Both the position numbers and the translations under genes were made by a program. Shown piece by piece: positions 1-42,300 of a stretch of 42,300 bases of DNA. The notes under the pieces are model-generated. The model searched no databases and was not told where the DNA came from. It saw only the letters and a list, made by a program, of their open reading frames with translations. Location of the stretch: NCBI GenBank assembly GCA_947581815.1, contig CANPVX010000004.1, positions 1 to 42,300 of the forward strand, in the 5' to 3' direction. Origin of the DNA: Candidatus Indicimonas acetifermentans. Its GTDB lineage: Bacteria; Gemmatimonadota; Gemmatimonadetes; Palauibacterales; KS3-K002. Every line of letters begins with the position of its first letter. The stretch's first letter is position 1.

Positions 1-1087
1 CCGTGCGGAGCGGGAGCGCGTACTTCTGCGCGAACTCGAAGTCGCGTTCGTCGTGAGCCGGGACAGCCATGATCGCCCCATGTCCGTACTCCATCAGCAC
101 ATAATCGGCGATCCAGACGGGGATCTGCTCGTCGTTGGCGGGGTTGATCGCCTTCGCGCCCGTATCGATCCCAGTCTTCTCACGCTCCGGGCCAGTCTTC
201 TTGCGCTCGACCAGATCGGTCGCGAGGGCGGACTGTACATAGGCATCGACCGCGGTCTTGTGCTCGGCGGTCGTGATCTCGGCGACGAGTGGGTGCTCCG
301 GAGCCAGGACCATGAAAGTGGCGCCGAAGAGCGTGTCGGGGCGGGTGGTGAACACCTGCAGCTTTTGCGGGTGACCGACGACCGGGAACTCGATGTCGGC
401 GCCCTCGGAACGGCCGATCCAGTTCCGCTGCAGTCGCTTCGTCGAATCGGACCAGTCGATCCACTCCAGGTTGTCGAGCAGCCGCTGGACGTAGTCGGTG
501 ATCTTGAAGAACCACTGCTTGAGGTAGCGCTGGGTGACTTGGGTCCCGCAGCGCTCGCAACGCCCGTCAATGACCTGCTCGTTGGCCAGCACCGTCTTGC
601 AGGAGGGGCACCAGTTGACGGGCGCCTCGCGCCGCTCCGCCAGCTTTGCCTTGAAGAGCTGGAGGAAGATCCACTGGGTCCACTTGTAGTACTCGGGCTT
701 GGTGACGTCGACGACGCGATCCCAGTCGTACATGAACCCCATGCGCTTCAGCTGGCGCGTGAAGTTCGCGATGTTTTGGGGGATCAGCTTCGTGGGGTGG
801 ATGCCGCGCTTCAGGGCGAAGTTCTCCGAGTGGATCCCGAAGGCATCGAACCCGATCGGCTCGAACACGTCGGGGCCTTGGAGCCTAATGAAGCGGCCGA
901 AGATGTCCGCGCCGGTGAAAGCGTAGACGTTGCCGATGTGGAGGCCCTCCGCGGAGGGATAGGGGTACATCATCAAGTTGTAAAACGGACGCTCGGCCGC
1001 GTCCAAATCCACCCGATGAGCGCCGCTCTCCTCCCAGCGCCTTCGCCACTTCGACTCGACCTGGGCCGGGTCGTACCGCTCAGCCAT
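1..1087 (-). CDS. leuS: Leucine--tRNA ligase, N-terminal part (runs off window start)
   Basis: Hand translation from ATG at 1087 gives MAERYDPAQVESKWRRRWEE...FYNLMMYPYPSAEGLHIGN (HIGH-type motif), GFDAFGIHSEN, WIGRSEG, VFTTRPDTLFG and YGHGAIMAVPAHDERDFEFA (CP1 editing domain). Absent from the ORF track because there is no stop codon in the window. Confidence 0.96.
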   Translation of the reverse strand, partial: MAERYDPAQVESKWRRRWEESGAHRVDLDAAERPFYNLMMYPYPSAEGLHIGNVYAFTGADIFGRFIRLQGPDVFEPIGFDAFGIHSENFALKRGIHPTKLIPQNIANFTRQLKRMGFMYDWDRVVDVTKPEYYKWTQWIFLQLFKAKLAERREAPVNWCPSCKTVLANEQVIDGRCERCGTQVTQRYLKQWFFKITDYVQRLLDNLEWIDWSDSTKRLQRNWIGRSEGADIEFPVVGHPQKLQVFTTRPDTLFGATFMVLAPEHPLVAEITTAEHKTAVDAYVQSALATDLVERKKTGPEREKTGIDTGAKAINPANDEQIPVWIADYVLMEYGHGAIMAVPAHDERDFEFAQKYALPLRT

Positions 1088-1124
1088 AGGACTCCGTGGG
1101 CATCCCGTCGCGCTACCCGTCGCG

Positions 1125-1148
1125 AAAAAGGCGGGCCTTGCACCCGCC
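1125..1148 (-). terminator. Intrinsic terminator downstream of the ATP-grasp gene
   Basis: Minus-strand RNA GGCGGG-UGCAAGG-CCCGCC-UUUUU, 7 nt after the ATP-grasp stop codon. Confidence 0.6.
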
Positions 1149-1155
1149 CTGCGAG

Positions 1156-2220
1156 TTAAGCGGGTAAGATGGACGGTCGGTCTGGTGATTTCAATGCCCG
1201 GGCCGGGCGCCCGCGCTCATCGGACGCGGCGGCGGCCTCCCGTTCCAGATAGTCGACCAGCGGCTCGAAGGGGTCGAAGCCGATGACGCGGGGCGCGTCG
1301 GCGACGAAGTTCGAAGTGGCATTGATATCGTAGTAGTACAGCTGCCCATCGCGGGCGTCGACGAGGTACTCGACTCCGCCCACCTCGATCTGAGCCGCGG
1401 CCAGAATCCCTTCCACCGCCTCGACGACGTGCTGTGGCGGCGAGTAGCTCGCGGCGGGGAACGCGGGCAGGGCGGGCAGGGCGGGGAGGGCGGGGAGGGC
1501 GCCGCCGGCAGCCGCCCCGCTGCTCTCGCCCGGGCCAGCCTGCTCGGCCGGTGGGCACAGGTCGGCGGGGCACAGGTTGAAGGTTTCGCCATCGGTCTCG
1601 ACGCTGATGGCGTAAAGGTACTTCCCGCCCACGACTTCCACGCGCACGATCTTGTCATCCGCCGCCGGGATGAACTCCTGCACCAGAGCCGTGCGATCGA
1701 TCCCGAGGTCCAGCTCGCGGCCGCGGACGGTCCGGCGCAACGCGTCGCGCGAATCGAAGCGGCGGATCCCGGCGCCGCTGCCACCGACGTTCGGCTTCAC
1801 AACGACTGGGAAGCGTAGCCCCTCGGCGGCGGCCAGCGCCTCGTCGGGATGGCTGATCACCCGGGCCCGGGGGTAGGGCAGTCCCAGCCTGTCGAGGAGC
1901 GACAGCTGGAAAGCCTTCGATGTTTCGGCGACGAATGCGTCATAGCCGTTGACGACCCGAATGCCCAGTTGCTTCAGGTGAGCGAGGTACTGGAGGGCGT
2001 GAAAGATCGCATGGGCGCGCCCGCGTAGATGAGCGGATGGGCTCATGCGGTTGAAAATGAGCGAGTAACCGGGTGCGCCATCGGCGACGTCGTAGATGTG
2101 CTCGTCGGCGTGCACGCGCTCGTAGGGTACGTGGCGCCGGTCGAGCGCCGCGAACAACGGGACGAACCAGTTAGGGTGCTCGTAGTAGATGGCGATCGAG
2201 CGCTTCGAATTCCGGATCAT
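1156..2220 (-). CDS. ATP-grasp ligase, RimK/glutathione synthetase-like, function unknown
   Basis: ATP-grasp motifs FNRMS, VVVKPNVGGSGAGI, LVQEFIP and GVEYL...YYYDINATSNF. ATG at 2220 (MIRNSKR) preferred over TTG at 2253, which lies in the upstream terminator U-tract. Confidence 0.85.
   Translation of the reverse strand: MIRNSKRSIAIYYEHPNWFVPLFAALDRRHVPYERVHADEHIYDVADGAPGYSLIFNRMSPSAHLRGRAHAIFHALQYLAHLKQLGIRVVNGYDAFVAETSKAFQLSLLDRLGLPYPRARVISHPDEALAAAEGLRFPVVVKPNVGGSGAGIRRFDSRDALRRTVRGRELDLGIDRTALVQEFIPAADDKIVRVEVVGGKYLYAISVETDGETFNLCPADLCPPAEQAGPGESSGAAAGGALPALPALPALPAFPAASYSPPQHVVEAVEGILAAAQIEVGGVEYLVDARDGQLYYYDINATSNFVADAPRVIGFDPFEPLVDYLEREAAAASDERGRPARALKSPDRPSILPA
1454..1501. repeat. 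In-frame 9-bp tandem repeat, GCGGG(C/G)A(G/A)(G/C) x5
   Basis: gcggggaac gcgggcagg gcgggcagg gcggggagg gcggggagg; encodes ALPALPALPALPAFPA on the minus strand. Confidence 0.9.
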
Positions 2221-2251
2221 ATGAAATCGGCCTTGGTTCCGTAGTAGATGC

Positions 2252-2286
2252 AAAACGGCCGCGACTTCGTTGAGGGAGTCGCGGCC
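2252..2286 (-). terminator. Attenuator-type intrinsic terminator upstream of the ATP-grasp gene
   Basis: RNA GGCCGCGACU-(10 nt loop)-AGUCGCGGCC-GUUUU, a perfect 10-bp stem ending about 30 nt before the ATG at 2220. Confidence 0.7.
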
Positions 2287-2308
2287 AGTTTGGCGCGCTG
2301 GCGGTCGG

Positions 2309-2413
2309 CTAGGCGCCCGTCCGCGATCCCCCCGACCCCCTCCCGCTCGGGAGGTGGCGACAGGTACAGCAGCGACAGCCGCCGGAAATGGTGCTTTGGT
2401 TGAAGATGGTCAT
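2309..2413 (-). CDS. Putative Cys-rich leader peptide or small peptide (34 aa) MTIFNQSTISGGCRCCTCRHLPSGRGSGGSRTGA
   Basis: ATG at 2413 to TAG at 2309. Four Cys codons among codons 13-18. Codons 28-31 are complementary to the 5' arm of the downstream terminator. Below the ORF-track size cutoff; ribosome-binding site is weak. Confidence 0.6.
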   Translation of the reverse strand: MTIFNQSTISGGCRCCTCRHLPSGRGSGGSRTGA

Positions 2414-2468
2414 CGTCTTATCGATCTCGAGGGTTATTCCTTCCACCTGCTAGAACGACCGGGACACC

Positions 2469-3584
2469 TCATCGAGTTCCCAAGCCCTCGTAGCCGGTCA
2501 GCTCACCGAGCGCGTACCAAGGGTCGTCCGCGGAATCGACCGCCGCGGTGAGGCGCTCGAGCGAAACGGACAGGCTGCCCGATTCTTCGTAGAGCGCCTC
2601 GAAAACGTACAGCCTGTGGTAGTAGAGGTGTCGGGCGATCAGCGAAGCGTTGTTCAGCTCCGTCGGATCGAATCGGGCGAAGCTGGCTGAACTCATCGCA
2701 GGGGCGTACTCGCTTCGGAAGTGGGCGGCAGCTTCCTCCATGAGTGCGCGGCGGCGCTCTAAGAGCTGTTCCTGATCCAACTGTTCTGAATAGAGGTTCT
2801 CCAGGCCGGACCAGAGCTCATCCAGGAACTCGCCGAGCACGCGAGCGTCGTGCCAGTTATCTCGGGCCGACTGGCAGAGGTCTTCATCGCGCACCCGGCC
2901 GCAGAAGAACTCGATCGCGCCGACAGAACCGACGAAGTTGGCGAGGCTCTCGTTGAACTTTACGTGATCGGACACCCAGAGGGTATTGTGTGTCACTTCG
3001 TGTATGACGGTCTCCACGAGGCCCACGCTGTCGCGGTCGAGCGCCGTGGAGAGGATCGGGTCGGGCAGCCATCCCAGCGTGCTGAAGGCGGAGGTTGGCC
3101 GCAGGTAGGTATCGTACCCTTTTTCCTCCAGCCTCAGACGCTCGGCCTCCGCCGCACCTCGATCGAAGAACCCTTTATAGGGAACGTGCCCGACGATAGG
3201 GAACCACCAGGTATAAGCGACCAGGCGGTCCATCGGGCTGGCCGACAGCACCAGGGCAAGCGTATCGCGGTCGATCTGAGAGTAGGATGTGTAGCTCTTG
3301 CCGACGTCGAGCTGCAGATCGCGACGGGCGAAGCTTCGCGCCTGCACGACCAGTTCGAGCTTGGACCGGGTCTCCGGATCCAGCGCTGGATCGTTGAGGA
3401 CGTCCTCGATCGGTTGGCTGCGCCACAGTATGCGCGCCTCTTCCCAGGCGGCGCGGGCCAAGAAGCCGCCGGAGCAGGAGAAGAATCCAGCGACTCCGAG
3501 CAAGGCGAGGAGCAACGCCACGGGCGCTTTCCTTGGCGGGCGACGGCCGCCTGATCTCGCGCTGTCAGCTTCGGGTTCTCTCAT
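2469..3584 (-). CDS. Predicted zinc aminopeptidase (DUF2265-like), membrane-anchored or exported
   Basis: N-terminal hydrophobic segment, WWFPIVGHVPYKGFF, AFSTLGWLPDP, and gluzincin motif HEVTH...FNESLA. Confidence 0.85.
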   Translation of the reverse strand: MREPEADSARSGGRRPPRKAPVALLLALLGVAGFFSCSGGFLARAAWEEARILWRSQPIEDVLNDPALDPETRSKLELVVQARSFARRDLQLDVGKSYTSYSQIDRDTLALVLSASPMDRLVAYTWWFPIVGHVPYKGFFDRGAAEAERLRLEEKGYDTYLRPTSAFSTLGWLPDPILSTALDRDSVGLVETVIHEVTHNTLWVSDHVKFNESLANFVGSVGAIEFFCGRVRDEDLCQSARDNWHDARVLGEFLDELWSGLENLYSEQLDQEQLLERRRALMEEAAAHFRSEYAPAMSSASFARFDPTELNNASLIARHLYYHRLYVFEALYEESGSLSVSLERLTAAVDSADDPWYALGELTGYEGLGTR

Positions 3585-3613
3585 CTTTCCTGCTGCGTAC
3601 GGGCTGTGGGTCT

Positions 3614-3619
3614 ATTATA
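3614..3619 (-). promoter_or_regulatory. -10 element TATAAT for the aminopeptidase gene
   Basis: Perfect TATAAT about 30 nt upstream of the ATG at 3584 in a GC-rich background; no clear -35. Confidence 0.45.
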
Positions 3620-3789
3620 CCGGGTAGCGAAGGCGCCGATCCAGCCCCCGCAGCCCCCGTTCCGCCCGGGCACCTTTCGCCACGCGGGTGTATTAATAGA
3701 CCAGTGAAGCCCATCCTCGCGTTCCGACGCGTACCCTCGTGCTCCCGCCTCCGATCGGTCGGAGCGCCCAAGATGTTGGAAGAAATCAG

Positions 3790-4119
3790 ATGGCAAAAGA
3801 GCGTGACCACGTAAATCCCGACAAGCTCCGAAGAAGTTTGCTGGATTTCGCCGACCTTATCCGCAAGCTTGACGAGGAGGGTGGCCTCGTCGATTCGGCG
3901 CCTCGACTGCTCAAGATCATGGGGGATCTACGCTCCGTGCTGTTCGAGTATGAGGTGCGCTCTACCGGCCGGCTCCTTCCCAAAAGCAAGGAACCGCCTG
4001 AGGTGCTAGAGGCGCAGCGAATCGTCGAAGATGCTGTCCGGCGGCTAGAGGAGGCAGAGCAGGATTGGGGGAGGGGGCAGAACGGGCAGCCCCCTCAGGA
4101 CGATAAAGAGGAGGGCTAG
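3790..4119 (+). CDS. Hypothetical helical protein (about 109 aa)
   Basis: ATG at 3790 (MAKERDHVNPDKLRRSLLDFADLIRKLDEE) after a GGAAG motif; amphipathic helical composition. Confidence 0.7.
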   Translation: MAKERDHVNPDKLRRSLLDFADLIRKLDEEGGLVDSAPRLLKIMGDLRSVLFEYEVRSTGRLLPKSKEPPEVLEAQRIVEDAVRRLEEAEQDWGRGQNGQPPQDDKEEG

Positions 4120-4145
4120 GCCCGGCCTGGCTCAGACAGCCGGGT
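4120..4145. terminator. Hairpin between convergent genes
   Basis: CCCGGC...GCCGGG stem immediately after the stop at 4119, followed by TTGTTG. Confidence 0.35.
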
Positions 4146-4210
4146 TGTTGAGAGGATCTTGCGGCCTCCGCGGCCTCCAGAGGTGCCCGGCGAGGCCGTC
4201 AGCGGGTTGA

Positions 4211-4606
4211 TTATACCTCTTCGCTCTCGTCGGCTAGATCGCCGTCCGCCTGGGCGGCCTCGGGATCATCCCGAAAGTCGCCATCGCGCTTGCGCAGTCG
4301 CCGGTAGACGAGGTAGGAGACGCCAGCGGCTCCGAGCATTCCCGCAGCAGACGCTACGAGCCGCGCCACACGTCGACGACGGCCGTCAGAAGTCTTGCCG
4401 GCCTTCTTTTTCTTCCGACGGGCAGACTTCGGCTTGGGCCACGCCCAAAGGTGGCGGTCGAGATCGGTCTTATACAGATCGCGCGCGTCGAGCCTGTCAC
4501 GACGCGTAGCACGGACGGACTTGCGTCGGTCTCGATCGCCGCGTCGTTCCGTTCGCTCCTTCGCCTTGGCGCCGTTACGGCTCCGTCTGCTGCGATTGGA
4601 TGCCAC
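4211..4606 (-). CDS. Hypothetical Arg/Lys-rich protein with a single transmembrane helix
   Basis: AGGAGGAG Shine-Dalgarno before GTG; highly basic N-terminus, TM segment LVASAAGMLGAAGVSYLVY, acidic tail. Confidence 0.65.
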   Translation of the reverse strand: MASNRSRRSRNGAKAKERTERRGDRDRRKSVRATRRDRLDARDLYKTDLDRHLWAWPKPKSARRKKKKAGKTSDGRRRRVARLVASAAGMLGAAGVSYLVYRRLRKRDGDFRDDPEAAQADGDLADESEEV

Positions 4607-4755
4607 CTCGCTCCTCCTGGAGAAACCGAGCTCGCCCCGCGATCACAACGTCTGTGATCGGTACGTAGTTTCCCTTATCAGGGCGGGACTGGCACCGGCT
4701 ACATCACTAATAACCCGGCGGGAGTGCGGCGTTCCGTTTCGCTTTTCTTGTGAAT

Positions 4756-5832
4756 TCAGGAGACTGTTACGTAATAGAGGTGCTCTGTGACGTGGTCGCA
4801 CTTGTATCGCCGGTTTTCGCTGTCGCGATCGCTTCGGTATCGCTTATAGGGTTTTTCGAGGCGACGGTAGGTACGTGACAAGCCGCGCTCGCGCAACACG
4901 CGTTCGATGCAATCTTCCGCGATGATTCCCTCAGAGTTGTAGCTCATCAGGATGTGGCGGCAGCGAGCGGCGTCGACCAGTTGCTCGAAGATCGTCTCGC
5001 AGTGGCGGCGACGCGACCAGTCGGACCGCTTGTTTCCGTCTTCCGGCAAGCCCGTCTTGCCCCGCAGCGTGGGCGTCTGCAGAAACCAGCCCTCCGCGAT
5101 GATCTCGGGGATGTGGTAATAACCCACGTACTGGCGGGTATTGTAGGGCGGGTCCAGGTACAGGAGATCGAAAGGCTCAAGCCCGCTGACCAGCTCCAGA
5201 GCGTCACAGCGAAAGGCCCGGCAGGCCCGCCCGGTGCCCGTGGCCAAGCGCGGCGGGCGGAGGTGGAGCGGGCGCGTGGCATTGGGCTGCCAGCTCTTGA
5301 CGTAAGCGGCGTAGACGCCGGTGGTGTTGGCGATGCGGTCGGCGGCTTCCAGGAGCGCTGCCAAAAGGATGAAGCGCTCATCGTCGTTGATCCTGCTGGC
5401 CGTCGTCCACTCGTGGATGCGACCGCGCAGCGCGTCGATGCGTGCCGCGTTTTCAGGAGTGAAGTAGCGGCGGTCGTGCTCCGCTCCAGCGGCTCCATCC
5501 GGGCTAAAGTGCTCGTAAATGAAGCCGGGCTCTCCCTCTCGGCTGTTGAGATGGTCGAGCACAGCGGCCAGCGGATCGCCATCGATCTCGACTACGCTCG
5601 CCAGACCTGCGAAGCGAGGCGGCTGGTCCACGACGACGTAGGCCCACTGGAGTGCGTGGCTGAATGCCATGATGTCGCCGGACGTGACGCTGAATCCGTG
5701 CGTCTTCAGGAACCGAGCGACGGATGCCGTGCCCGCAAAGGGGTCGCAGGCGGTGCTTCCCTTGATTCGGAGTTCCGCGAGGGCGTCGCGGATGAATGGG
5801 ATCAGCTTCTGTTTGTTTCCTATGTATCTCAC
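4756..5832 (-). CDS. DNA N6-adenine methyltransferase (D12 class, M.NlaIII/M.HpyI-like), orphan
   Basis: GTG start at 5832 gives MRYIGNKQKLIPFI; motif I DPFAGTASV, catalytic LYLDPPYN, and family segments RYFTPENAARID, LLEAADRIANTTGVY, GKTGLP, MSYNSEG. Confidence 0.9.
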   Translation of the reverse strand: MRYIGNKQKLIPFIRDALAELRIKGSTACDPFAGTASVARFLKTHGFSVTSGDIMAFSHALQWAYVVVDQPPRFAGLASVVEIDGDPLAAVLDHLNSREGEPGFIYEHFSPDGAAGAEHDRRYFTPENAARIDALRGRIHEWTTASRINDDERFILLAALLEAADRIANTTGVYAAYVKSWQPNATRPLHLRPPRLATGTGRACRAFRCDALELVSGLEPFDLLYLDPPYNTRQYVGYYHIPEIIAEGWFLQTPTLRGKTGLPEDGNKRSDWSRRRHCETIFEQLVDAARCRHILMSYNSEGIIAEDCIERVLRERGLSRTYRRLEKPYKRYRSDRDSENRRYKCDHVTEHLYYVTVS

Positions 5833-6042
5833 GTATCGGCCTGTGTGGGCTGTCTTGCCCGCGGCTATTGCGGCTCGGGGCGGCTGCGAGCCGAGGCAGC
5901 CTACAGCCCCTCCGCCGCCAGGTCCCGCGTCCCGCCGAGTGCAAACTAACATCAGGATCCGCCGTGCGGGGGGCGAGGGCGGGGCGGGGGGGCGGGGGCG
6001 GCCGCCGTTGCCGGCGAGGGTGCGCGCGGTCAAGTTCACAAG

Positions 6043-7356
6043 ATGCCAGTGAGCGAGGCGATCTACGAGCTCGGCATGCGCACCGGGCGAGCGCTGCTCC
6101 CGCGAACGCCGTTCCTCCCCGAGAAGTTGCGGCGGGGGATCGACGGCCGGCGCGGGCTGCTGGGGCGTATCGATGCTTGGGCGCACGGCGAGCGCGGGGA
6201 TGCTCCTCTCGTGTGGTTCCACGCGCCTTCGGTGGGAGAAGGATTGCAGACCGTTCCCGTCATCGAGGCGTTGAGGTCGCTCCGTCCAGACCTCACGGTG
6301 TTTTACACGTTCTTTTCGCCTTCAGCGCAGGGGCTCGCACGACAGCTTCCTGTAGACTACGCCGACTATATGCCTTTCGACGCTGCCGCAGACGTGTCAG
6401 CGGTGATCGACGTCGTGCGTCCCCAAGCGATCGTTTTCGGAAAGACCGACGTATGGCCGAATTGTGCCCGCCTCGCCGCCGAGCGGGGCGTACGACTGGC
6501 GCTAGTGAGCGCGACGCTGTCTCCGAGCTCGAGTCGGCGAGGGTGGTGGGCGCGCTCGTTCCTGTCGGGAGCTTATCGGAGGCTGGACGCGGTGGGGGCG
6601 ATCTCGGAGGACGACGCCGTTCGGCTGAGTGAGCTCGGCGTCCCCGCAAAGCGCATCCAGGTAACCGGCGATGCCCGGTTCGACCAAGTGAAGGCGCGGG
6701 CTGACGGGATCGATCGTTCGGCGCCGCCGCTCGCCGTGCTGGCGGTTCACGACGGTGCGACGCTGGTGGCCGGCTCCACGTGGCCCGAAGGCGAGGGGCA
6801 CCTCGTCCAGGCGCTCGCGCGGTTGGGTCAGGGTCATGCGCGCTTGCGTTCGATCATCGCCCCGCACGAGCCGACGCCTGTACGCTTGGCGGATCTCGAA
6901 GCGCGCTTGGCGGCGGAAGGGCTGAGCTCGGTGCGACTCTCGGAGTTGGAGCCGACCGCCGGGCACCCGGCGGTCGTCGTGATCGTGGATCGGGTCGGAG
7001 TGCTGGCGGAGATCTACGCGCTCGCGGACATCGCGTACGTCGGCGGCGGGTTCGGACCGAGGGGGTCGGGGGGGGGGGGGGGGCTCCATTCGGTCTTAGA
7101 GCCTGCGGCTTTGGGCGTGCCTGTGCTCTATGGGCCGCGGCACGCCAACGCCCGTGAGGCGGCGCAGCTGATCGAAAGAGGCGGGGCCCGGGAAGTGGCG
7201 GGCGCGGGAGATCTCGAACAGGCGTTGAGAGACTGGCTGGCGAATCGCGAAGCGAGGCAGGCGGCGGGAGCGGCGGCGGCGGCCTTCATAGAGGAGAATC
7301 TCGGCGCGGGTCGCCGCAACGCCGAGCTGGTGCTCGGATTGCTGGGAGTAGACTAG
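6043..7356 (+). CDS. waaA: 3-deoxy-D-manno-octulosonic acid (Kdo) transferase
   Basis: VWFHAPSVGEG, TFFSPS, YMPFD, DVWPN, VTGDARFD, VAGSTW, IAYVGGGFG, HSVLEPAALGVPVLYGP. Confidence 0.92.
   Translation: MPVSEAIYELGMRTGRALLPRTPFLPEKLRRGIDGRRGLLGRIDAWAHGERGDAPLVWFHAPSVGEGLQTVPVIEALRSLRPDLTVFYTFFSPSAQGLARQLPVDYADYMPFDAAADVSAVIDVVRPQAIVFGKTDVWPNCARLAAERGVRLALVSATLSPSSSRRGWWARSFLSGAYRRLDAVGAISEDDAVRLSELGVPAKRIQVTGDARFDQVKARADGIDRSAPPLAVLAVHDGATLVAGSTWPEGEGHLVQALARLGQGHARLRSIIAPHEPTPVRLADLEARLAAEGLSSVRLSELEPTAGHPAVVVIVDRVGVLAEIYALADIAYVGGGFGPRGSGGGGGLHSVLEPAALGVPVLYGPRHANAREAAQLIERGGAREVAGAGDLEQALRDWLANREARQAAGAAAAAFIEENLGAGRRNAELVLGLLGVD
7068..7083 (+). repeat. G16 homopolymer inside waaA
   Basis: 16 consecutive G, in frame (S-GGGGG-L). 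Confidence 0.9.
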
Positions 7357-9182
7357 GCCGCGCTAGGCGCGTCGCCCACGAACTGTAGCTCGTATAGGCG
7401 GGCATAAAGCTCGCCGCGCTCGAGTAGCTCTTCATGCGTGCCGCTCTCCTGCACCTCACCGCCGTGGAGCACAAGGATCTTGCTGGCGTTCTGCACCGTG
7501 GAAAGCCGGTGGGCGATAACCAGGCTCGTGCGGCCGCGCATCAGCTCCTCGACTGCCTCCTGGATCCGGGCCTCTATCTCCGAGTCGACCGAGCTAGTGG
7601 CTTCGTCGAGCACCAGGACGCAGGGGTTGTAAGCCAAAGCGCGAGCGAACGAGAGGAGCTGGCGCTCCCCGACGCTGAGGCTGGCGCCTCTTTCGCCGAG
7701 CTCCTGCTCGTACCCGTCGGGCAGGCGCCGGACGAATCGGTCGGCGCCGACGCGCCGGGCCGCCTCGACGATGTCGTCGTCGGAGATCTCCTCGTTCCCC
7801 AAGCGTACGTTGTAGCGCGCGTTGCCGCTGAACAGATACACGTCCTGGAGGACGAGCCCGATGGCCGAGCGCAGCTCTCGCTGCGGGAACTCCCGGATGT
7901 CGATGTCATCCAGGAGGATGGTTCCCCTCTGTGGGTCGTAGAAGCGCATCAGCAGATTGATGATCGTGGTTTTGCCGGCGCCGGTGTGGCCGACGATGGC
8001 CAGGCGTTCTCCCGGCTCGACCTTAAGGGAGACGTCCTTCAAGACCCAGTCGGGCAGCCGCCCGTCATCGCGAAAGCCGGCTTTGTTGTAGGCGAACCAG
8101 ACGTTACGGAACTCGATCCGTCCCCGAACCGGTGAGGGGAGTGGTCGCGTCGTTTCTCGGTCCGCCACGAGAGAATCGGTGTCGAGGAGCTTGAAGATCC
8201 GCTCCGAGCTGGCCATCGCCCCTTGCAAGACATTGTATTTTTCAGACAGATCCTGAATCGGCCGGTAGAAGCGACGGGCGTATTGCAAGAAGGCTGCGAC
8301 GACGCCGACGGTAACTGTGCCGTCGAGCACGCGGAGCCCTCCGTACCAGATGATAAGGGCGAGGGCGATCGCGGACAGTATTTCTATCACTGGGAAGAAG
8401 AGGGCGTAGTAGGTGATCGAGCGCAGGTGCGCGTAGAGGTGGTCGAAGTTGATATTGTGGAACTTCTTAGCCTCGCGTTCTTCCTGCCCGAAGAGCTGGA
8501 CGGTGGACATGCCGGTGATGCGTTCCTGCAGGAACGCGTTGATGCGGGCGAGCTTTACCCGAATGTCGCGGTAGGCGCGACGCACTTTCAAACGAAAGAT
8601 CATCGCGACGATCCAGACCAGCGGCAGGACGGTGAAGGAGACGAGGGCCAGCTTCCAGTTCATCGCGAGCATGACTCCGACGATGAAGAGGAGCGTGAAG
8701 ACGTCCCCGAAGATCGCGACTACGCCGGAGGTGAACATCTCGTTAAGCACCTCGACGTCGCTGGTCATTCGGGTCATGAGGCGGCCGACCGGGTTGCGGT
8801 CGAAGAAGCGGAGCGAGAGGCGCTGAAGGTGAGCGAAGATCTCGGTCCGCAGATCGTACATCACCTTCTGGCCGATCCACGTCGCGAGGAGCGTTTGGAG
8901 GTAGGAGAGTAGGAGGGCAACGGCGAGGGCTACGGCGTAAATTGTGGCGAGAACGGTGATGAGCCGCAGATCGCCGGCTGGGATGGCCTTGTCGATGGCG
9001 ACGGCGGTGAGATAGGGGCCCACGAGCTCCAGCCCGGAGGCGAGGATGAGCATGATCACGGCGGCGACCACCTGCCAGCGGTACGGTCGCAGGTAGCGAA
9101 GCAGCCGTTTCATGAGGCGCGAGTCGTAGGCTTTGCCGAGCGCCTCTTCTTCGTGGAAGTCGACTTCTGGGCTCGTCTGCAT
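7353..9182 (-). CDS. ABC exporter, fused permease/ATPase (MdlB/MsbA-like)
   Basis: Multi-TM N-terminal domain, Walker A GHTGAGKT, signature LSVGERQ, Walker B LVLDEATS, IAHRLST. Confidence 0.93.
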   Translation of the reverse strand: MQTSPEVDFHEEEALGKAYDSRLMKRLLRYLRPYRWQVVAAVIMLILASGLELVGPYLTAVAIDKAIPAGDLRLITVLATIYAVALAVALLLSYLQTLLATWIGQKVMYDLRTEIFAHLQRLSLRFFDRNPVGRLMTRMTSDVEVLNEMFTSGVVAIFGDVFTLLFIVGVMLAMNWKLALVSFTVLPLVWIVAMIFRLKVRRAYRDIRVKLARINAFLQERITGMSTVQLFGQEEREAKKFHNINFDHLYAHLRSITYYALFFPVIEILSAIALALIIWYGGLRVLDGTVTVGVVAAFLQYARRFYRPIQDLSEKYNVLQGAMASSERIFKLLDTDSLVADRETTRPLPSPVRGRIEFRNVWFAYNKAGFRDDGRLPDWVLKDVSLKVEPGERLAIVGHTGAGKTTIINLLMRFYDPQRGTILLDDIDIREFPQRELRSAIGLVLQDVYLFSGNARYNVRLGNEEISDDDIVEAARRVGADRFVRRLPDGYEQELGERGASLSVGERQLLSFARALAYNPCVLVLDEATSSVDSEIEARIQEAVEELMRGRTSLVIAHRLSTVQNASKILVLHGGEVQESGTHEELLERGELYARLYELQFVGDAPSAA

Positions 9183-9232
9183 AAACTTGTGATTACGAAG
9201 CTAGTCAGAAGGTGGAACGGTCGGAAGGGGTA

Positions 9233-12088
9233 ATGAACGGTACCATAAGGATCCGAGGCGCCTCCCAGCACAATCTGAAGGGGATCGACCTCGATATCCC
9301 ACATCGCACGTTCAGCGTGATCACGGGGCCCTCGGGGTCGGGCAAGTCATCATTAGTGTTCGATACGATCTTCGCCGAGGCGCAACGGCGATATGTCGAA
9401 TCTCTCTCCACGTATGCGAAGCAGTTCCTCGATAGGATGGAGAAGCCGGACGTGGAGGCGGTGGACGGGATCAGTCCGGCGGTGGCGATCCAGCAGAAGA
9501 ATCCCACGAAGACCAGCCGCTCGACCGTAGGAACGGCCACGGAGATCTACGATTATCTGAGACTGCTCTGGGCTCGCGTCGGCCGGACCCATTGCCCGGA
9601 CTGCGAGCGCGAGGTTCGGCCCGATACCGTACAGACCGCGGTCGACCGGGTGCAAGCGCTGCCCAAAGGATCGCGCGTGATGATCGTGTTCCCATTGCCC
9701 GTCTCCTCCAAGGTGACCGATGAGCTCATCGTCGAGAACCTGCGAGCGCTAGGGTTCATCCGCGTGCTCGCTGATTCGGAGGAAGTCTATCTGGGAGATG
9801 CCTCGGGCTGTGCCGAGGGCGAGGCGCGAGGGTTGGCGGGAGCGGCTGAGCTGTTGGTCGTCGTGGATCGCCTCAAGGTCGGCGACGCGTCCGAGGCACG
9901 CCTCGCTGACTCGATGGGCATGGCTTTCGCTCAAGGCGAAGGTGAGGCTCTCGTGATCGCGCTGAACGGGCGGGGCGAGGGCGAGGGCGAGGGCGGGGGC
10001 GAGTCCGAGCGCCTGTTGTTCAGCGAGCGATTCCGCTGCCCAGATTGTGGGACGACGTTTCCGGATCCGAGTCCGTCGCTCTTCTCGTTCAACAGTCCGG
10101 TGGGCGCCTGCCCGACGTGCAACGGGTTCGGTGCAACGCTAGAGTTCGATCAGAACCTCATAATTCCGGATCCCGACCGCTCGCTGGCGCAAGGTGCAGT
10201 CGACCCGTGGGAGAAACCGCGCTACGGATCGCGGCGGCGCAAGCTGAGCAGCTTGGCGGCGGAGGAGGGCGTCTCGATGAACGCTCCGTGGCGAAAGCTC
10301 GCCAAGGAATTCCGGCACACCGTGATCCACGGACGCCGGGGCTTCGAAGGTGTGTTCAGACACCTCGAGAGTCTGAAGCGAAAACGATACAAGCAGTACA
10401 TCCGGGTGTTCCTTCGCCAGTATCAAACCGCGCAGGTCTGCCCGTCGTGCCAGGGCATGCGACTGCGCCCCGAGGCTCTGAACGTGCGGATCGCGGGCCG
10501 CCGCATCGGCGAAGTCAGCGCGCTGCCGGTGGAGGAGCTGCGAAACTGGCTGGACGACATCCAGCTCAGCGATCACGATCGCGCCGTGGCCGAGCTCATC
10601 CTGAAGGAGCTGAGGGAGCGCGTCGCGTTCCTTGATGATGTGGGGCTCGGCTACCTGGCTCTGGATCGGCAGGCCCGGACGCTCTCCGGCGGGGAAGCGC
10701 AGCGCATCAACCTGGCCAACGCGCTGGGCAGCCGGCTAGTGGATACGATCTACGTGCTCGATGAGCCGTCGATAGGGCTACACCCGCAAGATACGGAAAA
10801 GCTCTATCGCCTCCTGGAACACTTGCGGGATCAGGGTAACACGGTCCTGGTGGTCGAGCACGACACCGCGGCGATCCGGCGGGCCGATCACGTCATCGAG
10901 CTGGGCCCGGGCAGCGGTGAGAAAGGGGGCGAGCTCGTTTATGCCGGCGGTCTACCGGGTTTGCTCGAGGCCGATACGCTGACGGGGCAGTACTTGTCGA
11001 ACCGTCGCGAAGTCGCGCTGCCGGCCCGGCGGCGGCCCGTGGATGGACCGCGCCTCAGCCTTGAGGGAGCGAGCCTGCACAACGTCGATGGCGTAGACGT
11101 GACCATCCCGCTGGGAGCGCTCACGGTCGTCACCGGCGTTTCCGGGAGCGGCAAGTCGACACTCGTGCACGACATCCTCTACCGCGCGCTCGAGCGGAAA
11201 TTGGCGGGCAAGACGACCGCCAAGCAGCATCTCGGAGAGCCCGTCGGGGCGTATCGCACGCTGAAGGGGAGTGGAGCGCTGGCCAAGGTCGTGTTGGTCG
11301 ACCAGAGCCCCATCGGCCGGACTCCGCGCTCCAACCCGGTGACCTACTTGAAGGCGTACTCCGAGATCCGCCGCATCTTCGCTGAGCAGGCGGAGGCGCG
11401 GAGCCGGAAGTTGGGAGCGAGCCACTTCTCGTTCAACGTTCCGGGCGGTCGCTGTGAGGCATGTCAGGGCGCCGGCCACCTGGAAGTGGAGATGCTGTTT
11501 CTCGCTGATGTCTACGTGCCCTGCGACGTCTGCGGCGGCCGGCGCTTCAAGCCGGAGGTGCTGGAAGTGCGCTATCGGGGCCTCAACATCCAGCAGGTTC
11601 TGGGTTTGACGGTCGACGAGGCGATCCGCTTCTTCATCAAGCAGGATCGCCTCGGAGAGATGCTGTGGCAGCTGCAGCGCGTAGGGCTGGGGTATCTGCG
11701 GCTCGGGCAGCCGGCGACCACGCTCTCGGGCGGTGAAGCCCAGCGACTCAAGTTGGCCCGCGAGCTCGCGGCGGCCAGCCGCAAGGCGGGCCGCAAGTTG
11801 TATCTGCTCGATGAGCCGACCACCGGGCTTCACCTCCACGACATCGCCAAGCTCATCGATGTACTCGATCAGCTGATCCAGAGTGGTGGGACGGTCATAG
11901 TCATCGAGCACAATCTCGACGTGATCAAGCAGGCGGACTGGATCATCGACCTCGGACCGGATGCGGGGAGGAACGGCGGCCGGGTGGTGGCCATGGGACG
12001 GCCGGAAGAGGTCGCCGCGGTGGACGAATCGAGAACGGGCCGCTTTCTGCGCCACGTTCTGGATGGCGCGCTGCCCCAACCGGCCTAG
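9233..12088 (+). CDS. uvrA: Excinuclease ABC subunit A
   Basis: GASQHNLK, two Walker A motifs (GPSGSGKS, GVSGSGKS), two LSGGEAQR signatures, CxxC zinc modules; ATG at 9233 after GAAGGGG. Confidence 0.96.
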   Translation: MNGTIRIRGASQHNLKGIDLDIPHRTFSVITGPSGSGKSSLVFDTIFAEAQRRYVESLSTYAKQFLDRMEKPDVEAVDGISPAVAIQQKNPTKTSRSTVGTATEIYDYLRLLWARVGRTHCPDCEREVRPDTVQTAVDRVQALPKGSRVMIVFPLPVSSKVTDELIVENLRALGFIRVLADSEEVYLGDASGCAEGEARGLAGAAELLVVVDRLKVGDASEARLADSMGMAFAQGEGEALVIALNGRGEGEGEGGGESERLLFSERFRCPDCGTTFPDPSPSLFSFNSPVGACPTCNGFGATLEFDQNLIIPDPDRSLAQGAVDPWEKPRYGSRRRKLSSLAAEEGVSMNAPWRKLAKEFRHTVIHGRRGFEGVFRHLESLKRKRYKQYIRVFLRQYQTAQVCPSCQGMRLRPEALNVRIAGRRIGEVSALPVEELRNWLDDIQLSDHDRAVAELILKELRERVAFLDDVGLGYLALDRQARTLSGGEAQRINLANALGSRLVDTIYVLDEPSIGLHPQDTEKLYRLLEHLRDQGNTVLVVEHDTAAIRRADHVIELGPGSGEKGGELVYAGGLPGLLEADTLTGQYLSNRREVALPARRRPVDGPRLSLEGASLHNVDGVDVTIPLGALTVVTGVSGSGKSTLVHDILYRALERKLAGKTTAKQHLGEPVGAYRTLKGSGALAKVVLVDQSPIGRTPRSNPVTYLKAYSEIRRIFAEQAEARSRKLGASHFSFNVPGGRCEACQGAGHLEVEMLFLADVYVPCDVCGGRRFKPEVLEVRYRGLNIQQVLGLTVDEAIRFFIKQDRLGEMLWQLQRVGLGYLRLGQPATTLSGGEAQRLKLARELAAASRKAGRKLYLLDEPTTGLHLHDIAKLIDVLDQLIQSGGTVIVIEHNLDVIKQADWIIDLGPDAGRNGGRVVAMGRPEEVAAVDESRTGRFLRHVLDGALPQPA

Positions 12089-12096
12089 CTCGCCCA

Positions 12097-13146
12097 GTGA
12101 ACTCACGAGCTCGCAGCCTGTCGGTGCTATTTCCCTGCCGCGACGCGGCGGCGTACCTACCACAGGCGATACGCAGCCTCCAGGCGCAGACCTTCGCCGA
12201 CTTCGAAGTCGTTGCCGTAGACGACGGCTCGGCCGATGGAAGCGGCGAGCTTCTGGAGCGCTGGGCGCGGATGGACGGGCGGGTGCGCCTCCTTCGCCTG
12301 GGACGATCGGGCTTGACGGAGGCTCTACGCGCTGGAGCCGAGCTATGTCACGGGGAGTACTTGGCGCGCTTCGACGCCGACGATGTCGCGCACCCACTGC
12401 GATTCGGCCGCCAGCTTCAGTTCATGAGAGGGCGACCCGACATCGCCGCGAGCGGGACGCACATCCGGTACTTTCCGGCCGAGGTCGTTGGCTGGGGAGC
12501 GCGGCGCTATGAGCGCTGGCTGAACGGTCTCTCAGAGCCGGAGCAATTGGCGCGGGACATCTTCGTTGAGTGTCCGATCGCCCACCCGACCTTGATGCTG
12601 CGGCGCTCCGTTTTCGAGGAGGTGGGAGGCTATCAATCCGAATCGTGGCCCGAGGACTACGATCTCATCCTGCGGCTGCACGCCGCGGGGGCGCGGTTGG
12701 CGAACGTGCCGCAAGTGCTGCACTTCTGGCGCGAGCGTTCCGATCGGGCATCGCGGACCGAGCTGCGTTACTCCGCTGACGCTTTTCGCCGCTGCAAAGT
12801 TCAATATCTCCGCGCCACTGATTTGAGGGGGCAGGGGCGGGGGCGGGGGCGGGGGCGGCGGGACTCCGTGGCGGTATGGGGGGCCGGCCGCGTCGGCAAA
12901 GACTTCGCGCGGGCGCTCAGTGATGTCGGCGTCACGGTTCGTGCGTTTTATGACATCGATCCCGACAAGATCGGCCAGCGGATTGACGATATCCCCGTTC
13001 GCGACGCCCGGCGTCTGGACGGCCGCGGGGGCGGGGACCCTTACATCCTTGTGGCCGTCGGGGCCTCCGGCGCCCGCGAGCTGATTCGCGGCCAGCTAAC
13101 GGCGGCGGGCCGGCGCGAGCCTGAGGACTACCGTTGCGTGGCATAG
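12097..13146 (+). CDS. Glycosyltransferase family 2 with C-terminal Rossmann-like domain
   Basis: SVLFPCRD, VDDGSAD, ARFDADD, AHPTLM, PEDYDL; C-terminal VWGAGRVG. Confidence 0.88.
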   Translation: MNSRARSLSVLFPCRDAAAYLPQAIRSLQAQTFADFEVVAVDDGSADGSGELLERWARMDGRVRLLRLGRSGLTEALRAGAELCHGEYLARFDADDVAHPLRFGRQLQFMRGRPDIAASGTHIRYFPAEVVGWGARRYERWLNGLSEPEQLARDIFVECPIAHPTLMLRRSVFEEVGGYQSESWPEDYDLILRLHAAGARLANVPQVLHFWRERSDRASRTELRYSADAFRRCKVQYLRATDLRGQGRGRGRGRRDSVAVWGAGRVGKDFARALSDVGVTVRAFYDIDPDKIGQRIDDIPVRDARRLDGRGGGDPYILVAVGASGARELIRGQLTAAGRREPEDYRCVA

Positions 13147-13279
13147 AAACGGGCCCTCAATCGGGTTATTTTAGTAGGTCTGGAGAATAACTGGAGGATC
13201 TGGAGCGCGTGGCGCTCAGACCTTAGATTGGGGGTGCGGAGCAAACCCACATATCCCCCTTACTCTAAGGAAGGGTACC

Positions 13280-13657
13280 ATGCGATACCTACCATTCTTC
13301 GGTATGGTGGTCGTGGCGCTAGCCGCGACCGCATGCGGCTCGTCGGTGTCTTTGCCGGCGGTGGAGCCTGACCAGGTGGCAATTTACCTGCCGGGCTCAC
13401 CGACGCCGGCGGAGGATTACAAGATCCTGGCGAGGATCGACGAGAAGGGTCCCCAGAGCATCACCAATGAGGAGCTGATCGACAAGGCGAAGCAGAGAGC
13501 TGCGGATATGGGAGCCGATGCCCTCATCATCTCGACGATCCGGCTGACGACCGAGGGCCAGGCGCAGCTGAATCTCGATCAGCCGGTCGAGAAGTTTCTG
13601 GAGGGTATTGCGGTCTACTTCCCGAGCAAGCACCCGGAGCTGCTGGCGGAGAAGTGA
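13280..13657 (+). CDS. Putative lipoprotein (YbjQ/heavy-metal-binding-like fold)
   Basis: Signal peptide with lipobox-like ATAC; KAKQRAADMGADALII motif; SD AAGGAAGG. Confidence 0.7.
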   Translation: MRYLPFFGMVVVALAATACGSSVSLPAVEPDQVAIYLPGSPTPAEDYKILARIDEKGPQSITNEELIDKAKQRAADMGADALIISTIRLTTEGQAQLNLDQPVEKFLEGIAVYFPSKHPELLAEK

Positions 13658-13734
13658 CTCGAAGTCGGTAGGCTCAGTAAGCGGGGCCCGGCCCCCACGG
13701 AGAACACCACAACCAGGACGGTTTGAGGTCATCG

Positions 13735-16194
13735 ATGGCAGGGATCCAGTCTGAGGAGAACGTCGTAGCACGCTTCCTAGAAGACGAGATGCGCGAGTCG
13801 TTCATCGACTACTCGATGAGCGTCATCGTGCAGCGGGCCCTACCGGATGTACGGGATGGCCTCAAGCCTGTGCATCGGCGAGTGCTATACGCCATGCACG
13901 AGGTTGGACTGGCGCCCAACCGAGCGCACAAGAAGAGCGCGTTGGTTGTCGGTGAAGTTCTGGGGAAGTTCCACCCCCACGGTGATATGGCGGTCTACGA
14001 TGCGCTGGTGCGCATGGTGCAGGACTTCTCGCTGCGCTATCCACTGATCAACGGTCAGGGGAACTTCGGCTCGATCGACGGCGACAGCGCCGCAGCGTAC
14101 CGGTATACGGAGGTACGCCTGGGCCCGATCGCCGTCGAGCTGCTTGGGAACATAGACAAGGAGACTGTGGACTTCGTTCCGAACTTCGACGACCGGCTGC
14201 AGGAGCCGACGGTCCTGCCCGCGAAGTTCCCCAATCTTCTGGTCAACGGTTCCTCGGGCATCGCGGTGGGTATGGCTACGAACATACCTCCACACAACTT
14301 GCGCGAGGTGGTGAATGCGACCAAGCACCTGATCGATCATCCCGATGCCGATCCGAAGACGCTGATGAAGTTCGTCGAGGGCCCGGATTTCCCGACGGGC
14401 GGTGTGGCGCACGGGAAGAAGGGGATCGAGGAGGCTTACGTCACCGGGCGAGGCAGGATCGTGATGCGCGCGCGCGCCAAGATCGAAGAAGGTCGTGGCG
14501 GGGCGGAGCGCATCGTGATCACCGAGATCCCGTTCATGGTCAACAAGACCCGGCTGATCGAGCAGATCGCCGCGCTGGCGCGGGAGAGGCGCGTGGAGGG
14601 GATCTCGGATCTGCGCGATGAGAGCGATCGCGACGGGATGCGGATCGTCGTCGAGCTGAAGCGCGACGCGATCACGCAGGTTGTGCTGAACCGGCTGTAC
14701 AAGCACACGCAGATGCAGTCGACATTCGGCGCGATCATGCTGGCGCTAGTCGACGGAGTGCCGAAGATCCTGAATCTGCAGGAGATGATCCAGCACTTCG
14801 TGGACCATCGTCACGAGATCGTAGTGCGGAGGAGCGAATTCGATCTCAAGAACGCGGAGGACCGCGAACACATACTGATCGGACTCAAGAAGGCCGTCGA
14901 CAACATCGACAAGGTCGTCGAGCTGATCAAGAAGGCCAAAGACCCCAAGCAGGCAAGCCAGCGGCTGCGCAAGACGTTCCAGCTGAGCGAGACGCAGGCC
15001 GAGGCAATCCTCAACATGCGCCTTGCGCGACTCACGGGACTCGAGATCGAGAAGCTGGAGGCCGAGCTCAAGGAAGTGCGCGCCGCGATCAAGGAGCTAA
15101 AGGCGATCCTAGGCTCCAAGAAGCGACGAATGTCGATCATCAAGGAGGAGCTCGACGATATCGCCGAGAGGTATGGTGATGAGCGCCGCACCGAGATCGC
15201 AGGCGCCGTCGAGGAACTCTCGGACGAGGATCTGATCGCCGAGAAGGAGGTCGTGGTCACTGTTTCTCACGAAGGGTACATCAAACGACTCCCTTCGGAG
15301 ACCTATCGAAAGCAGCGGCGGGGCGGTCGCGGCGTAGCGGGCATGGCGACCAAGGAGGAGGACTGGGTCGAGCACCTCTTCATTGCCTCCACCCACGACT
15401 ACATCCTCATCTTGACGGGCCGCGGCCGGCTGCACTGGCTCAAGGTCCACAAGATCCCCGAAGCGAGCCGAACCGCGCGGGGCAAACCGATCGTAAATCT
15501 GGTCAAGATGGACAAGGACGACGGAATCGCCGCCCTGCTGCCGGTGCGTGAGTTCAGCGAGGATCGCTTTCTGTTCTTCGCCACCCAGCAAGGCCTGGTC
15601 AAAAAGACGAGGCTGTCCGCCTACAGCAACATTCGCTCCAGTGGCATCAGGGCGATCAACATCGTCGATAGTGACGAGTTGATCGAGGTCCATCTCACCG
15701 ATGGAGACAACGCGGTCGTTCTGGCTACTCGGAACGGCAAGGCGATTCGGTTCAGCGAGGCCGACGTGCGGGAGATGGGCCGATCCACTCGAGGTGTCAA
15801 AGGCATACGGCTCGGACGCGGTGACCACGTGATTGGACTCGTCGTGGTGGCGCGCGACGAAACCGCCCTGCTCGTGGTCACCGAGAGAGGGATGGGGAAG
15901 CGAACCGAAATCGACGGGTACCGGATCCAGCGTCGCGGCGGCAAAGGGGTCATCAACGTGCGGCTCTCAGCCAAAACGGGCAAGGTCGTCGCTATAAAAG
16001 AGGTCCGGGATAAAGACGAGCTTGTTCTGGTGACTCGAAAGGGAATCGTCAACAGGCAGCCAGTGGCCGAGATCCGCGCGACGGGCCGAAATGCTCAGGG
16101 CGTGCGACTCGTCAACCTGGACGCCGGCGATCTTGTAGTCGATGTTACGCAAGTGCCCTTTGTAGCGCCGGAGGAGCTGGCCGAAGCGAAGTAG
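13735..16194 (+). CDS. gyrA: DNA gyrase subunit A
   Basis: [18 protein letters not shown], active-site [18 protein letters not shown], GyrA-box QRRGGRG, C-terminal beta-pinwheel repeats. Confidence 0.97.
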
Positions 16195-16217
16195 GCGGCT
16201 AGAGGCAGCCTCCAGAC

Positions 16218-16246
16218 TTGACGTTCGGAAGTTACTGTCGCAGTTT
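16218..16246 (+). promoter_or_regulatory. Candidate sigma70-type promoter TTGACG-N17-CAGTTT
   Basis: Near-consensus -35 with exact 17-nt spacer upstream of the dehydratase-DGC operon; -10 is non-canonical. Confidence 0.4.
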
Positions 16247-16315
16247 GCGTGACTGGCCTAGAGGGTCAGTTGGTGAGCCCCCACTGTCCCCCCGCCCTTG
16301 TAACTTCCCTGATCG

Positions 16316-17329
16316 GTGGACGTTACGGAGTTCCCGGAAATAGAGAAGCTGGTCACCCTGGACGAGGTTCGGGCCGCTGCCGGCGTTCTACGCGGCGTGG
16401 CGCGGCGAACACCTCTCCTGATGGCCGGCGATACCTCTTTGAGCGGCGCGGGCGGGATGCGGCTCAAATGCGAGAACCTCCAGCGGGGAGGCGCATTCAA
16501 GCTACGGGGCGCCTACAATTTCATCTCTCGACTCCCCGACTCCGAACGGGCTCGGGGTGTGGTGACATACTCGTCGGGAAATCACGGTAAAGCGGTCGCG
16601 CTGGCCGCCAAGCTGCTCGGCGTACAGGCGGTGGTGGTGATCCCGGTGGACGCGCCGCGGATCAAGGCTGATGGGATCGAGCGGCTCGGCGCCGAGGTCG
16701 TGAAAGAGGGGACGACGTCGGTGGAGCGCCGGCGGCGCGCGGAAAAGATCGCGCGCACCCGCGGGGCGCCGATTGTGCCGCCGTTCGATCATCCGCTGAT
16801 CGTCGCGGGCCAGGGGACGGTGGGTCTCGAGATCGGCGAAGAGTGGCCCGACGTCGAGCGGGTCGTGGTGCCGGTGGGTGGGGGCGGTTTGCTGGCCGGG
16901 ATCGCAGCGTCTTTGAGCGTTCTGGCGCCGGGCGCCAGGGTGTACGGCGTCGAGCCGCGGGGCGCGGCCGCAATGCAGCGCTCGCTGAAGGCGGGCGAGC
17001 CGGTCAGCCTAGACTCGGTCGATACAGTGGCCGACGGCCTGAAGCCGGTACGACCGGGTGACTTGACCTTCGCGCACGCCCGCGAGCAGGTGGCGGACGT
17101 TGTGCTTGTGGACGACGAGGATATTCTGAGAGGTGTGGCGTGGCTCGCGGAGGAGTTCAGGATGGTCGTCGAGCCGAGCGGAGGGGCCACCGTGGGCGCG
17201 CTGCTGGCTGGAGCGTTGCCGGACCCGGATGCGCCGACGGTGGTGGTCATCTCGGGCGGGAACGTAGACCCGGGGAACTGGACGGAATGGGTTTCGGAGT
17301 ACGGAATGCGAGAAGCCGGTAAGGCATGA
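16316..17329 (+). CDS. PLP-dependent threonine/serine dehydratase (short form, no regulatory domain)
   Basis: LKCENLQRGGAFKLRGA (PLP lysine), SSGNHG, AGQGTVGLE, PVGGGGL, ISGGNVD. Confidence 0.92.
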   Translation: MDVTEFPEIEKLVTLDEVRAAAGVLRGVARRTPLLMAGDTSLSGAGGMRLKCENLQRGGAFKLRGAYNFISRLPDSERARGVVTYSSGNHGKAVALAAKLLGVQAVVVIPVDAPRIKADGIERLGAEVVKEGTTSVERRRRAEKIARTRGAPIVPPFDHPLIVAGQGTVGLEIGEEWPDVERVVVPVGGGGLLAGIAASLSVLAPGARVYGVEPRGAAAMQRSLKAGEPVSLDSVDTVADGLKPVRPGDLTFAHAREQVADVVLVDDEDILRGVAWLAEEFRMVVEPSGGATVGALLAGALPDPDAPTVVVISGGNVDPGNWTEWVSEYGMREAGKA

Positions 17330-18840
17330 GCGCGAACGAGGGGTACATCCTCACCTGCCGTGCCAGCGCTCAGGCGTTGGGAGGCTTGGAGGAGTCGCTG
17401 TCCGAGGCGGGCTACACCGTCCGAGGCGTCGAAAAGGGCGCGGAGGTCGTCAGTCATGTCACGGGCCAGGAACCCGATCTGGTCGTGATCGACGATTCGG
17501 TGAGCGACGCGGAGCCGCTGGAGATCATCAAGGAACTCCGCCACCGTCCGGGCTCGCGCTACATACCGCTGGTCCTCATCTCTTCCGAGAGCCCGGGGGA
17601 AACCGCGGCGAAAGCGATCCAGGCGGGCGCGTCGGATTACATACGGAAGCCTTTCGACCTCGATGAGGCGCTGGCGCGCATCCACGCACACGTGGCCCGC
17701 GGTCGCCTCATCAGGGAGGCGAAGCGCGAAGCGGACACGCGGGGGATCGTGCTCGATGTAGTTCGGGATGTTACCGCGAGCCTCTCGAGCACGGAGATCT
17801 TCCACATCCTGGTACGCCGAGTCTCGCGCGTGTTTCAGATCCGCCGCTGCTCGATGATACTGGTGAACGAATCCGGCGACCGGGGGACCGTCGTTGCAGC
17901 CCACGATGATCCGAGCATCAACGCGCTGAGCATCGATCTCGGTCGCTATCCGGAGATCCGGCAGGCGACCGAGACGGGTGCGCCGGTACTGGTGAAGAAC
18001 TTGAAAGGGTCGGCGCTGTTCGAGCAGATTCGGCCGTTATGGGAGACGGAGAAGATCGCAGTCGACGTTCAATCGATCGTTGCCGTGCCGTTCAGCTTCG
18101 ACAAAGGGCGCTCTGGCGTCTTTTTCCTGCGCTCGAGCCCGGATGAACCGTCGCTCGATGAGGCAGCCGTCAAGCTCGCTTCTGATATCGTTCAGGGTGC
18201 GGTGAGGGCGCTCAACACGGCGGCGACGTTCGAGAATGTGCTCTCGCACCAGGAACAGCTCGAGTTGATGGCCAAGACCGACGAGTTGACCGGCTGCCTC
18301 TCGCGCCGCTTCCTGATGGAGAAGCTGGAAAACGAATTGGAACGTGCAGCACGCTACGAGCGACTGCTCGGGCTGGTGATGTTCGATATCGATGACTTCA
18401 AGAGCTTGAACGACACACACGGCCACACGACGGGGGACGCAGCGCTGCGCGCGGTGGGCGAAGTGCTGCGGCGGTCCCTGCGAACCGCGGACTTCGTTGG
18501 TCGTTACGGCGGGGACGAGTTCGTGCTGGTCTTGCCCGAGACAAGCGCTGCAGGTACGCACCGGCTGGCGGAGCGAATTCGAAACGGAATAAGCAGGCGG
18601 CTGTGGGAGCTGCGGGGCGGCAAGATGCGCCTAACTATTAGCGGCGGCGTCGCCGGTTTCCCAGAGGTCGGGATTGTCACCCCGGAGGACTTGATCGACC
18701 GGGCTGACCAGGCGCTCTACGAAGCCAAGGCTGCTGGGAGAAACAAAGTGTTCCGTCGACGGAGCGACGGCCGGACGGTGACGGCTGAGTCGCTGCCTGA
18801 CACCGAGTCGGATGCGACGGATATGGAGATCGATCGCTAG
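17326..18840 (+). CDS. Diguanylate cyclase, REC-GAF-GGDEF
   Basis: REC (PDLVVID...DYIRKPF), GAF, TDELTG, DIDDFKSLND, I-site RTAD, RYGGDEF; ATGA overlap with the upstream gene. Confidence 0.93.
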   Translation: MSANEGYILTCRASAQALGGLEESLSEAGYTVRGVEKGAEVVSHVTGQEPDLVVIDDSVSDAEPLEIIKELRHRPGSRYIPLVLISSESPGETAAKAIQAGASDYIRKPFDLDEALARIHAHVARGRLIREAKREADTRGIVLDVVRDVTASLSSTEIFHILVRRVSRVFQIRRCSMILVNESGDRGTVVAAHDDPSINALSIDLGRYPEIRQATETGAPVLVKNLKGSALFEQIRPLWETEKIAVDVQSIVAVPFSFDKGRSGVFFLRSSPDEPSLDEAAVKLASDIVQGAVRALNTAATFENVLSHQEQLELMAKTDELTGCLSRRFLMEKLENELERAARYERLLGLVMFDIDDFKSLNDTHGHTTGDAALRAVGEVLRRSLRTADFVGRYGGDEFVLVLPETSAAGTHRLAERIRNGISRRLWELRGGKMRLTISGGVAGFPEVGIVTPEDLIDRADQALYEAKAAGRNKVFRRRSDGRTVTAESLPDTESDATDMEIDR

Positions 18841-19768
18841 CAACAGGACGCTCAGCGCCGTGCCCGGGCTGGCGGTGGGTCACGCCAGCGACCCCGAGGC
18901 AGCCACCGGTTGCACTGTGGTCCTGGGTCCGTTCAGAGCCGCCGTCGACATCCGCGGCCTGGCGAGCGGAACCCGCCAGCTGGACTCACTCTCTCCATCA
19001 CATCTCACACCCAACGTAGATGCTCTTCTGTTGACCGGAGGGTCGGCGTACGGCCTCGCGGCGGCTGACGGCGTTGCGCGCTGGTTGGAGGAGCGAGGCC
19101 GGGGCTTCGCGACGCCCGCGGGCCCGGTGGCGATCGTTCCGACGGCGGTGGTCTACGATCTGACGACTGGCCGCGCCGATCGACGCCCCGACGCCGCCAT
19201 GGGCCGAGCTGCGTGTGAAACCGCCAGCCGAACCCCGGTCCGTGAGGGTCGGGTAGGAGTCGGGAGCGGCGCGACCGTGGGCAAGCTTCGGGGTGCGAGC
19301 AGCGCCATGCCGGGGGGTGTGGGCTGCTGGGCGGTGAGCTGTGGAGACCATCTCGTCGCCGCGCTCGTCGTGGTAAACGCGTTCGGCGATGTGCTGAGTG
19401 CCGACGGCGAGATCATCGCTGGCGCTCGAGGGGAGGATGGGGAGTTCATCGACACGCAGGCCTACCTGCGAGAGCACGATCCGCCGCCGAGATTCGCCGA
19501 GGAGGCCGGAGCCAACACAACCCTCGCCGTCGTTGCCACGGACTGGCCCCTCGATCGCACGGGGCTTCAGGCTGTGGCGCGCCAGGCGATGAACGCGATC
19601 GTGCGGCGTACAGCGCCCGCCAACACCCAGTTCGACGGGGACATCGTGTTCGCGGTCTCGACCGGGGAGCCCCAGGTGGCTAGGGGGCCCTCGGAGACGC
19701 TGAGGTTAGGGCTGTGTGCGGAGTGGGCCCTGGAGGAGGCCGTGGAGCGCGCGGTGACGGGGCGCTAG
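18812..19768 (+). CDS. DmpA/P1 (S58) family L-aminopeptidase/D-esterase-like peptidase
   Basis: VPGLAVGH, TGCTVV, LTGGSAYGLAAADG, VVVNAFGDV, NTTLAVVAT, DGDIVFA; exact start uncertain. Confidence 0.9.
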   Translation: MRRIWRSIASNRTLSAVPGLAVGHASDPEAATGCTVVLGPFRAAVDIRGLASGTRQLDSLSPSHLTPNVDALLLTGGSAYGLAAADGVARWLEERGRGFATPAGPVAIVPTAVVYDLTTGRADRRPDAAMGRAACETASRTPVREGRVGVGSGATVGKLRGASSAMPGGVGCWAVSCGDHLVAALVVVNAFGDVLSADGEIIAGARGEDGEFIDTQAYLREHDPPPRFAEEAGANTTLAVVATDWPLDRTGLQAVARQAMNAIVRRTAPANTQFDGDIVFAVSTGEPQVARGPSETLRLGLCAEWALEEAVERAVTGR

Positions 19769-19849
19769 CTGGCGAAGGGCCCAGGCCGGCACCAGATTAG
19801 GGCGTCGGGGTAATTCTGGGGCGACGAAGCAAGAAGATGAGGAGGATGC

Positions 19850-20680
19850 TTGGACAAAGCCGCAGTCGACCCGGATAGTACGAGGTCGAGCGTCAGTTCG
19901 GGCGGGGGTAACGGACGCCCGGCCCGAGAGGTCGGCGTGTTGGTTCTTTTCGACGTAGACGGGACGCTGCTTCTGTCCGGGGGCGCAGGTCGATCTGCCT
20001 TGAAAACCGCTCTCGAGGCCGTCTATTCGGCCGCGGGTCCCGTGGAGAGTTACGACTTCCACGGTAAGACCGATCCCCAGATCGTGGTTGAGCTGTTGAG
20101 CGCGATCGGGCGGAATCCTGCCGATATCCGCGAACGCCTGCCCACGCTGTGGCCGGTCTATCTGGCAGCGCTCAAGGAGGAGCTGGGGCGGCGCGTCCGT
20201 GAGGGTCTGGCGATGGCGCTACCGGGGGTCGGCGATCTGCTGGCGGGGCTGGAGGGTACTCGCGGGGTGTCGCTCGGCCTGCTGACCGGCAACATAGCGC
20301 CGGCGGCCGAGCTGAAGCTTGCTGCAGCGGGCGTCGAAGCGCGCTTCGAGTTCGGCGGTTACGGATCGGACTCGGAATCGCGCAACGAGATCGCGCGTAT
20401 CGCGGTGGAGCGGGCGCGGGCGCTCGATGGCCGGTGGGGCGAAGCTCACACGGTGGTGATCGGCGATACTCCTAGGGATGTCGAAGCGGCGCGGGCGATC
20501 AGCGCCCGGGCGGTGATGGTGGCCACGGGGCGGCATTCGACGGGCGATCTGGCAGCGGCCGGAGCGGATGTGGTCTTCGAAGACTTCAGAGAAACGGAAG
20601 CGGTCTTGAGCTGTCTGTTAGGCGGCAACGGGAGCGCTCCGGGCGCCGGGGCGTCCGGCGGCGAGGGGCCCGGGGCATGA
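19850..20680 (+). CDS. HAD-superfamily hydrolase
   Basis: LFDVDGTL, GKTD, LLTGN, VIGDTPRD motifs; GAGGAGG SD upstream. Confidence 0.9.
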   Translation: MDKAAVDPDSTRSSVSSGGGNGRPAREVGVLVLFDVDGTLLLSGGAGRSALKTALEAVYSAAGPVESYDFHGKTDPQIVVELLSAIGRNPADIRERLPTLWPVYLAALKEELGRRVREGLAMALPGVGDLLAGLEGTRGVSLGLLTGNIAPAAELKLAAAGVEARFEFGGYGSDSESRNEIARIAVERARALDGRWGEAHTVVIGDTPRDVEAARAISARAVMVATGRHSTGDLAAAGADVVFEDFRETEAVLSCLLGGNGSAPGAGASGGEGPGA

Positions 20681-22173
20681 GCTTCGAGGGGATCTTCGAC
20701 GTCGTGATCGAGGGCGCGGGCACGGAGCGCGGCGCGAAAGTGCTCACGGCTCCCGAGGGGTTCTACGTCAACCATCACGAGATTCCTTACCCGACCCTGC
20801 TCGGCGTGGCCTTGCGGGGTTCCATCCTGCTGGTGGTTGGGACGCAAGCGGCGATGGCGCTGCGAGGCTCGCGCGACGGGCTGGCCACGCTGGCGGCCGA
20901 GCTGAGAGGCCATGCGGACCTGAACCACCTCGCTCTGCAGGACCGCGAGTCGTTAGAGGGCGAGCGCGTCGTGTTCGCCACACCCGTAGCGGTATCGGGG
21001 CTGGTGGATATGGAGCGCATTAAGGGAATGCCCCTGGTCGTGGTGACCGACTCGGCGCTCCACGTTCTGGAGCGCGGGGGTCGCCAGTACCGCCTCGCCT
21101 GGGACGTCTTCAACAAGGTCGATGTCGCGAAAGCGAAGTTCGGGCAGGTCCTGCGCGTTGGAGCTGGGACCACCAAACTGGAGTTGCTCTATCTCACCGA
21201 TGCTCAGGTCCAGACGATCCGCGGAATGGCCGCGAGGCACTCCGGGACGCTGCTCGGGGTTTCCGAGTCGGCGCAGGCCGCCGCACGTGCCGCAGAGGCC
21301 CCGGCTTCGCCTAGAGTCGAAACTGCCAGCGATACCAGCAAAACCGCCGTGGGGGTGCAGGGGGTGCAGGGGGTGCAGGGGTTGGGAGAGGTCGGGGACT
21401 TGGCTCGCCGCTTCCTCGTGCCGGAGTTCGAGCTGTCGCTGGGAGCCACGGGAAGCGGCTCCGATCGCCCACTCGGGGCGAAGGTCGAGAGGCTTCAGCT
21501 GTCCCCGGTTCTTCCGGTTGGTTTCCTGGAGGAACACCTGCGGGAGCTGAGAACCGTCTACGAGGGAGCGCTCGTCAAGCGCAAGAGGGAAGCGGCTGCG
21601 TCGACGGAACTGGCGGCGGCGGCGGCGGCTCTGGACGGCCGGTCGCTCCTGGAGGACGTGCGGGAGAACGTGAGGGTGGTGACTGAGGCGACTTTGCGCG
21701 CCTACGAAAGACAGGCGCGGCGTATCGCTGCCAACCGACGCATTCCGTGGCGTAAAGCGCGCAAGAAGCACATGCTGGGCCAGCGAGAAACCGGGGGACT
21801 GCAGAACCGGCTGGCCCGTGGGATCACGGGTCTGGAAAAAGCGTCAGACAGCGTGAGCGCGTCGGCGGAGGCCGTTCAGGCGGCCGCGGAGGCCGGTGGC
21901 CCGGAGCTGACGCAAGCTTACGAGGGGTGGCACGCTAGCCTGCGCGAGCTGGATCAGGCCTATGCGGTCGGCTGGACGGAGTTGAGCCGCGAGGTGATCG
22001 CGGTATGGCAGGACACGTTTCTGCCCAAGTTGACGCGCCTGGGCGGTGAACGGCGCAGTTTGCTGCCTCGGCCCGTCAGAGCGGCGATGCTATTCTTCTT
22101 CTTTCTTTTTGTGGCCTTCGTCGTCTACCTCATCGTTACGGGGCAACTTTCGAACTTTATCGAGTTCCAGTAG
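20677..22173 (+). CDS. Hypothetical protein: beta-rich N-terminal domains, helical middle, C-terminal TM anchor
   Basis: 498-aa ORF coupled by ATGA overlap to the HAD gene; C-terminal AMLFFFFLFVAFVVYLIV; no recognisable family motif. Confidence 0.75.
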   Translation: MSFEGIFDVVIEGAGTERGAKVLTAPEGFYVNHHEIPYPTLLGVALRGSILLVVGTQAAMALRGSRDGLATLAAELRGHADLNHLALQDRESLEGERVVFATPVAVSGLVDMERIKGMPLVVVTDSALHVLERGGRQYRLAWDVFNKVDVAKAKFGQVLRVGAGTTKLELLYLTDAQVQTIRGMAARHSGTLLGVSESAQAAARAAEAPASPRVETASDTSKTAVGVQGVQGVQGLGEVGDLARRFLVPEFELSLGATGSGSDRPLGAKVERLQLSPVLPVGFLEEHLRELRTVYEGALVKRKREAAASTELAAAAAALDGRSLLEDVRENVRVVTEATLRAYERQARRIAANRRIPWRKARKKHMLGQRETGGLQNRLARGITGLEKASDSVSASAEAVQAAAEAGGPELTQAYEGWHASLRELDQAYAVGWTELSREVIAVWQDTFLPKLTRLGGERRSLLPRPVRAAMLFFFFLFVAFVVYLIVTGQLSNFIEFQ

Positions 22174-22234
22174 TAGGAGTAGAACTGCCGCGAAATTCCC
22201 GGGTCTTCTTAGAGGTTGGAGGCAGCATACCATA

Positions 22235-22924
22235 ATGGCGAGCTCACAGTCGAAGTTTTACGGTACGCTTGGGATCATCGCCCTGGCAGGGGTCGCGCTG
22301 ATCGGGTATGTGGCTACGCGCGAAACCCCCGAGGCGACACTGGCGACCGCCGGGCCCCCGGGGGCTCCGCTAGCGATCGGCGAGCTCATCCCGTTGGATG
22401 TCGGCGTCACTAAGGGGTCTGAGGATGCTCCGGTCACCGTCGAGGAGTACGCCGATTATCAGTGTCCGTACTGCGGCATGGTGGCGCGTTTGACGGTCCC
22501 GACCCTAGTGGAGCGCTACGTCGACACGGGGAAAGTCCGTTATGTTTTTCTCGACTTCCCAGTCCACCCGGGCGACAAGTCGTACTTGGCTGCGGAGGCA
22601 GCTCGCTGCGCGGGCGATCAGGACGCCTACTGGGCGATGCACGATATGCTGTTCGGTCGGATTTCCGAGTGGTCGAGCCGGCGGGACCCTCGCCGGAAGT
22701 TCCGCGACTACGCGGAGGCAATCGGGCTTGATGGGGGCGCGCTTAAGGACTGCGTCAACTCCCGCAAGTATCGCGATGTGGTTCTGACCAATCGAACTCG
22801 GGGGGAGCAGCAAGCCGTGAACAGCACCCCCACGTTCTTCATCAACGGCCAGCGAGTGACGGGTGCCGTTGGCTTCGATCAGCTGGCGGAAGTAATCGAG
22901 GAAGAGTTGTCGAAGTCGCCGTGA
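22235..22924 (+). CDS. DsbA-family thiol-disulfide oxidoreductase
   Basis: ATG at 22235 after GGAGG; N-terminal TM, EYADYQCPYC, cis-Pro loop STPTFFING. Confidence 0.92.
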   Translation: MASSQSKFYGTLGIIALAGVALIGYVATRETPEATLATAGPPGAPLAIGELIPLDVGVTKGSEDAPVTVEEYADYQCPYCGMVARLTVPTLVERYVDTGKVRYVFLDFPVHPGDKSYLAAEAARCAGDQDAYWAMHDMLFGRISEWSSRRDPRRKFRDYAEAIGLDGGALKDCVNSRKYRDVVLTNRTRGEQQAVNSTPTFFINGQRVTGAVGFDQLAEVIEEELSKSP

Positions 22925-23409
22925 ATCGACGACATGCGGTAGCGGTTCTGGCGCTCCTCGGCTCGTTGGACGCGGCGTATCTGCTGCTGCACAAGTTGGG
23001 GTATATCGGCAGCCTGGTTTGCACGGTTGGCAGCGACAGCTGCAACGTCGTGAACACGTCGAGCTACTCCGCGATCTTTGGCATCCCGGTGGCTGGGATC
23101 GGGTTGCTGGGCTACGTCGTGATCCTCGCCTTGGCTGTCGTCGGTTCGGAGCCGAGCAGGCTGGCCGATGTCCGGGTGGACCTGCTGTTAGCCGTCCTGT
23201 CGGGTGGCGGAGTCGCGTTCTCCCTCTACCTTACCTACGCCTCTTTCTTTCACATAGGTACAGCCTGCCCCTGGTGTCTACTGTCTCTAACGCTGATCGT
23301 GGGCATCTTCGCGATCTCGCTCTGGGGAGTCCTCTTCAAAGGAGCGAGCGGGTCGGAAAGGGAAAGGGAGGAAAGGGAGGAAAGTGGGTCGAGCGCCGTG
23401 AGCGCCTGA
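22921..23409 (+). CDS. Vitamin K epoxide reductase (VKOR) family protein
   Basis: Loop cysteines C..SDSC..VNTSSYS, GIPVAGIG, CPWC redox motif, four TM segments; overlaps the dsbA stop. Confidence 0.92.
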   Translation: MNRRHAVAVLALLGSLDAAYLLLHKLGYIGSLVCTVGSDSCNVVNTSSYSAIFGIPVAGIGLLGYVVILALAVVGSEPSRLADVRVDLLLAVLSGGGVAFSLYLTYASFFHIGTACPWCLLSLTLIVGIFAISLWGVLFKGASGSEREREEREESGSSAVSA

Positions 23410-23432
23410 GGTATTTCAATCTCGCCTAACAA

Positions 23433-23473
23433 AGAGGGTAGGGCCCTGGGGGTCCTACCCTCTGCGCTTTTTT
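23433..23473. terminator. Terminator, probably bidirectional, between VKOR and the sigma factor gene
   Basis: 14-bp stem AGAGGGTAGGGCCC / GGGTCCTACCCTCT with a downstream T run on + and a short A run on the 5' side. Confidence 0.75.
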
Positions 23474-23487
23474 GTTTCGACTCTGGT

Positions 23488-24354
23488 TCAGTGCATGCTC
23501 CAGAACCCCTCGAGAGCCATACCGTCTGGAGATTGACGCAGCTTCTCGAACGCGCGGTTCCGGATTTGGCGGATCCTCTCGCGGGTTACCCCTAGCAAGG
23601 AGCCGATCTCCTCTAGAGTCATCTCCTCGCCATCGTCAAGGCCATAGTACAGCACCAGGATCTTTCGCTCACGCTCCGTCAGGTACTTCGCGAACATCTG
23701 CTGGAGGAAGTTCCGGCGCGCCTGAGACTCGACATCCTCCTGGATGTCTGCCGTCTCCATTCCGGAGAACCGCTCTCCGAACGAGGCGCTATCTCGATCG
23801 GTGCGGTCGAGTGGTGCGTCCAGGCTGAGCTCCGCAGAGGCCACGCGGCGCAAAGCTCTGATCGTATCCACCGGCTCGCCCATTCGATTCGCGATCTCGC
23901 GATCCGTCGGCGAGCGGCCGAGCTGCTGCGTCAACGCCGTCTCGGTCCGCGAAAGCTTCACGAGGTTCGAGTTCTGGTTCAGCGGAATGCGCACCGACCG
24001 CGTCTGCTCGGCCAAAGCCTGTAGCACCGTCTGGCGGATCCACCACACCGCGTACGAGATGAACTTCACCCCTTTGTCGGGGTCGAATTTCTTCACCGCC
24101 TTGAGGAGGCCCTCGTTACCGATGCACACGAGCTCCGCCAAATTCAGCCCGCGGCCCTGATACTTCTTAACGTAGGAAATGACGAACCGCAGGTTCGCGG
24201 TCACCAGCCGTTCCGCGGCCTCCCGGTTGCCAGCCCGCGCCCTACGGGCGATCTGCCGCTCGGTCGCAGCGTCCTCAATGAGTGGATACTTCTCGACGTC
24301 GTGGAGGTACTGATCGAAGGAGTCTAGGGCTTTGGAACCGAAGAACATACGCAC
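23488..24354 (-). CDS. RNA polymerase sigma factor, RpoD/SigA family lacking region 1.1
   Basis: Region 1.2 DQYLHDV, region 2 ANLRFVISYVKKYQ...KFISYAVWWIRQ, region 3 SLDAP, region 4 TLEEIG..LGVTRERIRQI. Confidence 0.94.
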   Translation of the reverse strand: MRMFFGSKALDSFDQYLHDVEKYPLIEDAATERQIARRARAGNREAAERLVTANLRFVISYVKKYQGRGLNLAELVCIGNEGLLKAVKKFDPDKGVKFISYAVWWIRQTVLQALAEQTRSVRIPLNQNSNLVKLSRTETALTQQLGRSPTDREIANRMGEPVDTIRALRRVASAELSLDAPLDRTDRDSASFGERFSGMETADIQEDVESQARRNFLQQMFAKYLTERERKILVLYYGLDDGEEMTLEEIGSLLGVTRERIRQIRNRAFEKLRQSPDGMALEGFWSMH

Positions 24355-24384
24355 TCTGATCTATGGCAGCTCAGAATCTCGGAC

Positions 24385-24416
24385 AAAAAAAGCGCGAGCC
24401 GCCCAAGCGGTCTCGC
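24385..24416 (-). terminator. Intrinsic terminator within the 5' leader of the sigma factor gene
   Basis: RNA GCGAGACCGC-UUGG-GCGGCUCGC-GC-UUUUUUU, ending 30 nt before the start codon. Confidence 0.75.
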
Positions 24417-24521
24417 TGTGGCTGCACTATCTCACTCGAGTCTCAGGCGCCTCGCCAGCGAGCCTGGTCCGGCAGACTGCAGAAACGGATGATCTCAAGC
24501 TGATGGTAGCCAAGACCGCAT

Positions 24522-24550
24522 AGTATAACACGGGTTTCGCCGCCTGTAAA
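24522..24550 (-). promoter_or_regulatory. Sigma70-type promoter TTTACA-N17-TATACT with extended -10 TG
   Basis: -35 at 24545-24550, -10 at 24522-24527, exact 17-nt spacer. Confidence 0.7.
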
Positions 24551-24596
24551 GGTAACGAGGCTGAAAACCGCACCGTTGCTGGGACTACGTTTGTTT

Positions 24597-25595
24597 CTAC
24601 CCCTCATCCGCGCCAGGAGTTTCCTTTCTCTCGTATCGCTCCTTACCCTCGATCGCTGCCAAAATGACCGCGCTCGGGGGTGCCTCGGGGCCGACGCACA
24701 GCGCGTACGGCGTCGCAGCCTCGATTTCGAGTAGCTCGAGTAGCAGCTCGCCGTTTGCTCGGCCGACTCCCGGGTCCAGCTGCCGGACGTGAGGCCGAAA
24801 GAGGCGCCGGCGGGCGAAGAGAGGCGGGGCCTGGGGTGTGATGACGAGGCGGCCTCTTTGGAAGAGCCAATGGGGACCCAGGCGGGCCAGGGTGATCCGG
24901 GCGGAGCGCACCGCCCCGAGGCGGCGGCCAAGGTGCGCTTCGATGGCTTGGCGCACGGAGCTCGGCAAACGGTCGGCTCCCGTCTCCCAGCGCGTGCGGG
25001 TACGCCCCGGCTGGGCCAGCGCCGCGAACCCGGCGCGGAGCGCGGAGTAAGCGAGCACTCCAAGTCGCGGGGCCCAGGGGAGCGGGATTAGGATCAGTAG
25101 CCCGGCGATCACGGCGGCGGCTTCCGGATAGACGAAGGCCAAGATCCCCAGAGCGGCGGCGAGGAACGTCTGAAGCGCCGTGATGATCCATGGGTGGGGT
25201 GAGGGAGCGGGGGTTCGGGCGGCGACCCGCAAGGCGAGGACGGTGAGCTGCACGAGGAGCGCGATCACGAAAGCAGCCAGCGCGCCACCCCATTGCACGC
25301 TGCGGGGGAGGCTGTCGAGGCCCACTGAGGCCAGGAGGCTCGCAGCCAGGGGGCGCGCCAGGGTGTGTAGGAGCGTCCAGGCAAGGTCGGTGAGCCTGGT
25401 GCTGGAAGCTAGCCACTCGAAGGCGAGGAGGCCCAGGAGGCTACCCCAGACGGCCGGCGTGGCGAGTCCGGCGAGCGATGCAGGTAGAGCGACCAGACCG
25501 AAATAGGCCGCCATTCCGGGCGCGGCGAGCCCTGCGTAGAGCGTCAGGCCGAGGGCGGCGGAGAGGGCAAAGAAGCTGAGGAAAATTGTTATCAA
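24597..25595 (-). CDS. DUF4126-like integral membrane protein with a soluble C-terminal domain
   Basis: GLTLYA, FEWLA, DLAWTLLHTLARPLAASLLA resemble the DUF4126 pattern; multiple TM helices. Confidence 0.65.
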   Translation of the reverse strand: MITIFLSFFALSAALGLTLYAGLAAPGMAAYFGLVALPASLAGLATPAVWGSLLGLLAFEWLASSTRLTDLAWTLLHTLARPLAASLLASVGLDSLPRSVQWGGALAAFVIALLVQLTVLALRVAARTPAPSPHPWIITALQTFLAAALGILAFVYPEAAAVIAGLLILIPLPWAPRLGVLAYSALRAGFAALAQPGRTRTRWETGADRLPSSVRQAIEAHLGRRLGAVRSARITLARLGPHWLFQRGRLVITPQAPPLFARRRLFRPHVRQLDPGVGRANGELLLELLEIEAATPYALCVGPEAPPSAVILAAIEGKERYERKETPGADEG

Positions 25596-25613
25596 GAGCG
25601 CGCTCTAGCGATT

Positions 25614-26243
25614 CTAGTGCCCAGTGCGGCCAGCGTCGATGGCCTCGAGGATGCGTGCCCTCAAGTCCTCGTAGGACCCGAGCTCGGCAAGGGACTGGCC
25701 GTTGAGCACAACGGTCGGCGTCCCCGTCGCGCCGGCGCTCACGGCTTCCAACCAGTTCGCCTCGACGGCCTCCAGCGCCGCCTTCGACTCGAAGCAGCGG
25801 GCGAACTCGCCTTTTTCCAGCCCGAGGTTCTCGGCATAAACGACCCAGAGTGAGCTGGGGACCGTTTCACCCCTCCATTCAGGCTGCCTCACGAAGAGGT
25901 AGTCGTGGTAGGCCCAGAACAGCCCGGCTTCGCCGGCGCACTGGGCGGCCTTGGCAGCGGCGGCGGCGTTCGGGTGAATCGTGGTGAGCGGGAAATAAAC
26001 GTAGCGCAATCGCAAGAATCCTGTCCCGATGAACTCGGCGACGAGAGCGGGTGTGACGGCGAGGGCGAAGTTTCGGCAAGCGGGGCACTCGAAATCGGAA
26101 TAGACGGTCATCTCGACCGGCGCCTCGGCCGCGCCCAGCAGTTTGAAGTCCTCCTGTGCGTTCGTGGCGCCGCCGAACCCAACGAGGAGCGCCAGGGCGC
26201 CGAGGCTGGACCGCAGGGTGCTCTGCATATTCACATTCGACAA
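25614..26243 (-). CDS. Second DsbA-family oxidoreductase (exported)
   Basis: Signal peptide, YSDFECPAC, GTPTVVLNG; start may be the ATG at 26228. Confidence 0.9.
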   Translation of the reverse strand: MSNVNMQSTLRSSLGALALLVGFGGATNAQEDFKLLGAAEAPVEMTVYSDFECPACRNFALAVTPALVAEFIGTGFLRLRYVYFPLTTIHPNAAAAAKAAQCAGEAGLFWAYHDYLFVRQPEWRGETVPSSLWVVYAENLGLEKGEFARCFESKAALEAVEANWLEAVSAGATGTPTVVLNGQSLAELGSYEDLRARILEAIDAGRTGH

Positions 26244-26282
26244 GCTATTCTTTCGCTGCGGGGCCGGTGAGACGCGTCGGTT

Positions 26283-26876
26283 TCATTCGTCGAGAGCGCC
26301 GCCGGCGGCAAGAATGCTTCGTACTCGGGCCAGATCGATTCCCCGGATGCGGGCCGGCGGCCAGCGTCCCGCTTTTGCCTCGCCGAGAACGCGCTCCAGC
26401 TCTTGGGACGCCCGCCGGGCCGCGGGAGCCTCGATCCAGCAGCGCTTCACGGCTTCGTCGAACTCTTCACGGTCGAGAACTTCGAGGTGGCCATCACTTC
26501 CTAGCCAGAGATCGAGGCACAAGTCGTGAAGCTCCCAGGTTGAGGCTTCCAGTCGGGCTGGCGCGATGAAGTTTGTGTAGTACCCGGTGAAGGTCCCGTC
26601 GTTCAGATGAAATAATCCCAAATCGTACCACTCGCCCGGAAGTACGAACCAGACTATGGGCGCGCCCTGCTCCAGAACGGTGCGTTCGCCGACGCGCACT
26701 GGGACGTCAGAGGGGTAATCATCAGCGAGCGTGATCTTGAGGTCGGGCTCATCGACTACGAGCTCTTGAACATAGACCTGGAGCCGGCCGGGCGGGCGCA
26801 GGTAATGGATCTCGATGAGTCCGCCCGCCAGGTCGGCGGCGGGTTCATGCTCGCGATTGCGCTCGGATCGATTCAC
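26283..26876 (-). CDS. DUF402 family protein (putative nucleotide phosphatase)
   Basis: GYYTNF, DLCLDLW, LEVLDREEFDEA motifs. Confidence 0.85.
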   Translation of the reverse strand: MNRSERNREHEPAADLAGGLIEIHYLRPPGRLQVYVQELVVDEPDLKITLADDYPSDVPVRVGERTVLEQGAPIVWFVLPGEWYDLGLFHLNDGTFTGYYTNFIAPARLEASTWELHDLCLDLWLGSDGHLEVLDREEFDEAVKRCWIEAPAARRASQELERVLGEAKAGRWPPARIRGIDLARVRSILAAGGALDE

Positions 26877-29047
26877 TTCTGCGGCGAGAAGAAGGCCGAA
26901 CGCTGGAGCAAGCCCGGGGCGGGCTCGAAGCGCGGGCCGTACCGTTCGGCGAGTTGTCGCAGGCGCCGGGTGATTTTGTCCAGGCCGAGCGAGTCGGCGT
27001 ATCTGAGGAGACCGCCGAGGAAAGGCGGAAAGCCGGCGCCCATGATCATCGCGACGTCTATATCTTCGGGGCCGGCTACGACCTGATCGTCGAGGGTGCG
27101 AGCTGCCTCGTTGATCATTCCGAAGATCATGCGTGTCTGGGCGACGTCCTTAGCTGGGGCGAGCGGGGGGCGCGGGGGCGCCGAACCGGAAGCGGCTTGG
27201 CGCAAGACGGCGCTGATCTCTTCGTTCAAGCCGCTGCGACGCCCGTCCTCGTAGACATAGAAGCCGCGCCCGCCTTTCTTGCCCGTGACGCCGGTCGCCA
27301 GGATTTTCGCCATCACGGGAGCGGGCTTGAACCGCTCGCCCAGATCGACCTCCAACGTTTGGCTGACCATGGCGATCACATCGAGGCCGATTTCGTCGAG
27401 TAGGCGCAGGGGGCCCATCGGCATGCCGAAGGCTTTCATGACTTCATCGATGCTCCGGACTTCCATGCCTTCCTGGAGCAGGTGCCCGGCCTCGGTGAGG
27501 TACGCTGCTAGGATGCGGTTGACCACGAAACCCGGCGAGTCGTGGACGATGATGGGCGTCTTCCCGAGGTGGAGGGCGAGCTCGAAGGCTGTGGCGAGAG
27601 TCGCGTCGGACGTCTGTTTGCCACGGACGATCTCGACCAGGGGCATCACGTGCGGTGGATTGAAGAAGTGGATTCCGCAGACGCGATCGGGGTGCTCGAG
27701 GTCGCTTTGAAGTTTGGAGATCGAGAGGGCGGACGTGTTGCTCGCGATGAGGGACGTAGATGGCATCTCGGCCTCCAGCGCAGCGAAGACCTCACGCTTG
27801 ACATCCATCCGCTCGATGGCTGCTTCGACCACGGCGTCGATCGAGCTGAAGCTATCGTACTTCGTGGCTCCTTTCAGACACTGCTTGCGCTCCTCGAGCG
27901 TCTCCGGGCTCCAACCCGCCCGCTCACCCGCCTTATCCAGGAGCTCCCTCGCGCGATGGATGCCGGCGCGCACACGCTCCTCGTCGATGTCGACGACCAG
28001 AACGGGTAGCGCCTGATAGGCGAACAGCTCGGCGATCCCCGCACCCATGACGCCCGCACCGATGACGGCGGCGCGCTCGATCGCGCGTGGCTCGGCGCTG
28101 GGCCGCCGCTTGCGCGCACCCTCCGTGAGCAGAAAGACGTTGATGAGGTTGCGGGACTCCGGCGTCACGGCGAGCTGTCCGAACGCGCTCGCCTCCTCTG
28201 CGTACGCCCGCGCGGGTGATTGCCCGACTCCTCTCACGGTGACTTTGACCGCCTTGGGCAGAGCCGGGTAGTGGCCCTTCGTACGAGCATAGACCGATTT
28301 GAGCGAGATGCGCCGTACCAGCCAACGCGAGGGGGCGGACTCTTCGAGCAGCCGGGCCCAAAACGAGCGCTTCCGGCGTGAAAGCGGCTTCGCCCCGCGG
28401 GCGAGGTCGGCGGCGAGGGAGTCCACCTCCGAATCGAAGCGGTCGGCGGGGAGAACGGCGTCCACGAGGCCCATTTTCAGGGCCGGCTGCACCCGGATCT
28501 GCTTGCCGGCGAGGATCAGCTCGAGGGCGCGCCGCAGACCGATGAGACGTGGAAGCCGCACGGTGCCTCCTAGGCCGGGGAGGATGCCCAGACGCGTCTC
28601 GGGAAGCCCGAGGCGGGTTTTGGAGTTGTTGCTGGCGACGCGGTAATCACAGGCCAGCGCGAGCTCCAACCCGCCGCCAAGACAGGAGCCGTCGATCGCC
28701 GCGAGCGTGGGGAACGGCAGTCTCTCCAGTCGCCCGAAGATGTCCTGTCCCAGGCTGGAGATGCGGGTCGCGGATTCGGCATCGGAGAGCTCGGCCAGCT
28801 CGTTTATGTCGGCGCCGGCGATGAAATTGTCTTGCTTCGCGCTCCTCACGACGAGCGCCTGCACGGCGTTTGCCGCGTGCGCCGCCTCGAGTTCGCCGAG
28901 TGTGGCGTCGAGGCTGCGCATAGTCGCGGAGGTGAGCAGGTTTACCTTGGAGTCTGGGCGGTCGAAGATCAGCGACGCGACGTCATCGCGAACGACGAGG
29001 CGGAGTCCCTGCTCCGCCTCGTCACCAGCCGCGCTCGCCCCTGTCAT
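26873..29047 (-). CDS. fadJ: Fatty acid oxidation complex alpha subunit (enoyl-CoA hydratase/3-hydroxyacyl-CoA dehydrogenase)
   Basis: FIAGADI, GGGLELALAC, GLPETRLG, VIGAGVMG, SNTSAL, GIHFFNP, PGFVVNRIL, PMGPL; FadJ versus FadB assignment is tentative. Confidence 0.9.
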   Translation of the reverse strand: MTGASAAGDEAEQGLRLVVRDDVASLIFDRPDSKVNLLTSATMRSLDATLGELEAAHAANAVQALVVRSAKQDNFIAGADINELAELSDAESATRISSLGQDIFGRLERLPFPTLAAIDGSCLGGGLELALACDYRVASNNSKTRLGLPETRLGILPGLGGTVRLPRLIGLRRALELILAGKQIRVQPALKMGLVDAVLPADRFDSEVDSLAADLARGAKPLSRRKRSFWARLLEESAPSRWLVRRISLKSVYARTKGHYPALPKAVKVTVRGVGQSPARAYAEEASAFGQLAVTPESRNLINVFLLTEGARKRRPSAEPRAIERAAVIGAGVMGAGIAELFAYQALPVLVVDIDEERVRAGIHRARELLDKAGERAGWSPETLEERKQCLKGATKYDSFSSIDAVVEAAIERMDVKREVFAALEAEMPSTSLIASNTSALSISKLQSDLEHPDRVCGIHFFNPPHVMPLVEIVRGKQTSDATLATAFELALHLGKTPIIVHDSPGFVVNRILAAYLTEAGHLLQEGMEVRSIDEVMKAFGMPMGPLRLLDEIGLDVIAMVSQTLEVDLGERFKPAPVMAKILATGVTGKKGGRGFYVYEDGRRSGLNEEISAVLRQAASGSAPPRPPLAPAKDVAQTRMIFGMINEAARTLDDQVVAGPEDIDVAMIMGAGFPPFLGGLLRYADSLGLDKITRRLRQLAERYGPRFEPAPGLLQRSAFFSPQK

Positions 29048-29053
29048 GCTGGG

Positions 29054-29812
29054 CTAGAAGACCAAGCGGGATTCTGCGTTGGACTTGTCTATGGTGATCG
29101 TGTCGGTCGTGCCGCCCGTCACGTCGATGGGCACGTTCCAATAGAGCTCCTCGAAGGGGAGCTCCGCGCGAGTGTGAATCCACCAGCGACCCTTAGGGAC
29201 CGCGAACTGGGCGGCGCCGCCGCCGTCAGTGGTGTCCCAGATCTCCTCTCGACCGCTGGCCTCGAGCAGGCTGTCGATGACCTCGCCGAATCCTTCGAAT
29301 ACGACATCTTCCCAGGTCGTGAGCACGGCGTTGAACGAGTCGGCGCGAGCCGTGTACTGACCCTGCAGCTCCGTGAACTGCTCGAAGTAACGATCCTTGT
29401 CACGGCGCAGGCGCCGCTCCTGACCATCGAGGTTGTCGAACCTGCCGTATGCCGCGAAGTACTCGTTGCTCGACTGGTTCATCCGCTCCATGCGTTCGGA
29501 GAGGCTTCTGAGCTCCGAGTACGTATTGTTCCACGCCGCCTCCGCATCGCGCCATCGATCTTGAGCGACGGCAATGGAGTCCCTGATCTCCAATAGGTCG
29601 GCCGGAGGCTCGGGTTCGGAGCGCTCTGCGGCGGCGATCATATCCGCGAAGACGGCGTCACGGTCGTAAGGCAAGAGCCTCACGGTCAGCTGGGCGTGCG
29701 CCACGGCATCGCCGTCGCCGCTAGAGACAGCGAGCACAGTCACCTGGGAGGTGCGGTTGCAGGCGCCTAGAGTAGTCGCCGCAACGAGGCCAAGGACCCA
29801 ACGCTTGTTCAT
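29054..29812 (-). CDS. Hypothetical lipoprotein with central coiled coil
   Basis: MNKR plus hydrophobic core and lipobox LGAC; long helical centre, beta-rich C-terminus. Confidence 0.75.
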   Translation of the reverse strand: MNKRWVLGLVAATTLGACNRTSQVTVLAVSSGDGDAVAHAQLTVRLLPYDRDAVFADMIAAAERSEPEPPADLLEIRDSIAVAQDRWRDAEAAWNNTYSELRSLSERMERMNQSSNEYFAAYGRFDNLDGQERRLRRDKDRYFEQFTELQGQYTARADSFNAVLTTWEDVVFEGFGEVIDSLLEASGREEIWDTTDGGGAAQFAVPKGRWWIHTRAELPFEELYWNVPIDVTGGTTDTITIDKSNAESRLVF

Positions 29813-29870
29813 TGAGCTCTCCGGACGTAAGGTTGTGCTGCCATTTGAACCGCAATAACGTAGAAGAGAT

Positions 29871-30443
29871 GTGGGAACTTTTCAAGCGCCGTCAATTCGC
29901 CGGGGCGTAATCCTACTTGCCTGCGCGCTGCTCGCTGGGTGCGGCTACGGCCGCATCCAGGAACTGGACGACAGGGCTCAGGCGGCTCGCTCTGACATAG
30001 AGGTCCAGCTGCAACGCACGGTCGACCTCGTCCCGAACCTGATCGAGATCGTACAGACCTACGTGGCGCTGGATGCGGTCCTGATACAGGCGCTCGCAGA
30101 TGGCCGGGCGCGGTTGGCGAGCGCGGTTCGGTCGGACGATCTGCGCCGCATGGAGGAGGGTGCTGCTGACCTATCGGGCGCCATCCGCCGCCTGCTAGCG
30201 GCCGCGGAACGCAATTCCGCCCTGCACTCGGATCCGGTCTTCCAGCTGATTCAGGCACAGCTGGACGAAACCGAGAACGAGATCGACGCGGCTTGCCGCG
30301 ACTACAATGTGGCCGTCGAGGAGTACAACGCCTATATCAACGGCTTTCCTCAGTCAGTGACGGCCAAAGTCATCGGCGCCCAACGCCGCGAGTCCTTCAG
30401 GGTGACGATGCCGAGCAACGCCAGCTCGGCGGAGGGTGGCTAG
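29871..30443 (+). CDS. lemA: LemA family protein
   Basis: LAGCGY, IEVQLQRTVDLVPNL, QLDETENEI, YNVAVEEYN, FPQSVTA. Confidence 0.88.
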   Translation: MGTFQAPSIRRGVILLACALLAGCGYGRIQELDDRAQAARSDIEVQLQRTVDLVPNLIEIVQTYVALDAVLIQALADGRARLASAVRSDDLRRMEEGAADLSGAIRRLLAAAERNSALHSDPVFQLIQAQLDETENEIDAACRDYNVAVEEYNAYINGFPQSVTAKVIGAQRRESFRVTMPSNASSAEGG

Positions 30444-30452
30444 CGCGTCCTA

Positions 30453-30695
30453 TTAGGAGAACAGACGTTTCAGCAGCTCCAATCCAAGCAGGACAATCAG
30501 CGGCGAGAAGTCGATCCCGCTCGATACGGGCAGAAGCTTGCGTACCGGCTCGAGCACCGGGTCGGTCAGGCGTCTCAACAGCTCGACGACGGGGTGCGTC
30601 GAGTAAGGCGAGACGAACCAGGACAGCACGGCGCGCAGGAGGATCAACCCCTCGTAGAGAGTGATGAGTGCTACAAGTGTACGTGCAATTCCCAC
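30453..30695 (-). CDS. yggT: YggT family membrane protein
   Basis: RAVLSWF...LTDPVLEPVRKLLP...GIDFSPLI. Confidence 0.92.
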   Translation of the reverse strand: MGIARTLVALITLYEGLILLRAVLSWFVSPYSTHPVVELLRRLTDPVLEPVRKLLPVSSGIDFSPLIVLLGLELLKRLFS

Positions 30696-30791
30696 AGGGC
30701 TCTTCGTCCCATCAGCATGGTGGAGGTTTTGCGCTCGGCTACACTACGGCGCTCGGGAAGGATGGGTTTCAGGGGGCCTCGAACTGGGCAC

Positions 30792-30814
30792 AAAAAAAAA
30801 CGGGCTTGAACCCG
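30792..30814 (-). terminator. Intrinsic terminator after the M23 peptidase gene
   Basis: RNA CGGG-UUCAAG-CCCG followed by U9; a longer alternative stem to about 30839 is possible. Confidence 0.65.
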
Positions 30815-30844
30815 CCGACGACTGGTATCCGAGCCCCGTGAGCG

Positions 30845-31780
30845 CTACTCGACGATGACTTTCTCCAGTCTGTAGTTGGAGGGATCGACCGCGCGGCCGT
30901 TCAGTCGCACCTCGTAGTGGACGTGAGGTCCACGGGCCAGCCCGGTGCTGCCCACGGCGGCAAGCACATCACCGCGGCGCACCTCATCACCCACGCGAAC
31001 TTTCAGGCTCTTCTGGTTGTGGGCGTAGCGCGTTTTCATTCCGCCGCCGTGATTGATCTCGACCGTGTAGCCGAAGCCCGGCCTCCAACCGGCATACGTC
31101 ACTACGCCATCGGCGGTGGCCATGACGGGCGTGCCGGAGGGCGCCGAGATATCGATTCCTTCATGCGGGCGACGAACGTTGAGGAGAGGATGCCAGCGGC
31201 TGCGGCTGAAGCTGGAGCTGAGCCAGCCCCGAACCGGATCGATGGAAGGGAGATTCGTGAGCTCGTCGCGACGCGTTTCCATCGCCCGCGTCGCCTCTTC
31301 TAGACTGACGCCCAGAAGGTTGGCCTGCCGAAGCAGGCGGTTGAGGTCCGTCGATGCGTCGAAGACTTCTTCGCTCAGGGCCGGGTTGATGCCGAAGAGC
31401 GGCTGGCTCTCCAACGAGCTGCTGCCCGGGCCACCGATACCCACCTGTCGCACCTCGCTGTCGATATCGGGAATCCCTGCCAGAAGCCTGTAGCGCCGAT
31501 CGCGCTCCGACATCGCAGCCAGCGATTGTGTGAGTTGGTCGACCGTCTGCTCCATCTCATCTAGGCTGGCAACCAGCTCGACGTTCTCGGCCTTGAGAAG
31601 TTCGGCTTTAACAAGATCTCCCAGTTTCAGCAGTAGGGCGCCTGACGCGAGAACGATAAACAGCAAAACAGCGGCGACGCTGCCCGCGACGTAGCGCAGG
31701 GCACGTTGAGTAACGTGCAGCGACCGCGCAGGCTGCGACGGATCGCTGATGACCAGAAATGTTAAACGATCTCGTTTCAT
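30845..31780 (-). CDS. M23 family metallo-endopeptidase with TM anchor and coiled coil
   Basis: ATG at 31780 (MKRDRLTFLVI); HEGID, TRYAH, GSTG..GPHVHYEV. Confidence 0.93.
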   Translation of the reverse strand: MKRDRLTFLVISDPSQPARSLHVTQRALRYVAGSVAAVLLFIVLASGALLLKLGDLVKAELLKAENVELVASLDEMEQTVDQLTQSLAAMSERDRRYRLLAGIPDIDSEVRQVGIGGPGSSSLESQPLFGINPALSEEVFDASTDLNRLLRQANLLGVSLEEATRAMETRRDELTNLPSIDPVRGWLSSSFSRSRWHPLLNVRRPHEGIDISAPSGTPVMATADGVVTYAGWRPGFGYTVEINHGGGMKTRYAHNQKSLKVRVGDEVRRGDVLAAVGSTGLARGPHVHYEVRLNGRAVDPSNYRLEKVIVE

Positions 31781-31903
31781 CTCGCCCGATTCGCGAGTTA
31801 GACCCGGGCGCCATTCGCTAGTAGGAGCGAAGTAGCTTCCCAAAGGGCGCCTGTGTGCGCGCCAAAACGATAAAACGGCAAGGTACTTTAGAGAGGGCGG
31901 CAC

Positions 31904-31932
31904 ACGATAATGTCGTAAGCCCGGGAGGTCAA
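31904..31932 (-). promoter_or_regulatory. Candidate sigma70 promoter TTGACC-N17-TATCGT for the M23 gene
   Basis: -35 at 31927-31932, -10 at 31904-31909, 17-nt spacer. Confidence 0.5.
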
Positions 31933-31967
31933 GGCCTCTAGCCCGTACCGAGGCGCGAATTGAACGG

Positions 31968-31983
31968 TGCAAGCTCTGTTCCG
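31968..31983 (-). promoter_or_regulatory. Candidate sigma54 -24/-12 promoter
   Basis: CGGAACAGAGCTTGCA has GG-N10-GC with TTGCA, similar to the TGGCAC-N5-TTGCW consensus. Confidence 0.4.
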
Positions 31984-32252
31984 ATGGGGGGGTATATCGC
32001 ATAACTCTTTGAACGGTCTTGGCTTGTAGCTACCGGGGGGGACCCGGAAATCGCCCGGCAAGGGTGCAATTTTTATCGGCCGGCGAAAGGTTTTCCCTCC
32101 AAAATCCGACCCGCCGGACACCTGCGCCACACCGGACTTGCGGGTAGTGTTCGGGTACCCCTCCAAACGCGAAGTTGCAGGCTGCAGACCCACGCCTGAG
32201 CGGCTAGCCCCAGGACAACTTAAACGTGTGTACTGTATGGTATTTGCGGCCA

Positions 32253-33491
32253 TCATTGGCGGCGGGTCACCAGAGAATCTGCGACGATACGCGCGCCGGT
32301 CCCGGGAAAATCGAGGGCGCTCAGCGAGTCGATGAGCGCGGCTCCGCGGTGGTCCGGGTCGGCCGCGACGATACCCGGCGGCACCTGAAAGGCGGAGCGC
32401 AGCACCGCGGCGGTGACACGACCTTCCCTGTCCAGCGTCACGCAGGCGATCGCACCGATGTTCGAGGGCTCGCTGAGGTTGAAGGGGCCGTAAGTCAGCG
32501 TGTTCCCGAGAGAGTAAAGGACGAGCGCGTCGCCGACCCATTCTACGGCGCGCAGAACGTGCGGGCCGTGTCCCACGACGAGGGAAGCGCCGGCCTCTAC
32601 CGCGGCGTGGGCGAAGGCGACGGAGTTGCCTCGATCCTCCCCGAACATCTGCTCCGCCTCGTTAGGCGTTCTCTGAGCGTCTCCACCTTCCGCACCCATG
32701 TGCATCGTCACGACAACTCGCGGCGAGTGGCGGGCGGCCCGCGCAACGTGCCTTCGCACCGCTGCCAGATCCCGCGGGTCGGGCCCGGCGACGAAGGGGC
32801 TGAAGCCGAGGATGGCCACGGTATCGCCAGCGGGGGAAGGGACAAGCGTCGCCAGCGTGTCCGTCCCCGTGACGTGGACGCCCGCCTGGCGCAGGTGGTC
32901 GATGGTGGCGCCGTAGCCGGCGATCCCCGCATCGAGGGCGTGATTGTTGGCTACGTTGCCGACCACGCTGGCGGGCTCCGCGAAGCGTCTGAGCGCGGCA
33001 GCCGTGCTCACGGGCTGGCGGAAGGCGTAGCAGCGGGTCGAGCCGGGGCGGCATTTCGCCGGCGCGGGCCCGGCGCCGATCGCGCCTTCGATGTTGAGCA
33101 ATACTATGTCCGAATCATCGACCAGGGGGCGCAGCGGGGAAAGAAGCTCGTTAGGGTCGGGGAATGGGACCACGTAGTAACCGACGCGTTGGCTGGCTCG
33201 CCCCGCCCACAAAGTGTCCAGGTTGTTCCCGATGAGGACGTCGCCGCCGGCGCAGATGCGCAGGTCAGGCGGCGGCTCAACCGAGATCGCGAGACTATCG
33301 ACTGCGAGCTGCGAGTCTGCAGGCGCGGGCTCCTCCTCAGGGGGGGGGGCCGGTTCGCCGGGCTGCGGCTCGACCGGCGGCGTCTCTGGCTTCGCGGGCT
33401 CCGGGGCCTCGGGGGCCTCGCTGACCGCCCCGCCACAGCCTGTCAAAAGCAGGAGCAGCGTGGTGACGACGGCGGCGGCGGAGATCCTCAC
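32253..33491 (-). CDS. CapA-family (metallophosphoesterase-like) lipoprotein
   Basis: GTG start at 33491, lipobox LTGC, Pro/Glu linker, GGDV, LNIEG, ANNHALD, MHMGAE, GHGPHV, YSLGN. Confidence 0.9.
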   Translation of the reverse strand: MRISAAAVVTTLLLLLTGCGGAVSEAPEAPEPAKPETPPVEPQPGEPAPPPEEEPAPADSQLAVDSLAISVEPPPDLRICAGGDVLIGNNLDTLWAGRASQRVGYYVVPFPDPNELLSPLRPLVDDSDIVLLNIEGAIGAGPAPAKCRPGSTRCYAFRQPVSTAAALRRFAEPASVVGNVANNHALDAGIAGYGATIDHLRQAGVHVTGTDTLATLVPSPAGDTVAILGFSPFVAGPDPRDLAAVRRHVARAARHSPRVVVTMHMGAEGGDAQRTPNEAEQMFGEDRGNSVAFAHAAVEAGASLVVGHGPHVLRAVEWVGDALVLYSLGNTLTYGPFNLSEPSNIGAIACVTLDREGRVTAAVLRSAFQVPPGIVAADPDHRGAALIDSLSALDFPGTGARIVADSLVTRRQ

Positions 33492-33504
33492 TCGGCAGAA
33501 CGGC

Positions 33505-35007
33505 TTACCTGCTGTCCGCCTTCGGGAACAGAACGGCCTCACAGTGAACGGTATTGGCCGCCAGGTCCAACTCGCGGTAGGCGTCGAGGGAGCTGGGCTC
33601 TCGGTCACACCCGAGAGCCTGCCAAAGCGCCGCACATTTCTCGGGCATGAAGGGGCTGAGGAGGATGGCGAGCCGCGCGAGCGTCCGGGCGAGGCCAGCC
33701 AGTACGCGATCGAGGTCCGCGCTCAGCGAATCATCCTTGGCGAGCTTCCAGGGCGCCTGCTCCTCGATGAAGACGTTCGCGGCGCTCGCCAGCTCCATGG
33801 CGGCCGCGGCGCCCTCACGGAGCAGGTAACGGTCCATGGCGCTTCGATAAGCAGCCAGAGTCTCCAGGGCTTTCTTATCGAGTGAGGTCTGGGCGCCGCT
33901 GGGAACGACGCCGGCGCGGTACTTGGTGATCATGGCCAGCGCGCGGTTGGCCAAGTTCCCCAGGTCGTTGGCGAGGTCGGCGTTGTACCGTTCGTCGAAG
34001 CGCTTCCAGCTGAAATCGCCATCGCCCGTCCAGGGTATCTCGCGCAACAGGAAGTAGCGGAGCGCATCGGGCCCGTGGCGCTCCTCGGCGGTCTCGAGTG
34101 TGACCGGCGCGTCGCTGGATTTGGACAGCTTGCGGCCTTCCCAGTTGACGTAGCCATGGGCCCAAACCGTGGTCGGAAGCTCGACGCCAGCGGCCATGAG
34201 CATGGCCGGCCACATGATGCAGTGGAAGCGGGTGATCCCCTTTCCGATGACGTGGAGCTCCGCCGGCCACCAGTCCCGGTACCCATCGGCCGGGAAACCG
34301 GTGCCCGACAGGTAGTTGATCACGGCATCGTACCAGACGTAGACGACGTGCTCGGTATCGCCGGGGAAGGGGATCCCCCAGCCGCGCTGGTGCCGCGACA
34401 TGGATACGTCCTGTAGGCCTTCTTTGAGGACGTTGAGGATCTCGTTGCGGCGGATATCCGGCTGCACGAATTCCGGGTGATCGTCGAGCAGTTTCAGCAG
34501 AGAATCGTTGAAGGCGGAGAGTTTGAAGAAGTAGTTGTCTTCCTTGGTCCAGGTGATCTCGCGGTGCGGGTGCTCAGGGCAGCGGCCGTTGGCGAGGTCT
34601 TTCTCCTGTTTGAACTCTTCGCAGCGCTCGCAGTAGTACCCTTCGTAAGTCCCTCTATATATGTAGCCCGCCTTGCGGGTCCGCTCGATCATCTCCGTAA
34701 CGGCTCGGGTGTGGCGAGGCTCGGTCGTGCGGATGAAATCATCGTTGCTGATGTGGAGCCGGTCCCAGTGGTCTGAGAAGATGCCGGCGATGCGATCGAC
34801 CCACGCGGTCGGGGTCAGGCCCGCCTCCTCGGCGGGCTGAAGGATCGTCTGGGAGTTTTCATCCATACCGATGGCGAATCGCACATCATCGCCGCAGAGG
34901 CGCCGGTAGCGGGCGATCGCGTCGGCACCGATCTTCTCGAGGGCGTGGCCCAGGTGCGGGTCGCCGTTTGAGTAGTCTATAGCTGTGGTGATATAGAAGC
35001 GGGGCAA
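33505..35007 (-). CDS. metG: Methionine--tRNA ligase (short form)
   Basis: FYITTAIDY..GDPHLGH, DFIRTTE, CERCE...CPEH zinc knuckle, YVWYDA, KLSKS, LANDLGNL. Confidence 0.96.
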   Translation of the reverse strand: MPRFYITTAIDYSNGDPHLGHALEKIGADAIARYRRLCGDDVRFAIGMDENSQTILQPAEEAGLTPTAWVDRIAGIFSDHWDRLHISNDDFIRTTEPRHTRAVTEMIERTRKAGYIYRGTYEGYYCERCEEFKQEKDLANGRCPEHPHREITWTKEDNYFFKLSAFNDSLLKLLDDHPEFVQPDIRRNEILNVLKEGLQDVSMSRHQRGWGIPFPGDTEHVVYVWYDAVINYLSGTGFPADGYRDWWPAELHVIGKGITRFHCIMWPAMLMAAGVELPTTVWAHGYVNWEGRKLSKSSDAPVTLETAEERHGPDALRYFLLREIPWTGDGDFSWKRFDERYNADLANDLGNLANRALAMITKYRAGVVPSGAQTSLDKKALETLAAYRSAMDRYLLREGAAAAMELASAANVFIEEQAPWKLAKDDSLSADLDRVLAGLARTLARLAILLSPFMPEKCAALWQALGCDREPSSLDAYRELDLAANTVHCEAVLFPKADSR

Positions 35008-35017
35008 CTACAGGACC

Positions 35018-35965
35018 TCATGTCTTGTTGTCGCGGGCCTCTGCGATCTCGCGTTTGAGCTCTTCAAGCGGCACCGTCCTGAGCGCCCCCGACTCCGCAC
35101 GAAGCGTCACTCTCTCGGCGAAGATGTTGATCGATTCCACTATTTCGGTGCCCAGCGACGTCGGGAGCTGCCGGTTCACTTTCGGGAATCGCTTTCTGGT
35201 CTGCACGTAGAAGTCGTGCTCGTAGCGAAGCGAGCACATCAACCGGCCGCACGCTCCGGAGATCTGAGAGGGGTTCAGCGAGAGGTTCTGGTCTTTCGCC
35301 AGCTGCAGCGTCACCGGTTTGAGCTCCGGAAGCCAGTTGGAAGAGCAGAGCTCCCGGCCGCAGCGCCCGATTCCGTCCAAGCGTTTCGCTTCGTCGCGCA
35401 CGCCGATCTGTTTCAGCTCGATGCGCGTGCGGTACCTCTTGGCCAGGCTGCGGACCAGCACTCTGAAGTCCACCCGCTTGTCGGCAGTGAAGTAGATGAT
35501 GAGCTTGTTGCGATCCCACTGCCACTCGGTGTCGCTGATCTTCATCTTGAGGTTGTGCTCTGTGACCATCTCGCGCACTTGGCGGCGGATGTCATCTTCC
35601 TCGTCACGGAGCTTGATCCCGCGCTCGACATCGATGGGGGCCGCGCGGCGCAGCACACGCGCCGTGGGAAGGTTGGCTTCGTTGCATCCGTCGCAGGCGG
35701 CGCACTTCTTCTTGGCGAGCTCGCCGAGGGAGGTCACGATGCCGAGGTCTTGGCCGCGATCGGCCTCGACCACCACGTACTCGAGGCGATGCAGCGGCGG
35801 AGTGGTATAAGATGTGAAGAACTCCCGACGCTTGCCTTTGAAACGCACCTCGGTGATCTGGGGGTCGGAACCTCGGCGTGCTGCCGGCTGCGGAGCAGAC
35901 GGCGGCGCCGGTGCGACGCCGGTCTCCAGCGGAGGCGCTTCGGTGGCCGCGGCTCTCTCGCTCAC
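35018..35965 (-). CDS. ricT: PSP1/RicT (YaaT) family protein
   Basis: GTG start overlapping the accA stop; YFTADKRVDFR, RIELKQIGVRDEAK, GIGRCGRELCSS, AKDQNLSLNPSQISGACGRLMC. Confidence 0.9.
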   Translation of the reverse strand: MSERAAATEAPPLETGVAPAPPSAPQPAARRGSDPQITEVRFKGKRREFFTSYTTPPLHRLEYVVVEADRGQDLGIVTSLGELAKKKCAACDGCNEANLPTARVLRRAAPIDVERGIKLRDEEDDIRRQVREMVTEHNLKMKISDTEWQWDRNKLIIYFTADKRVDFRVLVRSLAKRYRTRIELKQIGVRDEAKRLDGIGRCGRELCSSNWLPELKPVTLQLAKDQNLSLNPSQISGACGRLMCSLRYEHDFYVQTRKRFPKVNRQLPTSLGTEIVESINIFAERVTLRAESGALRTVPLEELKREIAEARDNKT

Positions 35966-36927
35966 TCGCCCCCCCCCCACACCCCCATCGCGCGGAATTT
36001 CTCGTAGCGTCCTTGGAGTAGCTGGTCCACGGGGAGGGAGCGGAGTTCGTCCAGATTGCGCTGGAGCGCTTCCGAGAGGATCTCGGCGGCGCCATCCCAA
36101 TCGGTGTGGGCGCCGCCCTTGGGTTCCTCGATCAGCTCGTCGATCACACCCAACCTCTTCAGGTCGGGAGCCGTCAGCTTGAGCGCCGCCGCAGCCTTAG
36201 AGCGGGCTTCCTCCGTGTTTTCCTTCCAGAGTATCGAGGCGCATCCTTCCGGCGAGATGACCGAGTAGATCGCGTGCTCGAGCATGATGATCCGGTCGCC
36301 GACGCTCAATCCTAGAGCGCCGCCGCTGCCGCCTTCACCGATGACGGCTACGAGGATCGGGGTCTCGATCAGCGACATCTCGAGAAGGTTGCGCGCGATC
36401 GCCTCAGACTGCCCGCGCTCTTCGGCCCCGATGCCCGGGTAAGCCGCCGGCGTATCGATCAACGAGATGATGGGCCGCCGGAACTTTTCGGCCTGGCGCA
36501 TCATGCGCAGAGCTTTCCGGTAACCCTCGGGGTGCATCATGGCGAAGTTGCGCTTCAGGTTCCCCTTCGTATTCCGACCCTTCTGTTGCGCGATCACCAT
36601 AACGGAGCGCTCAGCCAGGCGGCCCCAACCGGTGACGACGGCCGGGTCGTCGCGGAAGCCCCGATCGCCGTGAAGCTCGATGAAATCAGTGAAGATCCTC
36701 TCGATCATATCGAGCGAGTGCGGCCGTTGCTGGTGGCGGGCGATCTGGACCTGCTCAAGCGGCGTGACGTTTGCGTACGTCTCGGCCCGCAGCTCGGCCA
36801 AACGAGACTCCAGCTTCTTCAGCTCGGTTTCCACGTCGAGACCTCCCGAGCTAGCCATCTCCTTGAGCTTTCCGATCTGGGCGACGACGTCCCCGATCGA
36901 GCGCTCGAACTCTTCATGACTCGCCAT
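35962..36927 (-). CDS. accA: Acetyl-CoA carboxylase carboxyltransferase alpha subunit
   Basis: ARHQQRP, ELHGDR, PEGYRKALR, GAEERGQSEAIA, GEGGSGGALG, YSVISPEGCASILW. Confidence 0.97.
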   Translation of the reverse strand: MASHEEFERSIGDVVAQIGKLKEMASSGGLDVETELKKLESRLAELRAETYANVTPLEQVQIARHQQRPHSLDMIERIFTDFIELHGDRGFRDDPAVVTGWGRLAERSVMVIAQQKGRNTKGNLKRNFAMMHPEGYRKALRMMRQAEKFRRPIISLIDTPAAYPGIGAEERGQSEAIARNLLEMSLIETPILVAVIGEGGSGGALGLSVGDRIIMLEHAIYSVISPEGCASILWKENTEEARSKAAAALKLTAPDLKRLGVIDELIEEPKGGAHTDWDGAAEILSEALQRNLDELRSLPVDQLLQGRYEKFRAMGVWGGGE

Positions 36928-36939
36928 TCGATATCTACG

Positions 36940-36967
36940 AAATCACCAATACTGCAGGGCTTGTCAA
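36940..36967 (-). promoter_or_regulatory. Possible accA promoter (TTGACA, weak -10 TGATTT)
   Basis: Perfect -35 TTGACA at 36962-36967 in an AT-richer intergenic segment; -10 match is poor. Confidence 0.3.
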
Positions 36968-37030
36968 GCTAAACCAACATCTACAAACACGATAAGATAA
37001 GCAGGCCGGTTCGGGACGGGCCAGGGCGGA

Positions 37031-40000
37031 TCAGGAAGCGGGCCTTTTCTCCGCCGGAACCAGGCGTACGCGGTCCTCGCCCAGTACGCGGCGCAGTTCG
37101 GCGAGGGTCCCGGGATTCGGCATGACCGAAAGGGCGCGCGATTGGAGACGCGGCGCGTCGCTTCCGCCGTTTTGCAGAGTGACTTGGAGAGCGGCCGGGC
37201 CGGGGTGGGCCTTGGCGACCTCGATGGCCTTCTCGAGGCGCTCGCCGCTCAGCTCGGCTTTGTCGCTCAGTTCGAGGCAGACGGCGACGCGGCCGCTGCT
37301 ATAGACATCGCCCAAGGGGATGACATCATCAAGAAAGAGGGGCGGTTCATTCTCGTCGCGGGTTCGGCCTGAGACGGCGCCGCGCATCAGAACGGGAACG
37401 CCGACCTGGGTCAGTTCCCGGTGCTTCGCCCACGCATCTCTGAAGGCGAGCGCCACGGCCGTCCCCTGATAGTCCTCGAACACCAAGCGCCCCCACTCTG
37501 AGCCGTCCTTGCGCGATATGCGCCTCTGGATCTCGGTGATTACGCAGGCTATCTCGACTTTGCGGTCCCGCTGCTCGAGCATCGTGACTGTGTTGGTGCG
37601 GCGCGCGTACAGGTCCACGAGATCGCGGTGAGCGTCGAGCGGGTGTCCCGATACGAAGAAGCCCACGAGTTCTTTCTCGCGGCGCAACTTCTCGGCCTCG
37701 CTCCACTCCGCGACGTCCGGCAGGCCCGGCTCGACGGCCCGATCTGCCCCCATCTCGTCGCCGCCGAAGAGATTGACCTGGCCGGATTCGCGCTCGCGCC
37801 GCAGGAACTGAGCCTCCCCAAGGATCCTCTCGAGGCCCTCAGCCATCGCGGCTCGCGCGCCGAGGCCGTCCAGCGCCCCGGCTCCGATGAGTGCTTCGAT
37901 GACGCGCTTGTTATTGAGGCGAAGATCGACCCGGCAGCAGAAGTCGAACAGCGAAGTGAAGGGCCCGCCGTTGGATCGAGCGGCGATCATCGAGCCGATG
38001 GCCGCGCGGCCGACACCTTTTATCGCACCCAAACTGAAGCGAATCGACGAATCCCCGACCACCGCGAACCTGTAGCGGGACTCGCTGACATCGGGCGGCA
38101 ACACCTCGAGCCCCAGCGTGCGGCAGTGGTTGATGTAGCCGACGACTTTGTCGGTGTTGCCGATCTCGGCGGAGAGGAGCGCGGCCATGAAGTCAGCCGG
38201 ATAATGGTACTTCAGCCAGGCCGTGCGATAGGAGATCATGGCGTAGGCGGCCGCGTGGGCTTTGGGGAAGCCGTAGCGACCGAACGTTTCCAGCAGCGAC
38301 GCGACGTGCTCGGCGACTTTTTTCGACACGCCCTGCTCGGTCGCCCGCTTCACGAACCGCTCCAGCTCCCGTCGAATCAGTGGGGGATCTTTCTTCCCTA
38401 CGGCTTTACGGAGCACATCGGCTTCCGCCATCGTGAAGCCGGCCATGGCGTTGGCGACCCGCATCACCTGCTCTTGATAGGTGATGACGCCGTGGGTGGG
38501 CTTGAGAATCTCCTCCAAGCTCTCGTGGGGATAGCTGACCGGCTCGTCGCCGCGCTTGCGCCGGATATAGACGTCGGTCATCCCGGAGTCGAGCGTGCCG
38601 GGCCGGATCAGGGCATTGACCGCGATGAGATCGTCGAAACGATCGCAGCGCATCGCACGCAGCTTGTCGGTACCCAGTGTCGACTCGAACTGGAACACGC
38701 CGGCGGTCGAGCCGCTGGCGAGCATCGCGTAAACCTCTGGATCGTCCAGACCGATCGCGTCCCAGTCGATGTCGACGCCATGGCGCTCGCGGATCATGTC
38801 CACTGCGTCGTGGATGACCGTGAGGGTCCTGAGGCCGAGGAAATCGAACTTGAGCATCCCCGCCTTCTCGAGGCTCACCATGTCGTACTGGGTGATGACG
38901 AGGCTGCCGTTGGCGGGCTGCGTCGCCGACACGCCGGCGGAGGCCGCGGCGCGGGTGGCGTTCATCGTTGGGACGTAGTCCGAGAGAGGTCCCGGGGCGA
39001 TCACGACGCCGGCCGCGTGGACGGAGGTGTGGCGGCGGAGGCCCTCCAGGGTCTTACCGTAGTCGAGGAGCTCTCTGTAGCGGGGATCCTCTTCATAGAG
39101 AGTCTGTAGCTCGTCCACTCGCTCGATGGCGTCGGTGAGGGTGAGCGAGTAGCCGGGCGAGCTGGGAATCAGCTTCGCAACGCGATCGGTCTCCGCCGGA
39201 GTGAAGCCGAGCGTCCGACCTACGTCTCGCACGACGGCGCGCGACTGCATCGTCCCGAAGGTGATGATCTGACCCACCGAATCGGGTCCGTACTTCTCGC
39301 GCACGTAGTCGATGATTTCGCCGCGCCGCTCGTAGCAGAAGTCGACGTCGATGTCGGGCATCGAGATCCGCGCTGGATTCAGGAAGCGCTCGAAGATCAG
39401 ATCGAAGCGCAAGGGATCGATGTCGGTGATTTTAAGCGCGTAGGCGACGAGCGATCCGGCCGCCGAGCCGCGACCCGGGCCCACCGGTACGCCGAGCTCT
39501 CGCGCGGCGCGAATGAAGTCCCACACGATCAAGAAGTAGCCGCTGTAGCCCAGACTTGTGATCACGTCCAGCTCGTGGTCGAGCCGCTCGTCCACCTCCG
39601 CCGATAGCTCCTCGCCGTAGCGCTCGTGGGCGCCGCGGATCGCGAGATCTCGTAGCAGAGCGCCCTCTGACTCGTAGCCCTCGGGCCGTGGGAATGCTGG
39701 CAGGTGCACGCTCTCCTCGAATTCCACGTCGCAGAGCTCCGCGACCGCGAGCGTGTTCTCCAGCAGTTCGGGCCGGCCCGGGAAGGCTTCCTCCATCTCG
39801 GAGGCCGACTTGAAGTAGCTTTCTTGGCCGTAGAATTTCAGCCGTTTGGGATCGCTGCGATCTTTGCCGGTGCCGATGCAGAGGAGTATGTCGTGCGCAT
39901 CGGCGTCTTCCCGTCGCAGATAGTGGGCGTCGTTGGTGGCGAGCGCGGGTAGTCCCAGCTCTTCGGCGAGCTGGAAGATGCCTTCGGTGACCTCTGCCTG

Positions 40001-40549
40001 CCCCGGTATGCCGTGGTTCTGGACCTCGAGGTAATAGTGACCGTCGCCGAACAGCTGTGCGTACCACGAGGCCGCCTTCTTGGCCTTTTCGTATTGCCCT
40101 TGCCTCAAGTAGAGCGCGAGCTCTCCCGAGAGACAGGCCGAAAGACAGAGCAGGCCGCGCGAGTACTCCTCCAGAACGCCGCGATCGATACGGGGCCGGC
40201 GGTAGAAACCTTCGGCGTGAGCGATCGAAGTCAGCCGCACGAGGTTGCGGTAGCCCTCCTTATCCCGCGCGAGGAGGATGAGATGATGGTAGTCCTGCGG
40301 GGCGTCTTGGGGACGCTCTCGCGAGCGGTGATCGCCGAACGCGACATAGGCCTCGCAACCGATGATCGGCTTGATGCCGCGGGATTTCGCCAACTCCTGG
40401 AAATGCCAGGCGCCGTGCATGTTGCCGTGATCGGTGAGGGCGAGGGCTGGCATGCCGAACTCGACGGCGCGACCGACCAGAGCGTCGAGCTTGTTGGCGC
40501 CATCGAGGAGAGAGAACTCGCTATGGGTGTGGAGGTGAACGAACGACAC
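37031..40549 (-). CDS. dnaE: DNA polymerase III alpha subunit
   Basis: PHP domain HLHTHSEFSLLDG, GPGRGSAAGS, FERFLNP, catalytic PDIDVD, KFDFLGL, C-terminal OB fold; no intein seen. Confidence 0.97.
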   Translation of the reverse strand: MSFVHLHTHSEFSLLDGANKLDALVGRAVEFGMPALALTDHGNMHGAWHFQELAKSRGIKPIIGCEAYVAFGDHRSRERPQDAPQDYHHLILLARDKEGYRNLVRLTSIAHAEGFYRRPRIDRGVLEEYSRGLLCLSACLSGELALYLRQGQYEKAKKAASWYAQLFGDGHYYLEVQNHGIPGQAEVTEGIFQLAEELGLPALATNDAHYLRREDADAHDILLCIGTGKDRSDPKRLKFYGQESYFKSASEMEEAFPGRPELLENTLAVAELCDVEFEESVHLPAFPRPEGYESEGALLRDLAIRGAHERYGEELSAEVDERLDHELDVITSLGYSGYFLIVWDFIRAARELGVPVGPGRGSAAGSLVAYALKITDIDPLRFDLIFERFLNPARISMPDIDVDFCYERRGEIIDYVREKYGPDSVGQIITFGTMQSRAVVRDVGRTLGFTPAETDRVAKLIPSSPGYSLTLTDAIERVDELQTLYEEDPRYRELLDYGKTLEGLRRHTSVHAAGVVIAPGPLSDYVPTMNATRAAASAGVSATQPANGSLVITQYDMVSLEKAGMLKFDFLGLRTLTVIHDAVDMIRERHGVDIDWDAIGLDDPEVYAMLASGSTAGVFQFESTLGTDKLRAMRCDRFDDLIAVNALIRPGTLDSGMTDVYIRRKRGDEPVSYPHESLEEILKPTHGVITYQEQVMRVANAMAGFTMAEADVLRKAVGKKDPPLIRRELERFVKRATEQGVSKKVAEHVASLLETFGRYGFPKAHAAAYAMISYRTAWLKYHYPADFMAALLSAEIGNTDKVVGYINHCRTLGLEVLPPDVSESRYRFAVVGDSSIRFSLGAIKGVGRAAIGSMIAARSNGGPFTSLFDFCCRVDLRLNNKRVIEALIGAGALDGLGARAAMAEGLERILGEAQFLRRERESGQVNLFGGDEMGADRAVEPGLPDVAEWSEAEKLRREKELVGFFVSGHPLDAHRDLVDLYARRTNTVTMLEQRDRKVEIACVITEIQRRISRKDGSEWGRLVFEDYQGTAVALAFRDAWAKHRELTQVGVPVLMRGAVSGRTRDENEPPLFLDDVIPLGDVYSSGRVAVCLELSDKAELSGERLEKAIEVAKAHPGPAALQVTLQNGGSDAPRLQSRALSVMPNPGTLAELRRVLGEDRVRLVPAEKRPAS

Positions 40550-40552
40550 TGT

Positions 40553-41635
40553 CTACCTCCCCGCTGGCCCAGCAGCGGCGGCGGCGCGCGCAGCGACGCG
40601 ACTTAGCCGAAGGGGCTCCTCTTCGGAACACCTGAAAGTGTCGAGAATGATCTCCAACTGGCGCAAGTATGGGTACTTGTCGTCGCCCGGGTAATAGAGC
40701 CAGGCGTCGATGAAGTAGATCCGACCTTGATCGGCGCAGGTTATCGAGCGAGCGATGAAGGGCCCAGCGGCGGGGAAACTGGCGCGATCCTGCCATACGC
40801 CTCTGAGCTCGAGGGCCGTGAGGCCGCCGACCTCCAGAGTGTCGAAGCGGATGCCTTCGTCGAGGATATCCTGAGGCGGGTTGTACAGTGTTTCGCCCCC
40901 GGCTCGCCGCCAGGCCAGTAGGTCTTGCGGGTCGACGCGCTCGCGGTCACGCTCCCTCTCCCAGGTGACCAGGATGGCGCGGATGCGTGTGGCGGGGTTG
41001 GGGTGAACGTTTCGAAACCGGAAGGTCGAATCCTCGCGGCCGTGGACGTAGACCCTGGGGAGGTCCAGCGTGAACCCATAGGCAGAGAGCACGTCCTTGA
41101 GCGAGTCGTTCGGGCCGCTGGCGTACATGCGCTCGATGATCCAGGTGTCGTACTGCTCCCTGAGCAGCGCGCTCAGCATCGGGAGTTGGGAGCGGACGGC
41201 CTGGGCTTTCCGCCGCTCAGGTAGGAGGACCAGCGTGACGAGCTGCCCCCGCGCCCAGACTTCGCCGGCCTGGACGATCGCGGGCGGGTCGGGCGCCGGC
41301 CGCCCCGAGGCCTTGATAACGCGGCGAGCGACCGGGTCCTCCGCGTCAGCCAGGACGACGACTTCCTTCCAGAGGCGAAGGTTGCTCCACAGCGTGTCAG
41401 TGTCTGCCAGGAACGTGACCTTGAATTCGGTCTCTTGCCGGCTGGTGTAGACCGGGCGCTCGAGCGCGCTGATGACGGCGGAATCGACTTCAAGCCATAG
41501 CGCGGGGTCGGCGCGCACGATGATGCTGTCGCGATCGCCGAAGGACTGAGCCGACTTGCAGGCCGCGAGCGCCAGCGTGACGATCAGTGCCAGGGTGATC
41601 GAAGAGAGTTTGTTGGCTCGGTGATGGTGGAACAT
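40553..41635 (-). CDS. DUF4837-like lipoprotein
   Basis: Lipobox LAAC; VWARGQLV, ELRGVW, AGPFI, FIDAWLYYPG..KYPYLRQLEIILDTF; start could be 41635 or 41647. Confidence 0.7.
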   Translation of the reverse strand: MFHHHRANKLSSITLALIVTLALAACKSAQSFGDRDSIIVRADPALWLEVDSAVISALERPVYTSRQETEFKVTFLADTDTLWSNLRLWKEVVVLADAEDPVARRVIKASGRPAPDPPAIVQAGEVWARGQLVTLVLLPERRKAQAVRSQLPMLSALLREQYDTWIIERMYASGPNDSLKDVLSAYGFTLDLPRVYVHGREDSTFRFRNVHPNPATRIRAILVTWERERDRERVDPQDLLAWRRAGGETLYNPPQDILDEGIRFDTLEVGGLTALELRGVWQDRASFPAAGPFIARSITCADQGRIYFIDAWLYYPGDDKYPYLRQLEIILDTFRCSEEEPLRLSRVAARAAAAAGPAGR

Positions 41636-41755
41636 CCACGCTAACATAAACGCGTCGTCAAGGCTCCGACAGATCCGCTCGGCGCCGCCACGGGCGCTCG
41701 CGCACGATGGCGCTCTGCGGCTTCGACTGACCGCCGCTCTAGGCTCACAGAAAGC

Positions 41756-41784
41756 TTGACAACCCTCGCCCGGCGGCTCAGCTT
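41756..41784 (+). promoter_or_regulatory. Candidate promoter TTGACA-N17-CAGCTT for the acidic small protein
   Basis: Perfect -35, exact 17-nt spacer, non-canonical -10. Confidence 0.45.
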
Positions 41785-41853
41785 GGCGCCGATGGGGTTT
41801 CTCAGGAAAGGGAGGAATTCGGGGGGGCCTGAACGACACGCTAGGAGGGTGGG

Positions 41854-42153
41854 ATGGAGCAAGCGATCAAGTCTCTTCCGCTCGTTCTCAGCCAGCCCAT
41901 CACGGCTCGCGACGCTGGGTTCCAGGGCTCCGACGACTACGAGTACGGGCAGGAGCAGCACGGCCAGGAAGAGTACGCAAAAGCTGACGATGGCGAAGAC
42001 GGGGACGACGAGGACGACGAGGACGACGAGGACGACGAGGACGACGAGGACGACGAGGACGACGAGGACGACAAGGACGACAAGGACGACGAAGACGACG
42101 AGGACAACGAATATTTCGGCGGCTTCGGCGAGGGTGAAGACGACGATTCCTAG
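41854..42153 (+). CDS. Small, highly acidic low-complexity protein (99 aa)
   Basis: AGGAGG SD at 41843-41848 with 5-nt spacing, upstream promoter candidate, downstream hairpins. Confidence 0.65.
   Translation: MEQAIKSLPLVLSQPITARDAGFQGSDDYEYGQEQHGQEEYAKADDGEDGDDEDDEDDEDDEDDEDDEDDEDDKDDKDDEDDEDNEYFGGFGEGEDDDS
42004..42111 (+). repeat. 9-bp tandem repeat, GACGACGAG-like x12
   Basis: Encodes (DDE)7(DDK)2(DDE)2DNE. Confidence 0.95.
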
Positions 42154-42232
42154 GCGCTTCGATCGCGACTCGAAGAGCATCGACCCGGAGGATGAAGCCA
42201 GCCGATTGGCGCGGCTTCGGCAAGCGGATGAG

Positions 42233-42253
42233 CGGGGGCCTATGCGGCCCCCG
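42233..42253 (+). terminator. Hairpin downstream of the acidic ORF, possible terminator
   Basis: CGGGGGCC-TATGC-GGCCCCCG perfect 8-bp stem with only a partial T-rich tail. Confidence 0.4.
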
Positions 42254-42300
42254 TGTGGTTATGCGTACTTATGGTTAAGGTGGCGGCAGTGGCGGCGGTG

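Follow-up and report, generated by a model that had tools for sequence, protein, structure and literature searches.

The classical leader-peptide attenuators are those of the trp, his, leu, thr, pheA and ilv operons of Enterobacteria. In these, a short upstream open reading frame (uORF), rich in consecutive codons for the amino acid whose supply is read, lies ahead of an intrinsic terminator that precedes the structural genes, an alternative antiterminator uses the 5' arm of the terminator, and a ribosome at the uORF stop codon favours termination while a stalled ribosome favours read-through. The account of classical attenuators in the introduction of Canestrari et al. (bioRxiv 10.1101/834739) agrees with this picture. 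For cysteine, the uORFC-8-2 motif before cysS in Rhodobacterales has been predicted to be a ribosome-mediated attenuator that reads Cys-tRNA (Brewer et al. 2021, PMC8632094), and in mycobacteria polycysteine leaderless small ORFs (sORFs) head several cysteine and sulfur operons, forming a ribosome-read regulon called the 'Cys ribulon' (Canestrari et al., bioRxiv 10.1101/834739). Candidate leader peptides with Cys runs have also been described before cys/cbs operons of Actinobacteria (Seliverstov et al. 2005, PMC1262725), and in Acidobacteria almost no predicted attenuators carry an assigned function (PMC2965389).

We analysed a stretch of 42,300 nucleotides from Candidatus Indicimonas acetifermentans (Gemmatimonadota; contig CANPVX010000004.1, positions 1 to 42,300), hereafter the window, in which a sequence-only reading had proposed a Cys-sensing attenuator ahead of an orphan ATP-grasp ligase gene. 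Our comparisons and folds lead us to the view that this element is probably a ribosome-mediated, leader-peptide transcription attenuator sensing how much charged tRNA-Cys is available. Its parts and neighbours are the following:

2469..3584, minus strand: 'putative aminopeptidase' (PF10023, 1.6e-82), the upstream same-strand neighbour, outside the element
2309..2413, minus strand: leader uORF of 34 codons plus TAG (ATG at 2413, stop TAG at 2311-2309), peptide MTIFNQSTISGGCRCCTCRHLPSGRGSGGSRTGA
2360..2377, minus strand: proposed regulatory codon cluster Cys13, Cys15, Cys16 and Cys18 (TGT 2377, TGC 2371, TGT 2368, TGT 2362)
2328..2364, minus strand: helix directly 3' of the Cys codons (codons 18-22 and the G-rich tail), a candidate pause or '1:2' hairpin, present in the free-leader MFE
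2321..2332, minus strand: antiterminator 5' strand GGGGGAUCGCGG (uORF codons 28-31), closely resembling the terminator 3' arm, with its partner at 2284-2272
2256..2287, minus strand: terminator hairpin with 5' arm GGCCGCGACU (2286-2277), 10-nt loop (2276-2267), 3' arm AGUCGCGGCC (2266-2257) and a flanking U-G pair
2251..2256, minus strand: GUUUUG tail next to the hairpin 3' arm, with the U-tract at 2255-2252
1156..2220, minus strand: RimK/LysX-like ATP-grasp ligase of 354 aa, the putative regulated gene (PF08443 at 9.5e-9), frame intact and full length

The 34-codon minus-strand uORF with four Cys within six codons and the perfect 10-bp hairpin with GUUUU starting 22 nt past its stop were reproduced from the sequence; the hairpin ends 36 nt before the ATP-grasp ATG (2220). 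The GC stem counts 10-11 bp, has an energy of -20.3 kcal/mol and appears in the MFE and centroid folds alike; its U-tract is four U long, against T5-T8 in most relatives. A simple terminator rule did not flag this hairpin, because the loop is 10 nt and the tail 4 T, and the stability of the whole-leader fold is unremarkable and uninformative (z = -1.2; 19/200 shuffles equal it). The uORF starts with ATG, and a longer form of 45 aa from GTG at 2446 appears in the ORF listing. Neither a clear Shine-Dalgarno sequence (SD) nor a clear sigma-70 promoter was recognised for it by eye and by a simple promoter scan, and we treat its translation as putative. The leader peptide had no Pfam match; Rfam covariance models at gathering score gave none across the entire window, and a search of 2100-2600 returned a lone lncRNA match at E = 1.4, which is chance level. 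Small ORFs in which 4 or more of 8 residues are Cys occur in 23 of the 15,720 tiles of 300 nt in this genome, and only two sites pair such an ORF with a clean, rightly placed terminator, namely the leader in the window and a second one before cysM.

Metatranscriptome contigs from one sample span 2196-2431, covering the uORF, and two of them bridge the terminator; these are assembled contigs, whose 5' and 3' ends are not readable. They reach 13-18 nt upstream of the uORF AUG, which gives no obvious sign of a leaderless transcript. Across four RNA runs, the contig-free parts at 2444-3600 (upstream gene) and 1268-1435 carry no evidential weight, and RNA word depth, a measure unsuited for ranking, is higher in the leader than in the coding sequence.

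Conservation was assessed at 155 orthologous ATP-grasp loci. By counting as Cys-rich any uORF at most 300 nt upstream that has 3 or more Cys among 8 residues, we found one at 72/155 loci (59/155 with at least 4 Cys), while at the same threshold of at least 3 Cys the controls gave about 1-3% (antisense 3/155; random windows 41/1,367; own-genome tiles 289/15,720). The triad, defined as at least 2 Cys in 4 residues together with a hairpin of -14 kcal/mol or stronger that starts 10-60 nt past the uORF stop, occurs at 72/155 loci within -300 and at 83/155 within -900, compared with 1/155 antisense and 3/544 random controls; the other 72/155 loci are without it even within 900 nt. After the Cys-rich uORF, a hairpin (-14 to -39 kcal/mol) with a T-run follows at 68/72 loci, and in 67 of these 68 it lies 21-45 nt past the stop. 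The spacing in the window matches the conserved 21-22 nt, and GGCCGCGAC-type hairpins related to that of the window are found in orthologue leaders. The taxa with a leader triad before this ATP-grasp family are Gemmatimonadota, Acidobacteriota and one Eiseniibacteriota MAG.

Both helices carry covariation signals among relatives. In an acidobacterial subfamily of 18 sequences, the terminator helix has compensatory changes at 3/10 pairs and 97.2% of its cells paired, with a covariation score reached in 0/500 shuffles. In a MAFFT alignment of 18 acidobacterial leaders the terminator aligns and the antiterminator boxes split into two registers, so the pairs of helix 2:3 are uncountable, and we used duplex energies and permutation instead. 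Among 37 dereplicated leaders, after double centring, uORF tails pair with their own terminator arm more favourably than expected by 2.5 kcal/mol (0/20,000 permutations), and matched pairs can be read directly, such as arm GCCGCCC with box GGGCGGC and arm GCCGCTC with box GAGCGGC. The antiterminator strand is borne by the coding tail past the last Cys, which is 8-24 codons long. The comparison of orthologous upstream regions that the sequence-only reading had called for thus brought back all three parts, the Cys uORF, the terminator at its fixed distance and the arm-complementary tail.

The codon content of the leaders is distinctive as well. In the 37 dereplicated leader cores, Cys makes up 61% and Met 11% of codons, and 62% of the Cys positions use the rare TGT, compared with 11% in neighbouring coding sequences and 22% in own-genome ORFs. 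By eye, many leaders begin at or a few nt past a promoter-like -10 box, and a TTGACx-17-TAnnnT pattern ending 6-13 nt before the ATG is seen in several relatives and in the cysM leader of this genome; it is absent from the leader in the window. An alignment of window-type leaders by motif anchoring was dropped as too heterogeneous, with 2/16 lacking the motif. With blastn-short, the best matches of this leader to others were 32 nt at 91% (the terminator of an ATP-grasp leader) and 21 nt at 90% (the Cys region of a cysM leader), too short and weak to claim a leader duplication.

The folds of the leader in the window are more equivocal than the family as a whole. Folding the nascent RNA gives the 12-bp pairing of 2332-2321 with 2284-2272 as its MFE, which a ribosome on the stop codon masks, and in constrained folds the nascent RNA gives the antiterminator unless a ribosome is placed at the uORF stop codon. 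At equilibrium with ribosome masks, the terminator has a probability of 0.98 at every ribosome position; the model therefore depends on co-transcriptional kinetics, and nascent-RNA folds alone are informative. Since the antiterminator forms without any ribosome as well, superattenuation of the trp type is absent, and failure to translate the leader would result in read-through. The antiterminator duplex has an energy of -16.7 kcal/mol versus -15.7 +/- 2.3 kcal/mol for shuffled tails, with 11/30 shuffles as good, and among the 37 arms the own terminator arm ranks 22/37 for this tail. Judged alone, the window's antiterminator is indistinguishable from chance, and its uORF translation signals are weak too. 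The proposed pairing of codons 28-31 with the terminator 5' arm accordingly holds as the nascent-RNA MFE and has the family behind it, but its energy in the window is no better than that of shuffles; likewise, the predicted difference between a stalled ribosome and one at the stop codon appears in the nascent constrained folds and vanishes at equilibrium.

The second Cys uORF with a terminator in this genome precedes a cysM / JAMM / CysO-MoeZ operon, and a Cys leader is found at 15/17 cysM orthologue loci versus 0/13 paralogue loci. For the cysM leader, the genes behind it supply the amino acid that it would sense, while the ATP-grasp gene is linked to sulfur only via SfnG-like, SsuE-like and beta-carbonic anhydrase neighbours elsewhere. 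Leaders of orthologues, together with the same leader type before a cysteine-synthesis operon in this genome and in relatives, support the reading as a Cys-sensing attenuator.

By its sequence matches, the ATP-grasp protein is a distant relative of RimK/LysX ligases. The general ATP-grasp domain PF08443 is the sole model whose cut-off it passes (35.6 against 21), all NCBIfam cut-offs being missed (rimK_fam 77.1 bits versus 143.4; LysX 64 versus 275.6); its closest solved relatives are LysX/RimK-type chains (1e-9 to 1e-6), and atlas, PDB and NCBIfam searches returned generic RimK/LysX-like labels only. Its start codon was set by the N-termini of orthologues. These are co-operonic with an SfnG/SsuD-like monooxygenase at 104/163 loci, with an SsuE-like FMN reductase at 21 loci and with a beta-carbonic anhydrase at others. 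A tblastn search of the own genome (91.7% complete) for SfnG-like and SsuE-like genes found none at E <= 1e-5. The label 'orphan' is thus apt for this genome but not elsewhere, where the gene is part of a sulfur-scavenging-type operon, and its neighbours in other genomes suggest that the ligase may have a role in cysteine shortage.

In the mechanism that we propose, the leader RNA would code for a short peptide, its four Cys codons lying within a stretch of six, and the 3' part of the uORF, which nearly repeats the terminator 3' arm, would pair with the terminator 5' arm in the nascent transcript to give the antiterminator. When Cys-tRNA is ample, the ribosome would reach the stop codon, 9-21 nt past the antiterminator strand, and occlude that strand; the GC hairpin and U-tract would then form, and transcription would end at 2252, short of the ATP-grasp gene. 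If Cys-tRNA runs low, the ribosome would stall at codons 13-18 with its footprint ending before the antiterminator strand, the antiterminator would persist, and RNA polymerase would read into the ATP-grasp gene.

Several features of the window could also be explained if the leader family is real and this copy of it decayed or weak, a remnant from the loss of sulfur-scavenging partners with expression of the ATP-grasp gene roughly constitutive or dependent on read-through from the gene upstream. The four-U tract, the hairpin missed by the simple terminator rule, the uORF without clear SD or promoter, the individually non-significant antiterminator, the SfnG-like and SsuE-like genes not found in the genome and the two RNA contigs that pass through the terminator all point this way. 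We nevertheless consider decay unlikely, as the four Cys codons are kept, three of them the leader-typical TGT, the spacing is 21-22 nt, the perfect 10-bp stem and the 12-bp antiterminator are intact, and the ATP-grasp gene retains an uninterrupted, full-length frame; read-through contigs are moreover expected of any sometimes-open attenuator. Alternatively, the small ORF could encode a functional Cys-rich peptide, either metal- or redox-active or serving as a precursor on which the ATP-grasp and monooxygenase act, with the hairpin as a leaky terminator that sets the peptide:enzyme ratio, as in many peptide-natural-product operons. A short ORF, a hairpin and then an ATP-grasp and a flavin-dependent enzyme do resemble a peptide-modification cluster, and the ATP-grasp protein has weak matches to peptide maturases (TIGR04187 at 1.8e-7; an MvdD-like chain at 4e-4), but the leader peptides share only Cys and Met runs and tails that track the terminator sequence, some relatives' leaders hold just 2 Cys, cysM operons with this leader type contain no peptide-modifying genes, and the partner enzymes fall in sulfonate and sulfone desulfurisation families. 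The rare-TGT bias fits decoding speed and not a product, and on balance a functional peptide is quite improbable.

It would take a still different reading of the Cys frame for the element to work without ribosome stalling, as a protein- or ligand-binding RNA, through Rho or by translational control, the frame being a by-product of a UGY-rich motif. The translation signal in the window is not obvious, and mycobacterial Cys sORFs are described as acting translationally, without a terminator. This explanation is highly improbable given that the third position of leader Cys codons varies between T and C, with both TGT and TGC present, and that uORF length and sequence vary widely among relatives while frame, start codon and stop-to-hairpin distance are kept; Rfam has no matching family, the intrinsic terminator with T-run is nearly universal, and the ATP-grasp ribosome-binding region lies 36 nt past the hairpin, outside it. 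Simple coincidence, with the hairpin as the 3' terminator of the upstream aminopeptidase and the Cys ORF as a chance frame, draws on the many spurious ORFs of GC-rich DNA and on the position of the hairpin, which is the first terminator after the same-strand aminopeptidase gene, 183 nt past its stop. It is barely credible against background rates of 0.1-3%, and the aminopeptidase is not a conserved neighbour at other ATP-grasp loci, whereas the uORF-terminator pair is kept with the ATP-grasp gene across phyla.

The attenuator reading also leads to a broader proposal, to which we give about even chances: Gemmatimonadota and Acidobacteriota may share a cross-phylum 'sulfur amino-acid ribulon', in which Cys (and Met) leaders with intrinsic terminators jointly induce cysM / JAMM / CysO-MoeZ and the uncharacterised ATP-grasp module, often with an SfnG-like monooxygenase, SsuE-like reductase or beta-carbonic anhydrase. 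If so, the ATP-grasp family would represent a new enzyme, one that serves sulfur acquisition or cysteine economy, and the preference for the rare UGU would tune how sensitive stalling is. The leader would in any case be a regulatory clue to this uncharacterised family, widespread in soil and sediment bacteria, pointing to a role in cysteine or sulfur starvation. As a search rule, a Cys uORF with a hairpin 21-45 nt past its stop and a T-run could map cysteine regulons in uncultured lineages.

The sequence-only reading knew of no such attenuator on this enzyme family. Cys-codon leaders do have precedents, in the cysS leaders of Rhodobacterales and the mycobacterial sORFs; literature searches turned up no account of Cys leaders from Gemmatimonadota or Acidobacteriota, or of this ATP-grasp, and the supplementary motif lists of PMC8632094 and 10.1101/834739 may hold more. 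The likeness to uORFC-8-2 lies in conserved Cys codons (UGC, UGU), two stems and a terminal U-run (PMC8632094). That motif has two tandem Cys at the fixed positions 14-15 and precedes cysS only, in alpha-proteobacteria, whereas the leaders here have 2-6 Cys in variable peptides before other genes in other phyla. No sequence relationship between the leader in the window and uORFC-8-2 was detected; Rfam gave no match, and the motif's presence in Rfam 15 is uncertain. With the Actinobacteria cys/cbs leaders there are in common short ORFs with Cys-codon runs near the stop, before cysteine-synthesis genes, but that study reports no terminators and leaves the mode of action open (PMC1262725), while terminators and antiterminators are present here. 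The mycobacterial sORFs resemble our leaders in being Cys-rich and in preceding several cysteine- or sulfur-related operons of one genome, and the start of many leaders close to a promoter-like -10 box is a further likeness; they are described as translational, with the SD sequestered in a very stable duplex and no terminator (bioRxiv 10.1101/834739), in contrast to the GC hairpin and T-run that are nearly universal here, and the Cys region in the window pairs with the uORF's own tail and not with a downstream SD.

A close parallel is with the classical attenuators. Like these, the leader in the window has a short reading frame in which codons for one amino acid cluster, then an intrinsic terminator ahead of the structural gene and, in the folds, a candidate antiterminator that uses the terminator 5' arm; we propose that here, too, a stop-codon ribosome favours termination and a stalled one read-through. 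Unlike in these, the amino acid sensed would be Cys, often with interleaved Met codons, a long coding tail of 8-24 codons bears the antiterminator strand, the antiterminator of the window forms even untranslated, the genes under putative control are cysM operons and an uncharacterised ATP-grasp, alone or together with an SfnG-like monooxygenase, and the hosts are Gemmatimonadota and Acidobacteriota instead of Enterobacteria. If our reading is correct, this would be a terminator-type Cys sensor, for which the precedents found are the cysS prediction and the translational mechanism of mycobacteria, and Cys-sensing transcription attenuation, of a known kind, would extend to Gemmatimonadota and Acidobacteriota.

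The candidate Cys-codon leader in the window lies within the spacer between a predicted aminopeptidase gene and an ATP-grasp gene, and the 34-codon upstream ORF (uORF), Cys codons and hairpin described in the sequence-only reading were all reproduced at sequence level. The order along the minus strand is as follows.

3584-2469, minus: PF10023 'putative aminopeptidase' gene (domain match)
248 nt, minus: spacer, aminopeptidase to ATP-grasp
2413 (ATG) to 2311-2309 (TAG), minus: leader uORF, encoding MTIFNQSTISGGCRCCTCRHLPSGRGSGGSRTGA
2377 TGT, 2371 TGC, 2368 TGT, 2362 TGT, minus: uORF Cys codons
2286-2277, minus: terminator hairpin 5' arm, GGCCGCGACU
2266-2257, minus: terminator hairpin 3' arm, AGUCGCGGCC
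2220 (ATG) to 1156, minus: RimK/LysX-like ATP-grasp gene
from 1087, minus: leuS, last in order

The hairpin begins 22 nt past the uORF stop, has a 10-nt loop between its arms and one flanking U-G pair, folds at -20.3 kcal/mol and is followed by GUUUUG, with 36 nt from its end to the ATP-grasp ATG. Both the minimum free energy (MFE) structure and the centroid of the spacer contain it; the whole-spacer fold is ordinary (z = -1.2; 19 of 200 shuffles equally stable). An Rfam search gave no match for the leader, and a simple consensus scan flagged neither a promoter nor the hairpin, which has a 10-nt loop and just 4 T in its tail. By eye, a short hairpin of GC pairs carrying a single bulge, with TTTTT after it (~1149-1125, minus), sits between the ATP-grasp stop and leuS, and therefore the ATP-grasp gene looks monocistronic in this genome. 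The gene carries a low-complexity insertion (..GAAAGGALPALPALPALPAFPAAS..; 1440-1560, minus; local GC 0.77), and its product is 354 aa versus ~320-330 aa in most orthologues. An unrelated long minus-strand ORF at 4756-6222 has an ..LYLDPPYN.. motif, typical of N6-adenine DNA methyltransferases.

To estimate how often such leaders arise by chance, we collected ATP-grasp relatives from related genomes (30 loci), species-representative genomes (80) and metagenome contigs (80); re-anchoring by tblastn matched 175 loci, 163 with a usable start codon and 155 with at least 300 nt upstream. Small ORFs with 3 or more Cys among 8 residues were found in the sense upstream 300 nt of 72/155 loci (at least 4 Cys in 8: 59/155), versus 3/155 (1/155) in the antisense of the same stretches, 41/1,367 (4/1,367) in 300-nt windows taken at random from those loci and 289/15,720 (23/15,720) in tiles of the window's own genome. 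The encoded peptides include MMIRARMLMCVCPCCPMCCMGERATGGRAERT and MLRHSCCCPCVCCCSRHGRGGQESVL, and ...ACACMCSC.HDAWIRVC recurs throughout one genus, whose orthologues are 35% identical. Since the loci are kin, these counts are not independent events; dereplication leaves 37 clearly different leaders, and in a FastTree phylogeny of 149 distinct ATP-grasp proteins at least 21 state changes are needed to explain the leader's distribution. By phylum, the leader was distributed as follows.

Gemmatimonadota: 16/43 rows
Acidobacteriota: 10/25 rows
Eiseniibacteriota: 1/1 rows
Chloroflexota: 0/2 rows
Pseudomonadota: 0/1 rows

Leaders with two Cys codons also exist, such as MHCSYRMLMCCWTDPRNERS. In the 300 nt upstream of five loci (L095, L100, L069, L098 and L082) there are just two adjacent Cys codons, often beside Met or Trp (cores such as ..MCMCYWHH.. 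and ..LMCCWTD..), and the terminator is unchanged, so the 3-Cys threshold undercounts the family.

The terminator accompanies the uORF. A strict stem-plus-T rule was passed by 50/72 leaders and a folding-based rule by 68/72, with hairpin energies of -14 to -39 kcal/mol and a T-run at the hairpin's end. Among the four leaders that failed, L116 and L084 visibly keep the hairpin with a poorer T-run. The hairpin starts 21-45 nt past the uORF stop in 67/68 of the leaders that passed. We then looked for a joint pattern of two or more Cys among 4 residues and a hairpin no weaker than -14 kcal/mol whose start lies 10-60 nt past the stop. It is present at 72/155 loci within 300 nt and 83/155 within 900 nt (antisense 1/155; random windows 3/544); at the extra loci the leader precedes an additional first operon gene. 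This comparison of upstream regions, with frequent uORFs, low controls and co-occurring terminators, backs the earlier interpretation of the leader as an attenuator. The proposed covariation was borne out for the terminator helix, which is paired in 97.2% of cells of an 18-sequence acidobacterial subfamily alignment and shows compensatory two-sided changes in 3/10 pairs; 0/500 shuffles reach its covariation score.

Codon usage in the 37 leaders is consistent with a role in decoding. Their core codons are 61% Cys and 11% Met, compared to 1.2% and 1.0% in the adjacent ATP-grasp genes. Both Cys codons are used, and the TGT share is 62% in leader cores (e.g. in L119, L132 and L148), against 11% in the ATP-grasp genes beside them and 22% across long ORFs in the window's genome. 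Such a preference for the rarer synonym is expected if decoding, and not the peptide product, is under selection; TGT is possibly tuned for slow decoding, and the interleaved Met codons may let the two sulfur amino acids be sensed together. By eye, TTGACx-17-TAnnnT boxes can be seen in many leaders, with 6-13 nt between their end and the uORF ATG; in many relatives the uORF would thus come first on the transcript. The window uORF has neither these boxes nor a good Shine-Dalgarno sequence.

The antiterminator, proposed as pairing of the uORF tail with the terminator 5' arm, is supported for the family and in constrained folds, but does not reach significance for the window's copy taken alone. 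For 68 leaders, the segment between the last Cys codon and the hairpin was folded against the 5' arm, giving a mean duplex energy of -17.2 kcal/mol with the own arm, compared to -14.6 with arms swapped from other leader types and -13.9 kcal/mol for shuffled tails, with the best duplex mostly within the final 10-50 nt of the uORF. Among the 37 dereplicated leaders (double-centred), own pairs beat expectation by 2.5 kcal/mol, a margin that 0/20,000 permutations reach. Leaders with the 5' arm GCCGCCC have the tail box GGGCGGC, and those with GCCGCTC in most cases have GAGCGGC; the tail box effectively duplicates the terminator 3' arm. The window duplex alone has -16.7 versus -15.7 +/- 2.3 kcal/mol for shuffled tails (11/30 shuffles equal it), and its own arm ranks 22nd of 37 for its tail, because a G-rich tail pairs with any C-rich arm. 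Folding with ribosome footprints behaved as predicted: pairing of 2332-2321 with CCGCGACUCCC is the nascent-transcript MFE both with a ribosome on Cys18 and without one, and a ribosome on the stop codon masks it. The equilibrium terminator probability is 0.98 in every ribosome state, so the switch would have to be kinetic, as in classical attenuators.

In RNA, metatranscriptome contigs from four runs of one sample cover 2196-2428, 2221-2431 and 2239-2426 plus parts of the coding sequence, and two span the terminator and extend 31 nt or more to each side of it. The leader is thus represented in RNA libraries, and some molecules do read through the terminator, the contigs being blind to transcript ends.

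Judged by its sequence, the window's putative ATP-grasp enzyme is a distant RimK/LysX relative to which the searches assign no function. An SfnG/SsuD-like luciferase-type monooxygenase ORF (PF00296; TIGR04021 at 252 bits, under the cut-off of 383) is next downstream on the same strand in 104/163 loci, and an SsuE/MsuE-like FMN reductase lies upstream in 21. SfnG, SsuD and SsuE are scavenging enzymes of sulfur starvation, and abstracts agree for SfnG and MsuD. In the nearest relative (L002; 65% identity) a beta-carbonic anhydrase gene lies between the leader with its terminator and the ATP-grasp gene.

540-39 nt upstream of the ATP-grasp start in L002: beta-class carbonic anhydrase (PF00484)

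Members of the PF00484 family include hydrolases of COS and CS2, in keeping with a possible role in sulfur scavenging. In the window's genome (completeness 91.7%) neither an SfnG-like nor an SsuE-like partner was found, and the ATP-grasp gene stands alone.

Scanning this genome for a Cys-rich small ORF with a terminator returned two clean sites, the window leader and one on contig C93.

C93 about 6196-6089, minus: leader uORF (L191), reading MRDFLSCACICTCRHGGMAVVPRPLGANAELRATI; MRDFLSCACICTCRHGG...
C93 6030-5101, minus: cysM-like cysteine synthase (333 bits, under the equivalog cut-off of 394)
C93 5107-4622, minus: JAMM 'desampylase'-like protein
C93 4605-3124, minus: CysO-MoeZ fusion (SAMP/MoaD-like, MoeZ/MoeB and rhodanese)

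The uORF is followed by a GGCCGC-type hairpin with a T-run, and the genes are presumably those of the CysO-CysM route. A TTGACG-17-TAGTTT box ends 6 nt ahead of the ATG, which makes a leaderless transcript probable. In related genomes the Cys leader is present at 15/17 loci of cysM orthologues (identity of 56% or more, counting the own locus) and at 0/13 loci of paralogues with 35-40% identity.

Taken together, these analyses make a ribosome-mediated transcription attenuator that senses Cys the likely identity of the window leader. Most doubt attaches to the window's own copy, in which the U-tract is short, no translation or promoter signal stands out and the antiterminator on its own falls short of significance. 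A literature search found no description of Cys leaders in Gemmatimonadota or Acidobacteriota, nor of this ATP-grasp family, and a 2010 survey leaves attenuators in Acidobacteria essentially unannotated (PMC2965389). Mycobacterial polycysteine sORFs were shown to act translationally (10.1101/834739), and a prediction exists for cysS in Rhodobacterales, where the leader has two Cys codons plus a terminator (PMC8632094). Cys-run leader peptides were predicted in Actinobacteria without terminators (PMC1262725), whereas nearly all the leaders described here have one, and the family shares the design of classical leader-peptide attenuation.
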